A stretch of 64,000 nucleotides of DNA from Christensenella sp. UBA7588 (GTDB lineage: Bacteria > Bacillota > Clostridia > Christensenellales > CAG-917): positions 46,557-110,556 of the forward strand of contig DLKM01000025.1 of the NCBI GenBank assembly GCA_002478945.1. The letters run 5' to 3'. A program made the translations under genes and the position numbers. Within the stretch, counting starts at the first letter, position 1. Each line of letters opens with the position of its first letter. The notes under the pieces were generated by a model. It was not told the DNA's origin, did not search any database, and saw only the letters and a list, made by a program, of their open reading frames with translations. This document shows, piece by piece, positions 1-64,000 of this stretch.

Positions 1-2289
1 GAGAACGCGATAATTCTTTACGCCCTCCAAATCCTCGAGTTCGGTAAGTTCGTGGAAATGCGTTGCGAAAAGAGTTTTTGCTTTAATATTTTTCGTTATG
101 TATTCGAGAACCGCCCACGCGATTGAAAGTCCGTCGAACGTGGACGTGCCTCTGCCGATTTCGTCGAGAACGAGCAAACTGGAATCGGTTGCATAATTCA
201 AAATGGTCGCAACCTCTATCATTTCCACCATAAACGTACTTTGTCCGCCGCTCAAATCGTCGCTTGCGCCTATTCTCGTAAATATACGGTCGGTAAGCGA
301 AATTTCCGCAGATTTTGCAGGCACGAAACAGCCGATGTGCGCCATTAACGTAATTATTGCGACTTGCCTCATATAAGTGCTTTTGCCTGCCATATTTGGA
401 CCCGTGATAATCATCGTTCTGTTGTCCGAATCGTCAAGAAGCGTGTCGTTAGGCACATAGGCACCCTTGTCGAGCAACGTCTCGACAACCGGATGTCTGC
501 CGTCGGATATATTTATGCTCTTGACTTTTTTGTTTATAAGCGGTTTGACGTATTTGTTGGCAACGGAAACGTTTGCAAACGAAAGCAGACAATCGAGCGT
601 GCTGAGCGCGGTTGCGTTTGACTGCAATTTTGCAAAATTCTCTATGCAAAGCGACTTGAGTTCTCCGAAAATTTTGTCCTCGAGCATCTGCACGTTTGCC
701 TCTGCGGAGAGGATTTTTTCTTCTAATTCTTTAAGTTCCGCCGTAATATATCTCTCTCCGTTTACAAGCGTTTGCTTGCGTTCGTAACGATACGGTACTT
801 TGTCCGTAAAAGACTTCGACACTTCGATATAATATCCGAAAACTTTGTTGTAGCCGACTTTCAGAGTGCGAATACCCGTTTCGTCTCTTTCTCTTGCTTC
901 GAGATTTGCAAGCCACTCCCTTGCGGACGTCTTTATCGAGCGCATTCCGTCAAGAGTCTCGTCATAACCTTTTGCGATGTAACCGCCGTTTTTATAGCTG
1001 TTTACTCCGTCTCTGTCGAGCGCGCTTTGAAGCGTGGCGCAAACGGATTTCAAAGAGTCCAAATCGGCGTTTATATGCTTGAGCATACTCGCTTTTGCCT
1101 CTTTCAGTGTGAGTTTTATTTGAGGAATAACCTCGAGCGTATCGCTAATCGACAACAAATCTTTTGGAGTTGCGTTGCCGTATGCGAGGCGACCGTTCAA
1201 TCTTTCAAGGTCGCGCGCTTGTTGCAATGCCGCGCCGAGTCGTTCTCTGATTGCTTTGGATTCCGTCAGGTTTTCGACTGCATCGAGACGAGCGTTAATC
1301 TGTTCGCTGTCTTGAAGCGGTTGCTCAATCCATCTTTTGAGCGTGCGCGCGCCCATAGCCGTATTCGTCTTGTCGAGAACGGACAACAAAGAGCCTTGAC
1401 GCTTCCCGTCTCTTGCGCGTTGAGTGAGTTCGAGATTCCTGCGAGTGGAATTGTCGAGCATCATAAACGACTTGTCGTGCAAAAATACGATTTTATTTAA
1501 TTGTGCGAGCGAACGTTTTTGAGTTTGCGCAAGATATTCGAGCAAACCGCCCGTGGCGCAAACCGCATAAGGACGATTTTCGATTTCGAAAACCTCCAGC
1601 GACGGAACGTTGAACGTAGAGCAAATCTTCTTTGTAGCCACGTTCAATCCGTATGCGAATTGATGATAGCAATGCGCCCTCTTTTCGCTCGCTTTGAAGA
1701 ATTGCGTCTTTTGATATTTTGACAGAAAGTCCTCGTTGCATATAATTTCGCTCGGAGATATGCTTCCGAGTAAGTTGGACAGTTTGTCGAGATAATTCTC
1801 TCCCTCATACTCGTAAACGTTGAACTCGCCCGTGGAAATGTCCGTCCACGCGATTCCGAAAGCGTTCGATTGAGTGAAAACGGAGCAAAGATAGTTGGAC
1901 GAACGCTCGTCGAGAATATCTTCTTCCATAACGGTTCCGCTCGAAACGACTCTCACGACGTCACGTTCCACCAACTCGCCTTTAGCGGTGTTGGCAGGGT
2001 CGCTCAACTGTTCGCAAATAGCCACTCTGTAGCCGTTTTCTATAAGTTTTCTTATATAATTGTCGACGGCGTGATAAGGCACACCGCACATAGGAGCGCG
2101 CTCCCCCAAGCCGCAATCTCTGCCCGTAAGAGTAAGGTCGAGAACGCGCGAAGCAGTCACGGCGTCGTCAAAAAACATCTCGTAAAAATCTCCGAGTCTG
2201 AAAAACAGCAGACAATCGGGATAATTGTCTTTGATGAGAAAATATTTTCTCATCATAGGTGTCAGTTTATTGCGGTCGATTTCCATCAT
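1..2289 (-). CDS. mutS: DNA mismatch repair protein MutS, N-terminal ~760 aa; the 3' end runs off the window
   Basis: The reverse strand from the ATG at 2289 reads MMEIDRNKLTPMMRKYFLIKDNYPDCLLFFRLGDFYEMFFDDA...MCGVPYH, a canonical MutS N-terminus. It is absent from the ORF track because there is no in-window stop. ATGA overlap with the miaB stop. Confidence 0.9.
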   Translation of the reverse strand, partial: MMEIDRNKLTPMMRKYFLIKDNYPDCLLFFRLGDFYEMFFDDAVTASRVLDLTLTGRDCGLGERAPMCGVPYHAVDNYIRKLIENGYRVAICEQLSDPANTAKGELVERDVVRVVSSGTVMEEDILDERSSNYLCSVFTQSNAFGIAWTDISTGEFNVYEYEGENYLDKLSNLLGSISPSEIICNEDFLSKYQKTQFFKASEKRAHCYHQFAYGLNVATKKICSTFNVPSLEVFEIENRPYAVCATGGLLEYLAQTQKRSLAQLNKIVFLHDKSFMMLDNSTRRNLELTQRARDGKRQGSLLSVLDKTNTAMGARTLKRWIEQPLQDSEQINARLDAVENLTESKAIRERLGAALQQARDLERLNGRLAYGNATPKDLLSISDTLEVIPQIKLTLKEAKASMLKHINADLDSLKSVCATLQSALDRDGVNSYKNGGYIAKGYDETLDGMRSIKTSAREWLANLEARERDETGIRTLKVGYNKVFGYYIEVSKSFTDKVPYRYERKQTLVNGERYITAELKELEEKILSAEANVQMLEDKIFGELKSLCIENFAKLQSNATALSTLDCLLSFANVSVANKYVKPLINKKVKSINISDGRHPVVETLLDKGAYVPNDTLLDDSDNRTMIITGPNMAGKSTYMRQVAIITLMAHIGCFVPAKSAEISLTDRIFTRIGASDDLSGGQSTFMVEMIEVATILNYATDSSLLVLDEIGRGTSTFDGLSIAWAVLEYITKNIKAKTLFATHFHELTELEDLEGVKNYRVL

Positions 2290-3641
2290 TCAACCTCCTT
2301 ATGCCCGAAAAGCGAAGCGGACTTGGATTGAGTTATTCTCACGTTGAAAAACTTGCCGATATCGTCTTTCGTACCCTCGAACGTTACGAGCCTGCCGCCC
2401 TCAGTTCTTCCGCATACCATACCTTCGTATTTGGGAGCGACGTCCTCGCACAGGACCTCGAAAACTTTGTCTATAAACGTATCCGAAATCTCTTTCGTAA
2501 TTTTGTTCTGAAGTTTTATAAGCCTTGAAATGCGCTCTTGTTTGATTGCATAAGGAATCTGCTCCATCTTTGCGGCAGGAGTGCCTTTTCTCGGAGAATA
2601 AATAAAGGTAAACGCATTGCTGTAACGCACTTTTTCCACTATTTCGAGCGTTTTTTGGAAGTCATCCTCCGTCTCGGTCGGGAATCCCACCATAATATCC
2701 GTCGTAATGCCGATGTCGGGCATACGCTGTCTCAACTTTTCTATGGTTTGAAGATACTTTTCGCTGTCGTATCTGCGATTCATATTTGCAAGCACCTTGT
2801 CGGAACCTGCTTGAATGGGCAGATGCAGATTGTTGCAAATCTTGCTCGATGTTGCCATTGCGTCGATAATATCGTCGTTCAAATCCTTCGGATGCGAAGT
2901 CATAAATCTTACGCGGAATTTTCCTTCGATTTTGTCGATTTCACGCAACAAATTTGCAAAATTTACGTTTTCGTCGTCAACGTCGTTTCCGTATGAATTG
3001 ACGTTTTGACCGAGCAACGTAATCTCTTTGTAGCCCTCTGCGACGCACTTTTTCACTTCGTCGAGAACGCTGTTCATATCTCTTGAAACTTCCCTTCCTC
3101 TGACGTACGGGACGATGCAATATGTGCAGAAATTGTTGCATCCGTAGATAATGTTTATCCACGCGTTCGGAAAACTCGTTCTCGTCTGCGGAGTTTTCTC
3201 GTCGATTTCGAGATAATTTTGAGGTTGGACGGTATCGAAGCAACGATATTTTTTGTCGTTTCTCTTTTTTATACGGGAACGAGCCTCTTTGACTTTGGTT
3301 ATCTCGTCTCCGAGTTCGGCAATATTTCTCGTGCCGAGAACGATGTCGACGTACGGGTATCTTTCTTTCAGACTTTCCGAAACGCCTTCTTGTTGCGGCA
3401 TACATCCCACGACAGCCAAAATAAGGTCGGGATTACGTTTTTTCTCGGCTTTGGTTACGCCGATATTGCCGAGCGCTCTGCGCTCCGCCGTGTCTCTTAT
3501 GCAACAAGTATTGAAAACTATCACGTCGGGATTCTCTCCGTCGGGACAATCGGCGTATCCCATTTTTTCGAGTATGCCCGCAATTTTTTCACTTTCGTGA
3601 ACGTTCATCTGACATCCGTATGTATTGATTTTGTAAAACAT
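2286..3641 (-). CDS. miaB: tRNA-i6A37 methylthiotransferase MiaB (radical SAM plus TRAM domain)
   Basis: N-terminal YGCQMN, radical SAM CNNFCTYCIVPYVRG motif and a C-terminal TRAM-like region. The miaB-mutS adjacency is typical of Firmicutes. Confidence 0.88.
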   Translation of the reverse strand: MFYKINTYGCQMNVHESEKIAGILEKMGYADCPDGENPDVIVFNTCCIRDTAERRALGNIGVTKAEKKRNPDLILAVVGCMPQQEGVSESLKERYPYVDIVLGTRNIAELGDEITKVKEARSRIKKRNDKKYRCFDTVQPQNYLEIDEKTPQTRTSFPNAWINIIYGCNNFCTYCIVPYVRGREVSRDMNSVLDEVKKCVAEGYKEITLLGQNVNSYGNDVDDENVNFANLLREIDKIEGKFRVRFMTSHPKDLNDDIIDAMATSSKICNNLHLPIQAGSDKVLANMNRRYDSEKYLQTIEKLRQRMPDIGITTDIMVGFPTETEDDFQKTLEIVEKVRYSNAFTFIYSPRKGTPAAKMEQIPYAIKQERISRLIKLQNKITKEISDTFIDKVFEVLCEDVAPKYEGMVCGRTEGGRLVTFEGTKDDIGKFFNVRITQSKSASLFGHKEVE

Positions 3642-3748
3642 CGTATTCTCCTAATATGACGTCGTCTTTCGTATGTGCGCGTATGCGCGATTCTATATCC
3701 AAAAAATTATTATACATAAAAAAAGCGCATAAAACAATAATAATTTTG

Positions 3749-6019
3749 ATGAAAAACGACCGAAAAATCAAAAAACTTCTTCCGGACGAGCAAAAACGCA
3801 AAAAACGTAAAAAAATAGTACTGACTATCGTCCTCGTTTTGACGTTGATGCCGATTCTCGCAGTTGCGATTTCGGCGGCAGGCTTCGCAATATGGGCGGA
3901 CGGAGTATCTCTTGACCGCACTCTACTGCCTACTGCAACCGCAAAACCCGTATTTTACGATATAAACAACGACAAAATCGATTATCTGACCGACGATTAT
4001 TTAACGAAAGACGAAATTCCGCAAAATCTTAAAAACGCTTTCGTCGCATTAGAGGACAAGCGTTTTTATTCACATAAAGGATACGACCCGATAAGAATCG
4101 GCGGCGCAATGTTAAGCAATATCAAATCGCATTCGGTAAAAGAAGGCGCGTCCACGATAACCCAACAACTCGTCAAAAACACGCATTTGAGCAACGAGCG
4201 GACTTTTCAGAGAAAACTCAACGAAATCGCGATAGCGCGAAAAGTCGAAAAAGAATATTCAAAAGACGAAATACTTGCGATGTATTTAAGCGTAATTTAC
4301 TTCGGAAACGGTGCTTACGGCGTAAAACAAGCGTCACAACTGTATTTTGACAAAGAGATAGACGAATTGTCTTTGCAAGAGTGCGCCACGCTTGCAGGCA
4401 TAGTTAAAAATCCGAGCAAATACTCGCCTTTTGCAAAAGAAGCAGATTGCGTCGCAAGACGAAACCTTACTCTCGAGATAATGCGCAAAGAAGGATATAT
4501 CGACGACGAAGAATGCGCAAAAGCGTCCGCGACTCCTATAACTAAGTCGCAAAAAGACAAAAAAGCGAAAAACGGGAGCGGATTTTGCGACGCATACGTC
4601 AAAAAAGTAATAGACGAGGTGTGCGATTCTTTGGGAATAACCAAATATCAGCTTAACAATTCGGGATATAAGATTTACACCAACCTCAACGTCGAATTGC
4701 AGAAAAGTTTATATAATAACGCGCTTAATTCGTCGTTGCGCGAAAACGACGACGTTGAAAGCGTTCAAATCGTTGCCGACAACGAAAACAACGCAATCGT
4801 CGCATATTACTCGACGTTACCCTACGACGTCAAAAGACAGGCAGGCTCGATTATGAAGCCCGTTGCGGTATACGCACCTGCGATAGATATGAATATCGTA
4901 TCGCTTTCTACTCCAGTCATAGACGAAAAAATCGATTATTCGGGTTATAGTCCGTCAAATTTCAACGACGTGTATCTCGGAGAAACCACCGTAAGACAAG
5001 CGATTCAAAAATCGCTCAACAGCGTTGCCGTCAAGACGTTAAGTTACGTCGGAATAGACAATAGTGCCAAATACATTTCTAATTTTGGGCTAAAATTAGA
5101 ATACTCTGACCATAATTTTACCATTGCGCTCGGTGCAACGTCGAAAGGAGTATCTCCTCTTTCTATGACGGACGCATACTGCACTTTCGCAAACGAAGGC
5201 GCATTTTGCAAAAGCAGTTTTATAAAACGCATAACGGATAACGGAACAAAAATATATGAACCCGACAAACAAAAAACGAAAGTCGTCAAGGTTTCGACCG
5301 CAAACATCGTTACCGACGCGCTTATAGATACCGTCAAAGACGGAACTGCGCGCACGTTGTCTGCGCTTCCCTTCGAAGTTGCGGCAAAGACAGGCACGGC
5401 GCAACGCTCCGACGGCAAAAACAGCGACGCTTGGTGTATGAGTTATAACGAAGCATATACGGTGTGCGTATGGCACGGAAACGACGTCGGAATAAACGAA
5501 AGAGGCGGTGGTTACCCTGCGCAAAACAACAAAGAGATTTGGAAAGCGATTTCAAAGCAATCGAATCAGCCTCAAAAGTTTGCTCACGACAACGAAATAG
5601 AATACAAAGACATAGACACCTATGCGTTGCAAAGCAAAAAACAAGTTCTGCTTGCAACGGAAAACACCCCTGTAGAATACCGAAAACGCGAGGTTTTCCC
5701 TGTAGGTTCTTTCATCGAACAATCGGATTGTTTCGATGCCGTAAACGACTTTGATTTTCAAGCCGTCGCAAACGCAAATCGAGTCGTCTTGACGTTAGAC
5801 ACCCAAAAAATATACACTTACAGAATTTACCGAACGGATATTTTCGGTCAGACGCTCTTGTGCGAATTAAGCAACGACGAAAGCGTTCAAAAAGAGATTT
5901 ACGACACTCCTCTTGCATTTTATAATCTCGTTGAATATCGTATAGAGTGTTTCGTTACCGCAAATCCGCAAGCCTTGAGCGCAATCGTCAAACAAGTTTA
6001 CGTCGATGACAATCTTTAA
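3749..6019 (+). CDS. Class A penicillin-binding protein (glycosyltransferase 51 plus transpeptidase)
   Basis: EDKRFYSHKGYD and GASTITQQL glycosyltransferase motifs, a TM anchor and a transpeptidase region with KTGTA. Start chosen at the internal MKNDRK (3749) rather than the track's 3656. Confidence 0.85.
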   Translation: MKNDRKIKKLLPDEQKRKKRKKIVLTIVLVLTLMPILAVAISAAGFAIWADGVSLDRTLLPTATAKPVFYDINNDKIDYLTDDYLTKDEIPQNLKNAFVALEDKRFYSHKGYDPIRIGGAMLSNIKSHSVKEGASTITQQLVKNTHLSNERTFQRKLNEIAIARKVEKEYSKDEILAMYLSVIYFGNGAYGVKQASQLYFDKEIDELSLQECATLAGIVKNPSKYSPFAKEADCVARRNLTLEIMRKEGYIDDEECAKASATPITKSQKDKKAKNGSGFCDAYVKKVIDEVCDSLGITKYQLNNSGYKIYTNLNVELQKSLYNNALNSSLRENDDVESVQIVADNENNAIVAYYSTLPYDVKRQAGSIMKPVAVYAPAIDMNIVSLSTPVIDEKIDYSGYSPSNFNDVYLGETTVRQAIQKSLNSVAVKTLSYVGIDNSAKYISNFGLKLEYSDHNFTIALGATSKGVSPLSMTDAYCTFANEGAFCKSSFIKRITDNGTKIYEPDKQKTKVVKVSTANIVTDALIDTVKDGTARTLSALPFEVAAKTGTAQRSDGKNSDAWCMSYNEAYTVCVWHGNDVGINERGGGYPAQNNKEIWKAISKQSNQPQKFAHDNEIEYKDIDTYALQSKKQVLLATENTPVEYRKREVFPVGSFIEQSDCFDAVNDFDFQAVANANRVVLTLDTQKIYTYRIYRTDIFGQTLLCELSNDESVQKEIYDTPLAFYNLVEYRIECFVTANPQALSAIVKQVYVDDNL

Positions 6020-6043
6020 TAACGCAAACGATACCAAACGTAA

Positions 6044-6072
6044 AAAACCGTAGCAAACGCCACGGTTTTTTC
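6044..6072. terminator. Putative bidirectional hairpin terminator between the convergent PBP gene and thiI
   Basis: aaaaaaCCGTagcaaacgccACGGtttttt: short stem flanked by an A-run and a T-run. Confidence 0.4.
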
Positions 6073-6098
6073 GTTTATTATTCCGAAATCGGAAACTC

Positions 6099-7277
6099 TC
6101 AGACTATTTCTATCCCCTCAACCGCTTTTTTGACGAGAGCGTCGATGTCCATTGCTTTTTCCGCCTCTCTGACTCTGTCGAGTTTCGGATGTATGGCAGG
6201 ATTCTTTGGCAAGAATATCGTGCAACAATCTTCAAACGGTTCAATCGAAGTCTCGTAAGTGCCGATTTTTCTTGCGAGTGCCATCGTTTCTTCTTTATCG
6301 AAAGCAACGAGCGGCCTGAAAATAGGAAGTCCCGCGCAATCTTCGGTGGAAGTCATACTTTCAACCGTTTGCGACGCGACCTGACCGAGGCTTTCGCCCG
6401 TAATTATCGCTTTGCACTCCGTATTGTTTGCGACTATCGTTGCGATGCGCATCATAAATCTGCGCATTATCGTAATCATAAATTTGGCAGGACAAACTCT
6501 GTGAATCTCCATTTGAATCTCGGTAAACGGCACAATATAAAGTTTTATATCGGTGGCGTATTTGCTTACGATATTGCGAAGTTCGATAACTTTTTCTTTT
6601 GCTCTTTCCGACGTATAAGGCGGCGAGCAGAAATGTATAGCGCAAAGTTTCATTCCTCTTTTTGCCATCATATACGCCGCAACGGGAGAATCTATACCGC
6701 CCGAAAGCAACATAAGTCCTTTGCTCGAACAGCCGACTGGAAGTCCGCCTGCGCCGGCAATAACATCGCTGAATACAAACGAAAATCCGTTTTCTCTTAT
6801 ATCCACCATAAAATCGTAATCGAAATCGGTCAAATCCACCTTAAACGAGGTGTTTGCAAGCACGACTCCGCCGAGTTCCGCGGCAATTTCATAGGAGGCT
6901 TTCGGAATGCGTTTGTCCGCGCGCTTTACGGTTACTCTGAATTTTGCACTCTTAAGCACGCATTCTTCTTCCGTACGCACAGCCAAATCTTTTAAGCACG
7001 CTTTTATATCGCAAAAACCTTGCTCCGCTTTGGTTTCGACCTTATACGCAATCGAAAGCGAGTAAATTCCGAACACTTTTTTAAGACGTTCGACAATCTC
7101 CGCTTCGTCGTCGACGTCGAAATTTTCAACAAAATACCTGCCTTGCGAGCGCGTGAAATCAAATTTCAAGCCGTAAAGCGAATGTTTGATGTTCTTGATA
7201 AGCAGGCTTTCAAAGTAATCGCGATTTTTGCCTTTGAGAAAAATCTCTCCGTAGCGAATTATAATAACTTTTTGCAT
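6099..7277 (-). CDS. thiI: tRNA 4-thiouridine synthase ThiI
   Basis: N-terminal IIRYGEIFLKGKNR, THUMP region and the PP-loop motif LSGGIDSPVAAY. Confidence 0.9.
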   Translation of the reverse strand: MQKVIIIRYGEIFLKGKNRDYFESLLIKNIKHSLYGLKFDFTRSQGRYFVENFDVDDEAEIVERLKKVFGIYSLSIAYKVETKAEQGFCDIKACLKDLAVRTEEECVLKSAKFRVTVKRADKRIPKASYEIAAELGGVVLANTSFKVDLTDFDYDFMVDIRENGFSFVFSDVIAGAGGLPVGCSSKGLMLLSGGIDSPVAAYMMAKRGMKLCAIHFCSPPYTSERAKEKVIELRNIVSKYATDIKLYIVPFTEIQMEIHRVCPAKFMITIMRRFMMRIATIVANNTECKAIITGESLGQVASQTVESMTSTEDCAGLPIFRPLVAFDKEETMALARKIGTYETSIEPFEDCCTIFLPKNPAIHPKLDRVREAEKAMDIDALVKKAVEGIEIV

Positions 7278-7282
7278 ATATC

Positions 7283-8428
7283 CTATATCCTTTTGTATTC
7301 GGTAAGTTTTTTAAGGCTGTTCTTTATTGTGTCGACGATAAAGTCCACGTCGCTTGTATCGTTTTCATAAGACGTACTGAATCTGATTATTCCGTCTCTA
7401 TGGCTTTCGTCAAGCCCCAAAAGCGACTTAAATCTGCTCTCGTGATGTGACGAACAAGCCGAGCCGATGCCGACGAGAATACCTTTGTCCTCTATATCGT
7501 GAAGAAGCACTTCGCCTCTGACGTTTTTGAAAGCGACCGTCAAAATACTCTCTGCGCAAGCGTCTTTCGGAGACACGACGACAACATCGTCGATTTCCTT
7601 TTCGAGTTTTTCGAGCAACACGTTCTTAAATGCGGCTTTTTTCGCAATATCGTCTGCAAAAGATTGAAAGCAAATCTCGACTGCTTTTGCAAAACCTAAT
7701 ATGCAAGGCGCGTTTTCCGTACCCGAGCGGAATCCTTTTTCCTGACCGCCACCGTACAAAAGCGGCTTGACAGGCGTTCCTTTTTTGACAAACAGTCCGC
7801 CTATGCCCTTCGGTCCGTGTATTTTGTGAGCGGAAATCGAGTATAAATCAACGTCAAGCGCACGCAAATTTACTTTTATTTTTCCGAAAGCCTGCACTCC
7901 GTCGCTGTGAAAAACCGCGTTAGGCGCAAATTTTCTCGTAAGTTTTACAAGTCGCGCAATATCGTTGATTGCGCCCGTCTCGTTGCTGACGTGCATAATC
8001 GACACAAGCGAAACGTTGTCGTTTAGAAGATTCTTAAACTCGTCTACGTCAACGGAACCGTCGGTTTTAATAGGCGCGAATACGACGTCGAAGCCCTGCG
8101 CGGAAAGTTGATTTGCGCTATTGATGATTGCGTCGTGTTCTCCGAGCCCTACGATGATTCTGCTACCTTTGGGCTTTCTCGTGCAGAACAGAGCCGTATT
8201 GTCCGATTCCGTACCGCCCGACGTAAAATAAAGTTCTCCGTCGGGAGCGTGCAATGCGTTTTTTATGCTTTCTCTTGCGTTTTTAATTTTGACAGACAAC
8301 TGCACGGACGGTTTATAAAGAGCCGACGGGTTGAAAAAATCGTCCACGCTTTCTTTCATAATCGCGGACGCCACGTCGGGATATATTTTCGTCGTTGCGG
8401 CGTTGTCAAGATATATCAATTTATCCAT
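7283..8428 (-). CDS. Cysteine desulfurase (class V aminotransferase, NifS/IscS-like)
   Basis: IYLDNAATT N-terminus, SAHKIHGPKG PLP-lysine motif and GSACSS active-site loop. Adjacent to thiI, as in Bacillus nifZ-thiI. Confidence 0.85.
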   Translation of the reverse strand: MDKLIYLDNAATTKIYPDVASAIMKESVDDFFNPSALYKPSVQLSVKIKNARESIKNALHAPDGELYFTSGGTESDNTALFCTRKPKGSRIIVGLGEHDAIINSANQLSAQGFDVVFAPIKTDGSVDVDEFKNLLNDNVSLVSIMHVSNETGAINDIARLVKLTRKFAPNAVFHSDGVQAFGKIKVNLRALDVDLYSISAHKIHGPKGIGGLFVKKGTPVKPLLYGGGQEKGFRSGTENAPCILGFAKAVEICFQSFADDIAKKAAFKNVLLEKLEKEIDDVVVVSPKDACAESILTVAFKNVRGEVLLHDIEDKGILVGIGSACSSHHESRFKSLLGLDESHRDGIIRFSTSYENDTSDVDFIVDTIKNSLKKLTEYKRI

Positions 8429-8449
8429 TTTTCAAGTATCTAATGCGGT

Positions 8450-8953
8450 TTATTTGTCTGCATTCTCAAATGCTTCGTTCAACAGAGCCACCATATATTC
8501 GTCGGGAGAAAACAGCACTTTTCTCGTCGTGCCGTCTTTTAAGCCGAACGTTATTTGATATACGCCTCTGTCGTACGCTTTGTCGCAACAAAGAATGTCT
8601 TTGCCTTTGCCCTCGTCAAAAACGTCAGTCATAATTCCGAAAGAAATCGCGTCTTTGAGCATAAGCGACAAAACGGGCGTTTGCTTGTTTACGACGTCCT
8701 TTTTTACGACGGTAAATCTCGTCGGAGAAAACTCGTAAAAAAACTCTTTTGCAACTCTGTTGTAAAAATGTATGTTGACGATTCCTACGGCGAAGAATAC
8801 TGCAAACGCAAACATAAAATACCAGCTGTAAAATGCGGACACCATTATAAAGCCGAAAGAAAACAGCAAAAAGAAAATTCCCGTCCACTGCATTGTTTTG
8901 GCTTTTGAGCCGACCGTCACTTCAACCGCTTGCGAATAGTTTTCAACCATCAC
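8450..8953 (-). CDS. Hypothetical membrane protein (2 TM plus a soluble C-terminal domain)
   Basis: ORF with two hydrophobic helices. Its start overlaps the mutS2 stop (ATGA-type coupling). No family recognised. Confidence 0.45.
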   Translation of the reverse strand: MMVENYSQAVEVTVGSKAKTMQWTGIFFLLFSFGFIMVSAFYSWYFMFAFAVFFAVGIVNIHFYNRVAKEFFYEFSPTRFTVVKKDVVNKQTPVLSLMLKDAISFGIMTDVFDEGKGKDILCCDKAYDRGVYQITFGLKDGTTRKVLFSPDEYMVALLNEAFENADK

Positions 8954-10998
8954 TTCACCTTGTAATAATCGTCTTTTTTAACTTTCGTCGTGAGTTTTCC
9001 AAAGGAAATCTGCGCTTCTCCTCTTTGATTGATAGACACGAGTTTTCCTTTCTTTTGCAAAGATTTGACAAAAACGTTATCTCCGATTTTCAGCGGAGAA
9101 TCGTCGGGAACGTCCTCTACGACCGCCTCTTTTTCATAATCGGCAGACATAGTTTCAAGTTGTTTGCGGAGTTTTCTCGCTTCGAACAAATCTTTATCCT
9201 CGATTTGAGGCTTGTTGAGAATCTCTTTGATTTTGTCAAGCACTTCGTTCGCTTCTTCGACGCTGTTTTCGATGAGGCGTTTCGTCTCTTTGCGGATATT
9301 TTCGTCGAGTTTTTCGCGCTTTTCTTCGATACGCTTTTTCTCGTTCTCTGCGTCTTTAAGTGCTTTTGCGGCGTTTTCTCTGTCTATCGACGCTTCGCTC
9401 ACGAGTTGCGCCGCTTTCATTCTCGTCTGCTCTGCCGCCGTCAAAACCGTGTCGAATTGACGCTTTTCGGCGGAAATTCTGCTCTTTGCGTTTTCGACTA
9501 TGTCCTCTTGCAAGCCGAGTTTGCGCGCGATAGCGAGCGCGTTTGACGCTCCGATTGCGCCCATAACGAGTTTGAACGTCGGAGAAAACGTTTCGCTGTT
9601 AAACTCCATCGAGGCCGCAACGACGCCTTTCGTGACCAAAGCAAATTCTTTGAGGTCGTTAAAGTGCGACGTTATAAGCGATTTGCACCCGACCTTAAGG
9701 AGATGCTCCGCAATGCTCACGGCAAGAGCCGCGCCCTCTCCCGGGTCGGTACCTGCGCCCAATTCGTCAAACAATACGAGCGAATCGGAAGTGATAACGT
9801 TCAAAATTCCAATCGTATTCTTGATATGCGACGAGAAAGTAGACAAACTTTGCTGTATACTCTGCTCGTCTCCTATATCGCTGTAAACGCCGTCGAATAT
9901 GGCAATATCCGCTTGTTTGGCAGGCACGAAAAGTCCGCTCATAGCCATAAGCGTAAACAATCCGACAAGTTTGAGCGTAACTGTTTTTCCGCCCGTATTC
10001 GGACCAGTTATGAGCAACATTTTGTCCTCTTTTTCGAGCGCAAGCGACACGGGAACGACTTTATGCTTATCGATAAGCGGATGTCTGCCCGAACGGATAT
10101 TGACGTATCCGTCCTTATTGAGCGTAGGTCTGATTGCCTGATACTCTCTTGCGAGTTGCGCTTTTGCGAATATCATATCGAGGTCGACGATATTTTGATA
10201 CGACCACGATACGTTGTCTGCGCAACCCATAATCGTAGACGAAAAATTGCGCAGAATTTTTTCGATTTCAAGTTGTTCGTTGACAAGCTCGACTTTCAAT
10301 TCGTTGTTAAGCTCGACGACTTGCATCGGCTCTACGAACAGAGTCGAACCCGACGCCGACTGGTCGTGAACGAGACCGGGAATAGAACCCTTGAAATCGC
10401 TTTTGAGAGGAATAACGTATCTGTCCCCTCTCATCGTTACGATGCTGTCTTGCAAATATTTGGAATATTGCGGAGACGTGATAAACACTTGAAGTTTTGT
10501 GCGCACGTTTTCGTTGAGTTTGCGTATGCGGATACGAATCTGTCTCAACTCCGCCGTAGCGTTGTCCCACACTTCCGTTTCGCTTAAAAACGCCTCGAAA
10601 ATGCTTTTTTCAAGCGGCTCGTTTTCGTAAAGTCTCGATGCCATATCGTAAAGAATCGGGCAATCTTTTACGTTGAGAAGCGTTCTTTTGATATTGTGCG
10701 CAACGCGAAGCGACCTACCGACTTTCAAAATCTCGGGGATTGAAAGCACCGCTCCTTTTTTTGCCTTGACAAGCACGTCTGCAATATCGTCAACGGCAAA
10801 ATTCGGAGAAAGCGAGTATTCGAACAACACTTTATCCGCTTCCGCCGTTTCGTTGAGGGCGTCGTCGGCTTCGCTTATGGTCTCGAAAGGAACGAGGCTT
10901 TTTGCCTTTTTCTTTCCGCCTTGCGATTGAGCGAAGTCGCTCAATCTTGCAAGTATTGCGGGATATTCGAGAGTGTTAAGACTTTTTTGGTCAAACAT
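8950..10998 (-). CDS. mutS2: MutS2-family endonuclease/ribosome-rescue ATPase, apparently lacking the C-terminal Smr domain
   Basis: Walker A GPNTGGKT, DELGAGTDP, a long coiled-coil and a KOW-like C-terminus (GDNVFVKSLQKKGKLV). The ORF ends at 682 aa with no Smr-like HGxG segment. Confidence 0.85.
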   Translation of the reverse strand: MFDQKSLNTLEYPAILARLSDFAQSQGGKKKAKSLVPFETISEADDALNETAEADKVLFEYSLSPNFAVDDIADVLVKAKKGAVLSIPEILKVGRSLRVAHNIKRTLLNVKDCPILYDMASRLYENEPLEKSIFEAFLSETEVWDNATAELRQIRIRIRKLNENVRTKLQVFITSPQYSKYLQDSIVTMRGDRYVIPLKSDFKGSIPGLVHDQSASGSTLFVEPMQVVELNNELKVELVNEQLEIEKILRNFSSTIMGCADNVSWSYQNIVDLDMIFAKAQLAREYQAIRPTLNKDGYVNIRSGRHPLIDKHKVVPVSLALEKEDKMLLITGPNTGGKTVTLKLVGLFTLMAMSGLFVPAKQADIAIFDGVYSDIGDEQSIQQSLSTFSSHIKNTIGILNVITSDSLVLFDELGAGTDPGEGAALAVSIAEHLLKVGCKSLITSHFNDLKEFALVTKGVVAASMEFNSETFSPTFKLVMGAIGASNALAIARKLGLQEDIVENAKSRISAEKRQFDTVLTAAEQTRMKAAQLVSEASIDRENAAKALKDAENEKKRIEEKREKLDENIRKETKRLIENSVEEANEVLDKIKEILNKPQIEDKDLFEARKLRKQLETMSADYEKEAVVEDVPDDSPLKIGDNVFVKSLQKKGKLVSINQRGEAQISFGKLTTKVKKDDYYKVK

Positions 10999-11026
10999 AC
11001 TTTCCTTACGTCAACGAATCGTTGAC

Positions 11027-13426
11027 TTATCTGATTTTCGCTCCGACTTTGCGTTTGAGTACGGAGAGAATTTTTGCCATTTCGGTTGCGATTTCTTCGT
11101 CCGTAAGCGTGCGCTCGAGAGATGAGAACGCAAAGCTCATAGCAACGCTCTTTTTGCCTTGTCCGATTTGCTCGCTCTTGTATGTGTCGAAAACTTTTGC
11201 TTCCGTCAGATATTTGATTTTTGCACCGAGAACGGCGTCAGTCATATCTCCCGCAAGCACGTCGTCGTCAACTACGACAGCGAGGTCTCTTTCGATAATC
11301 GGGAATTTGGAGAATTCGCGGAATTTGCTCTTTTCAAGTGCGTTTCCGTCAAAAATGTCGTCTATTGAAATCTCCGCAACGTACAGTCTGAAATTGTCGA
11401 CGCCGTAGTTGTCCGCTACGTCGGGATGTATCTCTCCGACAAATCCTACGTTTTTGCCGTTTACCATAATCTCCGCGCCTCTGCCAGTATGCAGATACGG
11501 TCTCGTCGAACGTTCGTATTTCTCGTCGATATGCAACGCTTTGAACATTTGCTCCAACGCGCCTTTAACGGTAAAGAAATCAACGCCCTCTCCGTACATA
11601 CCGATGCAAAGTCTGCTTTGCTCGTAAGGCAATTCCTTGAGCGGAAGTTCCTTGGGCAAATAAACGTTTGCGACCTCGAAAAGGCTTGCGCTCTTATTGA
11701 AGTGCGTGACGTTGTAGCACAAAGTTTCAATCATACTGTGAGTGAGAGTCGTGCGCATTACACTCAACGCTTCTCCGAGCGGATTTACGAGCTTGATTGC
11801 GTTGCGAGCGTTATCGTCTGCGGCAAGATTGAGTTGCGACGCAAACTTCGGAGAGGTAAACGAATAAGTTACGCTCTCGGACAATCCGCACGCGCTGAGA
11901 GTGTTCTTGATGACGTTGATAAACTTCATCTTATCGGATATTCCGCCCTTCGTCAGCGTAGCGTATTCAAACAAAGTGGGTTTGATGTGGCTATAGCCGT
12001 ACACTCTGATAAATTCCTCTGCGATGTCGTTGACTCCGACTATATCGTCTCTGTCCTCTTTCACTCTTGCGACGAGGCATTTATCCCCTTCGACCACTTC
12101 GATTCCCAATCTTTCGAGTATGGGAATCAATGCGGCTTTCGGCACTTTACAGCCCAAAATCTCTTGAAGTTTTTTGGTCGTGAACTTAATTTCGCGCACT
12201 TTTTGGTAATCGACCTTTACGTCGATAATGCCCTCGACGATGTCGCCTGCACCCATTTGGTATACGAGCGTCAACGCGCGTTTCAAGCCGTATTCCTGCG
12301 ATGCGAAATCGATGCCTTTTTCAAATCTTGCGGAACTGTCCGAACGCAGATTGAGTGCGCGAGACGTGCGTCTCACGTTGTCGCGAGCAAATTTTGCGGA
12401 TTCAAAAACTACTTCCGTGGTATCGGGTTGAATACCGCTGTTTTCTCCGCCCATAATGCCTGCCACCGCCACGGGTTTGTATGCGTCGCAGATGACCAAC
12501 ATACTATCGTTGAGTTTATTTTTCTTACCGTCGAGAGTCTCGATTGTTTCGCCGTTTTGCGCGTTGCGCACGACGATTTTGTCGCCTTCGAGTTCTCTCT
12601 TGTCAAAAGAGTGCATCGGCTGTCCGATTTCGGTAAGAACGTAGTTGGTAATATCAACGATATTATTTATTGGACGAATGCCCACCGCGCGCAATCTCGA
12701 TTTGATTTTTTGCGAGGACGGGAAAATTTTGATATTCTTCACGCCTGCCGCCATATATCTGGGGCAAAGTTCTTGATTTTGCACTTCTACGCTGACCATA
12801 TCGGAAACTTTTGCTCCGCAGTCGCAAACTTTATAGTCGATTTCAGGTTCTCTGCAAGAGGTCTTGAGCGCAACGGCAACTTCTTTTGCCATTTTGTAAA
12901 CGCTGTTGCAGTCGGGACGATTCGCAGTCACGCCTATATCGAGAATAACGTCGTCGTAGCCGAGTGCCTTGAGAGCGTTTTGACCGAGTTCCGTACCTTC
13001 TTCGAATCTGATAATATCTCCGAGTTTTTGATTTTGGACGTCGTCCTCCGTAACGCCGACTTCTTCGAGTCCGCAAAGCATACCTTCGCTCACGACTCCC
13101 CTCAATTCGCCTTTTTTGATGACGTGTCCGTCCGCAAGTTTCGCGCCGTCGAGAGCGACTGCGATTGTCTCGCCGCCTTCTACGGGAACGTTGGTAACGA
13201 CTTGAATCGTATTTGCGCCGACGTCTATTTGAGTAACGCGCAAACGGTCTGCATTCGGATGTTTGTCGACTTTGACGATTTTACCGACGACGACGTTCGT
13301 CGCTTTGTTTTCCTGATATGTGATTTCTTCCACCTCAAAGCCGATTGCAACGAGTTTTTTTGCAAGAACTTCGGGTTTGACGTTAATATCGACGTAATCT
13401 TTGAGCCAAGAAATAGGAACTAACAT
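11027..13426 (-). CDS. pheT: Phenylalanine--tRNA ligase beta subunit
   Basis: MLVPISWLKDYV start, 799 aa, tRNA-binding/B3-4/B5 layout, immediately downstream of pheS. Confidence 0.95.
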   Translation of the reverse strand: MLVPISWLKDYVDINVKPEVLAKKLVAIGFEVEEITYQENKATNVVVGKIVKVDKHPNADRLRVTQIDVGANTIQVVTNVPVEGGETIAVALDGAKLADGHVIKKGELRGVVSEGMLCGLEEVGVTEDDVQNQKLGDIIRFEEGTELGQNALKALGYDDVILDIGVTANRPDCNSVYKMAKEVAVALKTSCREPEIDYKVCDCGAKVSDMVSVEVQNQELCPRYMAAGVKNIKIFPSSQKIKSRLRAVGIRPINNIVDITNYVLTEIGQPMHSFDKRELEGDKIVVRNAQNGETIETLDGKKNKLNDSMLVICDAYKPVAVAGIMGGENSGIQPDTTEVVFESAKFARDNVRRTSRALNLRSDSSARFEKGIDFASQEYGLKRALTLVYQMGAGDIVEGIIDVKVDYQKVREIKFTTKKLQEILGCKVPKAALIPILERLGIEVVEGDKCLVARVKEDRDDIVGVNDIAEEFIRVYGYSHIKPTLFEYATLTKGGISDKMKFINVIKNTLSACGLSESVTYSFTSPKFASQLNLAADDNARNAIKLVNPLGEALSVMRTTLTHSMIETLCYNVTHFNKSASLFEVANVYLPKELPLKELPYEQSRLCIGMYGEGVDFFTVKGALEQMFKALHIDEKYERSTRPYLHTGRGAEIMVNGKNVGFVGEIHPDVADNYGVDNFRLYVAEISIDDIFDGNALEKSKFREFSKFPIIERDLAVVVDDDVLAGDMTDAVLGAKIKYLTEAKVFDTYKSEQIGQGKKSVAMSFAFSSLERTLTDEEIATEMAKILSVLKRKVGAKIR

Positions 13427-13438
13427 ATCTGCGCCTCC

Positions 13439-14458
13439 TTAGTTGAATTGTTTGAGAAAACGCACGTCGTTTTCATAGAGCATTTTGATGTTGGGAATGC
13501 CGTATTTTATCATAGCGATACGGTCGATACCGAATCCGAATGCAAATCCGCTGTATACGCTGCTGTCGATGCCGCACATATCCAAAACGGCAGGATTTAC
13601 GATGCCTGCGCCGAGAATCTCCACCCAGCCCGTGCCTTTGCACACTCTGCAACCTTTGCCGTGGCACATAGAGCAGGTTACGTCAACCTCGACAGACGGC
13701 TCGGTAAACGGGAAATAGGACGGGCGCAAACGCACTTTCGTATCCTTTGAGAATATCTTTTCCGCAAAAGTTTGCAAACAGCCTTGCAAGTCTCCCATCG
13801 TGATGTGCTTGTCAATCGCAAGACCCTCGAATTGATTGAAAATGGGGCTATGAGACGCGTCGTCGTCGCTTCTGTATACTTTTCCCGGCGATACGATGCG
13901 GATAGGCGGTTGTTGAGATTGCATTATTCTTGCCTGAACCGCAGACGTTTGAGTACGCAAAACGACGTTATCGTTGACGTAGAACGTGTCTTGCATATCT
14001 CTTGCGGGATGGTCTTTAGGAACGTTGAGCAACTGGAAGTTGTACAAATCGCTTTCGATTTCGGGACCTTCCGCAACCGAAAAGCCCATACTCGTAAATA
14101 TATCGATAAGCTCTCTCGTTATAAGCGTGAGCGGATGAAGCGTGCCGACTTTGGCATTGTCTGCGGGAAGCGTCACGTCGATTTCTTCCGCTTTGAGACG
14201 AGCGAGTTTTTCTTCTCTCTCGATTTGAGCGGTTTTTGCGTTAAGCGCGCCCTCGACCGCTCCTCTCAACTCGTTGACGAGTTTGCCCATATTAGGTCGT
14301 TCTTCTTTGGGAACGTTTGCCATATCTCTCATAAGCAAGGAGATTTCTCCGCTTTTGCCGAGATATTTGACTCTGACGTTATTAAGTTCCGCAGACGTAG
14401 ACGCTTTTTCTATCATCTCGAGAGCGGAATTTTTGATGCCGTCCATCTTTTCTTTCAT
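13439..14458 (-). CDS. pheS: Phenylalanine--tRNA ligase alpha subunit
   Basis: HPARDMQDTFY, class II aaRS motifs (FRPSYFPFTEPS, GFAFGFGIDR), 339 aa. Confidence 0.95.
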   Translation of the reverse strand: MKEKMDGIKNSALEMIEKASTSAELNNVRVKYLGKSGEISLLMRDMANVPKEERPNMGKLVNELRGAVEGALNAKTAQIEREEKLARLKAEEIDVTLPADNAKVGTLHPLTLITRELIDIFTSMGFSVAEGPEIESDLYNFQLLNVPKDHPARDMQDTFYVNDNVVLRTQTSAVQARIMQSQQPPIRIVSPGKVYRSDDDASHSPIFNQFEGLAIDKHITMGDLQGCLQTFAEKIFSKDTKVRLRPSYFPFTEPSVEVDVTCSMCHGKGCRVCKGTGWVEILGAGIVNPAVLDMCGIDSSVYSGFAFGFGIDRIAMIKYGIPNIKMLYENDVRFLKQFN

Positions 14459-14515
14459 AAAATACTCCTGACAAAACTTGCACTCGCGCTTGCGTGTGCG
14501 TGTGATAACTAAAAA

Positions 14516-14544
14516 ATGATAACAAACTTAAAAATTTATGTCAA
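14516..14544 (-). promoter_or_regulatory. Putative sigma-A promoter of pheST
   Basis: Minus strand TTGACA (14544-14539), 17-nt spacer, TGtTATCAT (-10 at 14521-14516). This leaves a leader of only ~50 nt. Confidence 0.45.
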
Positions 14545-14680
14545 CAAATTATGACACAAACTCGAAAAGCCGTTTTCCGTTTCACGGCAAAAACGTAAAA
14601 AACGCACTCAAATCCGTGCGAAAATCGATACTTAAGCAATCTTCAAAAACGAATAAAGAGTTTTTATTTTTTAATCGCTT

Positions 14681-16063
14681 CTATTCCTTAACCACCACCG
14701 TCACGTCCAAAGGCTTTTTTGCAAGTTTTACAAGATGCGTTCCCTTAAGCAAGGTGTTCCCGAGATAAAGTTTTTCCTGTTCTCCGCGCTTTATTTTCAA
14801 GTGATGATATACGTCGTTTGCCTGAAATACCAAATCCGCGCTAACCACGTTTTTGGGCAAATGAGGGGATACGCGCAGCACGTCTCCGTTGACAGATAAA
14901 CCGAAATTTACGTTTGAAAACTTATATACAGGTTCAAAAGTATTCTCAAAATCGACGATTTTTGTAATTGTATTAAACTTTTTGGCATTATTTTTATCGT
15001 CAAAGTACAGTTTCATAAAAGCGTCGGATTTGAGAGCGACGGCAAGCATAGACAGGTTTTCCTTTTGCTTGACAAGACAAAATCTCGTACCGAAGAAGGT
15101 TTTTTGGCTCGTATCTATATGTCCTGCAGACGACGTTTGCATATACTTCTCCGCTCTTACCGCATACATAAATTCGTCGATGTTTTCTTTGTCGCTCAAC
15201 TTTGAAAACAAACTCAAAAAATTGATTTTTTGCGTTTCGGTAGCGTTTACGAAACTTTCGAATTTATCGAATATTTCGAGAGGCGAATAATGCCTCGAAA
15301 AATCGTAATACAATATGCATTGAATTGAATCTACCACCCTCGTGTAACAACGATATATTCTGTCCGCCGTGTCCACGAGCGCGCCTTTATGCGATTCTCC
15401 CCCGTAATTCGACTCTATCGCGCAAAGGCTCAAAAACAATTTCGACTTCGAATAATCTTTATATTTTTTATCGCTTGCAAGCAAACCGTCGTCTTTGGCG
15501 TATTTTTTTGCGATTTTCATTGCTTTTGCGATAGTTCGCAAATCGTTGTATATAAAATAGGTTTTTTCCAATAAAACGTACAAAAACGCCTCTTTCATTG
15601 CCATAATTTCAGAAAAAGAGAGCGTTCGCACCTTGTTTTGCGCGTCAAAAAGCGTTTTTACCCTGTCTGCTATAAAAATGTAGTCCGATTGCGCAAGGCA
15701 AAATCTGGCAAGATTCACGCATCTCGGCTCGTTGTCGACGCTTGCAAGATTTGCAAGAGAGGAATAATTCATCTTTAACAGAGGTTGCAAAACGTCTTTA
15801 TTCTCAAGAAAATCGTCAAAAACGCCTTTATATTTTTTGTTTTTAAGGCAAAACTCAATAAATTTTATATTGCGCTTATAATACTTGTCTTTTGTCGAAC
15901 TGCCCTCTTTTGGCAAAGCGGATTCGCGTGCGTATTCGTCGCACGCCTCGTTGTATTCGCTTTCTTTAAGGCAAGAAAACGTTTTTTCGCGAGGTTTTTC
16001 ACGCGTCAGCAGATATATTGCGAAGAAAATCGCCACGGTAACTACGGTAATTGCATAAACCAT
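14681..16063 (-). CDS. Hypothetical N-terminally membrane-anchored protein, 460 aa
   Basis: Long ORF with a single N-terminal TM helix. No family recognised. Confidence 0.5.
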   Translation of the reverse strand: MVYAITVVTVAIFFAIYLLTREKPREKTFSCLKESEYNEACDEYARESALPKEGSSTKDKYYKRNIKFIEFCLKNKKYKGVFDDFLENKDVLQPLLKMNYSSLANLASVDNEPRCVNLARFCLAQSDYIFIADRVKTLFDAQNKVRTLSFSEIMAMKEAFLYVLLEKTYFIYNDLRTIAKAMKIAKKYAKDDGLLASDKKYKDYSKSKLFLSLCAIESNYGGESHKGALVDTADRIYRCYTRVVDSIQCILYYDFSRHYSPLEIFDKFESFVNATETQKINFLSLFSKLSDKENIDEFMYAVRAEKYMQTSSAGHIDTSQKTFFGTRFCLVKQKENLSMLAVALKSDAFMKLYFDDKNNAKKFNTITKIVDFENTFEPVYKFSNVNFGLSVNGDVLRVSPHLPKNVVSADLVFQANDVYHHLKIKRGEQEKLYLGNTLLKGTHLVKLAKKPLDVTVVVKE

Positions 16064-16094
16064 ACTCTATTTATTGCCATAAAGAGAGTTTTTA

Positions 16095-16127
16095 GGCGGA
16101 TAAAAGAAAAAAGAAGGCTCGCGCGCC
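16095..16127 (-). terminator. Rho-independent terminator downstream of rnpB
   Basis: aaaaaaGAAGGCtcgcgcGCCTTCtttttt: GC stem with flanking A and T runs. Confidence 0.6.
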
Positions 16128-16140
16128 TTCTTTTTTCATA

Positions 16141-16461
16141 GCGAGATTAGTCTGTAAGCCGAGTTCTGTGTTTGACGGTCATCTATCTAGGACGTACATT
16201 TCTGCACGCCTCAAGCGATGTCGGGAACTTGCGGGCCACATTTTATGTTCCCTATCTTGCATCGAGTGGGGTTTACATCGCGCATTGTCGCCAAATTGCG
16301 GGTGAGCTTTTACCTCGCCTTTCCATCCTTACCGAAAAATCGGCGGTTTTTTTCTGTTGCACTATCCTTGAAGTCGCCTTCACCGGGAGTTACCCGGCAC
16401 CCGTGCCCTGTGATGCTCGGACTTTCCTCAAATATTTCATGCGACCGTCCGGCTAACTCGC
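16141..16461 (-). ncRNA. rnpB: RNase P RNA (type-A-like bacterial architecture)
   Basis: The minus strand contains GAGGAAAGUCCGAGC (CR-I), GGGUAACUCCCGG, AGUGCAACAGAAA, GGUAAG...GAAAGG, CCUAGAUAGAUGAC and ACAGAACUCGGCUUACAG (CR-V), collinear with E. coli M1 RNA. The 5' GCGAGUUAG pairs with the 3' CUAAUCUCGC (P1). Confidence 0.9.
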
Positions 16462-16541
16462 ATATAAATTAAATCACATTAGCGGCAAAAAATCAAACGG
16501 ATTGAACGCTATATGTGATTTTTTCCAAAGTTTTTGCGATT

Positions 16542-17144
16542 TCAGACGTCAAAAATTTCCGTTGAATCCGCTTGTTCGGTCTCTTGATGCGATTTAAGGT
16601 AACTTTGCCACGCAGCCACGAGTACCGCGCTGTTTTCCTGCCTGTAACTGACGGAAAAACGCCACAATCCGCCCGCATATCCTTTATAGACGGCTCTGAA
16701 CGGTTGCAATTCCAACTTGTCGTATTTGAATCTGTGCTTAATTCCGAAAGTATTTGTGTAAACGCAGTAGTCGCTTTCGACCTGTATTCTCCAATTCAGC
16801 GGACATATAAGCAAAAACAGCGTCATCAAATCGATAAGGGAAAACGCCATTGCCAAAACCATATTCTCCTCGGGCGTACCGAGCGACTTAAAGTCTCCCG
16901 TCGGGTCAAATATCAGCCAAAGCAATAACAACCAAAACAACACCGAACCTGCAAGCCCGACGCCGACGTAGACGCTGTTCCACCTTATGTATTTATTTCT
17001 CTCGAGGAAAAACTTTTTCCTGTCTACAAACATATATTTGCAAAACAAAATCAATCCCCAAAGAAACAATGCGGACAGAATCGCAAAAATTACGTACGAA
17101 ACGATGTGTATTGCCTTTGCGTTTACGACTTGACCGTCAATCAT
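16542..17144 (-). CDS. Hypothetical multi-pass membrane protein
   Basis: 200-aa ORF with several hydrophobic helices. Overlaps the recN stop by 8 nt. Confidence 0.45.
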   Translation of the reverse strand: MIDGQVVNAKAIHIVSYVIFAILSALFLWGLILFCKYMFVDRKKFFLERNKYIRWNSVYVGVGLAGSVLFWLLLLWLIFDPTGDFKSLGTPEENMVLAMAFSLIDLMTLFLLICPLNWRIQVESDYCVYTNTFGIKHRFKYDKLELQPFRAVYKGYAGGLWRFSVSYRQENSAVLVAAWQSYLKSHQETEQADSTEIFDV

Positions 17145-18843
17145 TTTTCTTCTCCGACAAAGACTGTTTGTATCTTTGCGCCCACGCTTTCATTTCGAGA
17201 GCGTGAGGTACGGCATACTTGCTGTAATCGTTTCCACCGATAAGGCGCGCAACCTCGTCGGTATCGTCCTCGAGCAAATCGACGTGCGTAAGCGTTTTTC
17301 CGTTTTGAGTCGATTTTGCAATGAGATAATGGCTGTCTGCCATAGCGGCAAGCGAAGGCATATGCGTGACGGCAATAACCTGCCTATTGCGAGAGATGTT
17401 GCACATCTTCTCCGACACGACCGCAGATATGTTGCCCGAAATTCCGGTATCTATCTCGTCAAACACCATAGTACCTATGCCGTCGATGCCTGCAACGATG
17501 TTTTTGAACGCAAGCATAAATCGCGACATTTCGCCGCCCGAAATAATCTTTGCGAGCGGTTTCAACGGTTCTCCCACGTTGGGAGAAATCAAAAACTCGA
17601 GCGTGTCTGCGCCGTCTGCGCTTATTTCGTCTGCGTCTTCGGTCGTTGCAATATCGACCTTGAAAGTCGAACCGCTCATTCCGAGGTCGCAAAGTTCTTT
17701 CGTTATGTCTTTTTCGAATTTTACCGCCGTTTTCCTGCGAAGTTCCGTAAGTTTTGCGGCGGACGAAAGCAATTCTTTTTGCGCTTTTGCAATATCTTTT
17801 TCGAGTTTTTCAACCGTTTCCGATGCGTTTTGGAGCATATTTGCCTGCTCTGTCGCTTCGAGATAGAACTTTTGCAATGCGTCGTAACTGCCGCCGTACT
17901 TGTGAAGAATCGTGCGCACGACTTCGAGCCTTTCTTCGATTTTTTCAGCCGAACGAGCGTCGAAATCGAGCCTTTCAAGCATATCCTCGAGAGTGTCGCT
18001 TATATCTGCAATTTCGACTTTTGCGCTGTCAAGCCTGTCGGTCAGGGGCGCAATCGCGTCGTCGTACGATGATATTGTACCGAGGAGCGAGGAACAGTTT
18101 TTGATTGATGCGCTTACGCTCGACGAGTCGTATCCGTCCAAAATGCGCTTTGCGTCCGACAATGCGGAAAGAATCTTTTCCATATTGCGAATACGCTTGC
18201 GTTGCGCCAAAAGTTCTTCTTCCTCTCCGTCTTTTACGTCGGCTTTTTCTATTTCGTCAATCTGATAAGTAAGAACGTCGAGACGGCGTTCTCTCTCGTC
18301 CGCATTGCCGAATTTCGCAAATTCACGCTTTAACGAATGATATTTTTTGTGCAAATCCCCGACTTCTTCTTTGGCTTTTGCGACAGCCGCGCCGCCGATA
18401 TTATCGAGCAATTTGACGTGATTTGCGCTCTTTAGCAAGGACTGATGCTCGTGCTGACCGTGTATGTCGACGAGAAGTTCCGTTAGTCCTTTAAGAACGG
18501 ACAACGTTGACAATCTGCCGTTGATTCTGCACTCGTTTTTGCCGTCTACGCTCATTTTTCTGCGCAGAATAAGTACGTCCTCGACTTCTATGCCCAAGTC
18601 TTGCAAATATGCGTCCACGGACGGAGTAAGATAGTTTTCGAATACAGCCTGAACGACGGCGCAATCCGTGCCGTAGCGAATAAGCGATTTGTCCGCTCTT
18701 TCGCCTAATACGAAATTGAGCGAGTCGATAATAATCGACTTGCCCGCGCCCGTTTCGCCGCTCAGGACGTTCAAACCGTCGGTAAGCGTCAATTCCAGCC
18801 TGTCAATCAAGGCTATGTTTTCTATCGATAATTGTGATAGCAT
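17137..18843 (-). CDS. recN: DNA repair protein RecN
   Basis: N-terminal Walker A LSGETGAGKS, long coiled-coil, C-terminal ISGGEMSR signature and FDEIDTGISG. Confidence 0.92.
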   Translation of the reverse strand: MLSQLSIENIALIDRLELTLTDGLNVLSGETGAGKSIIIDSLNFVLGERADKSLIRYGTDCAVVQAVFENYLTPSVDAYLQDLGIEVEDVLILRRKMSVDGKNECRINGRLSTLSVLKGLTELLVDIHGQHEHQSLLKSANHVKLLDNIGGAAVAKAKEEVGDLHKKYHSLKREFAKFGNADERERRLDVLTYQIDEIEKADVKDGEEEELLAQRKRIRNMEKILSALSDAKRILDGYDSSSVSASIKNCSSLLGTISSYDDAIAPLTDRLDSAKVEIADISDTLEDMLERLDFDARSAEKIEERLEVVRTILHKYGGSYDALQKFYLEATEQANMLQNASETVEKLEKDIAKAQKELLSSAAKLTELRRKTAVKFEKDITKELCDLGMSGSTFKVDIATTEDADEISADGADTLEFLISPNVGEPLKPLAKIISGGEMSRFMLAFKNIVAGIDGIGTMVFDEIDTGISGNISAVVSEKMCNISRNRQVIAVTHMPSLAAMADSHYLIAKSTQNGKTLTHVDLLEDDTDEVARLIGGNDYSKYAVPHALEMKAWAQRYKQSLSEKKND

Positions 18844-18861
18844 TTTTCAAATACGCTGAAA

Positions 18862-19344
18862 TCAGCTGTAAAGTCTGTTTGCTTCGAGCAAATCTTCGAG
18901 ACGACGGCGCACCGTGTCGACGTGTTCCACACCGTCAACCGCAACGAATATCGTATTGTCTCCCGCCACTACGCCGAGAACTTCGTCGTAGGAAAGTTTG
19001 TCGATAAGCTCTGCGGCAGGACCTGCGCTTCCGACTTCGGTACGCAACACTATAAGGTTGCCCGAGCTTCTTATGGAAAGCACGGTGTTTTTGAACATAT
19101 TGAGATACTTATCCGCGGCATTTGTTTCTTTTTGTTGTTGAGCGGCATATTTGTAATGTCTGCCGTCGCTTGCAAGCGTTTTAATTATTCCCATATCCTT
19201 AATATCTCTGGAAATAGTAGCTTGCGTTACGTTGAAGCCTTCCTGACGCAAATAATCTACGAGTTCTTCTTGCGTGTCAATGTCGTGTTTTGAAATGATG
19301 TCCAAAATCTTGAGTTGACGATTTGCTCTAGCCATAATAGTCAC
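18862..19344 (-). CDS. argR: Arginine repressor ArgR/AhrC
   Basis: RQLKILDIISKHDIDTQEEL...NVTQATISRDIKD winged-helix region and the C-terminal GTIAGDNTI-like motif (VAGDNTIFV). argR-recN synteny. Confidence 0.9.
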   Translation of the reverse strand: MTIMARANRQLKILDIISKHDIDTQEELVDYLRQEGFNVTQATISRDIKDMGIIKTLASDGRHYKYAAQQQKETNAADKYLNMFKNTVLSIRSSGNLIVLRTEVGSAGPAAELIDKLSYDEVLGVVAGDNTIFVAVDGVEHVDTVRRRLEDLLEANRLYS

Positions 19345-19359
19345 CTTATCCTTTGAGGT

Positions 19360-20166
19360 TTACTTTGCGGTAACTCCCCATACGTTCATCTTTTGAAGTA
19401 GTTTTTTATAAAAATCATCGTTATCCGAAGTAACGAATTTTGCGGTATTTAAAGATTTTGCCACTTTTACGCAGTCCCCGTCGCGCAAACTTGCGATATG
19501 TCGTCCGTCTACGAAAACGTTTGCGTTTTCTGCGCCGTGTAAAGTCAGAGTAACCGAAGCGTCTGAGCCAACGACGAGCGGTCTCGAATGCAACGAATGC
19601 GCGCAAATCGGGTTGACGACCAACGCTTTGACGTTCGGCGCAAGCACCGGTCCGCCTGCCGACAACGAATAAGCCGTCGAACCTGTCGGAGAGGAAACTA
19701 TCGCCCCGTCGCTGTGGTACGAGTCGACAAAACGTCCGTCAATGCTCAAGTCCACGAATATCGGTCTCGAATTTGCGCCTTTCAGCACGATTTCGTTGAG
19801 AGCGGCAAAACGCTTGCCGCAAACGGAAACGTCGAGAAGCATACGCTCTACGCATTTGCGAGTTTTTATCAATCTCAAAACCTCGTCGGTCGGCGCGTCT
19901 TTTTCGCACGCCGTCAAAAAACCGAGATTGCCGAGATTTACGCCCAACAAAGCCACGTTTTTGCCTTCGGTCATACGCACCGCCTCGAGCATCGTACCGT
20001 CTCCGCCGAACACGACAGCCAACGGTGTGTCGCTTTCGACGACGTCGTCGATTCCTATTTCGTAAACGTCGAAAGAGCCTTCGTTTTCGAGGGCTTCGAT
20101 AACTTTAAGTCGCGAAGGATTGTCCGCAAGACCTGCTTTGGTAATGATTGCGATTTTTTCTTTCAT
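19360..20166 (-). CDS. nadK: NAD kinase
   Basis: GGDGTML motif and the C-terminal STAYSLSAGGP motif; 268 aa. Confidence 0.9.
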   Translation of the reverse strand: MKEKIAIITKAGLADNPSRLKVIEALENEGSFDVYEIGIDDVVESDTPLAVVFGGDGTMLEAVRMTEGKNVALLGVNLGNLGFLTACEKDAPTDEVLRLIKTRKCVERMLLDVSVCGKRFAALNEIVLKGANSRPIFVDLSIDGRFVDSYHSDGAIVSSPTGSTAYSLSAGGPVLAPNVKALVVNPICAHSLHSRPLVVGSDASVTLTLHGAENANVFVDGRHIASLRDGDCVKVAKSLNTAKFVTSDNDDFYKKLLQKMNVWGVTAK

Positions 20167-20269
20167 TTATGCGCATTATACAACATTGCTTGATTTTATA
20201 CAAGTATAAAATGAATATTTGATTGTATTTCTGCAATTTTATGCATAATTTTTCGACAATACAATGTGT

Positions 20270-20297
20270 TTGACATTTTTCGATTGCGCTGTATAAT
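20270..20297 (+). promoter_or_regulatory. Near-consensus sigma-A promoter placed so the downstream ORF would be leaderless
   Basis: TTGACA (20270-20275), 16-nt spacer, TATAAT (20292-20297). The ATG at 20304 lies 6 nt after the -10 with no Shine-Dalgarno sequence. Confidence 0.5.
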
Positions 20298-20303
20298 AAA
20301 GAT

Positions 20304-20621
20304 ATGTTCGATTTGTTGTTGAGTATATCCGAATTTGGCACGAAATTAGTCGCGGGATTATCGGGACTTATTTTTGCCATAATCATTGTGGTATGCGTTT
20401 TGATTTCAAAAAAATCTGCCTCGAAACCGTCCTACCCCGATACCAAAATCGGTAAAAACGACGACGTGGCCAAAACAAACGACAAAAAAGCCAAGAAAAA
20501 CAAGAAAGGCAAAAAGGATAAAAAAGCTGAATCCGACGATACTGCGCAGACCGAACAAACCGACGATACTTCTGAGGACGCAGACGAAGTTACTGTCATA
20601 AAAGACGAGGACATAAAATAG
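20304..20621 (+). CDS. Small hypothetical protein: N-terminal TM helix plus a Lys-rich then acidic tail
   Basis: 105-aa ORF, the only plus-strand gene inside the recG...recN minus-strand block. No homology recognised. Confidence 0.4.
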   Translation: MFDLLLSISEFGTKLVAGLSGLIFAIIIVVCVLISKKSASKPSYPDTKIGKNDDVAKTNDKKAKKNKKGKKDKKAESDDTAQTEQTDDTSEDADEVTVIKDEDIK

Positions 20622-20640
20622 TTCCGATTGAAAAACAAAA

Positions 20641-20662
20641 AGCGACCGCAGGTCGCTTTTTT
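20641..20662. terminator. Bidirectional rho-independent terminator
   Basis: aaaaAGCGACCgcaGGTCGCTttttt between the convergent small ORF and tlyA. Confidence 0.65.
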
Positions 20663-20687
20663 CATACGATTTTTTACGCAAACACCA

Positions 20688-21395
20688 TTATTTCTTCAAC
20701 CGCAAAAGATACTCGACGTTTTTATTCTCGTATCTTACGGGAGACGTTGTTTCGCTTACGACTTGAAATCCGTTTGCGACGGCATAACCTTTTACGCTTT
20801 CGAGCGCGCGCTTGCGCAATTTCTCGTCCGTTACGATACCGTTTTTATTCAAAGCGTTTTTGTCGAGTTCGAACTGCGGCTTGACGAGAACGACGGCTTC
20901 TCCGCCGTCTTTCAATACGGAATACATAGAGGCAAGAACGTATTTGAGCGATATAAAACTCAAATCGCTGCACAAAAAATCGACTTGCTCGAGGCTCGGC
21001 AATTCCCTTGCGTTTGCTCTCAAAAATTCGACTTTTCCGCTTTGCAAAAGTCTTTCGTCCAAAGCGCATTCTCCCACGTCTATTGCGAGTACGCTTTTTG
21101 CGCCGTGGCGAAGCAAACAATCTGTAAAACCGCCGTTTGAACAACCTATATCGGCGCAACGTTTCGCTTGGACGTCGAGATTCCATTCCTCAAAGGCTTT
21201 TTCAAGTTTATACGCGCCTTGCGAAGCGTAACTTTTATCTTCCGAAACGATAACTTCGTTGTCGTCGTCGACTTCCGCACCGCCTTTCGTCGCAATTTTT
21301 CCGTCGACGAAAACACAGCCCGTTTTTATAAGATTTTCGGCGTAGGTGCGAGATTTCAGATTGAATTTTTCAAGAAGATACTTGTCAAGTCGCAT
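20688..21395 (-). CDS. tlyA: TlyA-family rRNA 2'-O-methyltransferase (S4 domain plus FtsJ-like MTase)
   Basis: MRLDKYL...RTYAENLIKTG S4 domain, DIGCSNGGFTD SAM motif, 235 aa. Confidence 0.85.
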   Translation of the reverse strand: MRLDKYLLEKFNLKSRTYAENLIKTGCVFVDGKIATKGGAEVDDDNEVIVSEDKSYASQGAYKLEKAFEEWNLDVQAKRCADIGCSNGGFTDCLLRHGAKSVLAIDVGECALDERLLQSGKVEFLRANARELPSLEQVDFLCSDLSFISLKYVLASMYSVLKDGGEAVVLVKPQFELDKNALNKNGIVTDEKLRKRALESVKGYAVANGFQVVSETTSPVRYENKNVEYLLRLKK

Positions 21396-21416
21396 AATTT
21401 TGGCGAATGTGTAGTT

Positions 21417-22277
21417 TTATTTTGATTTGTTAGCCTTTTGCTCTTTTGATTTTGACGTGCTTTTATCGGTTTTTTGTTCGGTTTTGACGGTAGATTTCTG
21501 TTCGTTTTTTGCGGCGTTGTTTTTCTTGCGAATCTTACGCTCGTCTTTTGAGAAAACGGCAAGCACGCGCGCAACGAACATAACGAAATCTTTGGAATTG
21601 CCTATCGCGATTTTCTTCATAAACGCCTTGCCGCCTATCGTCATTGCGGAAACGAGAGCGGATACGACAATCGAAATGACGGTCTGCACCGTAGGCGAAT
21701 CGTTGAGATTGACGGTAAGTTTCACAACCAAAGCCGCAGAACACGCACCCGAAATAATGGAGAAAATATCTCCCACTATGTCGTTGCAAACGCTCGAGAC
21801 GGTATCGCTGTTTTTTACGAGATTGAGAGCGGTTTTCGCGCCGTAAACTTTGCGCGACGCCATTGATATGATAGGCGTCACGTCGCACGATGTTACGGCT
21901 ACGCCGATTGCGTCGAAAAGTATGCCCATCAGCACCAAAAACGCCAACAACACGATTACGACGATAACCTGATTTGAATCTTCCACAAGGTTGCTTATAT
22001 ACGAGAAAAACGCCGACAGCACAAGCGAAATAATGACGGCTTTAATCCACCATACGTTGTGTTTTTTCTTTGGCTTTTTCTTTTTGTCCGACTGGCCGTT
22101 TTTGTCTTTTCGCGGCGTTGCCAAATCGGTTGAAATCTTGTCGATTGTAACGTTATTTTGTGATTCTAACCTGCTGTTTTCGGGGTTTTGAGAAAAAGAA
22201 ATACCATCGGAAGAATTATCTTTCGATGGCAACGGTATATTGGAAGCGTCCGCTTCGTTTTGATTGAGATTATCCAC
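21417..22277 (-). CDS. oapA: OapA-like (OLE-associated) four-TM membrane protein with hydrophilic N- and Lys-rich C-terminal extensions
   Basis: GTG start with GAGG 7 nt upstream, abutting the 3' end of the large ncRNA. About four TM helices are predicted, with D-x-x-x-D (NDIVGD) in one of them. Position between the ncRNA and tlyA matches the published OLE/oapA context. No alignment was run. Confidence 0.6.
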   Translation of the reverse strand: MDNLNQNEADASNIPLPSKDNSSDGISFSQNPENSRLESQNNVTIDKISTDLATPRKDKNGQSDKKKKPKKKHNVWWIKAVIISLVLSAFFSYISNLVEDSNQVIVVIVLLAFLVLMGILFDAIGVAVTSCDVTPIISMASRKVYGAKTALNLVKNSDTVSSVCNDIVGDIFSIISGACSAALVVKLTVNLNDSPTVQTVISIVVSALVSAMTIGGKAFMKKIAIGNSKDFVMFVARVLAVFSKDERKIRKKNNAAKNEQKSTVKTEQKTDKSTSKSKEQKANKSK

Positions 22278-22290
22278 AAATTACCTCAAA

Positions 22291-22884
22291 TTTTATTGCT
22301 TTGGATGGTGGTAACAATTTGGGTAAACCTTGCGCCATAGGTTCGGTAGGATTTCCCTGCATCGAAACTCGTCGTCACCGTCCGAGAAGTTTCCTATTAC
22401 TCGACGCATCGTCTTAAAGAAGAAACCGAATCGCCACTTAGAGCACACTATAATCCCCAGATTGCCTCATTAGAACAGTCTAGAAGATTTCCTTGACAGA
22501 TTCCGCCCGCCCTTATCTTTTTTTGCAGCGTACATTTCATCGGGCAATCACCGTCGCGTATTGGCCATACGAAAGGGCGTGGTTCCCTAATCCCTGTACG
22601 TCACTCAAAGCAGGCTACGCTGTACACAGCATTTTCACACCGCATATCAGGTTTCACCCCAGTCAGTAGACAGTTTTTACATTGCCCACCGAGTTGGGTC
22701 TCCACGGAAAATGGTACGGGGTTTGCATGCCGTTGCAAGCCGCCCAAAATCCTTAACTCCCAGCAACAGCCCCAATTTGGGCAAAAGAAGCCGTCACCAG
22801 AAACTTCATCGATATGCCCTTCGGCGATATTTTACCCCCGCCTCCGAGTCGGTGGAATCTGACTAGAATACTGCACCACCATTT
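22291..22884 (-). ncRNA. ole: Large structured noncoding RNA, most likely OLE (ornate, large, extremophilic) RNA
   Basis: About 590 nt with no ORF of 60 aa or more on either strand. Appears more GC-rich than its flanks (by eye). Own promoter at the 5' end. 5' AUGGUGGU pairs with 3' ACCACCAU. Lies directly upstream of a 4-TM protein and tlyA-nadK-argR-recN. Confidence 0.7.
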
Positions 22885-22890
22885 AATTAT

Positions 22891-22918
22891 ATTATACACT
22901 ATTCGTTAAAAATGTCAA
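22891..22918 (-). promoter_or_regulatory. Near-consensus sigma-A promoter driving the large ncRNA (and probably oapA)
   Basis: Minus strand TTGACA (22918-22913), 16-nt spacer, TATAAT (22896-22891), ~35 nt downstream of the recG stop. Confidence 0.65.
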
Positions 22919-22953
22919 ACGTCGATGCCAAATGCACGAATAACGGCGTTTGT

Positions 22954-24981
22954 TTAGCTGTTAAGCGTAACTTCGTCGAGTTTTTCGACAAATGCGTCGA
23001 CTCTTGCCTTGTTTCGGCGTGTAAGTGCCAAAAGTTCGTAAAGCGATAGGTCGGACAATTTACCGTCGGCATAATTCTTTGCGTTTTTAAGCACTTCGGC
23101 GTCCATAGGCAAATCGAATATCGGCGTGGAAGAACGTCCGCTTTGTCGAGTTCCGATAAAATCTCCCGCTCCTCTCATAGCAAAATCGACCTCTGCAAGA
23201 TACTGTCCGTCGTTGCTCTTGCAAAGAGTGTCTAATCTTTCGACGGATTTCTCGCTTTGAGAGGACGAATGCAGATAGCAACGCGCTTCGGAGCCGTCTC
23301 TGCCCACTCTGCCTCTCAACTGATGCAACGACGCAAGTCCGAACCTGTCCGCATTGACAATCAAAATCTCCGTCGCTTTGGTATCGATACCGACCTCGAT
23401 AACCGTCGTGGCAATCAAAAGTTTTGTTTTTCCGCTTGCAAAATCGAGCATAGCATTTTCTTTTTCGTCGTTAGATAATTTTCCGTGCATTACGGACGAC
23501 GGATATTTGTCCAAAACGGCTTGATAATCTCTTGAAAAACTTTCGATAGACGTAAGACTGTTACCCTCCGCGTCAACGATGGACGGGCACACGATAAACG
23601 CCTGTTTTCCGTCATCTAACGCGTCGCAAATTCTTCCAACAAGCATATTCAAGTCGCTCGATACGGTAGTTTTTACGTTGGTTTTCGCTTCGGCTCTCTT
23701 TTCTATTCGCGATATTGCGATGTCGTCGTAAAACGTTAGTGCCATAGAGCGAGGAATGGGCGTCGCAGTCATACTCAACACGTCGCAAGCCCCCTTTTTC
23801 TCGAGTTTACCGCGAACGTTCACGCCGAAGCGGTGTTGCTCGTCGATAATGGCAAGAGTAAGGTTTTTATACGCGACGTCGTCGCTGACCAACGCATTCG
23901 TTCCGATAACGCAAGATATGCTTCCGTCTTTAAGCCCCGATAAGATGCTCCTGCGCTCCGCAGTCGAAGTCGAACTTGTAAGCAATGCAAAACTTATGCC
24001 GAGTTTCTTTGCGACGGGAGCAAACTTTTCTGCGTGCTGTTTGGCAAGTATTTCAGTAGGAGCCATAAGCGCGCATTGCTTGCCGCACACGCTTGCAAAA
24101 TACATTGCGAAAAACGCCACCGCAGTTTTTCCGCTTCCGACGTCTCCGCTTATTATTCTTGACATCGTTTTGTCAGACGAAACGTCGGCAACAATATCGT
24201 CGAATGCTTGAAGTTGCGAGGGTGTAGGATTAAATTCCAGCGCAGAAATATAGTCAACTATTCTAAAATTTGCCGAATTATAAAATACTTTTCTCTCTTT
24301 TTTGCCGTTATTACGCAATTTTCGGTAAATTGACAACACAATCGCAACGTCTAACGAGGCAAGCGATTTTACTGCCCTTTCTGCCGATTCAAGCGTTTTC
24401 GGACGATGTGCCGACTCGAAACATCTCGTCATATCTTTGTTGACAACGGCAAGATTACCTTCGTATTCGAGAGCGGAAACGCTGTCCAATGCGGAATAAA
24501 CGATATTCTTGAACGCATTCTGCCCCATTACGTTTTTGAGCGGATAAACGGTATATATCCCCTGCAATTTGGATATTTTTTCAATCTTTTCGAGTTGCGG
24601 ATTAACGACGCAAAGCGCGCCTTTGTCCGAAGTGAGCCTCGTCAGCATACGATAGTTCTGACCGACTTGAAAGCCGTCGTGCAAAAACGGCATATTGTAG
24701 AAAATCGCTTTGAAGTATATTCTGTTGTCGGAAAGATTGTCGCTGAACGTCACGAAAAATGATTTCGCTCCGCGTATCGAGACCGTGCCTACCTTTTCGA
24801 CTCTGCCCTCCAAAAGACAAAGTTGACCTACTGGCGCGTCGATAACGCGAATCGGCTGTTGCAAATCGATATACTTTCTCGGCAAAAATGAAAAGACCTC
24901 GAATACATTGTGTATGTCAAGGTCGCTGAGTTTTTTCACGGTTGCGTCGCCGACGCCTTTAATATCTTTGAGTTGCAACAT
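22954..24981 (-). CDS. recG: ATP-dependent DNA helicase RecG
   Basis: Wedge domain N-terminus, GDVGSGKT Walker A, DEQHRFG, and the helicase C motif QLRGRVGR. Confidence 0.92.
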   Translation of the reverse strand: MLQLKDIKGVGDATVKKLSDLDIHNVFEVFSFLPRKYIDLQQPIRVIDAPVGQLCLLEGRVEKVGTVSIRGAKSFFVTFSDNLSDNRIYFKAIFYNMPFLHDGFQVGQNYRMLTRLTSDKGALCVVNPQLEKIEKISKLQGIYTVYPLKNVMGQNAFKNIVYSALDSVSALEYEGNLAVVNKDMTRCFESAHRPKTLESAERAVKSLASLDVAIVLSIYRKLRNNGKKERKVFYNSANFRIVDYISALEFNPTPSQLQAFDDIVADVSSDKTMSRIISGDVGSGKTAVAFFAMYFASVCGKQCALMAPTEILAKQHAEKFAPVAKKLGISFALLTSSTSTAERRSILSGLKDGSISCVIGTNALVSDDVAYKNLTLAIIDEQHRFGVNVRGKLEKKGACDVLSMTATPIPRSMALTFYDDIAISRIEKRAEAKTNVKTTVSSDLNMLVGRICDALDDGKQAFIVCPSIVDAEGNSLTSIESFSRDYQAVLDKYPSSVMHGKLSNDEKENAMLDFASGKTKLLIATTVIEVGIDTKATEILIVNADRFGLASLHQLRGRVGRDGSEARCYLHSSSQSEKSVERLDTLCKSNDGQYLAEVDFAMRGAGDFIGTRQSGRSSTPIFDLPMDAEVLKNAKNYADGKLSDLSLYELLALTRRNKARVDAFVEKLDEVTLNS

Positions 24982-24984
24982 ATC

Positions 24985-26637
24985 TTATTCCGCAGACAAG
25001 ATGTAATAATAATGCGGTTGTCCGCCCCTATAGCAAGCGGTTTCGAGCCAATCGAACTCGCTTTCGACTTTTTGCATAAGTGCGTCTGCCTGCTCTTGAG
25101 TGATTTCTTGTCCGAAGTATACCGACAACATATCTTTGCCTTGCGCAAGTTTGCGAATGGTGTCGAGCGTGGTTTGCTCGATGTCGTTACCTTTTGCAAC
25201 GAGACGTTTGTCGCAGATACCGATGATGTCCCCTTCTTTAACAGAGAAACGATTCATTCTCGTAGAGCGAACCGCGTGAGTTATTTCCGCGCATTCGATA
25301 TTTTTTATCGCTTCGCACATATTCTCGTAGTTTTCTTCGGGAGACGCGTCGCAATCGAACATAAGCGACGCAGATATTCCTTGCGGCATATTTGTACTCG
25401 GAATCACGAAAACTTGCGCTTTTGCAAGCTCTTTTGCCTGATTTGCGGCAAGAATTATGTTTGAATTGTTTGGCAAAACGAATACGTTTTTCGCATTTGC
25501 CTCATTGACGGCTTTGAGAATATCGTCGACGCTCGGATTCATAGTCTGACCGCCTTCGACAATAACGTCTACCATCAAATCTTTGAAGATATTTTGCATA
25601 CCGTCGCCCGAGCAAATCGATACCATTGCGTATTCTTTTTGCTCGACGACTTCGTCCTGATTGTCGTTTGCGTGAAGTTTTCTGTTTTGTTCGAGCATAT
25701 TCTCGATTTTCACGCCGTCAAGTTCTCCGAGATTGAGCGCGGCTTTGAGCGCACGGTCGGGATGATTTGTATGTACGTGCGTTTTTACGAGGTCGGTATC
25801 TCCGATTACGAGAACGCAATCGCCGATAGTGGTAAGGTAATCTCTGTATTTATCGATTGCCGCGTCGGTCACTTCGTTTTTGAGATGAGTGATGAAATAC
25901 TCCGTGCAGTACTGGAACGTAATATGCTCGTAATCGTTTTCGAGCGGGTCGAATTCTCCGACGGTTTTAATCTCCGCAAAATCGGCTGTATTCGCTTTTT
26001 CTCCGCTGATGAGGACAAGTTCTTCTCCTACGAGCGTGCGATACATACCGTCGAAAACCGTTACGAGACCTCTGCCGCCTGCGTCTACAACGCCTGCTTT
26101 TTTAAGAACGGGCAACATATCGGGAGTCTTTTGCAAAATCTCCTCGCCTGCGTCCACGACGCGCTTGAGGAAAACGTCAAACTCGACCTTTTTGCTTCTT
26201 GCCGCAGACATCGCTTCTTCCGCCATAACTCTTACGACAGTAAGGATTGTGCCTTCTTTTGGCTTCGTAACCGCGCTGTATGCGATTTCCGTACCCTTTT
26301 TGAGACATTCCGCAAAAGTCTTGGGAGACAAATCCGCTTTGCCTTCGAGCGCAACCGCGAAACCTCTGAAAATCTGAGAGGAAATAACGCCGGAGTTGCC
26401 TCTTGCGCCTTTGAGCGCGCCTTTTGAAAACGCCATTGCAATCTCGTCGATAAGCAACGAACCGCAAGCGTTTGCCTCACGCATAGCAGATGCGAGAGTA
26501 AGCGACATATTGGTGCCTGTGTCTCCGTCCGGCACGGGGAAAACGTTGAGTTCGTCCACCGTGGTGCGGTTCATTTCGAGAGCTTTTACGCCGCCGGCAA
26601 GCATCTCTTTGAATTTTAATCCGTCAATTCTATTCAT
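24985..26637 (-). CDS. DAK2 domain fusion protein (YloV family)
   Basis: VPDGDTGTNM and GARGNSG motifs of the DAK2 domain, 550 aa. Conserved Asp23-yloV-recG synteny. Confidence 0.85.
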   Translation of the reverse strand: MNRIDGLKFKEMLAGGVKALEMNRTTVDELNVFPVPDGDTGTNMSLTLASAMREANACGSLLIDEIAMAFSKGALKGARGNSGVISSQIFRGFAVALEGKADLSPKTFAECLKKGTEIAYSAVTKPKEGTILTVVRVMAEEAMSAARSKKVEFDVFLKRVVDAGEEILQKTPDMLPVLKKAGVVDAGGRGLVTVFDGMYRTLVGEELVLISGEKANTADFAEIKTVGEFDPLENDYEHITFQYCTEYFITHLKNEVTDAAIDKYRDYLTTIGDCVLVIGDTDLVKTHVHTNHPDRALKAALNLGELDGVKIENMLEQNRKLHANDNQDEVVEQKEYAMVSICSGDGMQNIFKDLMVDVIVEGGQTMNPSVDDILKAVNEANAKNVFVLPNNSNIILAANQAKELAKAQVFVIPSTNMPQGISASLMFDCDASPEENYENMCEAIKNIECAEITHAVRSTRMNRFSVKEGDIIGICDKRLVAKGNDIEQTTLDTIRKLAQGKDMLSVYFGQEITQEQADALMQKVESEFDWLETACYRGGQPHYYYILSAE

Positions 26638-26652
26638 TTTATCCGTATAACC

Positions 26653-27003
26653 TTACACGCGAATACCCACAACGTTGACGTGTACTCGTTTCACACGCAT
26701 ACCCGTAAACGTTTCAAGCGAAAACTTGACTGCATCCGCCAAGGACTTTTTTACTGCTTCGATGTTGACTCCGACCTTCAAAACGACAAACAACTCGACG
26801 TAAATAAGATTGTCAACCGTCTGAACGATTGCGCCTTTGCCGAGTTGTTGCTTGCCCCAAAGTTGGCCGATATTATCGCTGAAACGGCGGGATACCAAAT
26901 CTACCACGCCGTAACAGTCCTGAGCGGTATGGCTTGCAACCGCTTGCATAGCCTCCTCGCTTATGGAAATCTTGCCAAATTTGTTTGAAGTTGTGAGTGA
27001 CAT
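26653..27003 (-). CDS. Asp23/Gls24 family envelope stress protein (YloU-like)
   Basis: 116 aa, ISEEAMQAVASHTAQDCYGV and VNVVGIRV end typical of Asp23. Divergent from rpmB as in Bacillus. Confidence 0.85.
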   Translation of the reverse strand: MSLTTSNKFGKISISEEAMQAVASHTAQDCYGVVDLVSRRFSDNIGQLWGKQQLGKGAIVQTVDNLIYVELFVVLKVGVNIEAVKKSLADAVKFSLETFTGMRVKRVHVNVVGIRV

Positions 27004-27077
27004 ATACTTACCTTTTTATAAATATTACTATAAACAAATATTTTTTGCAACTAAAACGTAAATTTTGTGCAAATCGG

Positions 27078-27106
27078 TTGCAAAATCAAATAGTATTTGC
27101 TACAAT
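27078..27106 (+). promoter_or_regulatory. Putative sigma-A promoter of rpmB
   Basis: TTGCAA, 17-nt spacer, TACAAT, about 30 nt upstream of the AGGAGG RBS. Confidence 0.45.
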
Positions 27107-27135
27107 ATCAATCGTTCAAATTAGGAGGTACAGTT

Positions 27136-27327
27136 ATGTCCAGAGTTTGTAGTGTATGCGGAAAAGGCAGAATGAGCGGTAACGCGGTCAGCCACAGCAA
27201 CAGAAAGACAAGACGCAGTTGGGCTCCCAACGTCCAAAAAGTCAAAGTCAACACTCCGACCGGTGGTGTTGAGGACGTTTATGTTTGCACTCATTGTCTT
27301 CGTTCCGGCAAAGTTGACAGAGCGTAA
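27136..27327 (+). CDS. rpmB: 50S ribosomal protein L28
   Basis: [43 protein letters not shown] 8 nt upstream. Internal start used (track ORF begins at 27097). Confidence 0.93.
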
Positions 27328-27357
27328 TTCCCTCTAAATATGTAGCAATCAAAGTTA

Positions 27358-27383
27358 GCCTTCCGAAAGGAAGGCATTTTTTT
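27358..27383 (+). terminator. Rho-independent terminator of rpmB
   Basis: GCCTTCCgaaaGGAAGGCattttttt. Confidence 0.7.
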
Positions 27384-27423
27384 GTTGTAAGTTTTATGTA
27401 TTATTAAGCAGTCAAAAAACGCT

Positions 27424-27510
27424 CTACTTCTCCGTAGTCTTTTTCTTGGTAAAGAGCCTGAGTATTGCTTTTACGATTTTCGGCGGGTTGATGCAAATAA
27501 TCTTGTTCAT
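27424..27510 (-). CDS. spoVM: 28-codon micro-ORF resembling stage V sporulation protein M (SpoVM)
   Basis: Encodes MNKIICINPPKIVKAILRLFTKKKTTEK with GAGGAG 7 nt upstream. Pattern I-x-x-P-K-[FI]-[LV] as in B. subtilis SpoVM (MKFYTIKLPKFLGGIVRAML, recalled from memory). Lies between rpe and rpmB, the Bacillus spoVM position. Below the ORF-track size cutoff. Confidence 0.5.
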   Translation of the reverse strand: MNKIICINPPKIVKAILRLFTKKKTTEK

Positions 27511-27617
27511 ATCTTCACTCCTCGTTTTTGTACAAGTTATGAAAACGAGGTCTTTTGTGTTACACAATAATAAAAAATCGACGCTTTCGCGCCGATTCTG
27601 TGCTTAATAATTCGATG

Positions 27618-28265
27618 TTATTTGCAATCGTGCATCGTTTTTATGGTTTTTTGCGGATTTTGCGACTTAAACACCGCGCTTCCCGCAACCGCAATATCTA
27701 TTCCCGACTGCGCGCATAACGCCGCGTTTTCTTCGCATATTCCGCCGTCCGCTTCGATAAGATACGAATAGCCGTTGTCTTTTCTCGCTTTTACGCCGAG
27801 CGCAACTTTTTCAAGGCATTCCGGCTTAAAACTCTGCCCTCCGAAACCTGCCTGAACGGTCATAATAACAAGATAATCAATTTGGTCAAGATACGGAACA
27901 ACAACGTCGAAATCGACGTCCGCATTGACGACGAGTCCGCACTTTTTGCCTTTCGATTTAATAATGTCGAGCGCGCCTTGCACGTCTTTGGACGCTTCGG
28001 GATGGAACGTAACTATATCTGCGCCTGCGTCGCAAAACGCTCCGACGTATTTCTCGGGTTCGGTTATCATAAGATGTGCGTCGATTGGCAAAGCGGTATA
28101 TTTGCGCAACGCTTTTACCATAGGCATACCGAAAGTGATATTCGGAACGTATACGCCGTCCATAACGTCGCAATGCACTATATCCGCGCCCCATTTTTCG
28201 ACGTCTTTCACGGCTTGAGCCATATTGCCGAAATCTGCAGACAATATCGATGGTGCAACTAACAT
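27618..28265 (-). CDS. rpe: Ribulose-phosphate 3-epimerase
   Basis: MLVAPSILSADFGN start (internal ATG at 28265), HCDVMDG, and the MTVQAGFGGQ motif. Confidence 0.9.
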   Translation of the reverse strand: MLVAPSILSADFGNMAQAVKDVEKWGADIVHCDVMDGVYVPNITFGMPMVKALRKYTALPIDAHLMITEPEKYVGAFCDAGADIVTFHPEASKDVQGALDIIKSKGKKCGLVVNADVDFDVVVPYLDQIDYLVIMTVQAGFGGQSFKPECLEKVALGVKARKDNGYSYLIEADGGICEENAALCAQSGIDIAVAGSAVFKSQNPQKTIKTMHDCK

Positions 28266-28276
28266 ATTTCCCTCCG

Positions 28277-29134
28277 TCAGTCGTATTTGTTTTCTCGTCT
28301 CTGAATCAATTCGTCGTAAATCGCTTTGTAACGGCGATACCTGCCCTCTCCGATTTCCTTGCCGACGTGTTTTTTCACTTCGCAATCGGGTTCGTCGATA
28401 TGTACGCACATATTAAAGCGGCATAGCGGACGATATTTTTCCAAATCGTCAAAATACAATCGCAATTCCTCAGGCTCGATTTTTGCAGCTTCGAGCATAG
28501 AGAATCCGCAAGTATCTACGAAATAAGTATCGTTTCCGACGGCAAATATCTCCGTTTTTCGAGTGGTATTTTTACCTCGTTTTATCTTTCTCGTAAGCTC
28601 TCCGACTTCTAATTCGTCGCTGTCGAGTATTGCGTTAAGCAAAGAACTCTTGCCGACAGCCGACTGCCCCGCAAAACAAGCGGTTTTGCCTTTTGCGGCT
28701 TCGATAAGCACGGAGACGTTCTCCGCCGTCGATGCGCTGCATTCTATTTGCTTCACCACGCCGTCGTATTCGCTCGTGTCGATTGCGCCCAAATCGGTTT
28801 TATTCTTTACGAGAATCGGCTCAATTCCCTCTGCAAGGCAATTAACGATAACTTTGTCGACGAGGATAAAGTCGGGTTCGGGTTCGGGGGCGATAACGAT
28901 AAAGCACACGTCGACGTTGCTGACGTACGGTCTTATAAGGCAGTTTTTGCGAGGTTTGACGTCCTCGATAACGAAACTGTCGCGTTCTTTGGCAATACGA
29001 ACGTAGTCTCCGACGAATATGATACCGTCGTTTTTGAGGCGTTTTCGCGCAAAGCAAACCTTGACGCCGTCCGAGGTGTCAACGAAAAACTTTGAGGCAA
29101 CCGCCTTTATAACTCTGCCGTCGTATGTTTTCAT
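28277..29134 (-). CDS. rsgA: Ribosome small subunit-dependent GTPase A
   Basis: Circularly permuted GTPase (NKTDL ... GQSAVGKSSLLN) and a C-terminal Zn-finger CRFNMCVHIDEPDC. Confidence 0.9.
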   Translation of the reverse strand: MKTYDGRVIKAVASKFFVDTSDGVKVCFARKRLKNDGIIFVGDYVRIAKERDSFVIEDVKPRKNCLIRPYVSNVDVCFIVIAPEPEPDFILVDKVIVNCLAEGIEPILVKNKTDLGAIDTSEYDGVVKQIECSASTAENVSVLIEAAKGKTACFAGQSAVGKSSLLNAILDSDELEVGELTRKIKRGKNTTRKTEIFAVGNDTYFVDTCGFSMLEAAKIEPEELRLYFDDLEKYRPLCRFNMCVHIDEPDCEVKKHVGKEIGEGRYRRYKAIYDELIQRRENKYD

Positions 29135-30225
29135 ATCGTTTGATTCTGTTGCTTATCGTCGCTTTTAAGCTCGTTTTGCAAATAACGTCTGCGAAGTTGT
29201 CCGCACGCTCCCTCTACGTCGTTGCCGAGACTTCTGCGTATCGTTGCCGAAACGCCCAACTTCTCGAGTTTGTGCAAAAACTTTTCCGTGGCGTCCATAT
29301 CGGGTGCTATGTGATTGCGCTCCTTGACTTCGTTAAGTCTTATTAAATTGACGTGCGACGGAAAACCTTTTGTGAGTTTCGCAAGTTCCTTCGCGCAAGC
29401 GTCGGAGTCGTTTTCTCCTTTTATGAGAGTGTATTCGAAGATAACTCGTCTCCCCGTATTCTCGAAATAGAATTTTGCCGCGTCGATAAGCTCGGCTATC
29501 GGAAACGCTCTGTTTACGGGCATAAGCGCGCTTCTCAAATCGTCGAACGGAGCGTGGAGACTGACCGACAACGTAACTTTGTGACCGCTCGTCGCAAACT
29601 TGCGGAGTTTGTCGCAAAGTCCGGAGGTAGAAAGCGAAATGTTGCGTTCGCTTATATTTATGCCTTTTTCGTCGCTTACCGCGTCGAGAAACGCAAGCAC
29701 GTTGTCGTAGTTATCGAACGGCTCGCCGCTTCCCATAAGCACCAAATTTGTTATCTTTCTGTTCTTTGCCGTGCCGCCTACCGCTCTGTTTACCGCAACG
29801 ACCTGTCCGAGCATCTCTCCGACAGTCAGATTGCGCACGAGTCCGTCAAGCGTCGAAGCGCAAAACGTACACCCCATACGACAGCCGACCTGCGTGGACA
29901 AGCAAAGCGTGTCTCCGTAATCGTGAGGCATATAAACGCCTTCTATGAGATTGTCGTCGGGAAGCCTGAAAAGATACTTTTGCGTGCCTGACTTGCCTTT
30001 GTATACGTTGAGAATTTCAATCGGATTTGCGATATAACTAGCCTTCAGATATTCCCTCAAATCTTTCTTCAGAGAGGTCATTTCGTCAAAGCCTTTTCCG
30101 TCCATCAAAAATCCGTATATTTGCAAAGCGGTAAATTTGGGACAATCGGGCAATTCCTCGCTTATGCGAGGTATATCGAGTCCGAGAAGGGTTTTCTTTT
30201 GCGTAACCGTAACTTCGTCCGTCAT
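29131..30225 (-). CDS. rlmN: 23S rRNA/tRNA (adenine-C2)-methyltransferase RlmN (radical SAM)
   Basis: LSTQVGCRMGCTFCAS radical-SAM cluster motif and the C-terminal GNDVEGACGQL motif. Confidence 0.92.
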   Translation of the reverse strand: MTDEVTVTQKKTLLGLDIPRISEELPDCPKFTALQIYGFLMDGKGFDEMTSLKKDLREYLKASYIANPIEILNVYKGKSGTQKYLFRLPDDNLIEGVYMPHDYGDTLCLSTQVGCRMGCTFCASTLDGLVRNLTVGEMLGQVVAVNRAVGGTAKNRKITNLVLMGSGEPFDNYDNVLAFLDAVSDEKGINISERNISLSTSGLCDKLRKFATSGHKVTLSVSLHAPFDDLRSALMPVNRAFPIAELIDAAKFYFENTGRRVIFEYTLIKGENDSDACAKELAKLTKGFPSHVNLIRLNEVKERNHIAPDMDATEKFLHKLEKLGVSATIRRSLGNDVEGACGQLRRRYLQNELKSDDKQQNQTI

Positions 30226-31493
30226 TTTACTCTCCGAATTTTTGCGATATAAAACCCGTCGTATTCGTCGTGCGGAAGAATGCGTATCCTGCCGTCGTTA
30301 TCGTTGAAATTCTCATCGTCGAAATCGAGATTTATTTTCTCGATTGCAAAGCAATCGTCTTTCAAAAACTCGTCTACAACGTCGTCGTTTTCTTCCTTAA
30401 AAAGCGTGCAGGTGGAATAAACCGCCGCTCCGCCGACCTTGAGATACTTGCCTGCGTTTTTCAATATGGCAAGTTGCGTTTTTGCAAGGTTTTGCAAATC
30501 TTCCTCTTTCCTCGTCAAAAACACGTCGGGATGTTTTCTGTAAGTGCCGAGGCAGGAACACGGAGCGTCTACAAGAACGAAATCGAACTTGTCTTTCCAC
30601 TCCTCGTTATACTTCGTAGCGTCCGCCTGAACGGCTTTGACGTTGGGCGTATGCATACGGTTTTTGTATTTTTGTATGAGTGCCACTCTGTGCGGATGCA
30701 AGTCGCAAGCGGTTATTACCGAATGCGGGCAAAGTTCGCTCATATAAATCGCTTTGCCGCCTGGTGCGGAACAAATATCGAGAATTTGCGCGCCGTCATT
30801 CAATCCGAGAGCTTTTACGGCAATCATACTCGACGGAGACTGATACGTCACGAGTCCTTTGTCAAACATAGATTTGACGACTTCCGTCGCACGCACTTTG
30901 TATCCGCCCACGGGAGTTTTTTCGTAACGCTCTTTTCGTTTGTTCAGTATGTTTTCGACGTCTACGCAAGTTGCCATACGAGTGTTGACTCGTATATGTT
31001 CGGTTGCGTCGTACGGTGCTTTCAGCGTGTCGATTGTTCTTTCCTTGCCGTAACAAGCAATCATTTTGTCGATAAACCATTGCGGTTTGGAATACGTTAC
31101 GGACAAATAGTTTTCGTCGCTTTCATTCGGCAGAACATATTTGCCGTCCGCAACCTTTTTAAGCACGGCGTTGACAAAGCCCGAAGCTCCGCCCTTACCG
31201 TTCGCTTTTGCGACTTCGACGCATTCGCTCACAATCGCGAATTTCGGAACGTCCGTAAGTTCCAAAAGCGCGTAAGTGCCGATTTTAAGAAGCAAATACA
31301 CGGCGTTTTGAGGTTTTTTGGTTACAAGACGGCTCAAAACGTACTCGATTTTGACGTTATTTTCAATCACGCCGTAAACGAGTTTCGTCGTCATATCGCT
31401 CACGTTTTCGCCGTAAAACGCCATATTGCTGTACGTTCCGTCGGCGTATACTTTCGTGAGAATTTTTAGAGCCGAATTTATATACTTCCTCAT
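30222..31493 (-). CDS. rsmB: 16S rRNA (cytosine967-C5)-methyltransferase RsmB
   Basis: NusB-like N-terminal domain, DxCSAPGGK SAM motif, DAPCSCLGT and YSTCT catalytic Cys motifs. fmt-rsmB synteny. Confidence 0.88.
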   Translation of the reverse strand: MRKYINSALKILTKVYADGTYSNMAFYGENVSDMTTKLVYGVIENNVKIEYVLSRLVTKKPQNAVYLLLKIGTYALLELTDVPKFAIVSECVEVAKANGKGGASGFVNAVLKKVADGKYVLPNESDENYLSVTYSKPQWFIDKMIACYGKERTIDTLKAPYDATEHIRVNTRMATCVDVENILNKRKERYEKTPVGGYKVRATEVVKSMFDKGLVTYQSPSSMIAVKALGLNDGAQILDICSAPGGKAIYMSELCPHSVITACDLHPHRVALIQKYKNRMHTPNVKAVQADATKYNEEWKDKFDFVLVDAPCSCLGTYRKHPDVFLTRKEEDLQNLAKTQLAILKNAGKYLKVGGAAVYSTCTLFKEENDDVVDEFLKDDCFAIEKINLDFDDENFNDNDGRIRILPHDEYDGFYIAKIRRVK

Positions 31494-31494
31494 A

Positions 31495-32421
31495 TTAACC
31501 TAATATATATCCTTTTTCAATGCGTCTGCCGAGCAAAAAATCGGAATCGCTCATACGTTTCGAGCCTTCGAGTTGAATCTGACAAAGCCTTACCGCTCCG
31601 TCCGCAACTTTGACAATCAAGCCGTCTTTCGGGTTTGCTTCGACGACCTCTCCGCATTTTGCCGCGCAGTCGTATTCGACTTTTTCCACGTCGAACACCT
31701 TGAGCGTTTTTCCCTCGTAATGCGTAAACGCGGACGGCCAAGGCGTCATTCCCCTCACGAAACAGTCGATTTGGCTCGAAGTTTTCGCAAAATCGATAAC
31801 TCCGTCCTCTTTGCGTATCATAGAGCAATGAGTTGCCTCGTCGTCGTTTTGCGGCGTAAAAACGGCGTTGCCGTCAACGAGTTTGCCGATTGCTTCGACT
31901 ATTGCGTCTCCGCCCATAACGGCAAGCCTGTCAAACAACTCTCCCGCGGTTTCTTTATCGCCGATTTTCGTCTTTGACTGCAAGAGAATATCACCTGCGT
32001 CAACGGCTTTAACCGTTCTCATAATGGTTATGCCCGTTTCCTTTTCTCCGTCGATGATAGACCATTGAATGGGAGACGAACCTCTGTATTTCGGCAAAAG
32101 CGAAGCGTGTACGTTAAGCACGCCGTATTTGGGTATAGACAAAAACCTCTCGCTGAGAATCTGACCGAAAGCCGCTGTTATCACCACGTCGGGAGCGAGT
32201 TTTTCAATATCTTCGATGCCTTCCCTCGATACCTTTTCGTATTGCAGAACGTCTATGCCGAGTTCCTGCGCCTTGACTTTGAGCGGAGACGGTTTGAGTT
32301 GATAACCGCGTCCGACGGGTTTATCGAGTCCTGTCACGACGGCACTTACGGGATATACAGAATTGAGTTTTTCAAGCACGACCGCGGAAAAATCAGGCGT
32401 ACCCATAAAGATTATTTTCAT
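31495..32421 (-). CDS. fmt: Methionyl-tRNA formyltransferase
   Basis: MKIIFMGTPDFS start, NVHASLLPKYRGSSPIQ motif. Confidence 0.93.
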   Translation of the reverse strand: MKIIFMGTPDFSAVVLEKLNSVYPVSAVVTGLDKPVGRGYQLKPSPLKVKAQELGIDVLQYEKVSREGIEDIEKLAPDVVITAAFGQILSERFLSIPKYGVLNVHASLLPKYRGSSPIQWSIIDGEKETGITIMRTVKAVDAGDILLQSKTKIGDKETAGELFDRLAVMGGDAIVEAIGKLVDGNAVFTPQNDDEATHCSMIRKEDGVIDFAKTSSQIDCFVRGMTPWPSAFTHYEGKTLKVFDVEKVEYDCAAKCGEVVEANPKDGLIVKVADGAVRLCQIQLEGSKRMSDSDFLLGRRIEKGYILG

Positions 32422-32879
32422 TCGTCAGCCTCGTCGAGAATTTCTTTGCATTTGCTCGTATATACTATGCCGTCCAAGTGGTCGATTTCGTGGCAAAAAG
32501 CACGAGCGGTAAAGCCCGAAACTTTGTATTTTTGTTCCTTTCCGAATCTGTCCTGCGCAACGACGTTTACCTTCATCGGACGAGAAACGTAACCGTATTT
32601 TTTCGGCACGGAAAGACAGCCTTCGAGTCCTGTCTGCTCTCCGCTCGAGGACGTGATTTTGGGATTTACAAGTTCGTAATAACCGTCGTCGGTGTCAACG
32701 ACGCACACACGCTTCAAAACCGCCACCTGAGGTGCGGCAAGACCTGCGCCGTTGGCGTCTTTTACTGTCTCTTTCATATCGTCCAAAAGCGTCCAAAGTC
32801 TTTCGTCAAAACTATCGACGACTCTGCACTTTTTGTTCAAAATCGGGTCGGGAACTTTAACTATAAGTCTTTTTGCCAT
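32418..32879 (-). CDS. def: Peptide deformylase
   Basis: GAGLAAPQV, EGCLS and HEIDHLDG motifs. Internal start MAKRLIV used. Confidence 0.92.
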   Translation of the reverse strand: MAKRLIVKVPDPILNKKCRVVDSFDERLWTLLDDMKETVKDANGAGLAAPQVAVLKRVCVVDTDDGYYELVNPKITSSSGEQTGLEGCLSVPKKYGYVSRPMKVNVVAQDRFGKEQKYKVSGFTARAFCHEIDHLDGIVYTSKCKEILDEADE

Positions 32880-32890
32880 ATTATCCTCCG

Positions 32891-35065
32891 TCAAATAAGG
32901 CTCTGCGGATTGATTTCCACAAAAACGTTGCACTTTTTCGACCTGTTTTGGTCGGTAACGGCGTAAATCTTGTCGATAATCCTTTCAAACTCGTCGGGAA
33001 CGACTCTCATAAGTATCTGATAGCGACAAAGCCCGTTCATTTTGGTTACGGGGGATTTGCTCGCTCCGAGATATACGAATTTGCCGTTGTCCTTTTCTAT
33101 CGTTTGAATAGCCTTGTATATGTTTCTCGTCGTGTCGACCACGTCCTGTTCGTTTACCGACGTGCAAAGAATGCGCACGACGTTGGTAAACGGCGGGAAC
33201 TTGGTTACCATACGAGTATTGATTTCTTTTTTCCAAAAGCCGAGGTAGTCGTAATTTTTTCCGAATCGGAAAACGTAATGCTTCGGCGCATAAGTTTGCA
33301 AAATCACTCTGCCTGCTTTATCCGCTCTGCCCGCGCGTCCCGCAACCTGCGTGATAAGCTGGAACGTGCGTTCGCTCGAGCGATAATCGCTGAAATACAG
33401 CGCGGCGTCCGCTTCGAGTATTCCCACGAGCGTAACGTTTGCAAAGTCGTGTCCTTTTGCAATCATTTGAGTGCCGACGAGTACGTCGGCTTGTTTGTCG
33501 GCAAACGCGGACAGTATTTTGAAATAACTGTCTTTTCGCACCGTCGTGTCGTTGTCCATACGCAACACTCTCACGTCGGGAATGAGTTTTTTAAGCTCGT
33601 CGACGACTTTTTCGGTGCCTATTCTGCCTTGTTTGATTTGGTCGCTACCGCAGTTGGGACACTTTGTCAACGCATGGTATCTTCTGCCGCAATAGTGGCA
33701 CTTGAGTTCGTTGTCCTCTTTGTGGTATGTAAGCGACACGTCGCAGTCCTCGCATTTTGCGACGTAACCGCACTCTTTGCATCTGATAAACGACGCAAAG
33801 CCTCTGCGGTTGAGGAAAAGCATTGCCTGCTCTCCTCTCGCAATCGTTTCTTTGAGTGCGTCCTGAAGCGCGACCGAGAAAAGCGAGCGATTGCCCATTC
33901 TGAACTCTTGCGTCATATCCACGATTTCCATTTCGGGAAGGGCGTGTTTGGATATGCGATTTTTGAGGGTTATGAGATGATATTCCCCTTGCGTTGCCTT
34001 GAGATATGTATCCATATCGGGCGTTGCAGAACCGAGGACGAGGACTCCTCCGTTTGCTTTTGCCCTGTACTCGGCAATGCGCTTGGTGTCGTAACGAGGA
34101 TTTGACTCCGACAAATAACTGGTGTCGTGTTCCTCGTCGATAATGATTGCTCCTATGTTTTCAAGCGGCGCGAAAATAGCCGAACGCGCGCCTATCGCGA
34201 TATGCGCATTGCCCGTTTTGAGGCGTTTCCATTCGTCGTATCTTTCGCTCGCGTTCAGACCGCTGTGAAGAATCGCGACGTCGTCGCCGAATCTCGCTCT
34301 GAAAAGTCCTAACATCTGCGGAGTCAGCGAAATCTCGGGAACGAGCATAATTGCCGTTTTGCCCTCCGCAATGGTGCGTTCGATTACGGTTTCGTACACT
34401 TCCGTTTTTCCGCTACCCGTAACGCCGTGGATAAGGAACGTGCCTTTACCGTGCATAATCTGCTCCACAGCAGACGATTGCGCGTCTGTCAGAACGACTC
34501 GCTTATCGTCTTTTTTCAGCGTTTGAAGGGGCGTGGAACGCTCGTGAACGTCGCTCTCTACTACGACGCCTTTTTCACGCAAGCCGTTGATTGCCGACAC
34601 TCCGAATTTCGCAACGAGAAAGCTCAAAAACTGACCGCTGTTTGCCGCGATATAGTCGATAGCTTCCTGCTGTTTTTGCGCTCTCGAGCCTATAATTTCT
34701 TTGATTTGTTCAAGCGACCTCGTATCGTCGACCGTCAGATACTTGCGAGTATATTCGGGGTCTTTCTCCTCTCGCAACTTTGCCGGAATAAACAGGCGCA
34801 ATACGTCGATATAGCGAAGATTGTACGTCTTGCGCATAAAGTTCATAAGTCCCAACTGCTCGGGACTTATCGGAGAATCGATATAGGTTGCTTTTTTGAG
34901 ATTGGAAAATTCCGAAGAATCTTTTTTGCCGATGACAAAACCGATTATTCTTTTTCGTCCGAATTCGACCGAAACTCTGCTTCCGATAGGTACGTCGTCT
35001 CCTAAATAGTCGAAAGTACGGTCGATTTCGCTTGTGGAAATGTCAACGATAACTTCAAGAATCAT
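32891..35065 (-). CDS. priA: Primosomal replication protein N' (PriA helicase)
   Basis: GVTGSGKTEVY Walker A, DEEHD, Cys-rich Zn-binding insert (CKECGY...CPNCGS). Internal start MILEVIVD gives an ATGA overlap with the coaBC stop. Confidence 0.92.
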   Translation of the reverse strand: MILEVIVDISTSEIDRTFDYLGDDVPIGSRVSVEFGRKRIIGFVIGKKDSSEFSNLKKATYIDSPISPEQLGLMNFMRKTYNLRYIDVLRLFIPAKLREEKDPEYTRKYLTVDDTRSLEQIKEIIGSRAQKQQEAIDYIAANSGQFLSFLVAKFGVSAINGLREKGVVVESDVHERSTPLQTLKKDDKRVVLTDAQSSAVEQIMHGKGTFLIHGVTGSGKTEVYETVIERTIAEGKTAIMLVPEISLTPQMLGLFRARFGDDVAILHSGLNASERYDEWKRLKTGNAHIAIGARSAIFAPLENIGAIIIDEEHDTSYLSESNPRYDTKRIAEYRAKANGGVLVLGSATPDMDTYLKATQGEYHLITLKNRISKHALPEMEIVDMTQEFRMGNRSLFSVALQDALKETIARGEQAMLFLNRRGFASFIRCKECGYVAKCEDCDVSLTYHKEDNELKCHYCGRRYHALTKCPNCGSDQIKQGRIGTEKVVDELKKLIPDVRVLRMDNDTTVRKDSYFKILSAFADKQADVLVGTQMIAKGHDFANVTLVGILEADAALYFSDYRSSERTFQLITQVAGRAGRADKAGRVILQTYAPKHYVFRFGKNYDYLGFWKKEINTRMVTKFPPFTNVVRILCTSVNEQDVVDTTRNIYKAIQTIEKDNGKFVYLGASKSPVTKMNGLCRYQILMRVVPDEFERIIDKIYAVTDQNRSKKCNVFVEINPQSLI

Positions 35066-36246
35066 AACGAAATTACCTTGTCGAGAATCATATCGGCAAG
35101 TTTGCGTTTGCTCACTTCTCCGCTCTCGATTTCGTTGCCGTCGTTGTCGATAATCGTTGCGACGTTCGTATCGCAATTAAATCCCGCGCCCTTTTGCGTC
35201 ACGTCGTTTGCCACAACCAAATCCGCGTGTTTCTTTTTGAGTTTGCCCTTTGCATTCTCAATAAGATTTTCGGTTTCTGCGGAAAAAACGACGAGTTTTC
35301 TATCCCCTTTATTTTCGCCCAAAGTGCGTGCGATGTCGGGGTTTTTGACAAACTCCATCGTGATTTCGTCGGCTTTGATTTTGTTGTCGTAGCGCACTTT
35401 CGGACGATAATCCGCAGGCGCGGCAGCCATAATCGCAACGTCGCAAGATTCGAACTCCGCCTTGCAAGCGTCGAGCATATCGAGCGTCGACGTGACTTTT
35501 ATCGCTTTTTCGACGCAATCGGGAACTTTTACGCTCATATTGCCGTAAACGAAAACGACGCTACCGCCTCTGTCCGCAACCGCTTGAGCAAGCGCGCACC
35601 CCATTTTTCCGCTGGAATGATTGGTAATAACGCGCACTCCGTCGATATACTCCTCCGTGCCGCCCGACGTGACAAGCACTCTCTTGCCCTCGAAATCTTG
35701 CACGGGCGTGAGATAATCGACTATCGCTTTAACGATGTCGACGGGTTCCGCCATTCTGCCCTTTCCGACAACGCCGCAAGCAAGCAATCCGACGTTTGCG
35801 TCGCAGAAAAGTGCGCCTCTCTCTTTGAGAATACGCATATTTTCAAGCGTCGCTTCGTCCTCGTACATATTGCAGTTCATTGCGGGACAGATGAGTTTTT
35901 GCGCATTTGAGGCAAGATACGTCGTCGTCAACATATCGTCGGCAATGCCTTGTGCGAATTTTGCGATAACGTTTGCCGTTGCAGGCGCGACTACCAAAAT
36001 GTCCGCCTTGTTCGCAAGTGAGATGTGATTGATGTCAAACTCTTTCACAGGCTCGAACGGATTGGTCACGACCGCCGATTTAGACAAGGTTTGGAATGTT
36101 AAAGGCGTAACGAACTCTTGGGCGTGATTCGTCATAATCACGTCCACGTTCGCGCCGAGTTTTTTGAGCCTCGATACGATTTCGCAAGATTTATAAACGG
36201 CAATTCCGCCGCTTACGCCCAAAACAACGTTCTTTCCGTACAACAT
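35062..36246 (-). CDS. coaBC: Bifunctional phosphopantothenoylcysteine decarboxylase / phosphopantothenate--cysteine ligase
   Basis: VVLGVSGGIAVYK flavoprotein N-terminus, PAMNCNMY, C-terminal ITNHSSGKMG ligase motif. Internal start MLYGKN used. Confidence 0.92.
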   Translation of the reverse strand: MLYGKNVVLGVSGGIAVYKSCEIVSRLKKLGANVDVIMTNHAQEFVTPLTFQTLSKSAVVTNPFEPVKEFDINHISLANKADILVVAPATANVIAKFAQGIADDMLTTTYLASNAQKLICPAMNCNMYEDEATLENMRILKERGALFCDANVGLLACGVVGKGRMAEPVDIVKAIVDYLTPVQDFEGKRVLVTSGGTEEYIDGVRVITNHSSGKMGCALAQAVADRGGSVVFVYGNMSVKVPDCVEKAIKVTSTLDMLDACKAEFESCDVAIMAAAPADYRPKVRYDNKIKADEITMEFVKNPDIARTLGENKGDRKLVVFSAETENLIENAKGKLKKKHADLVVANDVTQKGAGFNCDTNVATIIDNDGNEIESGEVSKRKLADMILDKVISL

Positions 36247-36247
36247 A

Positions 36248-36442
36248 TCAGTCGCGTACGATTTTGATTTTGTCCTCGTAAATCTCTTTGCAAGCAAGAG
36301 AAATCGGTTTCATACCGCTTTTTGCGAGATAGTCGCTTTCGCTCGTAACGAGTTCGCGCGTGCGCTTTGCGACTGCTACGGTAAGTGCGTATCTGCACTC
36401 TGCGTGTTTGATAAGTTTGTCGATTGGTGGGTCAATCATCAT
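36248..36442 (-). CDS. rpoZ: DNA-directed RNA polymerase subunit omega
   Basis: 64 aa, IDKLIKHAECRYALTVAVAKRTREL. gmk-rpoZ-coaBC synteny. Confidence 0.85.
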   Translation of the reverse strand: MMIDPPIDKLIKHAECRYALTVAVAKRTRELVTSESDYLAKSGMKPISLACKEIYEDKIKIVRD

Positions 36443-36484
36443 AATGTTTGTCCTCCGAATTTTATTCGATTAAGTTATAAATTT

Positions 36485-37081
36485 TTATCGACGAACGTCG
36501 TCGACTTTGTTTTCAAGTTGTTTTCTGCGCTGTTCGAGGAAATTCACGATTTTATCCGAACAGTCTTTTGCGACGTCGTTTACGACGACGAAGTCGTAAT
36601 ACGGAATGCTCTTGCTCTCGAATTCTATCTCGTCAAGGCGTTTTTTGAGGCTTTCGGGAGTCTCCGTACCTCTGCCGACGAGGCGTTTTTTCAACTCGTC
36701 GATGGACGGCGGATTGATAAATACCGTCACACAATCGGGATATACTTTTTTGATATTCATCGCTCCGACGCTGTTGATGTCGAGCAAAATATCGTATCCG
36801 TCTTTAAGCAATCTGTCCACTTCGCACTTAAGCGTGCCGTAGCAGTTTGTAAATGTGCGCGTATACTCCAAAAACTCGTCGTTTGCCACTCTTTTTGCAA
36901 ATTCGTCCTCGCTGACAAAATAATAGTCGACGCCGTCTTTCTCGCCCGGTCTCGGCTTTCTCGAAGTGCAAGAAACCGAAAATCTCAAGTTAGGCATAGC
37001 CTGAAACATATGTCCGATTACCGTGCTTTTGCCGACTCCGCTGAATCCCGATATGACAATGAGCAAACCTGTTCTCTGCAT
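36485..37081 (-). CDS. gmk: Guanylate kinase
   Basis: ISGFSGVGKST P-loop, TSRKPRPGEKDGVDYYFV motif. Confidence 0.93.
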   Translation of the reverse strand: MQRTGLLIVISGFSGVGKSTVIGHMFQAMPNLRFSVSCTSRKPRPGEKDGVDYYFVSEDEFAKRVANDEFLEYTRTFTNCYGTLKCEVDRLLKDGYDILLDINSVGAMNIKKVYPDCVTVFINPPSIDELKKRLVGRGTETPESLKKRLDEIEFESKSIPYYDFVVVNDVAKDCSDKIVNFLEQRRKQLENKVDDVRR

Positions 37082-37164
37082 AATATTATCTCCGTCTCAA
37101 ATCTTAGATTTGACAAATCTTTTCTCGTGTTATTGTCCGTATATACCGACGTGCGCTTGCGCCC

Positions 37165-38046
37165 TTATTCGATATTTGCGGCTTGTTCGCGCATTTTTTC
37201 TATCTCGTTTTTGATTGCAAGCACCTCGGTGGTTATGCGCATATCGTTGGCTTTCGAGCCTATCGTATTCGTCTCACGATTGAATTCCTGCACGAGGAAA
37301 TCCATTTTTCTTCCCACGGGTTCGTCGCTTTCGAGCAACGCTCTCATATTCACGATATGCGTGCCGAGACGCGTGATTTCTTCGTCAATCGCGCAACGGT
37401 CTGCATAAAGCGCGACCTCGGTTGCAAGGCGCTGTTTGTCGACGAGCGTAGGCTCCACGACCTCTGCAATGCGCGCGTTAAGCTGTTTGCGATAGTCCTC
37501 GACGACGAGCGGAGCAAACGTAATAATCTTGTCCAAAGACAACTGAATATTGTCGAGTTTGCTCGATATATCCGCTTTTTGAGATAAGCCCTCTTTGGCT
37601 CTCATTGTTTTGAGATTGTCAAGAGCATCTTTCAACGCTTGCATTGTGAGCGCGCCGAGCAGTTCCTCGTCCTCGTTCGCTTGCGTCTTTACGACTACGT
37701 CGGGAACTTTGAGCAAAGCCGAAAGCGTAATGTCGTTGTCAAGCCCCGTATTCTGAGCAAGTTTCTTTGCGGCGGCAAGATAATTGTTCGCGACGTCCAA
37801 ATCCACGTCGAAAACTCCGTCGTTTGCGCCCTTCTGCTCGTACGTCAGATACAGTTCGACGTGACCTCTCGATAAGTTGGAAGAAATGAGTTTCTTAATG
37901 CCGTCCTCGATAAATAAAAATGTGCGAGGCAACTTGAAGTTGCAATCGAGAAATCTGTGATTTACGGTTTTCAACTCTACGACTACGGTCTTACCGTCTT
38001 TTTCCGCCGTACCCTTGCCGTAACCTGTCATACTATACATACGCAC
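37165..38046 (-). CDS. yicC: YicC family stress-induced protein
   Basis: SMTGYGKG start, NHRFLD, C-terminal IKNEIEKMREQAANIE typical of YicC. Upstream of gmk. Confidence 0.85.
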   Translation of the reverse strand: MRMYSMTGYGKGTAEKDGKTVVVELKTVNHRFLDCNFKLPRTFLFIEDGIKKLISSNLSRGHVELYLTYEQKGANDGVFDVDLDVANNYLAAAKKLAQNTGLDNDITLSALLKVPDVVVKTQANEDEELLGALTMQALKDALDNLKTMRAKEGLSQKADISSKLDNIQLSLDKIITFAPLVVEDYRKQLNARIAEVVEPTLVDKQRLATEVALYADRCAIDEEITRLGTHIVNMRALLESDEPVGRKMDFLVQEFNRETNTIGSKANDMRITTEVLAIKNEIEKMREQAANIE

Positions 38047-38198
38047 GCCCGCCTAAAAATAAATTTTTATAATAATATCACAAAATATACGGCAAAACAA
38101 GCGTTTGCAAGACTTTTGGACAGCGTTATATAAAAAAAAAGAGCAAAACTGCCCTTTTTTGAAAATTCGTATTTGAAAATAAAAGCGAATGCCGACGA

Positions 38199-40172
<1,974 letters not shown>

Positions 40173-40179
40173 TCATCGC

Positions 40180-42426
40180 TTAATTCTCGTCAATATCCCC
40201 TTTTGCTATAACTCTGAGGCTCGGAGCGGCTATCGCAAGCGCAAAACGCTTGACTCCGAGACCTTTGAACGCGATTGCGGCAATTTTATCTTCTCCGTCT
40301 CCCGTGGTTTGAATGATAATGCCTCTGCCGAACTTGTTATGCTCCACCACGACGTCTTTTGCGAATTTGGAATAATCCACGCCGCTCGTCTTTTGTTTTT
40401 GTCCCGCAAGCGACGACTTGTCGAATCCGTTTGACAAACCTTTCTTGAACGACTGCGACGAGGGATTGTTCGCGCCCAGTTTTATTCTGTCTTTTCCGTC
40501 GAGTGCGCTCGTCTTATAATCGGAATTTGCGTAACGCACGGATTGCTTAAATCCGCTCATTTCCCCGATAAAACGGCTTTTGGGATAATATTCCGTCTTT
40601 CCGAAACGATAGCGCGAACGCGCGTTGAGGATAAACAACTTTTTGCGTGCGCGCGTTATGGCAACGTACATCAATCTGCGTTCTTCCTCCACGTCTCCGG
40701 CCGTTATCGACTTTTGCGTCGGGAAAATGCCGTCCTCGAGCGCAACGATAAAAACGTAGTCGAATTCAAGTCCTTTCACGGCGTGAATCGTCGCTATGGT
40801 AACGTAATCGTCTGCCGACATTTCGTCGGTATCGGAAACGAGAGCCACGGACTGCATAAAATCGGAAATGGTCGATTTTTCGTTGTCTTGCTCGAATTGT
40901 TGAACGGCGTTGACGAGTTCCTCGATATTTTCGAGACGGTTGGCATCCTCAACGTCGGTGCTTGTCGAGAGCGCGCCCTCCAAGCCGCTGCGTCGTATTG
41001 CGTATTGCACGAATTCGGTCGCTTTCATCTGCTTGCCGCAACGCACCAAATCCATTGCGATTTCCGTGAACGGAGCAAGTTTTTTTGCAGTCGTATTCGA
41101 GAGCATCTGAGGATTGACAAGCACGGAAAACAACGTCATATTGTTGTTTTTCGCAACGTCCTGCAATTCCTGCACGGCGGTGTTTCCGATGCCTCTTTTA
41201 GGATAATTGACGACTCGCAAAATGCTGTCGTTATCGCTCGGATTGATTGCTATGCGGACGTACGCCAAAGCGTCCTTGATTTCCTTTCTTTCGTAGAATC
41301 TGAATCCGCCGAATACCTTATAAGGTATTCCGTGCAAATTGAATTCTTCCTCAAACTGTCTCGTAACGGAGTTTGCGCGCACCAAAACAGCCATTTCTTT
41401 GTAGCTTGCGCCAGAGCGTTTGAGAATGTTTATCGACCTTGCGACTCTCGTCGCTTCGTCTCTGTCGCTGTACGCCTCGTAAAACTCGATGCTGTCGTCG
41501 TCTTTTATATCGCTCCAAAGTGTCTTTTCGTTGCGATTGGCGTTATTTTTGATAACGTTGTTGGCGGCTTGAAGAATGGACGTGGTACTGCGATAGTTCT
41601 GTTCGAGTTTGAAAACTTGCGCGCCCGGGAAATCTTTGGGAAAATCGAGAATGTTGCGAATCTCCGCGCCTCTCCAACTGTATATAGATTGGTCCTCGTC
41701 TCCGACTACGAACAGATTGCCGTGTTTTCCCGCAAGCATTTTTACGATGTCGTATTGAAGTTTGTTGGTGTCCTGAAATTCGTCGACGTTGATATATCTG
41801 AATCTGTTTTGATAGCGTTGCAACACGTCGGGACATTGCTTGAACAAATCGAGCGTTTTGAGCAACAAATCGTCGAAATCGAGGCAATTACACCTCTTGA
41901 GTTCCGCCTCGTAACGCTTGTATATCTCTAAAATATCGTCTGCGTCGTTATCGTCGAGACGAATTGCGTCATAATATTCCTCGGGAGACATAGCGAGCGT
42001 TTTTGCCCTCGAAATATGCCACAAAAAGTCTCCTTTTTTCTTCGGGTCGGCTTGAGGATAATCCTGCAAAATGCGCTTGACCACTCTTTCGCTTTCGAGG
42101 TCGGTATAAATGGTAAAATCTTTGGAATATCCGATTCTGTCGGAGTCCGTACGCAAAATGCGCGCGCACATCGAATGGAACGTGGACGTCCATACGTTGG
42201 AATAGCCCAGTTCTTTTTCGATACGTTCTTTCATCTCGTTTGCGGCTTTGTTGGTAAAAGTGATTGCGAGAATGTTGTACGGGTCAACCCCCACCTCTAT
42301 GAGATGGCAGATTCTGGCGGTCAATACGCGCGTTTTTCCGCTGCCTGCGCCGGCTATCACGAGAATAGGTCCGTCGATAGCGTTTACGGCAAGTTGTTGT
42401 TGGCTGTTGAGCTTTATTTCATTCAT
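40180..42426 (-). CDS. pcrA: ATP-dependent DNA helicase PcrA/UvrD family
   Basis: LNSQQQLAV...AGAGSGKT, DEFQDTN, VGDEDQSIYSWRGA, NYRS. pcrA-ligA synteny. Internal start MNEIKL at 42426. Confidence 0.92.
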   Translation of the reverse strand: MNEIKLNSQQQLAVNAIDGPILVIAGAGSGKTRVLTARICHLIEVGVDPYNILAITFTNKAANEMKERIEKELGYSNVWTSTFHSMCARILRTDSDRIGYSKDFTIYTDLESERVVKRILQDYPQADPKKKGDFLWHISRAKTLAMSPEEYYDAIRLDDNDADDILEIYKRYEAELKRCNCLDFDDLLLKTLDLFKQCPDVLQRYQNRFRYINVDEFQDTNKLQYDIVKMLAGKHGNLFVVGDEDQSIYSWRGAEIRNILDFPKDFPGAQVFKLEQNYRSTTSILQAANNVIKNNANRNEKTLWSDIKDDDSIEFYEAYSDRDEATRVARSINILKRSGASYKEMAVLVRANSVTRQFEEEFNLHGIPYKVFGGFRFYERKEIKDALAYVRIAINPSDNDSILRVVNYPKRGIGNTAVQELQDVAKNNNMTLFSVLVNPQMLSNTTAKKLAPFTEIAMDLVRCGKQMKATEFVQYAIRRSGLEGALSTSTDVEDANRLENIEELVNAVQQFEQDNEKSTISDFMQSVALVSDTDEMSADDYVTIATIHAVKGLEFDYVFIVALEDGIFPTQKSITAGDVEEERRLMYVAITRARKKLFILNARSRYRFGKTEYYPKSRFIGEMSGFKQSVRYANSDYKTSALDGKDRIKLGANNPSSQSFKKGLSNGFDKSSLAGQKQKTSGVDYSKFAKDVVVEHNKFGRGIIIQTTGDGEDKIAAIAFKGLGVKRFALAIAAPSLRVIAKGDIDEN

Positions 42427-42661
42427 ACCTACAGGATACTCCGATGAATGAGACAAATTCGTCTCTATCGCAATCACTATACCACATATTGTGCAAATTA
42501 TCAATTTTTTGCGGCTTAAAAGCACAAATTTGATAGCAAAAAAGTTGTCAACATTATTGATTTAGTTAACTAAGTGTGTTATCATATACATAAATTGGAT
42601 TATAGAGGAGTTTTTTTGTTGCAAAAAATTCTTCTGTTTCCGCGCGGAGGAATTTATTTTT

Positions 42662-44557
42662 ATGGTAAATTTTGATGAAATCGAATTTTTGGAAAGCGAA
42701 ATCGTAGAGGACGACCCGCAAGCCCCCGTAGGCACACTCGTACATATTCTCGAGGACGGAACCGTTGAAGTCGTCGACACGCAAAAAGAGCAAAACGCAG
42801 ACGTGGCAACGCCCGTTCAAGACGTTGCGGACGCTCACACCGACGAACAATCGGAGCAAGTCGCAAACGACGACGAAAAAGTCGACGAAAGCGTTGTAGA
42901 GCAACCTGTCGACGAAGAAATCAACGAAAGCGTTGTCGAACAACCCGCCGACGAAGAAGTTGCGCAAGAAACCGTCAAAGACGAAGTCGTTGAGGACGTC
43001 GCAGACGTTCAAGAAAACGTGTCCGAGGTCGAACCCGTCGAAGAAAACGCAGACGAACCTCAAGAGGACGTGACAGCTGTCGAAGAAAGCGTCGTCGAAG
43101 AAGAAAATGCTCCGCAGGTTGAAGAAAGCGTTCAAGATACCGAAAACACCGAAAACGCGCAATCTTACATAGAAGAAACGACCGTCGACGTCGAGGATTA
43201 CGCGGAAGAAAACGAAGAAGCAGTCTCCCCCGTCGAAAACGCAGAACCGACGGTTGAAGAACCTGCCGACGAGCAACCAGTCGAAGACGTTGAAGAAACG
43301 GTCTCGGAAACTCCCGTAGAAACCGAAGAAAGCGCAGTCGCGGACGAAAGCGTTGTCGAAGAAGAAAACTCCGTCGAAACCGCTCCTGCCGACGAACCCG
43401 TCGTAGCGGTAAACGACGAAGAACAACCTCAAGTCGAGCAAGAAGCCGCCATCGAAAATACCGAATCCGTTGAAGTCGCTTCCGAACCCGAAACGGCGGT
43501 TACAACCGAAGTCGTAGCCGAAGAAAAAGCGGAAAAAGTTGTCGCACCCAAGAAACCGAGAAAGAAAGCGGTTAAGAAAGAGGAAAGCGCAGTTGCTCCC
43601 GTCGCGCAAAAAGTCGAAAACAAAACGCCAATCAATCTCAAAAACGGTCGCAACGTGAACGAAGCGTTGTTCGATACGAGTTTTGAAATCGAGCAACCCG
43701 CAAAAGCAAAAGTCGTTTCCACCAAGAAAAAACAAGAAAAGGCAGAAGATTTGTGGGCAGTCGCTACGGTTACCGCAAAACCGACAAAGACTACCTCTAA
43801 AGCAAAGGCGGAAAAATCCGAAAATGCGGAAGTTGTCGCCAAGACGACGGAGAAAAAGTCCGCTCCCAAAAAGTCAACAAAAGTTGAGAATACATCAAAG
43901 AATTCTACGGAGGAAAAGAAAGTGGCAAAAACCGAGGCAAAAACGACAAAGACCGACGTTAAGGAAACAAAGACGGACGTAAAAGAGACAAAGACCGAAG
44001 CAAAGAACACCAAAGCGGCAAAAGCACCCGTCAAAGAAGAAAAAGCACCCAAGGCTAAAGCAGTCGAAAAAGAAGAAGTCGCACCCGCAAAAGAAACGAA
44101 AGCGACCAAAACTGCCGCAAAGACCGACAGCGACGAAACCGTTATCGTCGAAGGCGAAGGCAAAACTCACGGCAAATACGTCATCAAGAAAACGGATAAG
44201 GGCAATTTCGTATTCAAACTTTATTCGTCCAACTACAGAGTCGTGGCAATCGGCGCACAAGCATACACCACTCTCGGCGCGGCAAAAATCGGCATTCAAA
44301 GCATCATAAACAACGCCGAAAAAGCACCCGTAGAAAATCAAACGCTCAAGAATTACGAAACGCTCAAGTTCCCCAAATGGGAAATCTATCTTGACAAGAA
44401 AGGCGAATATCGTCTCCGCTTGTACGCAACCAACGGCAGCCTTATCGCAACGACCAACGACGGTTACACCGACATCAGCGGCGCAAAGAACGGCATCGCG
44501 GCAGTCGGCAGAGCAAGCAAAGGTTGCGCAATCGTAAGAAACGACAATCTCTGGTAA
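42662..44557 (+). CDS. Large low-complexity protein: ~340-aa acidic E/V/D-rich region, ~150-aa Lys-rich region, two C-terminal DUF1508 (YegP-like) repeats
   Basis: GGAGG RBS. Compositional blocks are visible in the translation. The C-terminal GKYVIKKTDKGNFVFKLYSSNYRVVA...Y.TLGAAK.GI and EIYLDKKGEYRLRLYATNGSLIA...GY.DISGAKNGI match the DUF1508 pattern as recalled. Confidence 0.6.
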   Translation: MVNFDEIEFLESEIVEDDPQAPVGTLVHILEDGTVEVVDTQKEQNADVATPVQDVADAHTDEQSEQVANDDEKVDESVVEQPVDEEINESVVEQPADEEVAQETVKDEVVEDVADVQENVSEVEPVEENADEPQEDVTAVEESVVEEENAPQVEESVQDTENTENAQSYIEETTVDVEDYAEENEEAVSPVENAEPTVEEPADEQPVEDVEETVSETPVETEESAVADESVVEEENSVETAPADEPVVAVNDEEQPQVEQEAAIENTESVEVASEPETAVTTEVVAEEKAEKVVAPKKPRKKAVKKEESAVAPVAQKVENKTPINLKNGRNVNEALFDTSFEIEQPAKAKVVSTKKKQEKAEDLWAVATVTAKPTKTTSKAKAEKSENAEVVAKTTEKKSAPKKSTKVENTSKNSTEEKKVAKTEAKTTKTDVKETKTDVKETKTEAKNTKAAKAPVKEEKAPKAKAVEKEEVAPAKETKATKTAAKTDSDETVIVEGEGKTHGKYVIKKTDKGNFVFKLYSSNYRVVAIGAQAYTTLGAAKIGIQSIINNAEKAPVENQTLKNYETLKFPKWEIYLDKKGEYRLRLYATNGSLIATTNDGYTDISGAKNGIAAVGRASKGCAIVRNDNLW

Positions 44558-44572
44558 TTTATCGAATCGAAT

Positions 44573-44604
44573 AAAAAAAGAACGCCGCTCGGCGTTCTTT
44601 TTTT
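44573..44604. terminator. Bidirectional rho-independent terminator
   Basis: aaaaaaaGAACGCCgctcGGCGTTCttttttt between convergent genes. Confidence 0.75.
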
Positions 44605-44645
44605 ATTTCTTCTTTTATATCGATTTTCGATTTGTTTATTTCTTT

Positions 44646-45065
44646 TTATCCCTTTCGCATTTGCGCGACTTTGGTTTTTAACGCAATAAACGCTTCGTTT
44701 GCGTCGTCGATATTAGCCACGCACGCTTCCATCGGACACACCCCGTCTCCTTTGCGGTTAAGAATGCTTTTCACAAGCACGCCGTACTCCGCTTCGATTG
44801 CGTGTGAGCGAAGGTACTCCAACGCCGATTCGGACAACACGTCGGCGTAAACGGAGGTAATTCCTCCGTATACGAACAGACACGCTGCCGCTTTACCGAC
44901 GACTATATCGGCAAAGGAATAGCCTTTCAAATCGACGTTACGCTCGATAAAATCGAGCATAGGACGAATACCGCGCCCGTCTGAAACAAGGAGCGAACTG
45001 CCTTTGCATAGCGCAACGGAATGCCCCGAAAGCGCGCTTTTTGCGCGCGATAAATCATTGTTCAT
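44646..45065 (-). CDS. DUF1893-like small protein
   Basis: 139 aa. The LLVSDGRGIRPMLDFI and ADIVVGKAAACL patterns resemble the TM1506/DUF1893 family (from memory). Confidence 0.45.
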   Translation of the reverse strand: MNNDLSRAKSALSGHSVALCKGSSLLVSDGRGIRPMLDFIERNVDLKGYSFADIVVGKAAACLFVYGGITSVYADVLSESALEYLRSHAIEAEYGVLVKSILNRKGDGVCPMEACVANIDDANEAFIALKTKVAQMRKG

Positions 45066-45636
45066 CTTTCTTTACCAGCGCGGTTCTGATTGCCATAACT
45101 ACGACAGGCACCAAAATCGCTTGAGCAAGCAATCCGACAAGTCCGCTCTTAACTTGCGAGAGAACGGCTGTAAGCGATAACGTCGTGACGTTTTGAAGTA
45201 TTGCGACGAGCGCAATGAACAGGCATCTTCCGAACACCTGCGCAAGAATTACCGCAGGGAAAGCAAAAAATCCGTTTTGCACTATTTTCTTTGAAAACAG
45301 ACCGCTGACTGCTCCGAAAATCGCAAGTTCGCACATCATAAACGGAAGTCTCGCAAGCACGGGCATCGGGCTTAAAAACGCCGACGTGAACAAAAAGCTC
45401 GCAATCGGAGAAAGAAGTCCTATGGCAATGCCGTAAGGTGCGCCGAGCAGACATCCGCCGATAAGCACCGGCAGATACATCGGGAGCCACTCCACACCGC
45501 CCGTCGCGCCGTAAATCAGGTGTACGAATTGCGGCAGAGCCACGGCAAGCACGACGATTATCGCACCGATAAGCGACTTGACCGATATTTTATATGCTTT
45601 TGATACGTTTTTGTTTGAAAGTACGTTGTCAATCAT
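45055..45636 (-). CDS. ECF-transporter S-component-like membrane protein
   Basis: About 6 TM helices, ~193 aa from the internal start MIDNVL. Substrate unknown. Confidence 0.45.
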   Translation of the reverse strand: MIDNVLSNKNVSKAYKISVKSLIGAIIVVLAVALPQFVHLIYGATGGVEWLPMYLPVLIGGCLLGAPYGIAIGLLSPIASFLFTSAFLSPMPVLARLPFMMCELAIFGAVSGLFSKKIVQNGFFAFPAVILAQVFGRCLFIALVAILQNVTTLSLTAVLSQVKSGLVGLLAQAILVPVVVMAIRTALVKKDEQ

Positions 45637-45646
45637 ATACGTCTCC

Positions 45647-46765
45647 TTATTGTTTGTCATACACTTTCGCAACTTCTTTCAACAGCGAGCGTACGGGCAA
45701 ATGTTGAGGACAAATTCTCTCGCATTTTCCGCATTCTATGCAGTCGGATGCCTTTCCGTTGTTCTTGGTGTAAACCTCGTGATAATAGAAATCCGAGTTC
45801 CAGTCTTTATAGATTTTCTTTGCGTTTAGGCAAGAGAAAAGGTCGGGTATAGAGATATGTTTCGGACATCCTGCGGTACAATATCTGCACGCCGTACAAG
45901 GTATCAGATGTTGTGCCTTAAAAATGTCGCAAACCTTTCCGATTGCTTCTTTTTCGACGTCGTCGAGAGGCTTGAAATCGCTCATAAACGACAAATTATC
46001 GCTCATCTGCTCGAAATTGCTCATTCCCGACAACACCATAACGACGTTGTCGAAACCTGCCGCAAAACGTATTGCGTAGCTTGCGTGCGAACCGCCTTTC
46101 AAATCGTCGAGAACCTTGCTTGCGGCTTCGGGGAGATTGACGAGAGTGCCGCCCTTTACGGGTTCCATAACGATAACGGGTTTGTTGTGCTTTACGCAAA
46201 CTTCATAGCACTTTCTCGATTGCACGGCTACGTCGTCGTAATCGACGTAATTTAGTTGTATCTGCACCGCCTCTATTTGCGGATATTCGTTAAGAATCTC
46301 GTCCAAAACTTCCGCTTTGTCGTGAAACGACAATCCGACGTGTCTGATTTTGCCCTCGGCTTTCAACTCAAACGCCTGCTCGTAAGCTCTGCATCTTTTG
46401 AATTTTTGAAAAACGTCCTTATTTTGCGCGTGCATAAGGTAAAAATCGAGATAGTCCACGCCGAGAATTTTCAGTTGGCTCTCGAAAAACGGGCGAACGT
46501 CGTCCTCTTTGTTGAAAAAACTACCCGTGAGCTTATCCGTAAGGATATATTCGCTCCTGTCGTGGCGTTTTACGAGGCATTCGCGCACCGCAACTTCGCT
46601 TTTACCGTCAAGATAACCGTGCGCAGTATCGACGTAATTGAAACCTTGCGCTAAAAACTCGTCAAACATTTTGCAAGTCTCGGCATAGTCCACTTCGCCG
46701 TCTTTCATCGGCAAACGCATACATCCGAAACCGAAATTTTTCTTAATCTCGGGAAATCCGTTCAT
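45647..46765 (-). CDS. Aldo/keto reductase with a C-terminal 4Fe-4S ferredoxin-type domain
   Basis: FGCMRLP, DTAHGY, LSFHD AKR motifs, plus CTACRYCTAGCP and CIECGKCERICP cluster motifs. Confidence 0.8.
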   Translation of the reverse strand: MNGFPEIKKNFGFGCMRLPMKDGEVDYAETCKMFDEFLAQGFNYVDTAHGYLDGKSEVAVRECLVKRHDRSEYILTDKLTGSFFNKEDDVRPFFESQLKILGVDYLDFYLMHAQNKDVFQKFKRCRAYEQAFELKAEGKIRHVGLSFHDKAEVLDEILNEYPQIEAVQIQLNYVDYDDVAVQSRKCYEVCVKHNKPVIVMEPVKGGTLVNLPEAASKVLDDLKGGSHASYAIRFAAGFDNVVMVLSGMSNFEQMSDNLSFMSDFKPLDDVEKEAIGKVCDIFKAQHLIPCTACRYCTAGCPKHISIPDLFSCLNAKKIYKDWNSDFYYHEVYTKNNGKASDCIECGKCERICPQHLPVRSLLKEVAKVYDKQ

Positions 46766-46807
46766 AAATCCTCTCCTTTACGGTTTATTTAAGTCGTCGC
46801 AACGAAA

Positions 46808-47404
46808 TTATTTTGCGACGTTATCCTTTTCCGTACTACCGACTTCGTTCGCATCGAAAATAGGCAACGGTTCTTGTTGTACGTCTTGTTCTTTTGCGAT
46901 AATAGAGCAGGCTTTTATCTTAAGCACCGCAGAAGTGATTCTCAACGCCGCAATGATTAAACACACGGAAAACGGTGCCAGCATCGACTTTATAACGCCC
47001 TTAGCGAGCGCAACGCAACCAGCAATCAAGAAAAACGCGGCGGCTATAAAATTGAATATGTAAGACACTTCTATCGTCGTTGTCGATTTTTTCAATACGG
47101 AAATCGGCTTGTTGATTTTTACGACGCCCGTAATTGCGCTTACGAGTGCGACTGCTACGGCAATAAAGCAAAGCACGCCTATACCGACGATAATTGCTCC
47201 GATAATAGCACCGAACGACTGGGCTATTGCCGTGCCTAGAGTTTCGCCGCCTTCAGTCGTATCGGCAGGCGCATCTCCTGCACCCGCCATTGCCGCAAGC
47301 CCTATTACGATACATAAAACCGCAACTATGAAATATGCCGCAACGCAAACGAAATCTATCGTTGACGCCGATATGAGAAACGGTCTCGATTTTGATTTTT
47401 CCAT
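46808..47404 (-). CDS. Hypothetical multi-pass membrane protein
   Basis: Internal start MEKSKSRPF avoids overlap with the upstream GNAT gene. Hydrophobic, Gly/Ala/Ile-rich helices. Confidence 0.45.
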   Translation of the reverse strand: MEKSKSRPFLISASTIDFVCVAAYFIVAVLCIVIGLAAMAGAGDAPADTTEGGETLGTAIAQSFGAIIGAIIVGIGVLCFIAVAVALVSAITGVVKINKPISVLKKSTTTIEVSYIFNFIAAAFFLIAGCVALAKGVIKSMLAPFSVCLIIAALRITSAVLKIKACSIIAKEQDVQQEPLPIFDANEVGSTEKDNVAK

Positions 47405-47463
47405 AATTATCTCCCTCCGAATGAGTTTCAATATAAATATTTTAGCACTTATCGCGCCATTAT

Positions 47464-47994
47464 TCAATACGCGTTTTCGGATACTCCGTAAACGTTTTTG
47501 TACAAAACTCTTTTGATATTCAAAAACGTTTCGTAATCGACCTCTCCTCCGCTCGTCATAATCAAAAGCGGAATCGGACAAGTATTTTTGGAAATCGGAG
47601 GCTGTATGTACGAGTATTCGTTAAGATAAAAGCCGTTGCGCTCGTAAAATGCGATTCGACGCTTCGCTTGTTCGGTAATCGGCGGCTCGACTTCGAGACA
47701 AATTCTCGGCATTCGAGTATGCAATTCGTCCAAAATACGCTTGCCGAGACCGCAATTTCGCTTATCGTTCGCAACGGCAAAATGCTCGACAAAAACTAAG
47801 TCCTCAAATCGGTATAATGAGATAAAACCGTCTATTTCTCCGCTCGAAGCGTCTTTCCACACAAGTATTTCAAAAGACGGATTGTCAAGCAACGCAATCT
47901 GCTCGTCAAAAGTGCGCCTCTCGTCAATCGGGAACGCTTCGACCATAATGTCGTATACTTTTTCAAATTCATCGTTACGCATTTTATATAACAT
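47464..47994 (-). CDS. GNAT family N-acetyltransferase
   Basis: FVEHFAVANDKRNCGLGKRIL (Q/RxxGxG/A acetyl-CoA motif) and FYERNGF. The start at MLYKMRNDEF is used because the upstream extension in the track looks noncoding. Confidence 0.75.
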   Translation of the reverse strand: MLYKMRNDEFEKVYDIMVEAFPIDERRTFDEQIALLDNPSFEILVWKDASSGEIDGFISLYRFEDLVFVEHFAVANDKRNCGLGKRILDELHTRMPRICLEVEPPITEQAKRRIAFYERNGFYLNEYSYIQPPISKNTCPIPLLIMTSGGEVDYETFLNIKRVLYKNVYGVSENAY

Positions 47995-48335
47995 ACGAAT
48001 ATTATAACACGCTTTATAAAAAAAACAATTACGAATTAATTTCGCGCATTTGACATCGAGTTTGCACTCATAAAGCAGATAAAAAACACATACGGTAAAT
48101 TTTTTGTCAAGAAAATGTCGCAACCGCTTGTCAAAACACCGTTGATGAGATATAATCGTTTGCGTTGGGTTATGAGAGCAATCTCGTGCGAACAGTTGGA
48201 GGAAATGGATTTGTTGACCATTGGCTTCCAACTGCCACCCATAGTAATTTATACATTTTAACATCATTTTTTGGAGAAGTCGGGTTTATGGTACTTTGTA
48301 CCAAACACGCTCCCTCTCCAATCATATTCATTCTT

Positions 48336-48428
48336 GGAGAAGTCGCCTAGTTTGGTCGAGGGCGCGCGACTGGAAATCGCGTAACCGTCAAAAGCGGTTC
48401 AAGAGTTCGAATCTCTTCTTCTCCGCCA
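48336..48428 (+). tRNA. tRNA-Ser (anticodon GGA), class II with long variable arm, encoded CCA
   Basis: Acceptor GGAGAAG/CTTCTCC, anticodon stem CGCGA/TCGCG with loop CTGGAAA, variable arm AACCGTCAAAAGCGGTT, T-arm AGAGTTCGAATCTCT, 3' GCCA. Confidence 0.9.
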
Positions 48429-48501
48429 AGCGGTAATAATCCGAACCCTCGAATATTCGTCCGTAAGGACTATTTCGGAGTTTGGTGCCGTTACCAAAGA
48501 A

Positions 48502-48540
48502 GAACAGGACACTGAGTATATCGGTGCCCTGTTTCTTTTT
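48502..48540. terminator. Hairpin terminator between tRNA-Ser and the last prophage gene
   Basis: GAACAGGACACtgagtatatcgGTGCCCTGTTtcttttt (10-bp stem, one mismatch), U-rich on both sides. Confidence 0.45.
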
Positions 48541-48546
48541 ACATTA

Positions 48547-49533
48547 TTATATTGTTTCTGCCGCCACAGCGACCTCAGGAGCGACAATAACCTCGTCCTC
48601 TATTACTTGTTCAGACTGAGGTTCTGGCGTCGTAGAGGCGTATTCTATAAGCTGCTGCATAAGGTCTTTCTGGTCTTGCATATAGTTGACCGTATCGACA
48701 GTTATATTTTCGTAACCCATACGATACCCCATAAAGCCGTTGAGTATTACGGGCAGTAGTTTCAGGCAGCACGCCGCAAACGTTGCCCACGTCGGATATT
48801 TTATAACGTCGAGCACAATTACACCAGTAAGTAGCGACGTGATTGTTGTCCGAATAAACTTTGCGACGTAATGCACGCTACGTTTCGTTTCAGGTTTTAT
48901 TCCGAGCGGAGACCGATGTCCGTTCCCACGCCCACGCTTAAAAATCATTTCAGGCGTCAGGTTTACGGGCTTTGTCTGATTCGCCCTGATTATCGCCTTT
49001 ATCTGAGCTTTCGACAGGCTTTCGTCTGTTTGCAGCAACTTTTTGTCTTTGCCGACGTATTTGTCGATGTATTTTTCATACGAGATACCCACCTCGCTGA
49101 GAATATTCGTCCGAGTTTCCTTGAGTTCTCTGTCTATGTAATAACGGCAAAATTCGGTAAGCCTCGACTGATATTTTCTTTCGATTATCTGAGCCTTAAG
49201 TCCCTCGTATTCGTTTTTACAGTCCTGATACGTGTCACTTACCCTGCCAGCTTTCAAACCACTGTCAGAGCAGTTGACATACATACTGTATGAACAGAAA
49301 AGCAAGATAAAGAACGTAAGCCCGAGTTGAGCCCAGAACTCTACCGACGTTATCTTTATTTCCGTCGTAAAAACAACGATTACGACGAAAATAAGAAAGA
49401 ACCCGACAAAGATACCAGTATTATTGAGAATACTCCGTGTGAGCCGCTTTTTAGCCGCTCCGCCTTTTTCTATCGCCGTTCCGAGACTTCTCGACGGCGT
49501 TCTTTCATAATCGTCTTTTTTGATAGTTTGCAT
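48547..49533 (-). CDS. Prophage-encoded membrane protein, function unknown
   Basis: 328 aa with two N-proximal and further C-terminal TM helices. Last gene of the block. Confidence 0.45.
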   Translation of the reverse strand: MQTIKKDDYERTPSRSLGTAIEKGGAAKKRLTRSILNNTGIFVGFFLIFVVIVVFTTEIKITSVEFWAQLGLTFFILLFCSYSMYVNCSDSGLKAGRVSDTYQDCKNEYEGLKAQIIERKYQSRLTEFCRYYIDRELKETRTNILSEVGISYEKYIDKYVGKDKKLLQTDESLSKAQIKAIIRANQTKPVNLTPEMIFKRGRGNGHRSPLGIKPETKRSVHYVAKFIRTTITSLLTGVIVLDVIKYPTWATFAACCLKLLPVILNGFMGYRMGYENITVDTVNYMQDQKDLMQQLIEYASTTPEPQSEQVIEDEVIVAPEVAVAAETI

Positions 49534-49536
49534 ACG

Positions 49537-49935
49537 TTACACCTCATTGCCGTCGTCCGACGTTTCTTTCTTTTCGTCTGGCTTTTTTTCGACGGCGTCG
49601 CCTGCTTTATAAACAAACGAGCCGCCCCAGTTTGCCACCGCACCTATTATAAATATCATTACCATTTGGTCTATAATGTTTCTTAAACATATAGCCATTA
49701 TGGCAAGAACTGTAAACAGCACGGGAATCGACGGAGATTTAAGCCAGTTTTTTATCTGGTTAAAGAACGGAATTACGGAGAGAAACGCAAACACCAAGAA
49801 AAGACCTGAAACCGTCGCTGCGGAGCTTTTTTCAACCCAGATAGGAAACTGAGAAAGCGTTGCACCGAGCGGAGCCGCCACATCGATACCGATAGCGACG
49901 GCTTTTAAGATTTTGCCTTTCGTGGCATTTTTCAT
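49537..49935 (-). CDS. Small 4-TM protein (holin-like by size and topology only)
   Basis: 132 aa, four hydrophobic helices, charged C-terminal tail. Confidence 0.35.
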   Translation of the reverse strand: MKNATKGKILKAVAIGIDVAAPLGATLSQFPIWVEKSSAATVSGLFLVFAFLSVIPFFNQIKNWLKSPSIPVLFTVLAIMAICLRNIIDQMVMIFIIGAVANWGGSFVYKAGDAVEKKPDEKKETSDDGNEV

Positions 49936-49938
49936 AGC

Positions 49939-50805
49939 TTATCCCTCCGTTTTGTTTTCCTCTACGGCAGGTGTTGCGTTTGCCGATTCAAGCAACGCCG
50001 ACGCCTGTTCTACCGATTCTTTCAATGCAGGCACGTCCCCGAGCTTTTTGAGAGAGTCTGCATACGTCAGATTTACAAGGTCTTTTACTCCCTGAGGCAA
50101 GTTCTTCGAGTTTGCATACACGGTAATAAGTATTTTGAGAATTGCCTGCGTCTGGACGATAACCGCACCGACCGCCTCATAGTTCTGCGTCTCGTTTTTC
50201 TTGTATGCCGCAAATTCGGTTTCGATTTTGTTGTAACCCTCGATAAGATTGTTTACAACGTCAACAACGTCAGACTGGGCATTAGACGTAAACTTGACAT
50301 CACGGGAAAGCCCGAGCATATTCTTCTTGCTTTTAATAAAGTTTACAAGAAATACTATAAATAATACGATGTCGCCTACGGTGGTCGCAAGGGCAATATA
50401 GTTATTTTCGAGCCATTCCTGCACTCTTCCGAGAAAAGTATGATTTTCGGGCGGCGTAACGTCGCTTTCGACCACTTTAACAAGGTTAGAACCTTGTATA
50501 TAAAATCGCCCGAGTTCTTCGCCCATTGCGGACAGCGTAAGCACGCCGTCGAGGTATGTATAGGAGCCTTTATATTCGATTTCCTCCGAGCCGTGAACGG
50601 CGTGCAGTTTATATTCCGTTTCGGATAAAATCGTCGCCGAGTATTCGCCGCCGTCGTCGGAGAACGTATAAGTTTCGCCTATTACGAGCGGCGTCGCTGC
50701 CTCTTCTGCGTGGGCGACGTTTGCCGTAGTAAAACCGCAAAGCACGAACGAGAGAGACAAAGCCATAAAGCAGCACATAAGTGCAAAGATAAGTCTTTTT
50801 TTCAT
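49939..50805 (-). CDS. Secreted/membrane-anchored prophage protein
   Basis: Signal peptide MKKRLIFALMCCFMALSLSF...AHA, central TM helix, C-terminal helical domain. Confidence 0.45.
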   Translation of the reverse strand: MKKRLIFALMCCFMALSLSFVLCGFTTANVAHAEEAATPLVIGETYTFSDDGGEYSATILSETEYKLHAVHGSEEIEYKGSYTYLDGVLTLSAMGEELGRFYIQGSNLVKVVESDVTPPENHTFLGRVQEWLENNYIALATTVGDIVLFIVFLVNFIKSKKNMLGLSRDVKFTSNAQSDVVDVVNNLIEGYNKIETEFAAYKKNETQNYEAVGAVIVQTQAILKILITVYANSKNLPQGVKDLVNLTYADSLKKLGDVPALKESVEQASALLESANATPAVEENKTEG

Positions 50806-50820
50806 AGATAACCTCCAAAG

Positions 50821-51285
50821 TTATGTAATATCGTATCCCTCAAGCAGCTTTGCGATTTTTTCTTCAAGCTCCGAATATTTTTCAGCTACAGTTTGTAATT
50901 CCGTTTTTATCTTCTGCATATCGAGCTGTATTTCGGCTACGATTCTCGGTAAGTCGCCGTCATTCGGAGCAACGAGCACTCCAGAGCCAGCCACAGGCTC
51001 CGCCTTAAGCTCTTCGCAGACAAAAACAGGCGTTGACGTCTTGCCGTTCATAACGGTAACAGCTACGTTTATTTCGCCCTTTAAGAACTCCGCAGGCACG
51101 CTGCAAGTTTTATCCTGCAGTGTTCTGTAAATTGAGTCTCCCGTTGCATAACTCTCGAAAATAGCTACGGCGTCGTCGGGGGCGTCCGAAAAGGTAATAA
51201 TCAATTCGTCCGAAACGATTTCAGGCTGTCTCGTCAAGAGTATGCCTTTCTTGAAGTCTCTCAAAATTTTGTATTCCATTTTCAT
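50821..51285 (-). CDS. Hypothetical prophage protein (beta-rich N-terminus, coiled-coil C-terminus)
   Basis: 154-aa ORF immediately downstream of the DGR target. No family recognised. Confidence 0.4.
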   Translation of the reverse strand: MKMEYKILRDFKKGILLTRQPEIVSDELIITFSDAPDDAVAIFESYATGDSIYRTLQDKTCSVPAEFLKGEINVAVTVMNGKTSTPVFVCEELKAEPVAGSGVLVAPNDGDLPRIVAEIQLDMQKIKTELQTVAEKYSELEEKIAKLLEGYDIT

Positions 51286-51295
51286 ATCCGCTCCT

Positions 51296-53044
51296 TTATT
51301 CGACTTTGGCGTCGAGTACGCATTTTACGCCCCCGAGTTTGATGTCTCCCTCGGTATCGTTTCGCATAACCACGATTTTCAAAATAACTTTCCAGTAGGT
51401 TACGCCCTGCTGTTTTGCTCCGTTTGTGAATACGTGGTTTATATTCGCTTTGACAGCCGTTGTGATGTCGTCCCAGACTGGCTGCGTATCGTTACCGTTA
51501 TTACACGCAAGCACCTGTAAACCAGCCGCAAAGGGTTTTATGAGGTCGAGTTCGACGTTTATTGCTTTCGGCTGCACGGCAATATTTCCTGTCGGAGAGT
51601 ATTCGAGTTCGAGAACGCCTGCACTTTTGGTAAAGTGTTTCGTTTGCGTTACCGTCGCCGCCTCGTCCGAGGCAATGATTTTGATGTAATTGTCGCCTAC
51701 AGCGATAGCTCCCCACTGTGCCGACGTTATCTCAAACGTTTGCTGTTGCCCTGCTGCCGCCTGATACGTTCTGAGCAGTGTAGAGTTCAGATACTCCTTG
51801 ACGGTAATGTTTGCGTCGTCTCCGTCGTATATCGTGTAACTATACGAAAATCTCGTCGGTTTTTCTCCGAGGTTGCTTTCGTCACCCGATATAAACGGAG
51901 GAAAGTTATCCTGAACGACGTAAACGGGCGACGTCGCATAGTCCGATTCCTCTTCGGAGTTTACTGATTTGACCCTGTATTGCAAGCTTTGATACGAACT
52001 GAGCACGTTTTCGGTGTAACTTCTTGCCGTGCCGCTATATATCTGTGCAAACGCACCGTTGTTGACGCTGCGTTCCAAAACATAGCTCGTCGCATTGCCG
52101 ACCTCAGTCCACGTTATTTTTGCCGTGCCGCCCTCAATTCCGCCCGTTTCCTGCGTCGGTTGGCAGTATATCGGGTTTGATACCGAGATTTCAGGAGCCG
52201 ACAGACCCGTATCCAAGTTGAGAGTATAACAACCGTCCGAGTCGGTCGAATCGGAGACAGAGACTCCAGAGTCCAGATTGCAAAGCGGACGCACGCCGCG
52301 GCCACCGTAATACGCAAGGCCGTAGTACAAACTACCGTCCGAAGAGACACCGCGAACATCGTACGAGTCCGACGAGTCAGGAGTTCTGAGCCAGTAATAC
52401 CAGTTGGCACCTGCCGTAACCGCAGAAGAGCCTTTATTTGCGTTGTCTTGAGCGGCGTAAGCCGAAATTTGAGCAATTCTTATTGCGTTAGTGTTTGCAC
52501 TAAAATACGACAGGAGGCTGCCCTCCATAATACTGTTTTCCGCAGCTCCGAACAGTTCAGCTCTGGACGGTAAGAAAAATTTTCTTACAATAGACTCATA
52601 ACTACCGCCGTCGGTAACAGTGTTCAGGGCGACTTTTAACGTGGTATCCTTAAGAGCTGATACAAAAGCGTCGTCGAAACCAGCCAAAAAACCTGAGTCA
52701 GTATCATAAAGGTTTCTGGAAACGTATGATGTGCTATTCGGCGACTGGTCTGCGGAATGCCTTGCGGAATACCATTGACCTGCCGCAGCAGTAGAGTTGA
52801 GCCACTGGTCGAGGTTGGAAACGGAATATTTGTTGTTTCCGTAACTTTTACGATTGCTGTCGCTGTTATTCGGTTCTTTTGCGTCAAAGGCACGCAAGAG
52901 AATAATCTTCTCGGTTATGAGCGTCGTCGAGTTCTCGGGATAACCGTCGTGGTCTTTATCCGCCTTTAGAAAAATGATGTCTCCCAAAACGGAGTGCGAT
53001 ATTTTAATTTTTGAGCCTATCGCAAGGCTGCCGAGTGTTGCCAT
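51296..53044 (-). CDS. DGR target (variable) protein: N-terminal C-type-lectin-fold-like ligand-binding domain containing the VR, followed by FN3/Ig-like domains
   Basis: Contains the VR (aa ~221-255: PDSSDSYDVRGVSSDGSLYYGLAYYGGRGVRPL) inside a WYYWLRTP...GVRP motif typical of DGR variable domains. Downstream, AKITWTEVGNATSYVLERS...YRVKSVN resembles FN3. Confidence 0.85.
   Translation of the reverse strand: MATLGSLAIGSKIKISHSVLGDIIFLKADKDHDGYPENSTTLITEKIILLRAFDAKEPNNSDSNRKSYGNNKYSVSNLDQWLNSTAAAGQWYSARHSADQSPNSTSYVSRNLYDTDSGFLAGFDDAFVSALKDTTLKVALNTVTDGGSYESIVRKFFLPSRAELFGAAENSIMEGSLLSYFSANTNAIRIAQISAYAAQDNANKGSSAVTAGANWYYWLRTPDSSDSYDVRGVSSDGSLYYGLAYYGGRGVRPLCNLDSGVSVSDSTDSDGCYTLNLDTGLSAPEISVSNPIYCQPTQETGGIEGGTAKITWTEVGNATSYVLERSVNNGAFAQIYSGTARSYTENVLSSYQSLQYRVKSVNSEEESDYATSPVYVVQDNFPPFISGDESNLGEKPTRFSYSYTIYDGDDANITVKEYLNSTLLRTYQAAAGQQQTFEITSAQWGAIAVGDNYIKIIASDEAATVTQTKHFTKSAGVLELEYSPTGNIAVQPKAINVELDLIKPFAAGLQVLACNNGNDTQPVWDDITTAVKANINHVFTNGAKQQGVTYWKVILKIVVMRNDTEGDIKLGGVKCVLDAKVE
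52281..52383 (-). repeat. DGR variable region (VR)
   Basis: 103-nt match to 54254-54356 with 18 mismatches, every one opposite a TR adenine on the coding strand. Confidence 0.92.
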
Positions 53045-54098
53045 TTTTTGTTTTTTCCTCCTTTGGGAATAATTCGTTGTAGTAAGATTCTATTTCTTTC
53101 AGCAAGTGGTAGCAGTTGCCTCGGGACATATGCCCGACGGTGCTTTGCCACGAGCACTCTATACGCTCCATAGGCAATTTGCCTTGCTCGTTCAGCCGTT
53201 TCATTTTGCGGAACTTTCGGCGTATTTTGTGCTTTTTATCGCTCCTGAGTTTCATAATAACCTTACCTGTGTCTGTCAGGTAGGTGTGGAACCCGAGGAA
53301 GTCAATTCCGTTACGCAAAGGAAAGATATTCGTCTTTTCGTTAAGCTCAAGCCCTAAATCTTTTACGAAAGCCCGTATTTTCACGAGGCAATCTTGCAGC
53401 ACGGCTTTGTCTTTATGAACAAGATAAAAATCGTCCATATATCTGCCATACATCTTGATTCCGAGCTTTTCCTTTACGTAATGGTCTAACCCGTTCAGGT
53501 AAAGCAAAGCGAAAAGTTGCGAGCTCTGATTTCCTATCGGTATTCCAACCTTTCCCTCCGTGCTGTCGATTATCATATCACATAGCCAGAGAGTATCTGG
53601 GCAGGATATAAACCGTCTCAATTTCTTTTTGAGAATCTCGTGGTCTATGTTGTAAAAATACTTTCTGACATCGCACTTGAGCACCCAGCCCTCGGCTGTG
53701 CCGTTCTGGCGATAATACCGCAACAAAAAGCATTTCAAACGTTGTAGTCCAAAGTCCGTGCCTTTGCCGACCTGCGAGGCGTAATTGTCGGTTATAAACG
53801 ATTTCGTTAAAATCGGTTCTAATACGTTGTCGCAGAGCGAGTGTTGGACGACTTTGTCTTTATAACTGTTACTCATAACAAGCCGTTCCTTTGGTTCGTA
53901 GACCTTGAAAACGTTATACGGAGACAGCGTGTAGGTCTTCGTAATAAGCTGTCTCTTTAGCAGTAGCAACGCCTCAAGTAAATTTATCTCGAATTTGACG
54001 GCGGCGTCTTTCCAACGCTTGCCTCTACGAGCCTTGAGATACGCAGCATAGAGATTCTCTAAATCGTAAATCTTTTCGTATTCCTGCATAGATTTCAA
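53004..54098 (-). CDS. DGR reverse transcriptase
   Basis: RT motifs including GIPIGNQSSQLFA (the DGR-type [ILV]GxxxSQ) and YGRYMDDF (YxDD). 364 aa. Cognate TR immediately upstream. Confidence 0.92.
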   Translation of the reverse strand: MKSMQEYEKIYDLENLYAAYLKARRGKRWKDAAVKFEINLLEALLLLKRQLITKTYTLSPYNVFKVYEPKERLVMSNSYKDKVVQHSLCDNVLEPILTKSFITDNYASQVGKGTDFGLQRLKCFLLRYYRQNGTAEGWVLKCDVRKYFYNIDHEILKKKLRRFISCPDTLWLCDMIIDSTEGKVGIPIGNQSSQLFALLYLNGLDHYVKEKLGIKMYGRYMDDFYLVHKDKAVLQDCLVKIRAFVKDLGLELNEKTNIFPLRNGIDFLGFHTYLTDTGKVIMKLRSDKKHKIRRKFRKMKRLNEQGKLPMERIECSWQSTVGHMSRGNCYHLLKEIESYYNELFPKEEKTKNGNTRQPCDRLKN

Positions 54099-54253
54099 AA
54101 ATTCCTTATCGCATATAGCTATTGCCTTTTCTTATGAAAATGCCGTTGCGTCGATAATCTTGTATTTATCCTTTCGGAAAGGATATGCTCTCCTTTGATT
54201 GGTGGAGTGCTGCTTTCGCCCAAATATGGCTACTCGGTCTGACTTTATACCAC

Positions 54254-54356
54254 CAAAGCGGACGCACGCCGTTGTTACCGTTATACGCATTGTTGTTGTT
54301 CAAACTACCGTCCGAATTGACATTGCGAACATTGTACGAGTTCGACGAGTTAGGAG
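54254..54356 (-). repeat. DGR template repeat (TR)
   Basis: Noncoding copy of the VR. The coding-strand reading has 12 AAC/AAT codons (PNSSNSYNVRNVNSDGSLNNNNAYNGNNGVRPL). Lies between avd and the RT. Confidence 0.92.
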
Positions 54357-54387
54357 GGGCAGAGCATACCCTAAGAGATGTACTTAA

Positions 54388-54804
54388 TCAACCGTTATGA
54401 CTGCTGTTCCGCTTGTCGCTATTCCTCCAAGCGGCAGTCATACGTTTGACTTCTACGACAAGCCCACTCCAGTATGCTACCGATTTCATTTCGAGTTCGA
54501 TAGTCTTAAGTTTGTAGGCTAACTCTATCATTGTGTTAAGCAATTTGCACGACACTATCGCCTCTTTCTGGCACTCATATCTGGAGCGTCTTTCGGCGGC
54601 GTCGTTAATGTCGCACTCGTTTGCTCGGACAAGGTTTTCATAGATGTCGATAGAGATATTTTCTATTCTGGCACCTATCGAAAACCTATATTTCTTAGGA
54701 AAATGGTTTGTGTTTGCTGTCATTTTGCAGCTGTGTTCCATAAGGTCTTTCGCTTTTGTAATGACAGCCATTTCCTTAGGGTTACGTTCGTTTACTTTTA
54801 ACAA
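54388..54804 (-). CDS. avd: DGR accessory variability determinant (Avd, four-helix-bundle protein)
   Basis: 138 aa, basic, helical. FPKKYRFSIGARIENISIDIYENLVRAN resembles the Avd / 23S-IVS four-helix-bundle family. Directly upstream of the TR. Confidence 0.8.
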   Translation of the reverse strand: MLKVNERNPKEMAVITKAKDLMEHSCKMTANTNHFPKKYRFSIGARIENISIDIYENLVRANECDINDAAERRSRYECQKEAIVSCKLLNTMIELAYKLKTIELEMKSVAYWSGLVVEVKRMTAAWRNSDKRNSSHNG

Positions 54805-55022
54805 TACAGATACCCTCCCGACAGATTGCTATTTCCGTTGAGCAGCGAGCAGCCGTCAAGATTTGTAAAGACCTTAATATACTGCGTGCCGCCGAGCGTT
54901 TCGTGCACCTGTTTTATTTTTTCTGCCGCAGCGGCGTTGTCGTCCACAGTCGCTTTCAACGCCTTAATCGTTTCGAGCAGTTCAAGAGGGTTAGATACGT
55001 TTTTAAGTTTGATTTTGTCCAT
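54798..55022 (-). CDS. Hypothetical small prophage protein
   Basis: 74-aa ORF overlapping the avd start by 7 nt. Confidence 0.35.
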   Translation of the reverse strand: MDKIKLKNVSNPLELLETIKALKATVDDNAAAAEKIKQVHETLGGTQYIKVFTNLDGCSLLNGNSNLSGGYLYC

Positions 55023-55032
55023 AAATTACCTC

Positions 55033-57774
55033 CTATTCAAGTTCCCACCAAACATTATGAAACACGTAACTACTTGCATATCCTGGCTTAAAAGCTGTAG
55101 TGCTGTTAAAATTTGTAATTTTGCCGTTAGCAAAAACCCTACAATACTGAGCTCCTAAAGAACTCCCAGGCTCCAATAAAATAATTTGCGTGGTATCTTT
55201 TGGTCTGAAACCCTCAGGTATCGTTATTGCTATGGTGTAACTTCCGTTTTGGCTTTTACTCATTTCAAAGTTGAAAATGCACCACTTGCCCATTTTTTGC
55301 AGGGAGTTCGTAGAAATGGTGCAGTTTGTTTGAGTAATTCCTGCGGCTCCCGACTTAAAACCCAAATTTGTTAGCCTCGTTTCTATTGTCCCTTTTGATG
55401 TGTCGTCGCTTGCGTAAAGTGCCTTTGTTGCAACGGGAGCTGTCGCTCCGCTTGCAAAATCACTTGTTTCGACCGAAGATTTTGTAGCGAGACTTCCTAA
55501 GCCAGATATTTTAGATGACGATATTGCTGCGTTGCTCGCAATATCAGAGTTTGTAATACTACTTTTTGCCGCCAAACTACCTAAACCGCTTATTTTACTT
55601 TTGTCGATAGCAGCGTCGGAGGCAACGTCAGTGTTGCTTATAGTGCTTTTTGCCGCCAGCGAACCGAGTCCCGAGATTTTACTTTTGTCGATAGCAGCAC
55701 TTGACGATACGTCCGAGTTGGTTATAGAGGATTTAAACGCCAAAGTGCCGAGAGCGGCAAACCACTGTTTGATTTTGCCGAAAAGACTCTTTGTTGTATC
55801 TCCCGAGCTTATATTCGAGCGTGTCCCCGTTGCGTCGGAAAACGTAACCTTTGTGTCTCCGATTTCGCCGCCTGAGGCTGTAACTTTCTTACCAAGTTCA
55901 GTGTATACGCCTCCAGATTTTACAGGTTTGCTACTGCCTGCCGTCGGCGTATCGTCCCACGAAAGCGTATCTTGTTTTTTGTTAAGTTTTGAGTCCATTT
56001 CCGACTCGGTGTAATACCTATCGTCGTGAGAGTGAGACGCAGGAGCAACACCGCTGAGCTTAGCGTATTCGATTGCAGCAGCCGAATCGACGTCGGCATT
56101 TTTGATTTTATCCTTAAAAGCAAGAGCCTTAAGACGTCCGAGCCAGTTTTTTATTTTTCCGAACAGAACTTTAAGCGTATTTCCGCTCGCCAGATTAGCC
56201 GCCGTGCCCGATATATCGGGAAACGTCGTAACAGTCTCGGCTACTTCGCCGCCGTTTTTATCGACTTTTGCGGCAAGAGCCTCCTCGAGCCCGTTTACTT
56301 TTTCCATTTCAATGGAAACGATGTTCGTTGTATTTGTCGTGTAATACGCTTTACCGACACGGACAATAAGTTTACCCTCGAATTTTTCGTCAGTGTAACA
56401 AACTACCGTTCCGCCTGCGGATACCGTAAACAAGTTACAAGACGAGAAATTACCGTCGGCGTCTTTACGCCTGAGGTCGATATAAAGCGACATATCGGAG
56501 CCCATACCGTGCGTAGCAGGCGGCACCGTTATGTAATACAGCCCGTTGGAGTCGGCACTTTCAGACCACGAGCTTGAAAGAATATTCAAAACATAGCTCG
56601 GAATATCCGTAATTGCAGGCGACATATAAATGCTTGCCAGATACCAGCCGTCAAGTTCGTCCCCTATAACGGCAGACGACCAGTAATGATAAGTATAAAT
56701 TTTGCCTGCGTCGGGCATTTGATTATCCCATACCTGAACAGAGTCCGTATTGTCGGGAGTGTCTCTTCCCGTGCTTTCTTTAACTTTTTTATTGAGTTCG
56801 GCAATAAGTGTAGCGTCGAGGGTTTCTGGCGTAGCCCAAAGAACAACGCCACGGATAATACGAGGTTTTACGCCGAGCTGCAGGCTGTCTACGTCCTGAT
56901 TAAGCGACTGAATCGCCAAAGCAATATCTGCTCCGATTGGAGTGATTTTAGATATATCGCCGATATTGCCCTCAACGGTCGTTGCACGACTTTCAAGGCT
57001 GTCAAGTCTTCCGTCTGAAATGTTTTTATCGGTCTGATATGTCGATTTATCGACTTTTAGAGCCAAGAAATTATCCGTCTGTGTTTTAGTGTAGCGGTCG
57101 TTGATTTTTTCAAGCAGACCACTGCTTATATCGCCCTGCAGAGCGTCGGCAATAGCGTCGGCATACTCTTTAAGCGTCTTGCTTGTTGCCGTCGCCTTGT
57201 TCGATGTCGCAAAGCCGTAACACTGCAGTGTTATTTTAGCCGCCAGAGTGCCGTTGGCGATGTCGGAGACGAGGTTGCTTAACTTCTTTCCTGCCCCGTT
57301 GTAACTGTCCGAAATACCCACCTCTGCGGCTCCTGAGGACGATTTTATAAGTGTCTTGTAATTATTAAACGCCTCAGTAAGTTCCGAAATAAGACGTGCC
57401 TTTTCGTTGATTATCGCCTGTAACGTTGCAAGGTTCTTTTCGTCGCCCATATCTGCGGCAGAATGATACGCAAGCATAATCGTAGCAAAACCGCCGTTAA
57501 GAAACGACGCCGTAAGGTCTCCGAGGGAGGCTATTGTTCCGCCCAGATTGTCGATACCGACATACTCCTGCCCCGATTCGCTCAAGGCGGTCTGAATCTC
57601 ATTGATTTTACCTGCCAAGAGTCTGCCGAGATTATCAAACCACAGCTTAAGCTGCGTGGGCGATAGACCACCCACACCGTAACTGGCTGCAACGTTAGGC
57701 TTATCCGCAAGAGCTACGACACCTTTTGCCGCAAGCTCTGCGTTAGAAATGTTTGCAAATTGTTTTTTTGCCAT
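55033..57774 (-). CDS. Phage tail fibre / receptor-binding-like protein
   Basis: 913 aa, coiled-coil-rich N-terminal half, duplicated LFGKIK.W...LAFK modules, 28-aa tandem repeats, distinct C-terminal globular domain. Assigned from position in the structural module. Confidence 0.55.
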   Translation of the reverse strand: MAKKQFANISNAELAAKGVVALADKPNVAASYGVGGLSPTQLKLWFDNLGRLLAGKINEIQTALSESGQEYVGIDNLGGTIASLGDLTASFLNGGFATIMLAYHSAADMGDEKNLATLQAIINEKARLISELTEAFNNYKTLIKSSSGAAEVGISDSYNGAGKKLSNLVSDIANGTLAAKITLQCYGFATSNKATATSKTLKEYADAIADALQGDISSGLLEKINDRYTKTQTDNFLALKVDKSTYQTDKNISDGRLDSLESRATTVEGNIGDISKITPIGADIALAIQSLNQDVDSLQLGVKPRIIRGVVLWATPETLDATLIAELNKKVKESTGRDTPDNTDSVQVWDNQMPDAGKIYTYHYWSSAVIGDELDGWYLASIYMSPAITDIPSYVLNILSSSWSESADSNGLYYITVPPATHGMGSDMSLYIDLRRKDADGNFSSCNLFTVSAGGTVVCYTDEKFEGKLIVRVGKAYYTTNTTNIVSIEMEKVNGLEEALAAKVDKNGGEVAETVTTFPDISGTAANLASGNTLKVLFGKIKNWLGRLKALAFKDKIKNADVDSAAAIEYAKLSGVAPASHSHDDRYYTESEMDSKLNKKQDTLSWDDTPTAGSSKPVKSGGVYTELGKKVTASGGEIGDTKVTFSDATGTRSNISSGDTTKSLFGKIKQWFAALGTLAFKSSITNSDVSSSAAIDKSKISGLGSLAAKSTISNTDVASDAAIDKSKISGLGSLAAKSSITNSDIASNAAISSSKISGLGSLATKSSVETSDFASGATAPVATKALYASDDTSKGTIETRLTNLGFKSGAAGITQTNCTISTNSLQKMGKWCIFNFEMSKSQNGSYTIAITIPEGFRPKDTTQIILLEPGSSLGAQYCRVFANGKITNFNSTTAFKPGYASSYVFHNVWWELE
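55426..55761 (-). repeat. Four tandem 84-nt (28-aa) repeats within the tail-fibre gene
   Basis: Unit [IF]SGLGSLAAKS.I.N.D..S.AAI..SK at aa 672-783. An exact 23-nt repeat (attttacttttgtcgatagcagc) starts at 55592 and 55676, an 84-nt period. Confidence 0.8.
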
Positions 57775-57783
57775 ATAAGCCTC

Positions 57784-60459
57784 CTATTGTTTCAGTCTTC
57801 CGACCACCTGATAGCGGTAAGAGACGTAATAAAGAGCAAAGGGTTTAAGATATTCGTCCGAGTATATGTAATACTGTTTTTCTACCCACTGTTTTTCCTT
57901 TTCTTTGATAGCGAAAAGACTTTGCTCGCTTGTGCTAAAGGTAAAGTCCGAAAAGTTCATATCTTCAAACGAGAATAAAGACGTATTTATTCTGGCTATT
58001 TGCTGATACGGCTTTTTATTCGTCCTGACCTTTATTTTTGCCGCAGAGTTGCGGAATGATTTTGTTTTTATGACGGTGGAGCGTTTTATCGTGTTTTTCG
58101 TCAAATGCGGAATACCGCAACAGTCCATTTTCGTAGCAGCTCCACAGTAAATCGTTCTCTCGTCGAAAGAGTAATATTGCGTCGGAATTTCGCCGTCCGT
58201 GCCTCTTTTATCGAAATTAAACGAGCAAACAACACCGTTTTCCGTGCCGAAAAAGATATTGTCTGCCATATTTTTAAGCGTTGTAGCTTGCTTGAATACT
58301 CCGCCCGTGTAGTTTCCTTTGCCGTCGCACAGATACGCCTCGTAATGAGTAATATCGCCAGAAATTATGTCTACAACGGGGTGCACTGTGTAATACACAC
58401 CGACGGTAAACGTTTCGTCATTGATAGCGATTTTTACTCCCTCGTCCACAACTTCCGTTTCGGCAACGCCTGCATAGTTCGGTTCGTTTACAACAGTCCC
58501 CCTGAGGTCTTTTGTTTCGTTTGTGTCGGCATAATATACTGCGTTCGCTAACTGCAGCGGAATCTCGATTATGTCTTTTTCGTCTTCCGAACAGGTGCAA
58601 TGCGTGGCACTTTTACTGCATTTGCGGCACCAGTGGACTTTTGCTCCGACGAGTTCGTCCGACATATACGAGGCGTAGCTGTATTCTGGATATTGATTTT
58701 TGTAAACGCCGATACCCTCGACGTAATACCACTCATATTGCGGCACGCCTATATCGTGTTGATATTTTTGTCGGCTGTCGCCCATAAACATTTTGCCGTC
58801 TACAAGCACGAGCAAATAGCCGTTCCATTCTTCCACTATAGCGTGGGAAAGGTTCATATTGACGAGCTTTGCGTCTATAAGGCTGGAACGATGTTCGTTT
58901 GCACGTTCATAACGCACAGAGAGCTGACCGACAGCCTCAACGCCGAGACGGGATATAAAAATCGGGTCGTCAAGGAAATTGACGCAGGCACCGAGACAAC
59001 CTATACCGCTTAAACCTTGCGAGGACGGATATATTTTAGGTTGTATGTTAGAATCGGTAAGCTGAGCCGTATGGAAATACGTCGAGCCGTCCTGCTGGGT
59101 ATCGTTTTTAAGCACCATTAGCGTATCCGCAACGGTTATCATACCCGTAATCGGAGCAATGCCGACGCCGTCCTGCATATAGTTCAAAACACCGAAATAC
59201 GTCGGGTCAATAAACCCAGTCGCATTATTCAGACCGCAATAAAAAATATGGTTCGGATAATTCGGGTTGCCCGACAAAAACACACGGTTGTCATATATAG
59301 TGGCAAGCGTGCATTTTGTTATAAGCTCAGACACGGTGCTTTCCTGCTTTGTAACGCCAGATACACTCGTAAATACCTTACTTGCGGTAATGACGATTCC
59401 AGCGTAAAACTCAGGGTAATAAACTGCAGCCGCCCCGTCTTTTGCTGCAACCTGCACGACCGTTTCGGGTTTTGCAGGAGCCGTCGTAAAAGTAATTTTA
59501 CCGTTGGCTAAATCTACAGTGTAGTCTGTTCCTGCTGTTTTTGTTTCATCGTAAACTTCCACGCTAACAACGGAATCGAGCTCGTTTTCGTTGAGATAAA
59601 ATTCGGTAGTTTTCCCGTCGGCTATAAACGTAGTCTTGAATTTTGGCTGCAGAATGTTTCTTTGTTCGTATTCTTTGCCGATGTCGGCGTTTTCTCCGCT
59701 GGGCACAACATTTATGTACGTTGTCGGGATATACGCCTCGGATAACACGTTTTTAACCGTGAACCCGTCGTAGACGAGATAATTTAGCCCGTCGATAATA
59801 TACAGTTTGTTATTAAAAATAAAGGACGCACTTCTGCGGTCGTTCATACCGCTGAATAAGGCGTCGCTTGATTCGATAACGCCCTCTTTGTAATCATACA
59901 AAAGTCTTTCTCCGACAGCTATCTCGCTGCTTGCATACGTCAGGATATGTGTCGTCGGGTCATACGAGGAAATTAGAGCCGTGAGGTCGGTTCCGTCTTG
60001 CCGCCTGAGCGACACTACAGCGAATACCTTGCTCGGGAGCGTTACTTTATATATTGGCGTGCCGTTTGAAGTTTCAGCCGCCTGAGGCGTTTCTACGGTC
60101 TCTGTTGCGATAACGTTTACCGAGTTCGGGTAGTTGCCCCACAAATATAATTTATTTCCTGAATGAATTAAGACTTTTGTTAAAGTCTCGTTCTGGGCGT
60201 TCTTATGTTTATAGTAGAATATGCCGTGCACGCTGCTTTCTTCGGGTAAAACAACACGACGTCTGAACCCTGCAATAGTTTCAAGGGCTTGCCCTTGTCC
60301 CGACTGGTAGTCTCTGAACATATTTACGGCAAACGCAAGGCGCTGCTCGTGTACCTGAGTGTGGTCGGACGAGAAATCAACGCCTCTGAAATCGCCATAA
60401 TACCTGTTATATGTATCCCTGTCCTGCAGGATATTTTTTGCAGTCTTAAAATTCGCCAT
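57784..60459 (-). CDS. Large phage structural protein (tail/nozzle- or baseplate-like)
   Basis: 891-aa ORF between the capsid-proximal gene and the tail fibre. Beta-rich composition. No motif recognised. Confidence 0.45.
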   Translation of the reverse strand: MANFKTAKNILQDRDTYNRYYGDFRGVDFSSDHTQVHEQRLAFAVNMFRDYQSGQGQALETIAGFRRRVVLPEESSVHGIFYYKHKNAQNETLTKVLIHSGNKLYLWGNYPNSVNVIATETVETPQAAETSNGTPIYKVTLPSKVFAVVSLRRQDGTDLTALISSYDPTTHILTYASSEIAVGERLLYDYKEGVIESSDALFSGMNDRRSASFIFNNKLYIIDGLNYLVYDGFTVKNVLSEAYIPTTYINVVPSGENADIGKEYEQRNILQPKFKTTFIADGKTTEFYLNENELDSVVSVEVYDETKTAGTDYTVDLANGKITFTTAPAKPETVVQVAAKDGAAAVYYPEFYAGIVITASKVFTSVSGVTKQESTVSELITKCTLATIYDNRVFLSGNPNYPNHIFYCGLNNATGFIDPTYFGVLNYMQDGVGIAPITGMITVADTLMVLKNDTQQDGSTYFHTAQLTDSNIQPKIYPSSQGLSGIGCLGACVNFLDDPIFISRLGVEAVGQLSVRYERANEHRSSLIDAKLVNMNLSHAIVEEWNGYLLVLVDGKMFMGDSRQKYQHDIGVPQYEWYYVEGIGVYKNQYPEYSYASYMSDELVGAKVHWCRKCSKSATHCTCSEDEKDIIEIPLQLANAVYYADTNETKDLRGTVVNEPNYAGVAETEVVDEGVKIAINDETFTVGVYYTVHPVVDIISGDITHYEAYLCDGKGNYTGGVFKQATTLKNMADNIFFGTENGVVCSFNFDKRGTDGEIPTQYYSFDERTIYCGAATKMDCCGIPHLTKNTIKRSTVIKTKSFRNSAAKIKVRTNKKPYQQIARINTSLFSFEDMNFSDFTFSTSEQSLFAIKEKEKQWVEKQYYIYSDEYLKPFALYYVSYRYQVVGRLKQ

Positions 60460-60463
60460 AGAG

Positions 60464-61384
60464 TTACCAACCGTTTGAATTTTTATACATCACAGGTTTG
60501 TTGTCGATATTTCTGCGTTCTATATCGACGGCACGTTCCCTGTAAAGGCTCAGGTAATACTCTGATTTAGACGGCTCGTCGTCAACCCAGACATAAGCAG
60601 CGATAAGGGTCGGCAGCAGGCTGCAGAGTTCTTCGTCGAGGTCGATAACAGTCTCGTCGTCGGATACAGAGCCAGTATTGACTAACATCTGAGGGAGTCT
60701 CTCGTAAAGCACTTTGAAAACGCCTCTTTTGTCATACGGCAAAAGGATAATCGAGTCGCCCTCCATTTGATAGTCTTGATTTAAGATTTTATGCTCGTCG
60801 TCTTCCTGAATCGGAGGGCAACAAAGAGCTAAGAAATCGCTCGCAAGGGAGCGGATATTGTAGCGAGTGTAAGGCTCATAGGCAGGAATATCGTCCTCTT
60901 CGGCACTGCGTAAATGCTCATACATAGCGACATTACGCACCGAATACAAGAACTCTCCCGAAAATCTGAGTCTTACCTGTCCGCTAACGTAGTTTGCCCC
61001 GTCCTTGATAAAGCCTTTATATGAAATAAAAGCACCCGTAGACGTAAGCGTTATTTGCTGAATAATAGACCAAGAGCCGCTGTTTGCGTCTTGTTTTTCG
61101 ATATAAGCGACGCCGTTACCGTCCGCCTCGAAATAATACGCCTTAGCGTCGGTTGCCTCGAAATCGAGGTCTTCCGCTCGTTCTATCGGAGTAAACGTAG
61201 ATTCCGTTACCAAATTCCTGAGCGGTTTATGATTAAGCACGTAGTGGCTTACTACAGGCTTGAGCTTACAAACCTGTAGTAAAGCCCTGTTTGCTGCGTA
61301 AAAGAATCTCTCGTCTTCCTCCAAAGAGTCCTCAAAGCCCAGCTGAGCTACTGACTTGTAAAGCTCAAAGACTTTCATAGACAC
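60464..61384 (-). CDS. Phage structural protein (possible head-tail adaptor / tail tubular A-like)
   Basis: 306-aa ORF immediately downstream of the capsid-like gene. Assignment is by position only. Confidence 0.35.
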   Translation of the reverse strand: MSMKVFELYKSVAQLGFEDSLEEDERFFYAANRALLQVCKLKPVVSHYVLNHKPLRNLVTESTFTPIERAEDLDFEATDAKAYYFEADGNGVAYIEKQDANSGSWSIIQQITLTSTGAFISYKGFIKDGANYVSGQVRLRFSGEFLYSVRNVAMYEHLRSAEEDDIPAYEPYTRYNIRSLASDFLALCCPPIQEDDEHKILNQDYQMEGDSIILLPYDKRGVFKVLYERLPQMLVNTGSVSDDETVIDLDEELCSLLPTLIAAYVWVDDEPSKSEYYLSLYRERAVDIERRNIDNKPVMYKNSNGW

Positions 61385-61404
61385 CTCCTGTAGACGTTAA
61401 GATT

Positions 61405-62451
61405 TTAGAGAGCAGTTGCTCCAGAAACCGTGTTCTCGCCCGTAACGTTGACAATAAGAGCAATGTGTTTCCACGTGTTGAAACCGATACCGAAACGGCA
61501 ATAACCGTTCCAGAAATAGTTTCTGGTGTGCTTGTCGATGTCGCTCGTGATGTCGAGGGGCACCCTGTTGTAGAACATATTGCCGAGCAGGTTTTCATTT
61601 GCCTCGGAAGACATAATCATAAACCTGTCGTCGGTGGTCTCCCAGCCGTCGAGGACGACAATAGTCCAGTTGCCGTATTGAGTGTTGATGTCGTTGTTAT
61701 TGCTGCCGACGGTTCTTTCGGAGCCGACCACTTTCTTTGCAAGAGCCTCGAGTTTCGGTCTGTTGCAAGGGATAATGAGCGTGTCCGCAACGTATTCCAT
61801 AACTTCGCCGTTTTCGTCTTTGAAGTTGCGGAGTTTGTTTGCGGCAACGCCGAGAGCCTCTTCGAGCTTATCTGCCGACGCCGAAACCGCACCATAAAAA
61901 TAGTTGCTCTGGGTTTTACCTTTCATTTTGTCGGTCGCATAAGGGTGGGCGTTGCTGAACAATGCTTTGCCGTCTGCAGTGGAAAGGTCTACCTTTGCCC
62001 CGTTAAACGTCATACTGGTTGCCGTGCCGTTGATAAGAGCCTGAGCGGCGATTTTGATACGGGTCTTGTAGTATGCACGAACAAACTTGCGAGGTTTGTT
62101 TTTAAAGTTGGTTCCCATACCGAATTTTGCGTCGTCTGCCATTTTTCTGGTAATGGTAAACTCTTTCGCAAATTCGATGTGGCTGATAGTTTTGTCGAAC
62201 GTCTTTTCGACGCTGTCGTTTTCGGCTCCCTGTCCCTCTTCCTTACTCTTGAAAGTATCGAAATCGGATTCGCCGATAACGGTTTCCGCATAGCGGTTAG
62301 ATTTTTCTACGTTATAAAGAAAATCGAGAATCGACTTTTTCTTTTCGCAGATATTGGACTCCTGTTCGATAAGTGCCTTAATCGGGTGTTCAAACTTACC
62401 GAACATAGGGTCGTTTTTGCCCGACATAGCACTGTAAATAAAGTTACTCAT
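61405..62451 (-). CDS. Putative major capsid protein
   Basis: 348 aa, located directly after the scaffold-like and small decoration-like genes. Size and position fit an HK97-fold capsid protein. No alignment was run. Confidence 0.5.
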   Translation of the reverse strand: MSNFIYSAMSGKNDPMFGKFEHPIKALIEQESNICEKKKSILDFLYNVEKSNRYAETVIGESDFDTFKSKEEGQGAENDSVEKTFDKTISHIEFAKEFTITRKMADDAKFGMGTNFKNKPRKFVRAYYKTRIKIAAQALINGTATSMTFNGAKVDLSTADGKALFSNAHPYATDKMKGKTQSNYFYGAVSASADKLEEALGVAANKLRNFKDENGEVMEYVADTLIIPCNRPKLEALAKKVVGSERTVGSNNNDINTQYGNWTIVVLDGWETTDDRFMIMSSEANENLLGNMFYNRVPLDITSDIDKHTRNYFWNGYCRFGIGFNTWKHIALIVNVTGENTVSGATAL

Positions 62452-62466
62452 AGATGTAAACCTCCG

Positions 62467-62865
62467 TTAGATTCTTACGACAACTTTGTCGCCTGCAGCG
62501 GTCGCACCGTTCAAAGAAACGATAGTGACAACGCCGCTCGTTTTCGTTGCAGTTACCTGCAAGCCGTCGGTATGAAGAGTAACCTTATCTCCCTCGACAA
62601 TTCCCGTGGGTGCCGCTTGGATAGGAACTTCATACACCTGATTCGATTCGACTCGGCAAACGGGACACTTTCTGTCGGTGTCGCTCGCTCCGACGTCTTT
62701 CATTGCGATAAATGCAGGTGCAGCGGTTGCACCGCATTTCGTGAGTTTTCCGCTCGCAAGAACGAGAGCCTCGCCGTAAGAGACCGCCTCTTCGGCAGTT
62801 ACTTCGTAAAATTCGGGTTCAGGCACGTTCATTCTTGCGTTTTCGATTTTTTTAAGATAGAACAT
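62467..62865 (-). CDS. Small head-associated protein (decoration-like)
   Basis: 132-aa beta-rich ORF between the scaffold and capsid genes. By position only. Confidence 0.3.
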   Translation of the reverse strand: MFYLKKIENARMNVPEPEFYEVTAEEAVSYGEALVLASGKLTKCGATAAPAFIAMKDVGASDTDRKCPVCRVESNQVYEVPIQAAPTGIVEGDKVTLHTDGLQVTATKTSGVVTIVSLNGATAAGDKVVVRI

Positions 62866-62881
62866 AACTTTTTACTCCTGT

Positions 62882-63763
62882 TTATTTAGATTGTTTATAG
62901 AGCTTTACCAACTCTTTGTCGGACAACGTCGGGAAAAGGTCTCTCCACGTTGCAAGCTCTTTTTTCGTCATTGTAATAGACGTGTCTTTACTGCCTTTCG
63001 GCACCGACGACTGCAAATGTTTTTTTGTCTCGTTCAAAGACTTCTGCTTAGCCGCATTGGCAGCGTTTTCCCTGAGTTTGTCGGGGTTTGCGGCGGCATA
63101 CGCTTGTTTCGGTGCGATACCCAAATCTCTGTAACGACCAAACTCGGCGAGATTTTCTATCTCGTAAATAGTTTTTGCGTTTGCGAGCTCTGGATAATAT
63201 TTTTTGAGTTCCGCAAGGTCGGCGGCGGCTTTCTTCTCAAACTCCGCTTTTTGGAGAATTTTTTTAGCCTCGTCGGCTTGTTCGGTCTCCTGTTTCTTTT
63301 TACGGTAGTCTTCGATAGAAATATCGTCCGCCTCCGCAGCGAGGGACTCAAGCCCCTCTAACACGTTCTCCGTGTCTTTTACACCGAGCTTAGAAAGGGT
63401 CTCCTTGCCTTGAGCTTTTAATTTTGTCAATTCCTGCTCAAGCTCTGCAATTTTCTTATCTTTCTCGTCGGTTGCAGGCTTAACTACTTCCGTCTCGGCG
63501 TCTTCTTCGTCGGAGCCCTCGTTCTCGTCGGAATTATCTTCGCCGTCGGTTTCGTCCTGCTCTTCCTCGTCGTCGGCAGCACCCTCTTTGTCTTCGGCGT
63601 CCTCGTCGATAACGTCGGGAATAATGATGTTGCCGTCTTCGTCATACTCAAACTCGTCGTCTCTTTCGTCGTCGAGATTGTCTTCGTCTACGATTTCCTC
63701 GTCGTCGGAATCGGTTTTATCGACTTCGTCTACTTCGAGCTGATTGTCTTTTTCGTCTTCCAT
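62882..63763 (-). CDS. Putative capsid scaffolding protein
   Basis: 293 aa, extremely acidic N-terminal half (D/E runs), coiled-coil centre (KIAELEQELTKLKAQ), basic C-terminus. Upstream of the capsid gene. Confidence 0.5.
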   Translation of the reverse strand: MEDEKDNQLEVDEVDKTDSDDEEIVDEDNLDDERDDEFEYDEDGNIIIPDVIDEDAEDKEGAADDEEEQDETDGEDNSDENEGSDEEDAETEVVKPATDEKDKKIAELEQELTKLKAQGKETLSKLGVKDTENVLEGLESLAAEADDISIEDYRKKKQETEQADEAKKILQKAEFEKKAAADLAELKKYYPELANAKTIYEIENLAEFGRYRDLGIAPKQAYAAANPDKLRENAANAAKQKSLNETKKHLQSSVPKGSKDTSITMTKKELATWRDLFPTLSDKELVKLYKQSK

Positions 63764-63806
63764 AATCGTTATATCCTCCTGATTGATTTTTGGCAGCGGC
63801 TACGGC

Positions 63807-63938
63807 TTATTTCTTCTTGCCGTCTCTGAGGTCGCTACCTTTGACAACTGTAGATTTCGGTTGGTCGGTCTGAGGCTTAGGTGCCTTGATAATGCCGCCC
63901 TTGTTGGTTGCAAATCTGTTGCTCGTGCAAGGTTTCAT
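63807..63938 (-). CDS. Small basic hypothetical prophage protein
   Basis: 43 aa from the internal ATG preceded by AAGGAGG. Lys/Pro-rich. Confidence 0.3.
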   Translation of the reverse strand: MKPCTSNRFATNKGGIIKAPKPQTDQPKSTVVKGSDLRDGKKK

Positions 63939-64000
63939 ACGCTCTGTACCTCCTTGTTGAAAATTTTTGAGAAAAAGAGCCCAAACCACTTGGTGGTAAG

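Follow-up and report, generated by a model that had tools for sequence, protein, structure and literature searches.

OLE (ornate, large, extremophilic) RNA usually lies in the gene cluster xseA/xseB-ispA-OLE-oapA-dxs-tlyA-nadK-argR-recN. Few bacterial RNAs of unknown biochemical function are as large or as well conserved, which lends a carefully annotated copy some value for comparison; we know of no species in which the chemistry of the OLE particle has been established. OLE has been reported in 2,846 GTDB assemblies (PMC11332333). In the best-supported account, the RNA forms a dimer and is held at the membrane by OapA, and the particle helps cells adapt to stress from Mg2+, alcohol, cold, and carbon sources (PMC12265935). 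Two further partners, OapB and OapC, occur in ~60% and ~45% of OLE species, respectively (PMC11332333). In the model species Halalkalibacterium halodurans, the GNRA loop and the bulge of P13 make up the primary OapB site, and P14.1 is a weak secondary one (PMC7936274). The OapC k-turn was placed in J4a/5 together with J5/6 (PMC9723947, PMC12054373).

The locus described here lies on a 64-kb stretch of DNA, referred to below as the window. A covariance-model search (cmscan, Rfam 15) placed an OLE match (RF01071) at positions 22292–22895 of the minus strand with 407.7 bits and an E-value of 2.6e-116, the gathering score for this family being 50 bits. The match covered the full model (positions 1–616 of 616). 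We are confident that this interval encodes OLE, which in Bacillota is the RNA component of a membrane-bound ribonucleoprotein, as the original prediction had proposed; the RNA proper probably runs from ~22884 to ~22300. In a permissive Rfam scan of the whole window, no second RNA family was found at the OLE interval at E-values up to 0.05. The same threshold yielded no covariance-model match in the window for ROOL, GOLLD, HEARO, or raiA, the rival classes named beforehand.

The match is contained in a gene-free gap of 676 nt (22278–22953). It had been described as the largest ORF-free interval in the window, and this was correct: with long ORFs laid out greedily, the runner-up was 554 nt. The accompanying remark that it was more GC-rich than its surroundings was true only marginally (GC content of 48.0% for OLE, 46.0% for the window, and ~45.8% for the flanks). 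ORFs inside the gap were only 47–58 aa long. They occur on both strands, which is the point in favor of the interval encoding one or several small proteins; however, the substitutions observed here follow base-pairing. Another large noncoding RNA class would likewise have to be reconciled with OLE being the sole Rfam family that matched, even at E-values up to 0.05. We give practically no weight to either of these readings.

In the parsed OLE alignment, 134 of the 155 gap-free model pairs were canonical. Identity was found at 219 of the 249 strongly conserved (upper-case) consensus positions (88%). The blocks GUGGUGCAGUAUUCUAGUCA, AUCGAUGAAG, UUAAGG, CCGUGGAG, GUAGCCUGC, CUAGACUG, GGAUUA, AAGUGG, GGAAAC, and GGGAAA were kept, and the long invariant blocks are common to 40 other OLE RNAs. 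Eighteen other OLE loci scored under the same conditions ranged from 396 to 578 bits. The window OLE and its relatives (399–416 bits) were at the low end of this range, together with two Christensenellaceae/Borkfalkiaceae loci; the published OLE bit-score classes (PMC11332333) were based on a different model and are not directly applicable to these scores. Among the scores sampled it ranks low, and the window OLE can be called divergent, as originally predicted, in a mild and relative sense only; the full model coverage and the high proportion of pairs and conserved positions retained count against the term.

Further loci were sampled by an exact scan for an invariant 5′ block, with one genome per species, which gave at least 119 loci. 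Among the matches listed, the closest copy belonged to a MAG labelled Christensenella sp. UBA767 and was 96.8% identical over 603 nt. Four further MAGs were 84–93% identical and the next one 73%. Given this public copy and the 2,846 assemblies already reported, the element is a known one, and the window OLE is a typical full-length member of a catalogued family. The copy itself adds little that is new, as the family is in Rfam, near-identical MAG sequences are public, and the loss of the P13 tip discussed below has been published.

The secondary structure was assessed by projecting the Rfam structure, together with a closing helix P1, onto a MAFFT alignment of 41 OLE RNAs. Pairing partners slid by 1–3 columns, plus 500 shuffles, served as controls. 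Standard pairs occupied 87.1% of the cells in the given structure vs. 41–45% in the slid ones. Both sides had changed in 121 of 161 pairs (54–78 in the slid controls), and the covariation score was 0.462, compared to 0.09–0.13. None of the 500 shuffles reached the observed values. In the six closest relatives taken alone, 27 pairs had changed on both sides vs. 0–8 in the slid controls. The covariation that was looked for is therefore present in the broad alignment as well as in the close one, and the both-side changes within the clade indicate that the OLE fold is under selection there, which speaks against a relic. In the long Rfam helix at model positions 93–139 (22757–22803 of the minus strand), one pair varies among the six clade members, and about half of the pairs are G-U wobbles.

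The 5′ end of the RNA had been predicted to be complementary to its 3′ end, closing the whole element. In the Rfam model both ends are unpaired and P1 is absent. We found that the 5′ strand of P1 (AUGGUGGU, 22875–22882 of the minus strand) pairs with the 3′ strand (ACCACCAU, 22305–22312 of the minus strand) through eight Watson-Crick pairs and a possible G-U. P1 was paired in 96% over the 41 OLE RNAs, and three of its eight pairs had changed on both sides. In a set of 103 OLE RNAs, the pair that flanks the invariant GUGGUG/CACCAC core on its outer side was G-C in 62 cases, A-U in 33, and G-U in 5; one pair further out, U-A was found in 31, G-C in 29, A-U in 21, and C-G in 3. The closing helix P1 is real and clearly supported by covariation, and it is a useful addition to the described structure.

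A consensus scan located a −35 hexamer TTGACA at 22913–22918 and a −10 hexamer TATAAT at 22891–22896, both on the minus strand. With a spacer of 16 nt between them, the two hexamers match the consensus at 12 of 12 positions, so that what had been predicted as a near-consensus promoter was in fact a perfect one. The −35 hexamer lies exactly 35 nt past the recG stop (22954–22956), which is the distance predicted. Perfect TTGACA-16-TATAAT was found at three sites in the 64 kb and at none in 100 shuffles; the perfect OLE promoter is not expected by chance. Both hexamers are invariant across the seven RecG-linked loci (the window and six relatives), and the flanking intergenic sequence is not alignable. 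Judging by the spacing, transcription would start at about A22884, 1–2 nt before P1. At the sequence level, OLE thus has a dedicated consensus sigma-70-type promoter that abuts P1 and is conserved in its clade. Perfect consensus promoters abut OLE also in the ispA-linked loci L056, L082, L111, L118, and L119; the RecG-linked clade is therefore not alone in having a promoter of its own for OLE.

A second perfect TTGACA-16-TATAAT in the window (20270–20621 region, plus strand) ends 6 nt before a 105-aa ORF (20304–20621, plus strand). This ORF is convergent with tlyA and has a weak match to the SAG1386/EF1546 surface protein. The promoter spacing suggests that its mRNA may be leaderless or near-leaderless.

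Downstream of OLE is oapA (21417–22277 of the minus strand), recognized by its homology to OLE-adjacent ORFs. It encodes a membrane protein of 286 aa with the GTG start and the four hydrophobic segments that had been predicted (~78–98, 103–125, 167–189, and 197–215). In two of the relatives (L051 and L047), an ATG aligns with this start codon, which is preceded by a GAGGU ribosome-binding site at 22283–22287 and located 27 nt after P1. The ORFs that come after OLE in 91 other loci encode homologues of this protein, with identities of 30–45%, rising to 67–76% within the clade. Residues D170, K217, and K221 were invariant over the 92 sequences, and W76, D122, D166, G169, and G216 were nearly so. 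A low-complexity N-terminal extension of ~55 aa precedes the hydrophobic segments. The C-terminal tail of 65 aa, with a net charge of +12, is at the upper end of the family range. The match to Pfam CNNM was weak (27.1 bits, below the cutoff of 28.4), and such a weak match was present in 59 of the 92 homologues, in agreement with the published OapA-MpfA relationship (PMC12265935). No NCBIfam model matched OapA, and PDB sequence searches with OapA alone or with the 92-sequence profile returned nothing meaningful.

The next gene, at 20688–21395 of the minus strand, encodes a TlyA-type S4 and FtsJ rRNA methyltransferase (Pfam FtsJ, 9.8e-34; S4, 4.4e-10). In a terminator scan, no terminator-like site was detected from the 3′ end of OLE to the oapA start codon (GTG, 22277), as had been claimed. 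The first convincing one, at 20661–20637, lies past tlyA; it is a hairpin of 11 pairs (20637–20661) with an A run before it and a T run after it. It sits between the convergent tlyA and the plus-strand ORF 20304–20621 and is probably bidirectional. The transcription unit probably consists of OLE-oapA-tlyA, with tlyA as the last gene.

Another OLE clade labelled Christensenellaceae is distinguished by a strongly shortened P7 and is represented by 11 loci (L082, L118, L089, L053, L105, L040, L070, L103, L111, L035, and L079). In the same 11 loci, a GC hairpin with a T run (e.g., ACGCACG...CGTGCGTATTTT) is present between OLE and oapA. It resembles a terminator or attenuator; the window's clade does not have it.

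This arrangement of the transcription unit raises the question of whether OLE serves chiefly as an unusually long, structured 5′ leader that controls oapA and tlyA in cis, and not as a free RNA acting in trans. The oapA start follows P1 after 27 nt with no terminator in between, oapA has no evident promoter other than the one directly in front of OLE, and the terminator-like hairpin between OLE and oapA in the other Christensenellaceae-labelled clade would fit attenuation-type control there. However, in H. halodurans OLE is an abundant RNA that functions as a ribonucleoprotein and to which OapA, OapB, and OapC bind (PMC12265935). Moreover, ~600 conserved nucleotides with ~20 covarying helices go far beyond the needs of known leaders, and the cis and trans roles are not mutually exclusive. 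We regard a mainly cis-acting role as improbable and retain the reading of the RNA as the subunit of a ribonucleoprotein.

Upstream of OLE, at 22954–24981 of the minus strand, is recG (675 aa; Pfam RecG_wedge, DEAD, and Helicase_C). The same recG-OLE arrangement was found in six other loci (L009, L014, L047, L051, L074, and L113). Among the listed loci with a scorable upstream gene, this gene was ispA (polyprenyl synthase) in 85 of 105, a RecG-type helicase in 6 of 105, and xseA in 4. The six RecG-linked loci are exactly the relatives of the window among the matches listed. No IspA or Dxs homologue was found across the whole 64-kb window. Downstream of OLE, homologues of OapA, TlyA/FtsJ, NAD kinase, ArgR, and RecN follow; family matches thus bore out the series tlyA, nadK, argR, and recN predicted beyond oapA. 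Two gene blocks characteristic of Bacillota meet in the window, priA-def-fmt-rsmB-rlmN-rsgA ... asp23-fakA-recG and OLE-oapA-tlyA ... nadK-argR-recN. The OLE synteny is typical of the family and not defining, and linkage to ispA and dxs is not obligatory, as shown by the 6 of 105 sampled loci with recG upstream. The altered neighborhood that was originally thought valuable is real insofar as recG replaces ispA and dxs is absent, but it is a clade-level synteny variant and its significance was overrated.

Among the matches listed, the closest loci belong to MAGs that carry the labels Christensenella sp. UBA767, Clostridia, or Clostridiales; the labels and sample names point to gut Clostridia. 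Judged from the labels of these related MAGs only, the host would be a gut-type anaerobe, and it may face other stresses than the alkaliphilic model species does. No paper that treats OLE in connection with recG or with Christensenella was found in the literature. Two OLE loci, L044 and L113, are on contigs that bear the labels Deltaproteobacteria and Bacteroides, probably Bacillota contigs that were wrongly binned or mislabelled. A few non-Bacillota OLE matches have been noted as such mislabelled cases (PMC11332333).

The protein-binding elements of the RNA were compared with those of the model species. The J4a/5 block AUCGAUGAAG at 22804–22813 of the minus strand equals the family consensus and is nearly invariant over the 41 OLE RNAs. 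UUAAGG, within GUUAAGG at 22751–22757 of the minus strand, is also identical to the consensus. At the sequence level, the window OLE thus supplies both parts of the published OapC k-turn site. Changes at consensus 'cgA' and 'GACCC' had been considered as damage to the OapC k-turn; this was rejected, as J4a/5 and J5/6, where the k-turn is located, are intact.

A difference was found at P13. The hairpin UUCUUCUUUAAGACGA at 22409–22424 of the minus strand is shortened by a 6-nt deletion relative to the model and has no GNRA tetraloop; its local fold is a 5-pair stem with a UUA loop (UUA/CUUU-type). In a survey of 119 loci among the matches listed, most OLE RNAs had a P13 ending in GGNRAC. A short P13 without GNRA was found in the window, in the five relatives covering P13, and in ~12 other Christensenellaceae-type loci among these matches. 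Variant OLE RNAs of gut clades have been described as often being without the P13-tip nucleotides (PMC11332333). The GUGA tetraloop of the P14.1 hairpin (22368–22386 of the minus strand; model alignment and local fold) is retained. Since the P13 GNRA loop is absent, the complex of this clade probably functions without OapB at P13 or uses the P14.1 GUGA loop instead. P7–P9 are of full length, with just a 3-nt gap relative to the Rfam model; the RNA therefore combines a full-length body with one variant trait, the loss of the P13 tip. A basic OapA tail as a substitute for OapB was considered and rejected, as neither the length nor the charge of the tail tracks the loss of the P13 GNRA loop over 89 loci. 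The median tail in these loci was 29 aa without the loop vs. 39 aa with it, and basic tails were general.

Some of these traits could also be expected if the window OLE were a non-functional relic, decaying in a host-associated lineage that is losing components of the system. The bit score at the low end of the sampled 396–578, the lost P13 tip, the absence of ispA and dxs from the locus, and the reduced variants published for gut clades (PMC11332333) are compatible with decay. Frameshifted oapA or broken helices in clade members would fit it as well, but the opposite was seen. The full model is covered with 88% of the conserved positions kept, compensatory changes occur inside the clade itself, the promoter is conserved, and oapA is intact with all family-invariant residues. 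We consider decay very improbable and take the window OLE to be most likely a functional RNA.

The following scheme can be proposed for this functional RNA, by analogy with H. halodurans and from the layout of the locus. The promoter is placed so that the transcript would start 1–2 nt before P1, which closes the RNA. OLE would form the 5′ portion of an OLE-oapA-tlyA transcript, with or without later processing. Going by work on H. halodurans and by cryo-EM studies, the RNA would dimerize, and OapA, a distant relative of divalent-cation transporters of the CNNM/MpfA type, would anchor it at the membrane. By the same analogy, the particle may help the cell to withstand excess Mg2+, short-chain alcohols, cold, and poor carbon sources.

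We tentatively propose, as a possibility we rate below even, that the RecG-linked gut clade runs a pared-down OLE particle, with a full-length RNA and its own strong promoter, in which the P13 OapB loop and the linkage to ispA/dxs have been lost. If this is true and oapB is absent, OapB and the isoprenoid linkage would be dispensable for a full-length OLE RNA. The clade would then represent a mesophilic, host-associated system for the core function of OLE and OapA.

Several other features were observed in the window. A cassette resembling a diversity-generating retroelement occupies 51296–55022 of the minus strand. It includes a bAvd-like ORF (54388–54804), a reverse transcriptase (53004–54098), and a 103-nt direct repeat (54254–54356 and 52281–52383, 83% identical), the copies of which are candidate template and variable repeats. 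The second copy is carried by the gene of a DUF6273 protein (51296–53044). A match to the Rfam RT-2 RNA at 54085–54247 was sub-threshold (34.8 bits vs. 40, E-value of 1.8e-4). A tRNA-Ser(GGA) gene (48336–48428, plus strand) adjoins four ORFs without a Pfam match (48547–51285, minus strand), which lead into the cassette; this stretch may be a prophage or an integrated element. RNase P RNA of bacterial class A (249.6 bits) was found at 16138–16460 of the minus strand, downstream of recN and a 200-aa ORF without a family match. The 222-nt gap upstream of pheS-pheT (14459–14680) gave no match to T-box or any other Rfam family at E-values up to 0.05.

With respect to known systems, OapA of the window shares with the MpfA-CNNM (DUF21) proteins four transmembrane segments, family-invariant acidic and basic residues, and a basic C-terminal tail, and it is weakly similar to the CNNM transmembrane domain. 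MpfA has CBS and CorC domains, whereas OapA of the window, like all OapA proteins, is without them. The RNA is closest to the full-length OLE type (Fernando and Breaker 2024; H. halodurans) in being likewise ~600 nt long with all helices of the Rfam model present, and in both loci oapA is directly downstream and is followed by tlyA, nadK, argR, and recN. It differs from this type in a number of features. The upstream gene is recG instead of ispA, and dxs is not present. OLE has its own perfect promoter, whereas the cluster of the model species has been reported to be transcribed as one polycistronic RNA (PMC12265935). The P13 GNRA loop of the H. halodurans RNA is missing, as is the CCUCC anti-Shine-Dalgarno mimic for bS21 binding found in H. 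halodurans P6 (PMC12054373), and the Rfam score ranks low among those sampled. In comparison with OLE 'variant 1' of TANB77 and other gut clades (PMC11332333), the window OLE does not have the shortened P7, P8, and P9. The loss of the P13 tip, the OapB site, is common to both, and the hosts of 'variant 1' are, like the window's clade, uncultured gut Clostridia known from MAGs.

Follow-up and report, generated by a model that had tools for sequence, protein, structure and literature searches.

A complete diversity-generating retroelement with a tentaclin target in a Clostridia prophage

RESULTS

The window that we analyzed, a 64,000-nucleotide stretch of DNA, contains a genuine, complete diversity-generating retroelement (DGR) on its minus strand. 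The cassette consists, in order, of an Avd-like accessory gene (positions 54388 to 54804, a 138-aa ORF with a PHROG profile match), the TR (54254 to 54356), a 155-nt spacer RNA that fills the TR-RT interval (54099 to 54253, supported by alignments and pair counts), a DGR RT (53004 to 54098, a 364-aa ORF), and a 582-aa target gene, a tentaclin (51296 to 53044), which overlaps the 3' end of the RT gene by 41 nt. The VR (52281 to 52383) encodes aa 221 to 255 of the target. A complete DGR had been proposed in an earlier note on this DNA, and the adenine-specific TR/VR pair, the BPP-1-like RT, and the probable Avd-family gene directly 5' of the TR uphold that claim. The kind is already known, as tentaclin-targeting DGRs have been described in gut phages. 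A scan of both window strands that allowed up to 4 non-A mismatches per 40 nt revealed no second VR, nor was one found in close relatives within about 10 kb around the cassette.

When both repeats were re-extracted from the minus strand, the ungapped 103-nt TR-VR alignment that the earlier note had reported proved exact to the base. The TR contains 28 A, 26 C, 26 T, and 23 G residues. A recount of the mismatches gave 18 (10 A to G, 5 A to T, and 3 A to C), all of them at TR adenines, as had been claimed, and zero at C, G, or T over the 103 nt; the chance that 18 random mismatches among 103 positions would all fall on the 28 adenines is 2.4e-13 (hypergeometric). The 12 AAC/AAT (AAY) codons of the TR correspond in frame to VR residues D, D, D, G, S, Y, Y, G, L, Y, G, and R, which reproduces the reported series exactly, and the 3'-terminal 17 nt (GGCGTGCGTCCGCTTTG) are, as described, without A and the same in both copies. 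TR-VR similarity breaks off sharply at either side. The VR lies in frame within the 582-aa ORF, and the TR is non-coding.

The target is a tentaclin, with a DUF6273 domain that carries the VR as a beta-hairpin and three Ig-like domains after it. Tentaclins have an N-terminal C-type-lectin-like domain and one to four Ig-like domains, the C-terminal one of which bears a seven-residue consensus of the family (PMC10743442), and the C-lec fold of the DUF6273 domain is as given by Baykov et al. 2023 (PMC10743442). The lectin-like DUF6273 domain of the target spans aa 38 to 259 (nt 52268 to 52933; Pfam E value of 8.5e-33), and aa ~285 to 582 form three Fn3/Ig-like beta-sandwiches in an AF2 model (pLDDT mostly 75 to 95) whose top Foldseek matches are tandem FnIII arrays. 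The protein matches PHROG 10993 over its full length (E value of 5e-132), shares 42% and 40% identity with target1 of nd12 and nd4, respectively, across 96% of its length, and aligns from aa 305/355 to 572 with the C termini of the FP_Brigit and FP_Mushu proteins at 33 to 35% identity. Its N-terminal domain (aa 37 to 266) matches PDB 9qa6 (E value of 3.8e-13), which was also a Foldseek match. The DUF6273 domain of that IgA protease was considered as a lead to function and rejected because it is dispensable for IgA recognition. The VR lies at the C-terminal end of the DUF6273 domain of the target, where AF2 places strands at aa 229 to 233 and 239 to 243 (low to moderate pLDDT), and it ends at aa 255 of 582, followed by 327 Ig-like residues. 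Thus, it is not at the extreme C terminus of a protein-ending C-lec domain, as in an Mtd-type target.

The earlier note had called the target a receptor-binding-type protein. Its diversification by retrohoming stood, while receptor binding is a putative role for this member of the tentaclin/"Hoc-like" family. The target could instead be a Hoc-like capsid decoration or adhesin and not a tail RBP, with a variable lectin face that binds mucus glycans or gut or immune ligands. T4 Hoc, the head outer capsid protein, combines Ig-like domains with a Hoc capsid-binding domain and sits on the capsid. The annotation "Hoc-like head decoration" is attached to PHROG 10993 and to the homologues in Mushu and Brigit, the tandem Ig/Fn3 architecture of the target fits that label, and the tentaclin authors allow both capsid and tail options (PMC10743442; PMC11792537). 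However, the "Hoc-like" label is based solely on Ig-domain architecture, T4 Hoc is without a lectin domain and has a different anchoring domain (PMC10743442), the target has no match to Pfam Hoc, and its gene is at the distal end of the tail-fiber module, directly after a 913-aa fiber-like gene. With these points on either side, we consider a Hoc-like decoration or adhesin a serious but rather doubtful possibility. We regard as unlikely the more specific proposal that the target does not bind a host receptor and is a Hoc-like adhesin displayed on the virion, with a lectin face that is varied by the DGR and follows changing gut ligands such as mucin glycans or host immune molecules; if true, the phage would carry an adaptive module for adherence to mucus or the host.

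The RT gene likely starts at ATG 54089, with AAGGA 12 nt upstream. Both sequence motifs that had been reported for its product, IGNQSSQ (motif 4) and YMDD (motif 5), were found in the 364-aa ORF, which matches Pfam RVT_1 (E value of 1.5e-17) and PHROG 1423 (E value of 4.6e-133); the best PDB match is the BPP-1 bRT (8ub7; E value of 1.7e-38), with group II intron RTs at 2e-11. RTs of the DGR clade have [I/V]GxxxSQ as motif 4 and YxDD as motif 5. Judged by these motifs and by the BPP-1 bRT as its closest solved relative, the enzyme is an RT of the DGR clade.

Avd, the accessory variability determinant, is a four-helix-bundle pentamer. The Avd-like gene starts at TTG 54804, with a GGGAGGG ribosome-binding site 8 nt upstream (ATG 54771 is an alternative), and its product matches PHROG 3206, "Avd protein of DGR," with an E value of 6.2e-25. 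It scores 36.8 bits with NCBIfam DivGenRetAVD (curated cutoff of 80) and 29.7 bits with Pfam bAvd (curated cutoff of 40). Profile comparison to the PDB gave no match, similarity to BPP-1 Avd was undetectable by hhalign (0.3% probability), and the AF2 single-sequence model was helical at low confidence (pLDDT of 60), with the bundle not resolved. Of the proposed Avd-like four-helix-bundle gene, membership in the Avd family is made probable by the PHROG match, and the bundle is suggested by profile matches only.

We compared the RNA layout around the TR with the published BPP-1 layout, used as a reference (bioRxiv 10.1101/2023.10.23.563531), and with the BPP-1 sequence, which we re-read. On the minus strand, 11 nt upstream of the TR (GGGTATGCTCT, 54361 to 54371) pair with 11 nt in the spacer (AGAGCATATCC, 54181 to 54191), and this long-range duplex, which stops 4 nt short of the TR, is by analogy the predicted reverse-transcription stop duplex. 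The 5' strand of a predicted template:primer duplex, TTGGTGG (54250 to 54256), is made up of the final 3 nt of the TR and 4 nt of the spacer and pairs with spacer CCACCAA (54199 to 54205), in which the candidate priming A is at 54200 or 54199. Also on the minus strand, the spacer contains a conserved CGAGUA (54231 to 54236), a variable hairpin (54218 to 54230), the element GAAAGCAG (54210 to 54217), an invariant CAAAGG (54192 to 54197), a UCC-GAAA-GGA stem-loop (54169 to 54178), and the A-rich UAAAUACA (54161 to 54168). The priming site, the stop site, and any role of the invariant CAAAGG linker are likewise putative.

In 16 related cassettes, the stop duplex was 100% paired, with compensatory changes at 7 of its 11 pairs. 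The template:primer duplex had 86.6% of cells paired, and one of its pairs covaries from G-C to A-U (8 versus 8 sequences). For the whole RNA model of 26 pairs, 95.5% of cells were paired and double changes were seen at 15 pairs, compared to 42 to 49% paired in slid controls and 0 of 500 shuffles that were as good. Pairing of TR CTTTG with spacer CAAAG was considered as an alternative register for the template:primer duplex and rejected as the main model, as uncompensated synonymous TR changes in other lineages break it. In lineages whose TRs measure 103, 105, and 125 nt, TR-VR homology starts 3 to 4 nt past the stop duplex; in the present element, it ends 2 to 3 nt beyond the predicted priming duplex. 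Thus, the scaffold comprises a stop duplex and a template:primer duplex that bracket the TR, and the boundaries of TR-VR homology coincide with both. The structure of the scaffold emerged through covariation only; the fold of the Avd-3'/TR/spacer RNA was no better than that of shuffles (z = -0.03).

In BPP-1, the rules of target recognition involve a GC-rich IMH at the 3' end of the VR, a diverged IMH* at the TR, and, farther downstream, either a hairpin or a cruciform, and this IMH/IMH*/hairpin feature is not universal among DGRs. We found no IMH* distinct from the IMH beyond the 17-nt A-free segment. DNA folding gave no significant hairpin or cruciform 3' of the VR (z = 0.19), and across 11 lineages this region had just 4- to 5-bp inverted repeats at variable positions, none of them conserved. 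The analogy to an IMH drawn previously is therefore loose, there being no IMH* stretch and no convincing hairpin after the VR. Since neither a distinct IMH* nor a significant hairpin 3' of the VR is present, the BPP-1 target-recognition rules may not transfer, and since homology ends at the predicted priming duplex with no IMH* or hairpin visible, a different homing rule is possible. The target-recognition rule of this clade may be unlike that of BPP-1.

A megablast search with the cassette against 50,697 GenBank phages gave zero matches, and relatives were recovered by protein-guided scans. IMG/VR contains at least 27 cassettes with a TR, an RT, and a downstream VR at equal spacing and with A-dominated mismatches. 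The close relatives are three viral contigs (L001, L003, and L004) and a MAG (L007) with 92 to 99% nucleotide identity. The TR is the same in L001, L004, and L007, yet the VRs all differ; pairwise, the relatives have 16 to 20 VR differences, all but at most one at TR-A positions, and such different VRs on flanks that are 92 to 99% identical imply turnover faster than ordinary divergence. In 28 protein homologues (85 to 96% identity), the hypervariable columns are exactly the 12 AAY positions, with a column entropy of 2.4 to 3.0 bits compared to at most 1.55 bits in the rest of the protein, and weaker variation is seen at TAC, GAC, AGT, and TAT codons. This concentration of hypervariability on the 12 AAY codons indicates repeated activity of the element in this lineage. 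The earlier claim that mutagenic retrohoming has acted can thus be extended to repeated action, as near-identical phages with the same TR have VRs that differ at A-templated positions.

One could suppose that the DGR was once active and is now silent in this prophage, with its VR differences inherited, given that BPP-1 template usage is <2% in vitro, that DGRs are often under tight regulation, and that the VR lacks a trailing hairpin. Silence is, however, very unlikely in view of the intact, conserved RT, Avd-like gene, TR, and RNA elements and of an unchanged TR alongside differing VRs at 92 to 99% flank identity, and we favor continued function of a repeatedly active element. That the TR and VR are an ordinary diverged duplication or gene-conversion product, formed without reverse transcription, has in its favor only that a repeat exists and has been effectively refuted by the adenine-exclusive mismatches (P = 2.4e-13), the non-coding TR with its flanking conserved RNA structure and adjoining DGR-clade RT, VR turnover in relatives, and recurrence of the same pattern in dozens of related loci.

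The element sits in a prophage within a bacterial chromosome and not in a free phage genome. A tRNA-Ser(GGA) gene on the plus strand (48336 to 48428; ARAGORN and Rfam) marks the left end of the DGR-bearing prophage, and its 3' end is the prophage/chromosome junction. Homology of L001, L003, L004, and L007 to the window halts at 48394 to 48460, and L003 runs on into a gene for a large serine recombinase of 573 aa, with a CTCCGCCAAGCGG... core that is shared. Clostridia chromosome, with OLE and RNase P RNAs, makes up the left 48 kb of the window; GC content, at ~45 to 47% throughout, fails to mark the prophage boundary. We conclude that this is very probably a functional DGR on a ~45-kb temperate phage that has integrated at tRNA-Ser in an uncultured gut bacterium of the Clostridia.

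DISCUSSION

These data are consistent with a mechanism in which a transcript containing the Avd 3' end, the TR, and the spacer would fold so that the spacer pairs with both the 11 nt upstream of the TR and the TR 3' end, a step that is supported by covariation. By analogy with BPP-1, the RT and the Avd-like protein would then prime cDNA synthesis in cis at a spacer adenosine at ~54199/54200, and the RT would copy the 103-nt TR, misincorporate at its 28 adenines, and halt at the upstream duplex; the cDNA would replace the VR of the gene that directly follows the RT. Up to ~3e16 protein variants (15^12 x 4^4) could be produced in this way, with zero stop codons. The VR would form the beta-hairpin surface that ends the N-terminal lectin-like DUF6273 domain, with the C-terminal Ig-like domains presumably acting as a virion anchor and the variable face binding a changing ligand.

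The findings leave current understanding unchanged. They provide a natural DGR example of textbook quality, for whose repeated activity the comparisons give direct evidence, and the covariation is independent support that DGRs of Firmicute phages have conserved the scaffold seen by cryo-EM for the Bordetella phage.

Among solved structures, only the DUF6273 domain of the IgA protease from Thomasclavelia ramosa (9qa6; PMC12402451) resembles the variable domain in sequence, but it is not diversified and is part of a cell-wall-anchored peptidase, in which it is dispensable for IgA cleavage (PMC12402451).

The prototype, the BPP-1 DGR (mtd-avd-TR-brt), shares adenine-specific mutagenesis with this element, and its RT is clearly homologous (E value of 1.7e-38). 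The RNA logic is also the same, in that an upstream:spacer duplex of 11 bp and a TR-3':spacer duplex are followed by a short hairpin with a tetraloop and by adenosines, although the two duplexes are separated by a linker of 7 nt here and 2 nt in BPP-1. In contrast to this cassette, the BPP-1 target is upstream, and its VR is at the extreme C terminus of trimeric Mtd. In BPP-1, TR-VR homology continues for 17 nt beyond the priming site, IMH and IMH* differ, and a hairpin lies downstream; here, homology ends 2 to 3 nt past the predicted duplex, and no hairpin is seen.

Faecalibacterium phage FP_Mushu (Cornuault 2018, PMC5883640; Borodovich 2024, PMC11792537) has the same gene order, with bAvd, TR, RT, and a 574-aa target at the end of the tail module, and its RNA shows an analogous upstream:spacer duplex, after which come a hairpin and an A-rich tail. 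In the C-terminal Ig-like part, its target and ours share 34% identity. The middle part of its spacer is unlike that of the spacer here, its target contains four Ig-like domains rather than three, and its N-terminal domain cannot be aligned by BLAST with that of our target.

The nd12 and nd4 elements (Baykov et al. 2023, PMC10743442; OR777946 and OR777945) likewise have the order Avd, TR, RT, and target, and the RT described here is 64% identical to that of nd12 and 45% identical to that of nd4. There is no nucleotide-level similarity to nd12 or nd4, and the 74-aa and 913-aa upstream ORFs are unlike the nd12 gene upstream of avd. Major capsid protein matches to nd12/nd4 are distant (at most 31% identity), which shows that the phage backbone differs, and the prophage here is integrated at tRNA-Ser through a large serine recombinase, unlike nd12/nd4. 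Both nd4 and nd12 also have a second small C-lec target with a VR, whereas none was found here. In each, however, target1 has a DUF6273 domain and three Ig-like domains with the VR in the 5' half of the gene, and the spacer RNA scaffold, including CAAAGG and the stop duplex, is as found here. Tentaclin-targeting DGRs are common in the human gut, and the element adds to them a lineage of Clostridia prophages.

Identification of a DGR with adenine-specific substitutions

The minus strand of the window carries the cassette of a diversity-generating retroelement (DGR), in the order Avd-like ORF, 31-nt gap, template repeat (TR), 155-nt spacer, reverse transcriptase (RT) gene, and target gene. The TR (103 nt, 54356-54254) aligns without gaps along its 103 nt with a variable repeat (VR; 103 nt, 52383-52281, minus strand) inside the 582-aa target ORF, and all 18 mismatches fall at TR adenines (10 A to G, 5 A to T, and 3 A to C). 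Given the base composition of the TR (28 A, 26 C, 26 T, and 23 G), the probability that 18 random mismatches would all land on the 28 adenines is 2.4e-13. The VR encodes amino acids 221 to 255 of the target in frame, and the 12 AAC/AAT codons of the TR appear in the VR as codons for D, D, D, G, S, Y, Y, G, L, Y, G, and R, with the remaining four TR adenines falling within TAC, GAC, AGT, and TAT codons. The final 17 nt of the two repeats are identical and contain no A, and TR-VR similarity has a sharp cutoff at both ends. These results reproduce every factual statement of an earlier note on this DNA, which had reported the gapless alignment, the adenine specificity, the 12 codons, and the A-free end. 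The theoretical repertoire of the element is 4^28 DNA variants and ~3.3e16 protein variants.

The RT (364 aa, 54098-53004, minus strand, with a likely ATG start at 54089) matches Pfam RVT_1 and PHROG 1423. Among solved structures, its closest relative is the Bordetella phage DGR RT (8ub7, E = 1.7e-38), well ahead of group II intron RTs at 2e-11. The target gene (53044-51296, minus strand) overlaps the end of the RT gene by 41 nt (53004-53044, minus strand), compared with 16 nt in the gut phage nd12, which suggests that the two genes are translationally coupled. The 138-aa Avd-like ORF (54804-54388, minus strand) matches the PHROG family "Avd protein of DGR" (E = 6e-25), and the gap between it and the TR holds a conserved 11-nt element. 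Since this protein scores under the curated cutoffs of both Pfam and NCBIfam, has no detectable similarity to the Avd of BPP-1 (the Bordetella phage with the prototype DGR), and has a helical but low-confidence AF2 model (single sequence), its assignment as Avd is probable, not proven.

Variation among related loci

Two viral contigs and one MAG related to the window prophage match the window at 92 to 96% nucleotide identity and have an identical TR; another viral contig, L003, is 99% identical, but the TR is not part of its locus. The VR is different in each of these four relatives, with 16 to 20 pairwise differences, all except at most one of which are at TR-A positions. Among 28 protein homologues (85 to 96% identity), column entropy lies between 2.4 and 3.0 bits at the 12 AAY-templated residues and nowhere else; all other positions stay at ≤1.55 bits. 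Whether VR variation is confined to A-templated sites, a check called for in the earlier note, is thus largely answered, between samples only, by the four relatives and the 28 homologues. Identical TRs accompanied by VRs that differ at TR-A positions also support that note's interpretation of the locus as a DGR that has undergone mutagenic retrohoming. We conclude that the DGR is real.

A covarying RNA scaffold around the TR

We collected 53 related RT loci, at least 27 of which share this arrangement of TR, RT, and downstream VR and show A-dominated mismatches, and aligned the TR flanks of 16 distinct sequences for pair counts. An 11-bp long-range duplex between GGGTATGCTCT (54371-54361, minus strand) and AGAGCATATCC (54191-54181, minus strand) is 100% paired in the 16 sequences, with compensatory changes in 7 of the 11 pairs. 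A 7-bp duplex at the TR 3' end, TTGGTGG (54256-54250, minus strand) with CCACCAA (54205-54199, minus strand), has one covarying pair. The same counts identify a 2-bp closing helix; a variable hairpin occurs in all lineages and covaries on both sides, and a short stem-loop, UCC-GAAA-GGA (54178-54169, minus strand), is followed by UAAAUACA. Over the whole RNA model, 95.5% of cells are paired, compared to 42 to 49% in slid controls, and 0 of 500 shuffles reach the observed value.

Cryo-EM of BPP-1 revealed a template:primer duplex, an adjacent 11-bp avd:Sp "stop" duplex, a tetraloop hairpin, and A-minor adenosines (bioRxiv 10.1101/2023.10.23.563531). For a control, we re-read these RNA elements from the BPP-1 sequence. 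The layout found here, with its duplexes, hairpin, and adenosines, is that of BPP-1, with a CAAAGG linker of 7 nt instead of 2 nt. In lineages whose TRs measure 103, 105, and 125 nt, TR-VR homology begins 3 to 4 nt past the predicted stop duplex. It stops 2 to 3 nt inside the predicted priming duplex, so the repeat corresponds closely to the predicted cDNA. We infer a priming adenosine at 54199/54200, as well as the stop site of reverse transcription, with a predicted cDNA 3' end at 54357-54360, and the role of the CAAAGG linker. After the VR, we found neither an IMH*-type stretch nor a convincing hairpin.

Three spacer motifs are conserved even though the RTs of these cassettes are only 48 to 83% identical: CAAAGG (54192-54197, minus strand; 15 of 16 sequences, with CAAAG invariant) and the nearly invariant CGAGUA (54231-54236, minus strand) and GAAAGCAG (54210-54217, minus strand). 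The base-paired model leaves this conservation unexplained; the motifs could be Avd/RT contact sites or hold the priming nucleotide.

Prophage and chromosomal context

Bacterial chromosome makes up the first ~48.4 kb of the window, and a prophage that continues past the right end occupies the rest, as indicated by Rfam RNAs, the end of homology to related contigs, and a recombinase junction. A full-length OLE (Ornate Large Extremophilic) RNA lies at 22292-22895 (minus strand; 407.7 bits, model positions 1-616), with recG upstream and, downstream, a membrane protein of 286 aa that is possibly OapA-like and has a weak match to CNNM-TM, an S4+FtsJ methyltransferase, NAD kinase, and a recN-like gene. 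The OLE RNA and its neighbors thus identify the left part of the window as a Firmicutes-type chromosome, and a bacterial class A RNase P RNA (16138-16460, minus strand; Rfam, 249.6 bits) is a further chromosomal marker. The chromosomal part also contains long antisense ORF pairs at 11426-13423 (+) versus 11027-13426 (-) and 42662-44557 (+) versus 42566-43735 (-), including unusually long ORFs of 665 and 631 aa.

Four viral contigs and one MAG cease to be homologous to the window at 48394-48460, which places the prophage junction at the 3' end of a tRNA-Ser(GGA) (48336-48428; Rfam). From this junction, L003, a free-phage contig, runs on into a gene for a 573-aa large serine recombinase (L003 3944-5665), and it has the core CTCCGCCAAGCGGTAATAATCC in common with the tRNA-Ser 3' end. 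The other prophage end falls outside the window; several homologue-bearing contigs are ~45 kb, which is the probable phage genome size. A MAG of an uncultured member of the Clostridia, from a Hadza gut sample, is the closest genome. Among GenBank phages, the prophage has no nucleotide match, and its capsid protein is at most 31% identical to anything.

Genes for a major head protein, an 891-aa virion protein, and a 913-aa fiber-like protein precede the DGR, which occupies the distal end of the structural module. The fiber-like protein (55033-57774, minus strand), directly upstream of the cassette, has tandem 28-aa repeats at 55592-55752 (…SKISGLGSLAAKS…; TRF period 84, 1.9 copies); Pfam does not match it, and its PHROG matches are all weak. 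Four ORFs of 154, 288, 132, and 328 aa separate the target from the attachment site (48547-51285, minus strand), three with predicted membrane segments and none matched by Pfam or PHROG; this interval has no recognizable endolysin, which related phages such as nd12 have in this place.

A tentaclin-type target

Pfam assigns amino acids 38 to 259 of the target to DUF6273, a domain whose C-terminal end therefore holds the VR. In the AF2 model (pLDDT 68.5), two strands lie within the VR, and three confident beta-sandwich domains follow past amino acid ~285; Foldseek matches are tandem FnIII arrays and the DUF6273-bearing IgA peptidase 9qa6. The target has >1,600 homologues in public metagenomes. 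Its designation as a "receptor-binding" protein or a "Hoc-like decoration," the latter an annotation label on related targets, is conjecture.

The locus is a tentaclin-type DGR with a single target, carried by a Clostridia prophage whose backbone is undescribed. It neither contradicts nor extends current concepts of DGRs; its covariation-supported RNA scaffold is a useful confirmation, and it is a good candidate model locus. Over its full length, the target is 42% identical to target1 of nd12 and 40% identical to target1 of the gut phage nd4, the founding tentaclins, in which Ig-like domains follow an N-terminal C-lec-like domain that bears a hypervariable beta-hairpin (PMC10743442). In Faecalibacterium phage Mushu, the gene order is that seen here: bAvd, TR, RT, and a "Hoc-like" target. 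Other Faecalibacterium prophages are also reported to have DUF6273 targets (PMC11792537).
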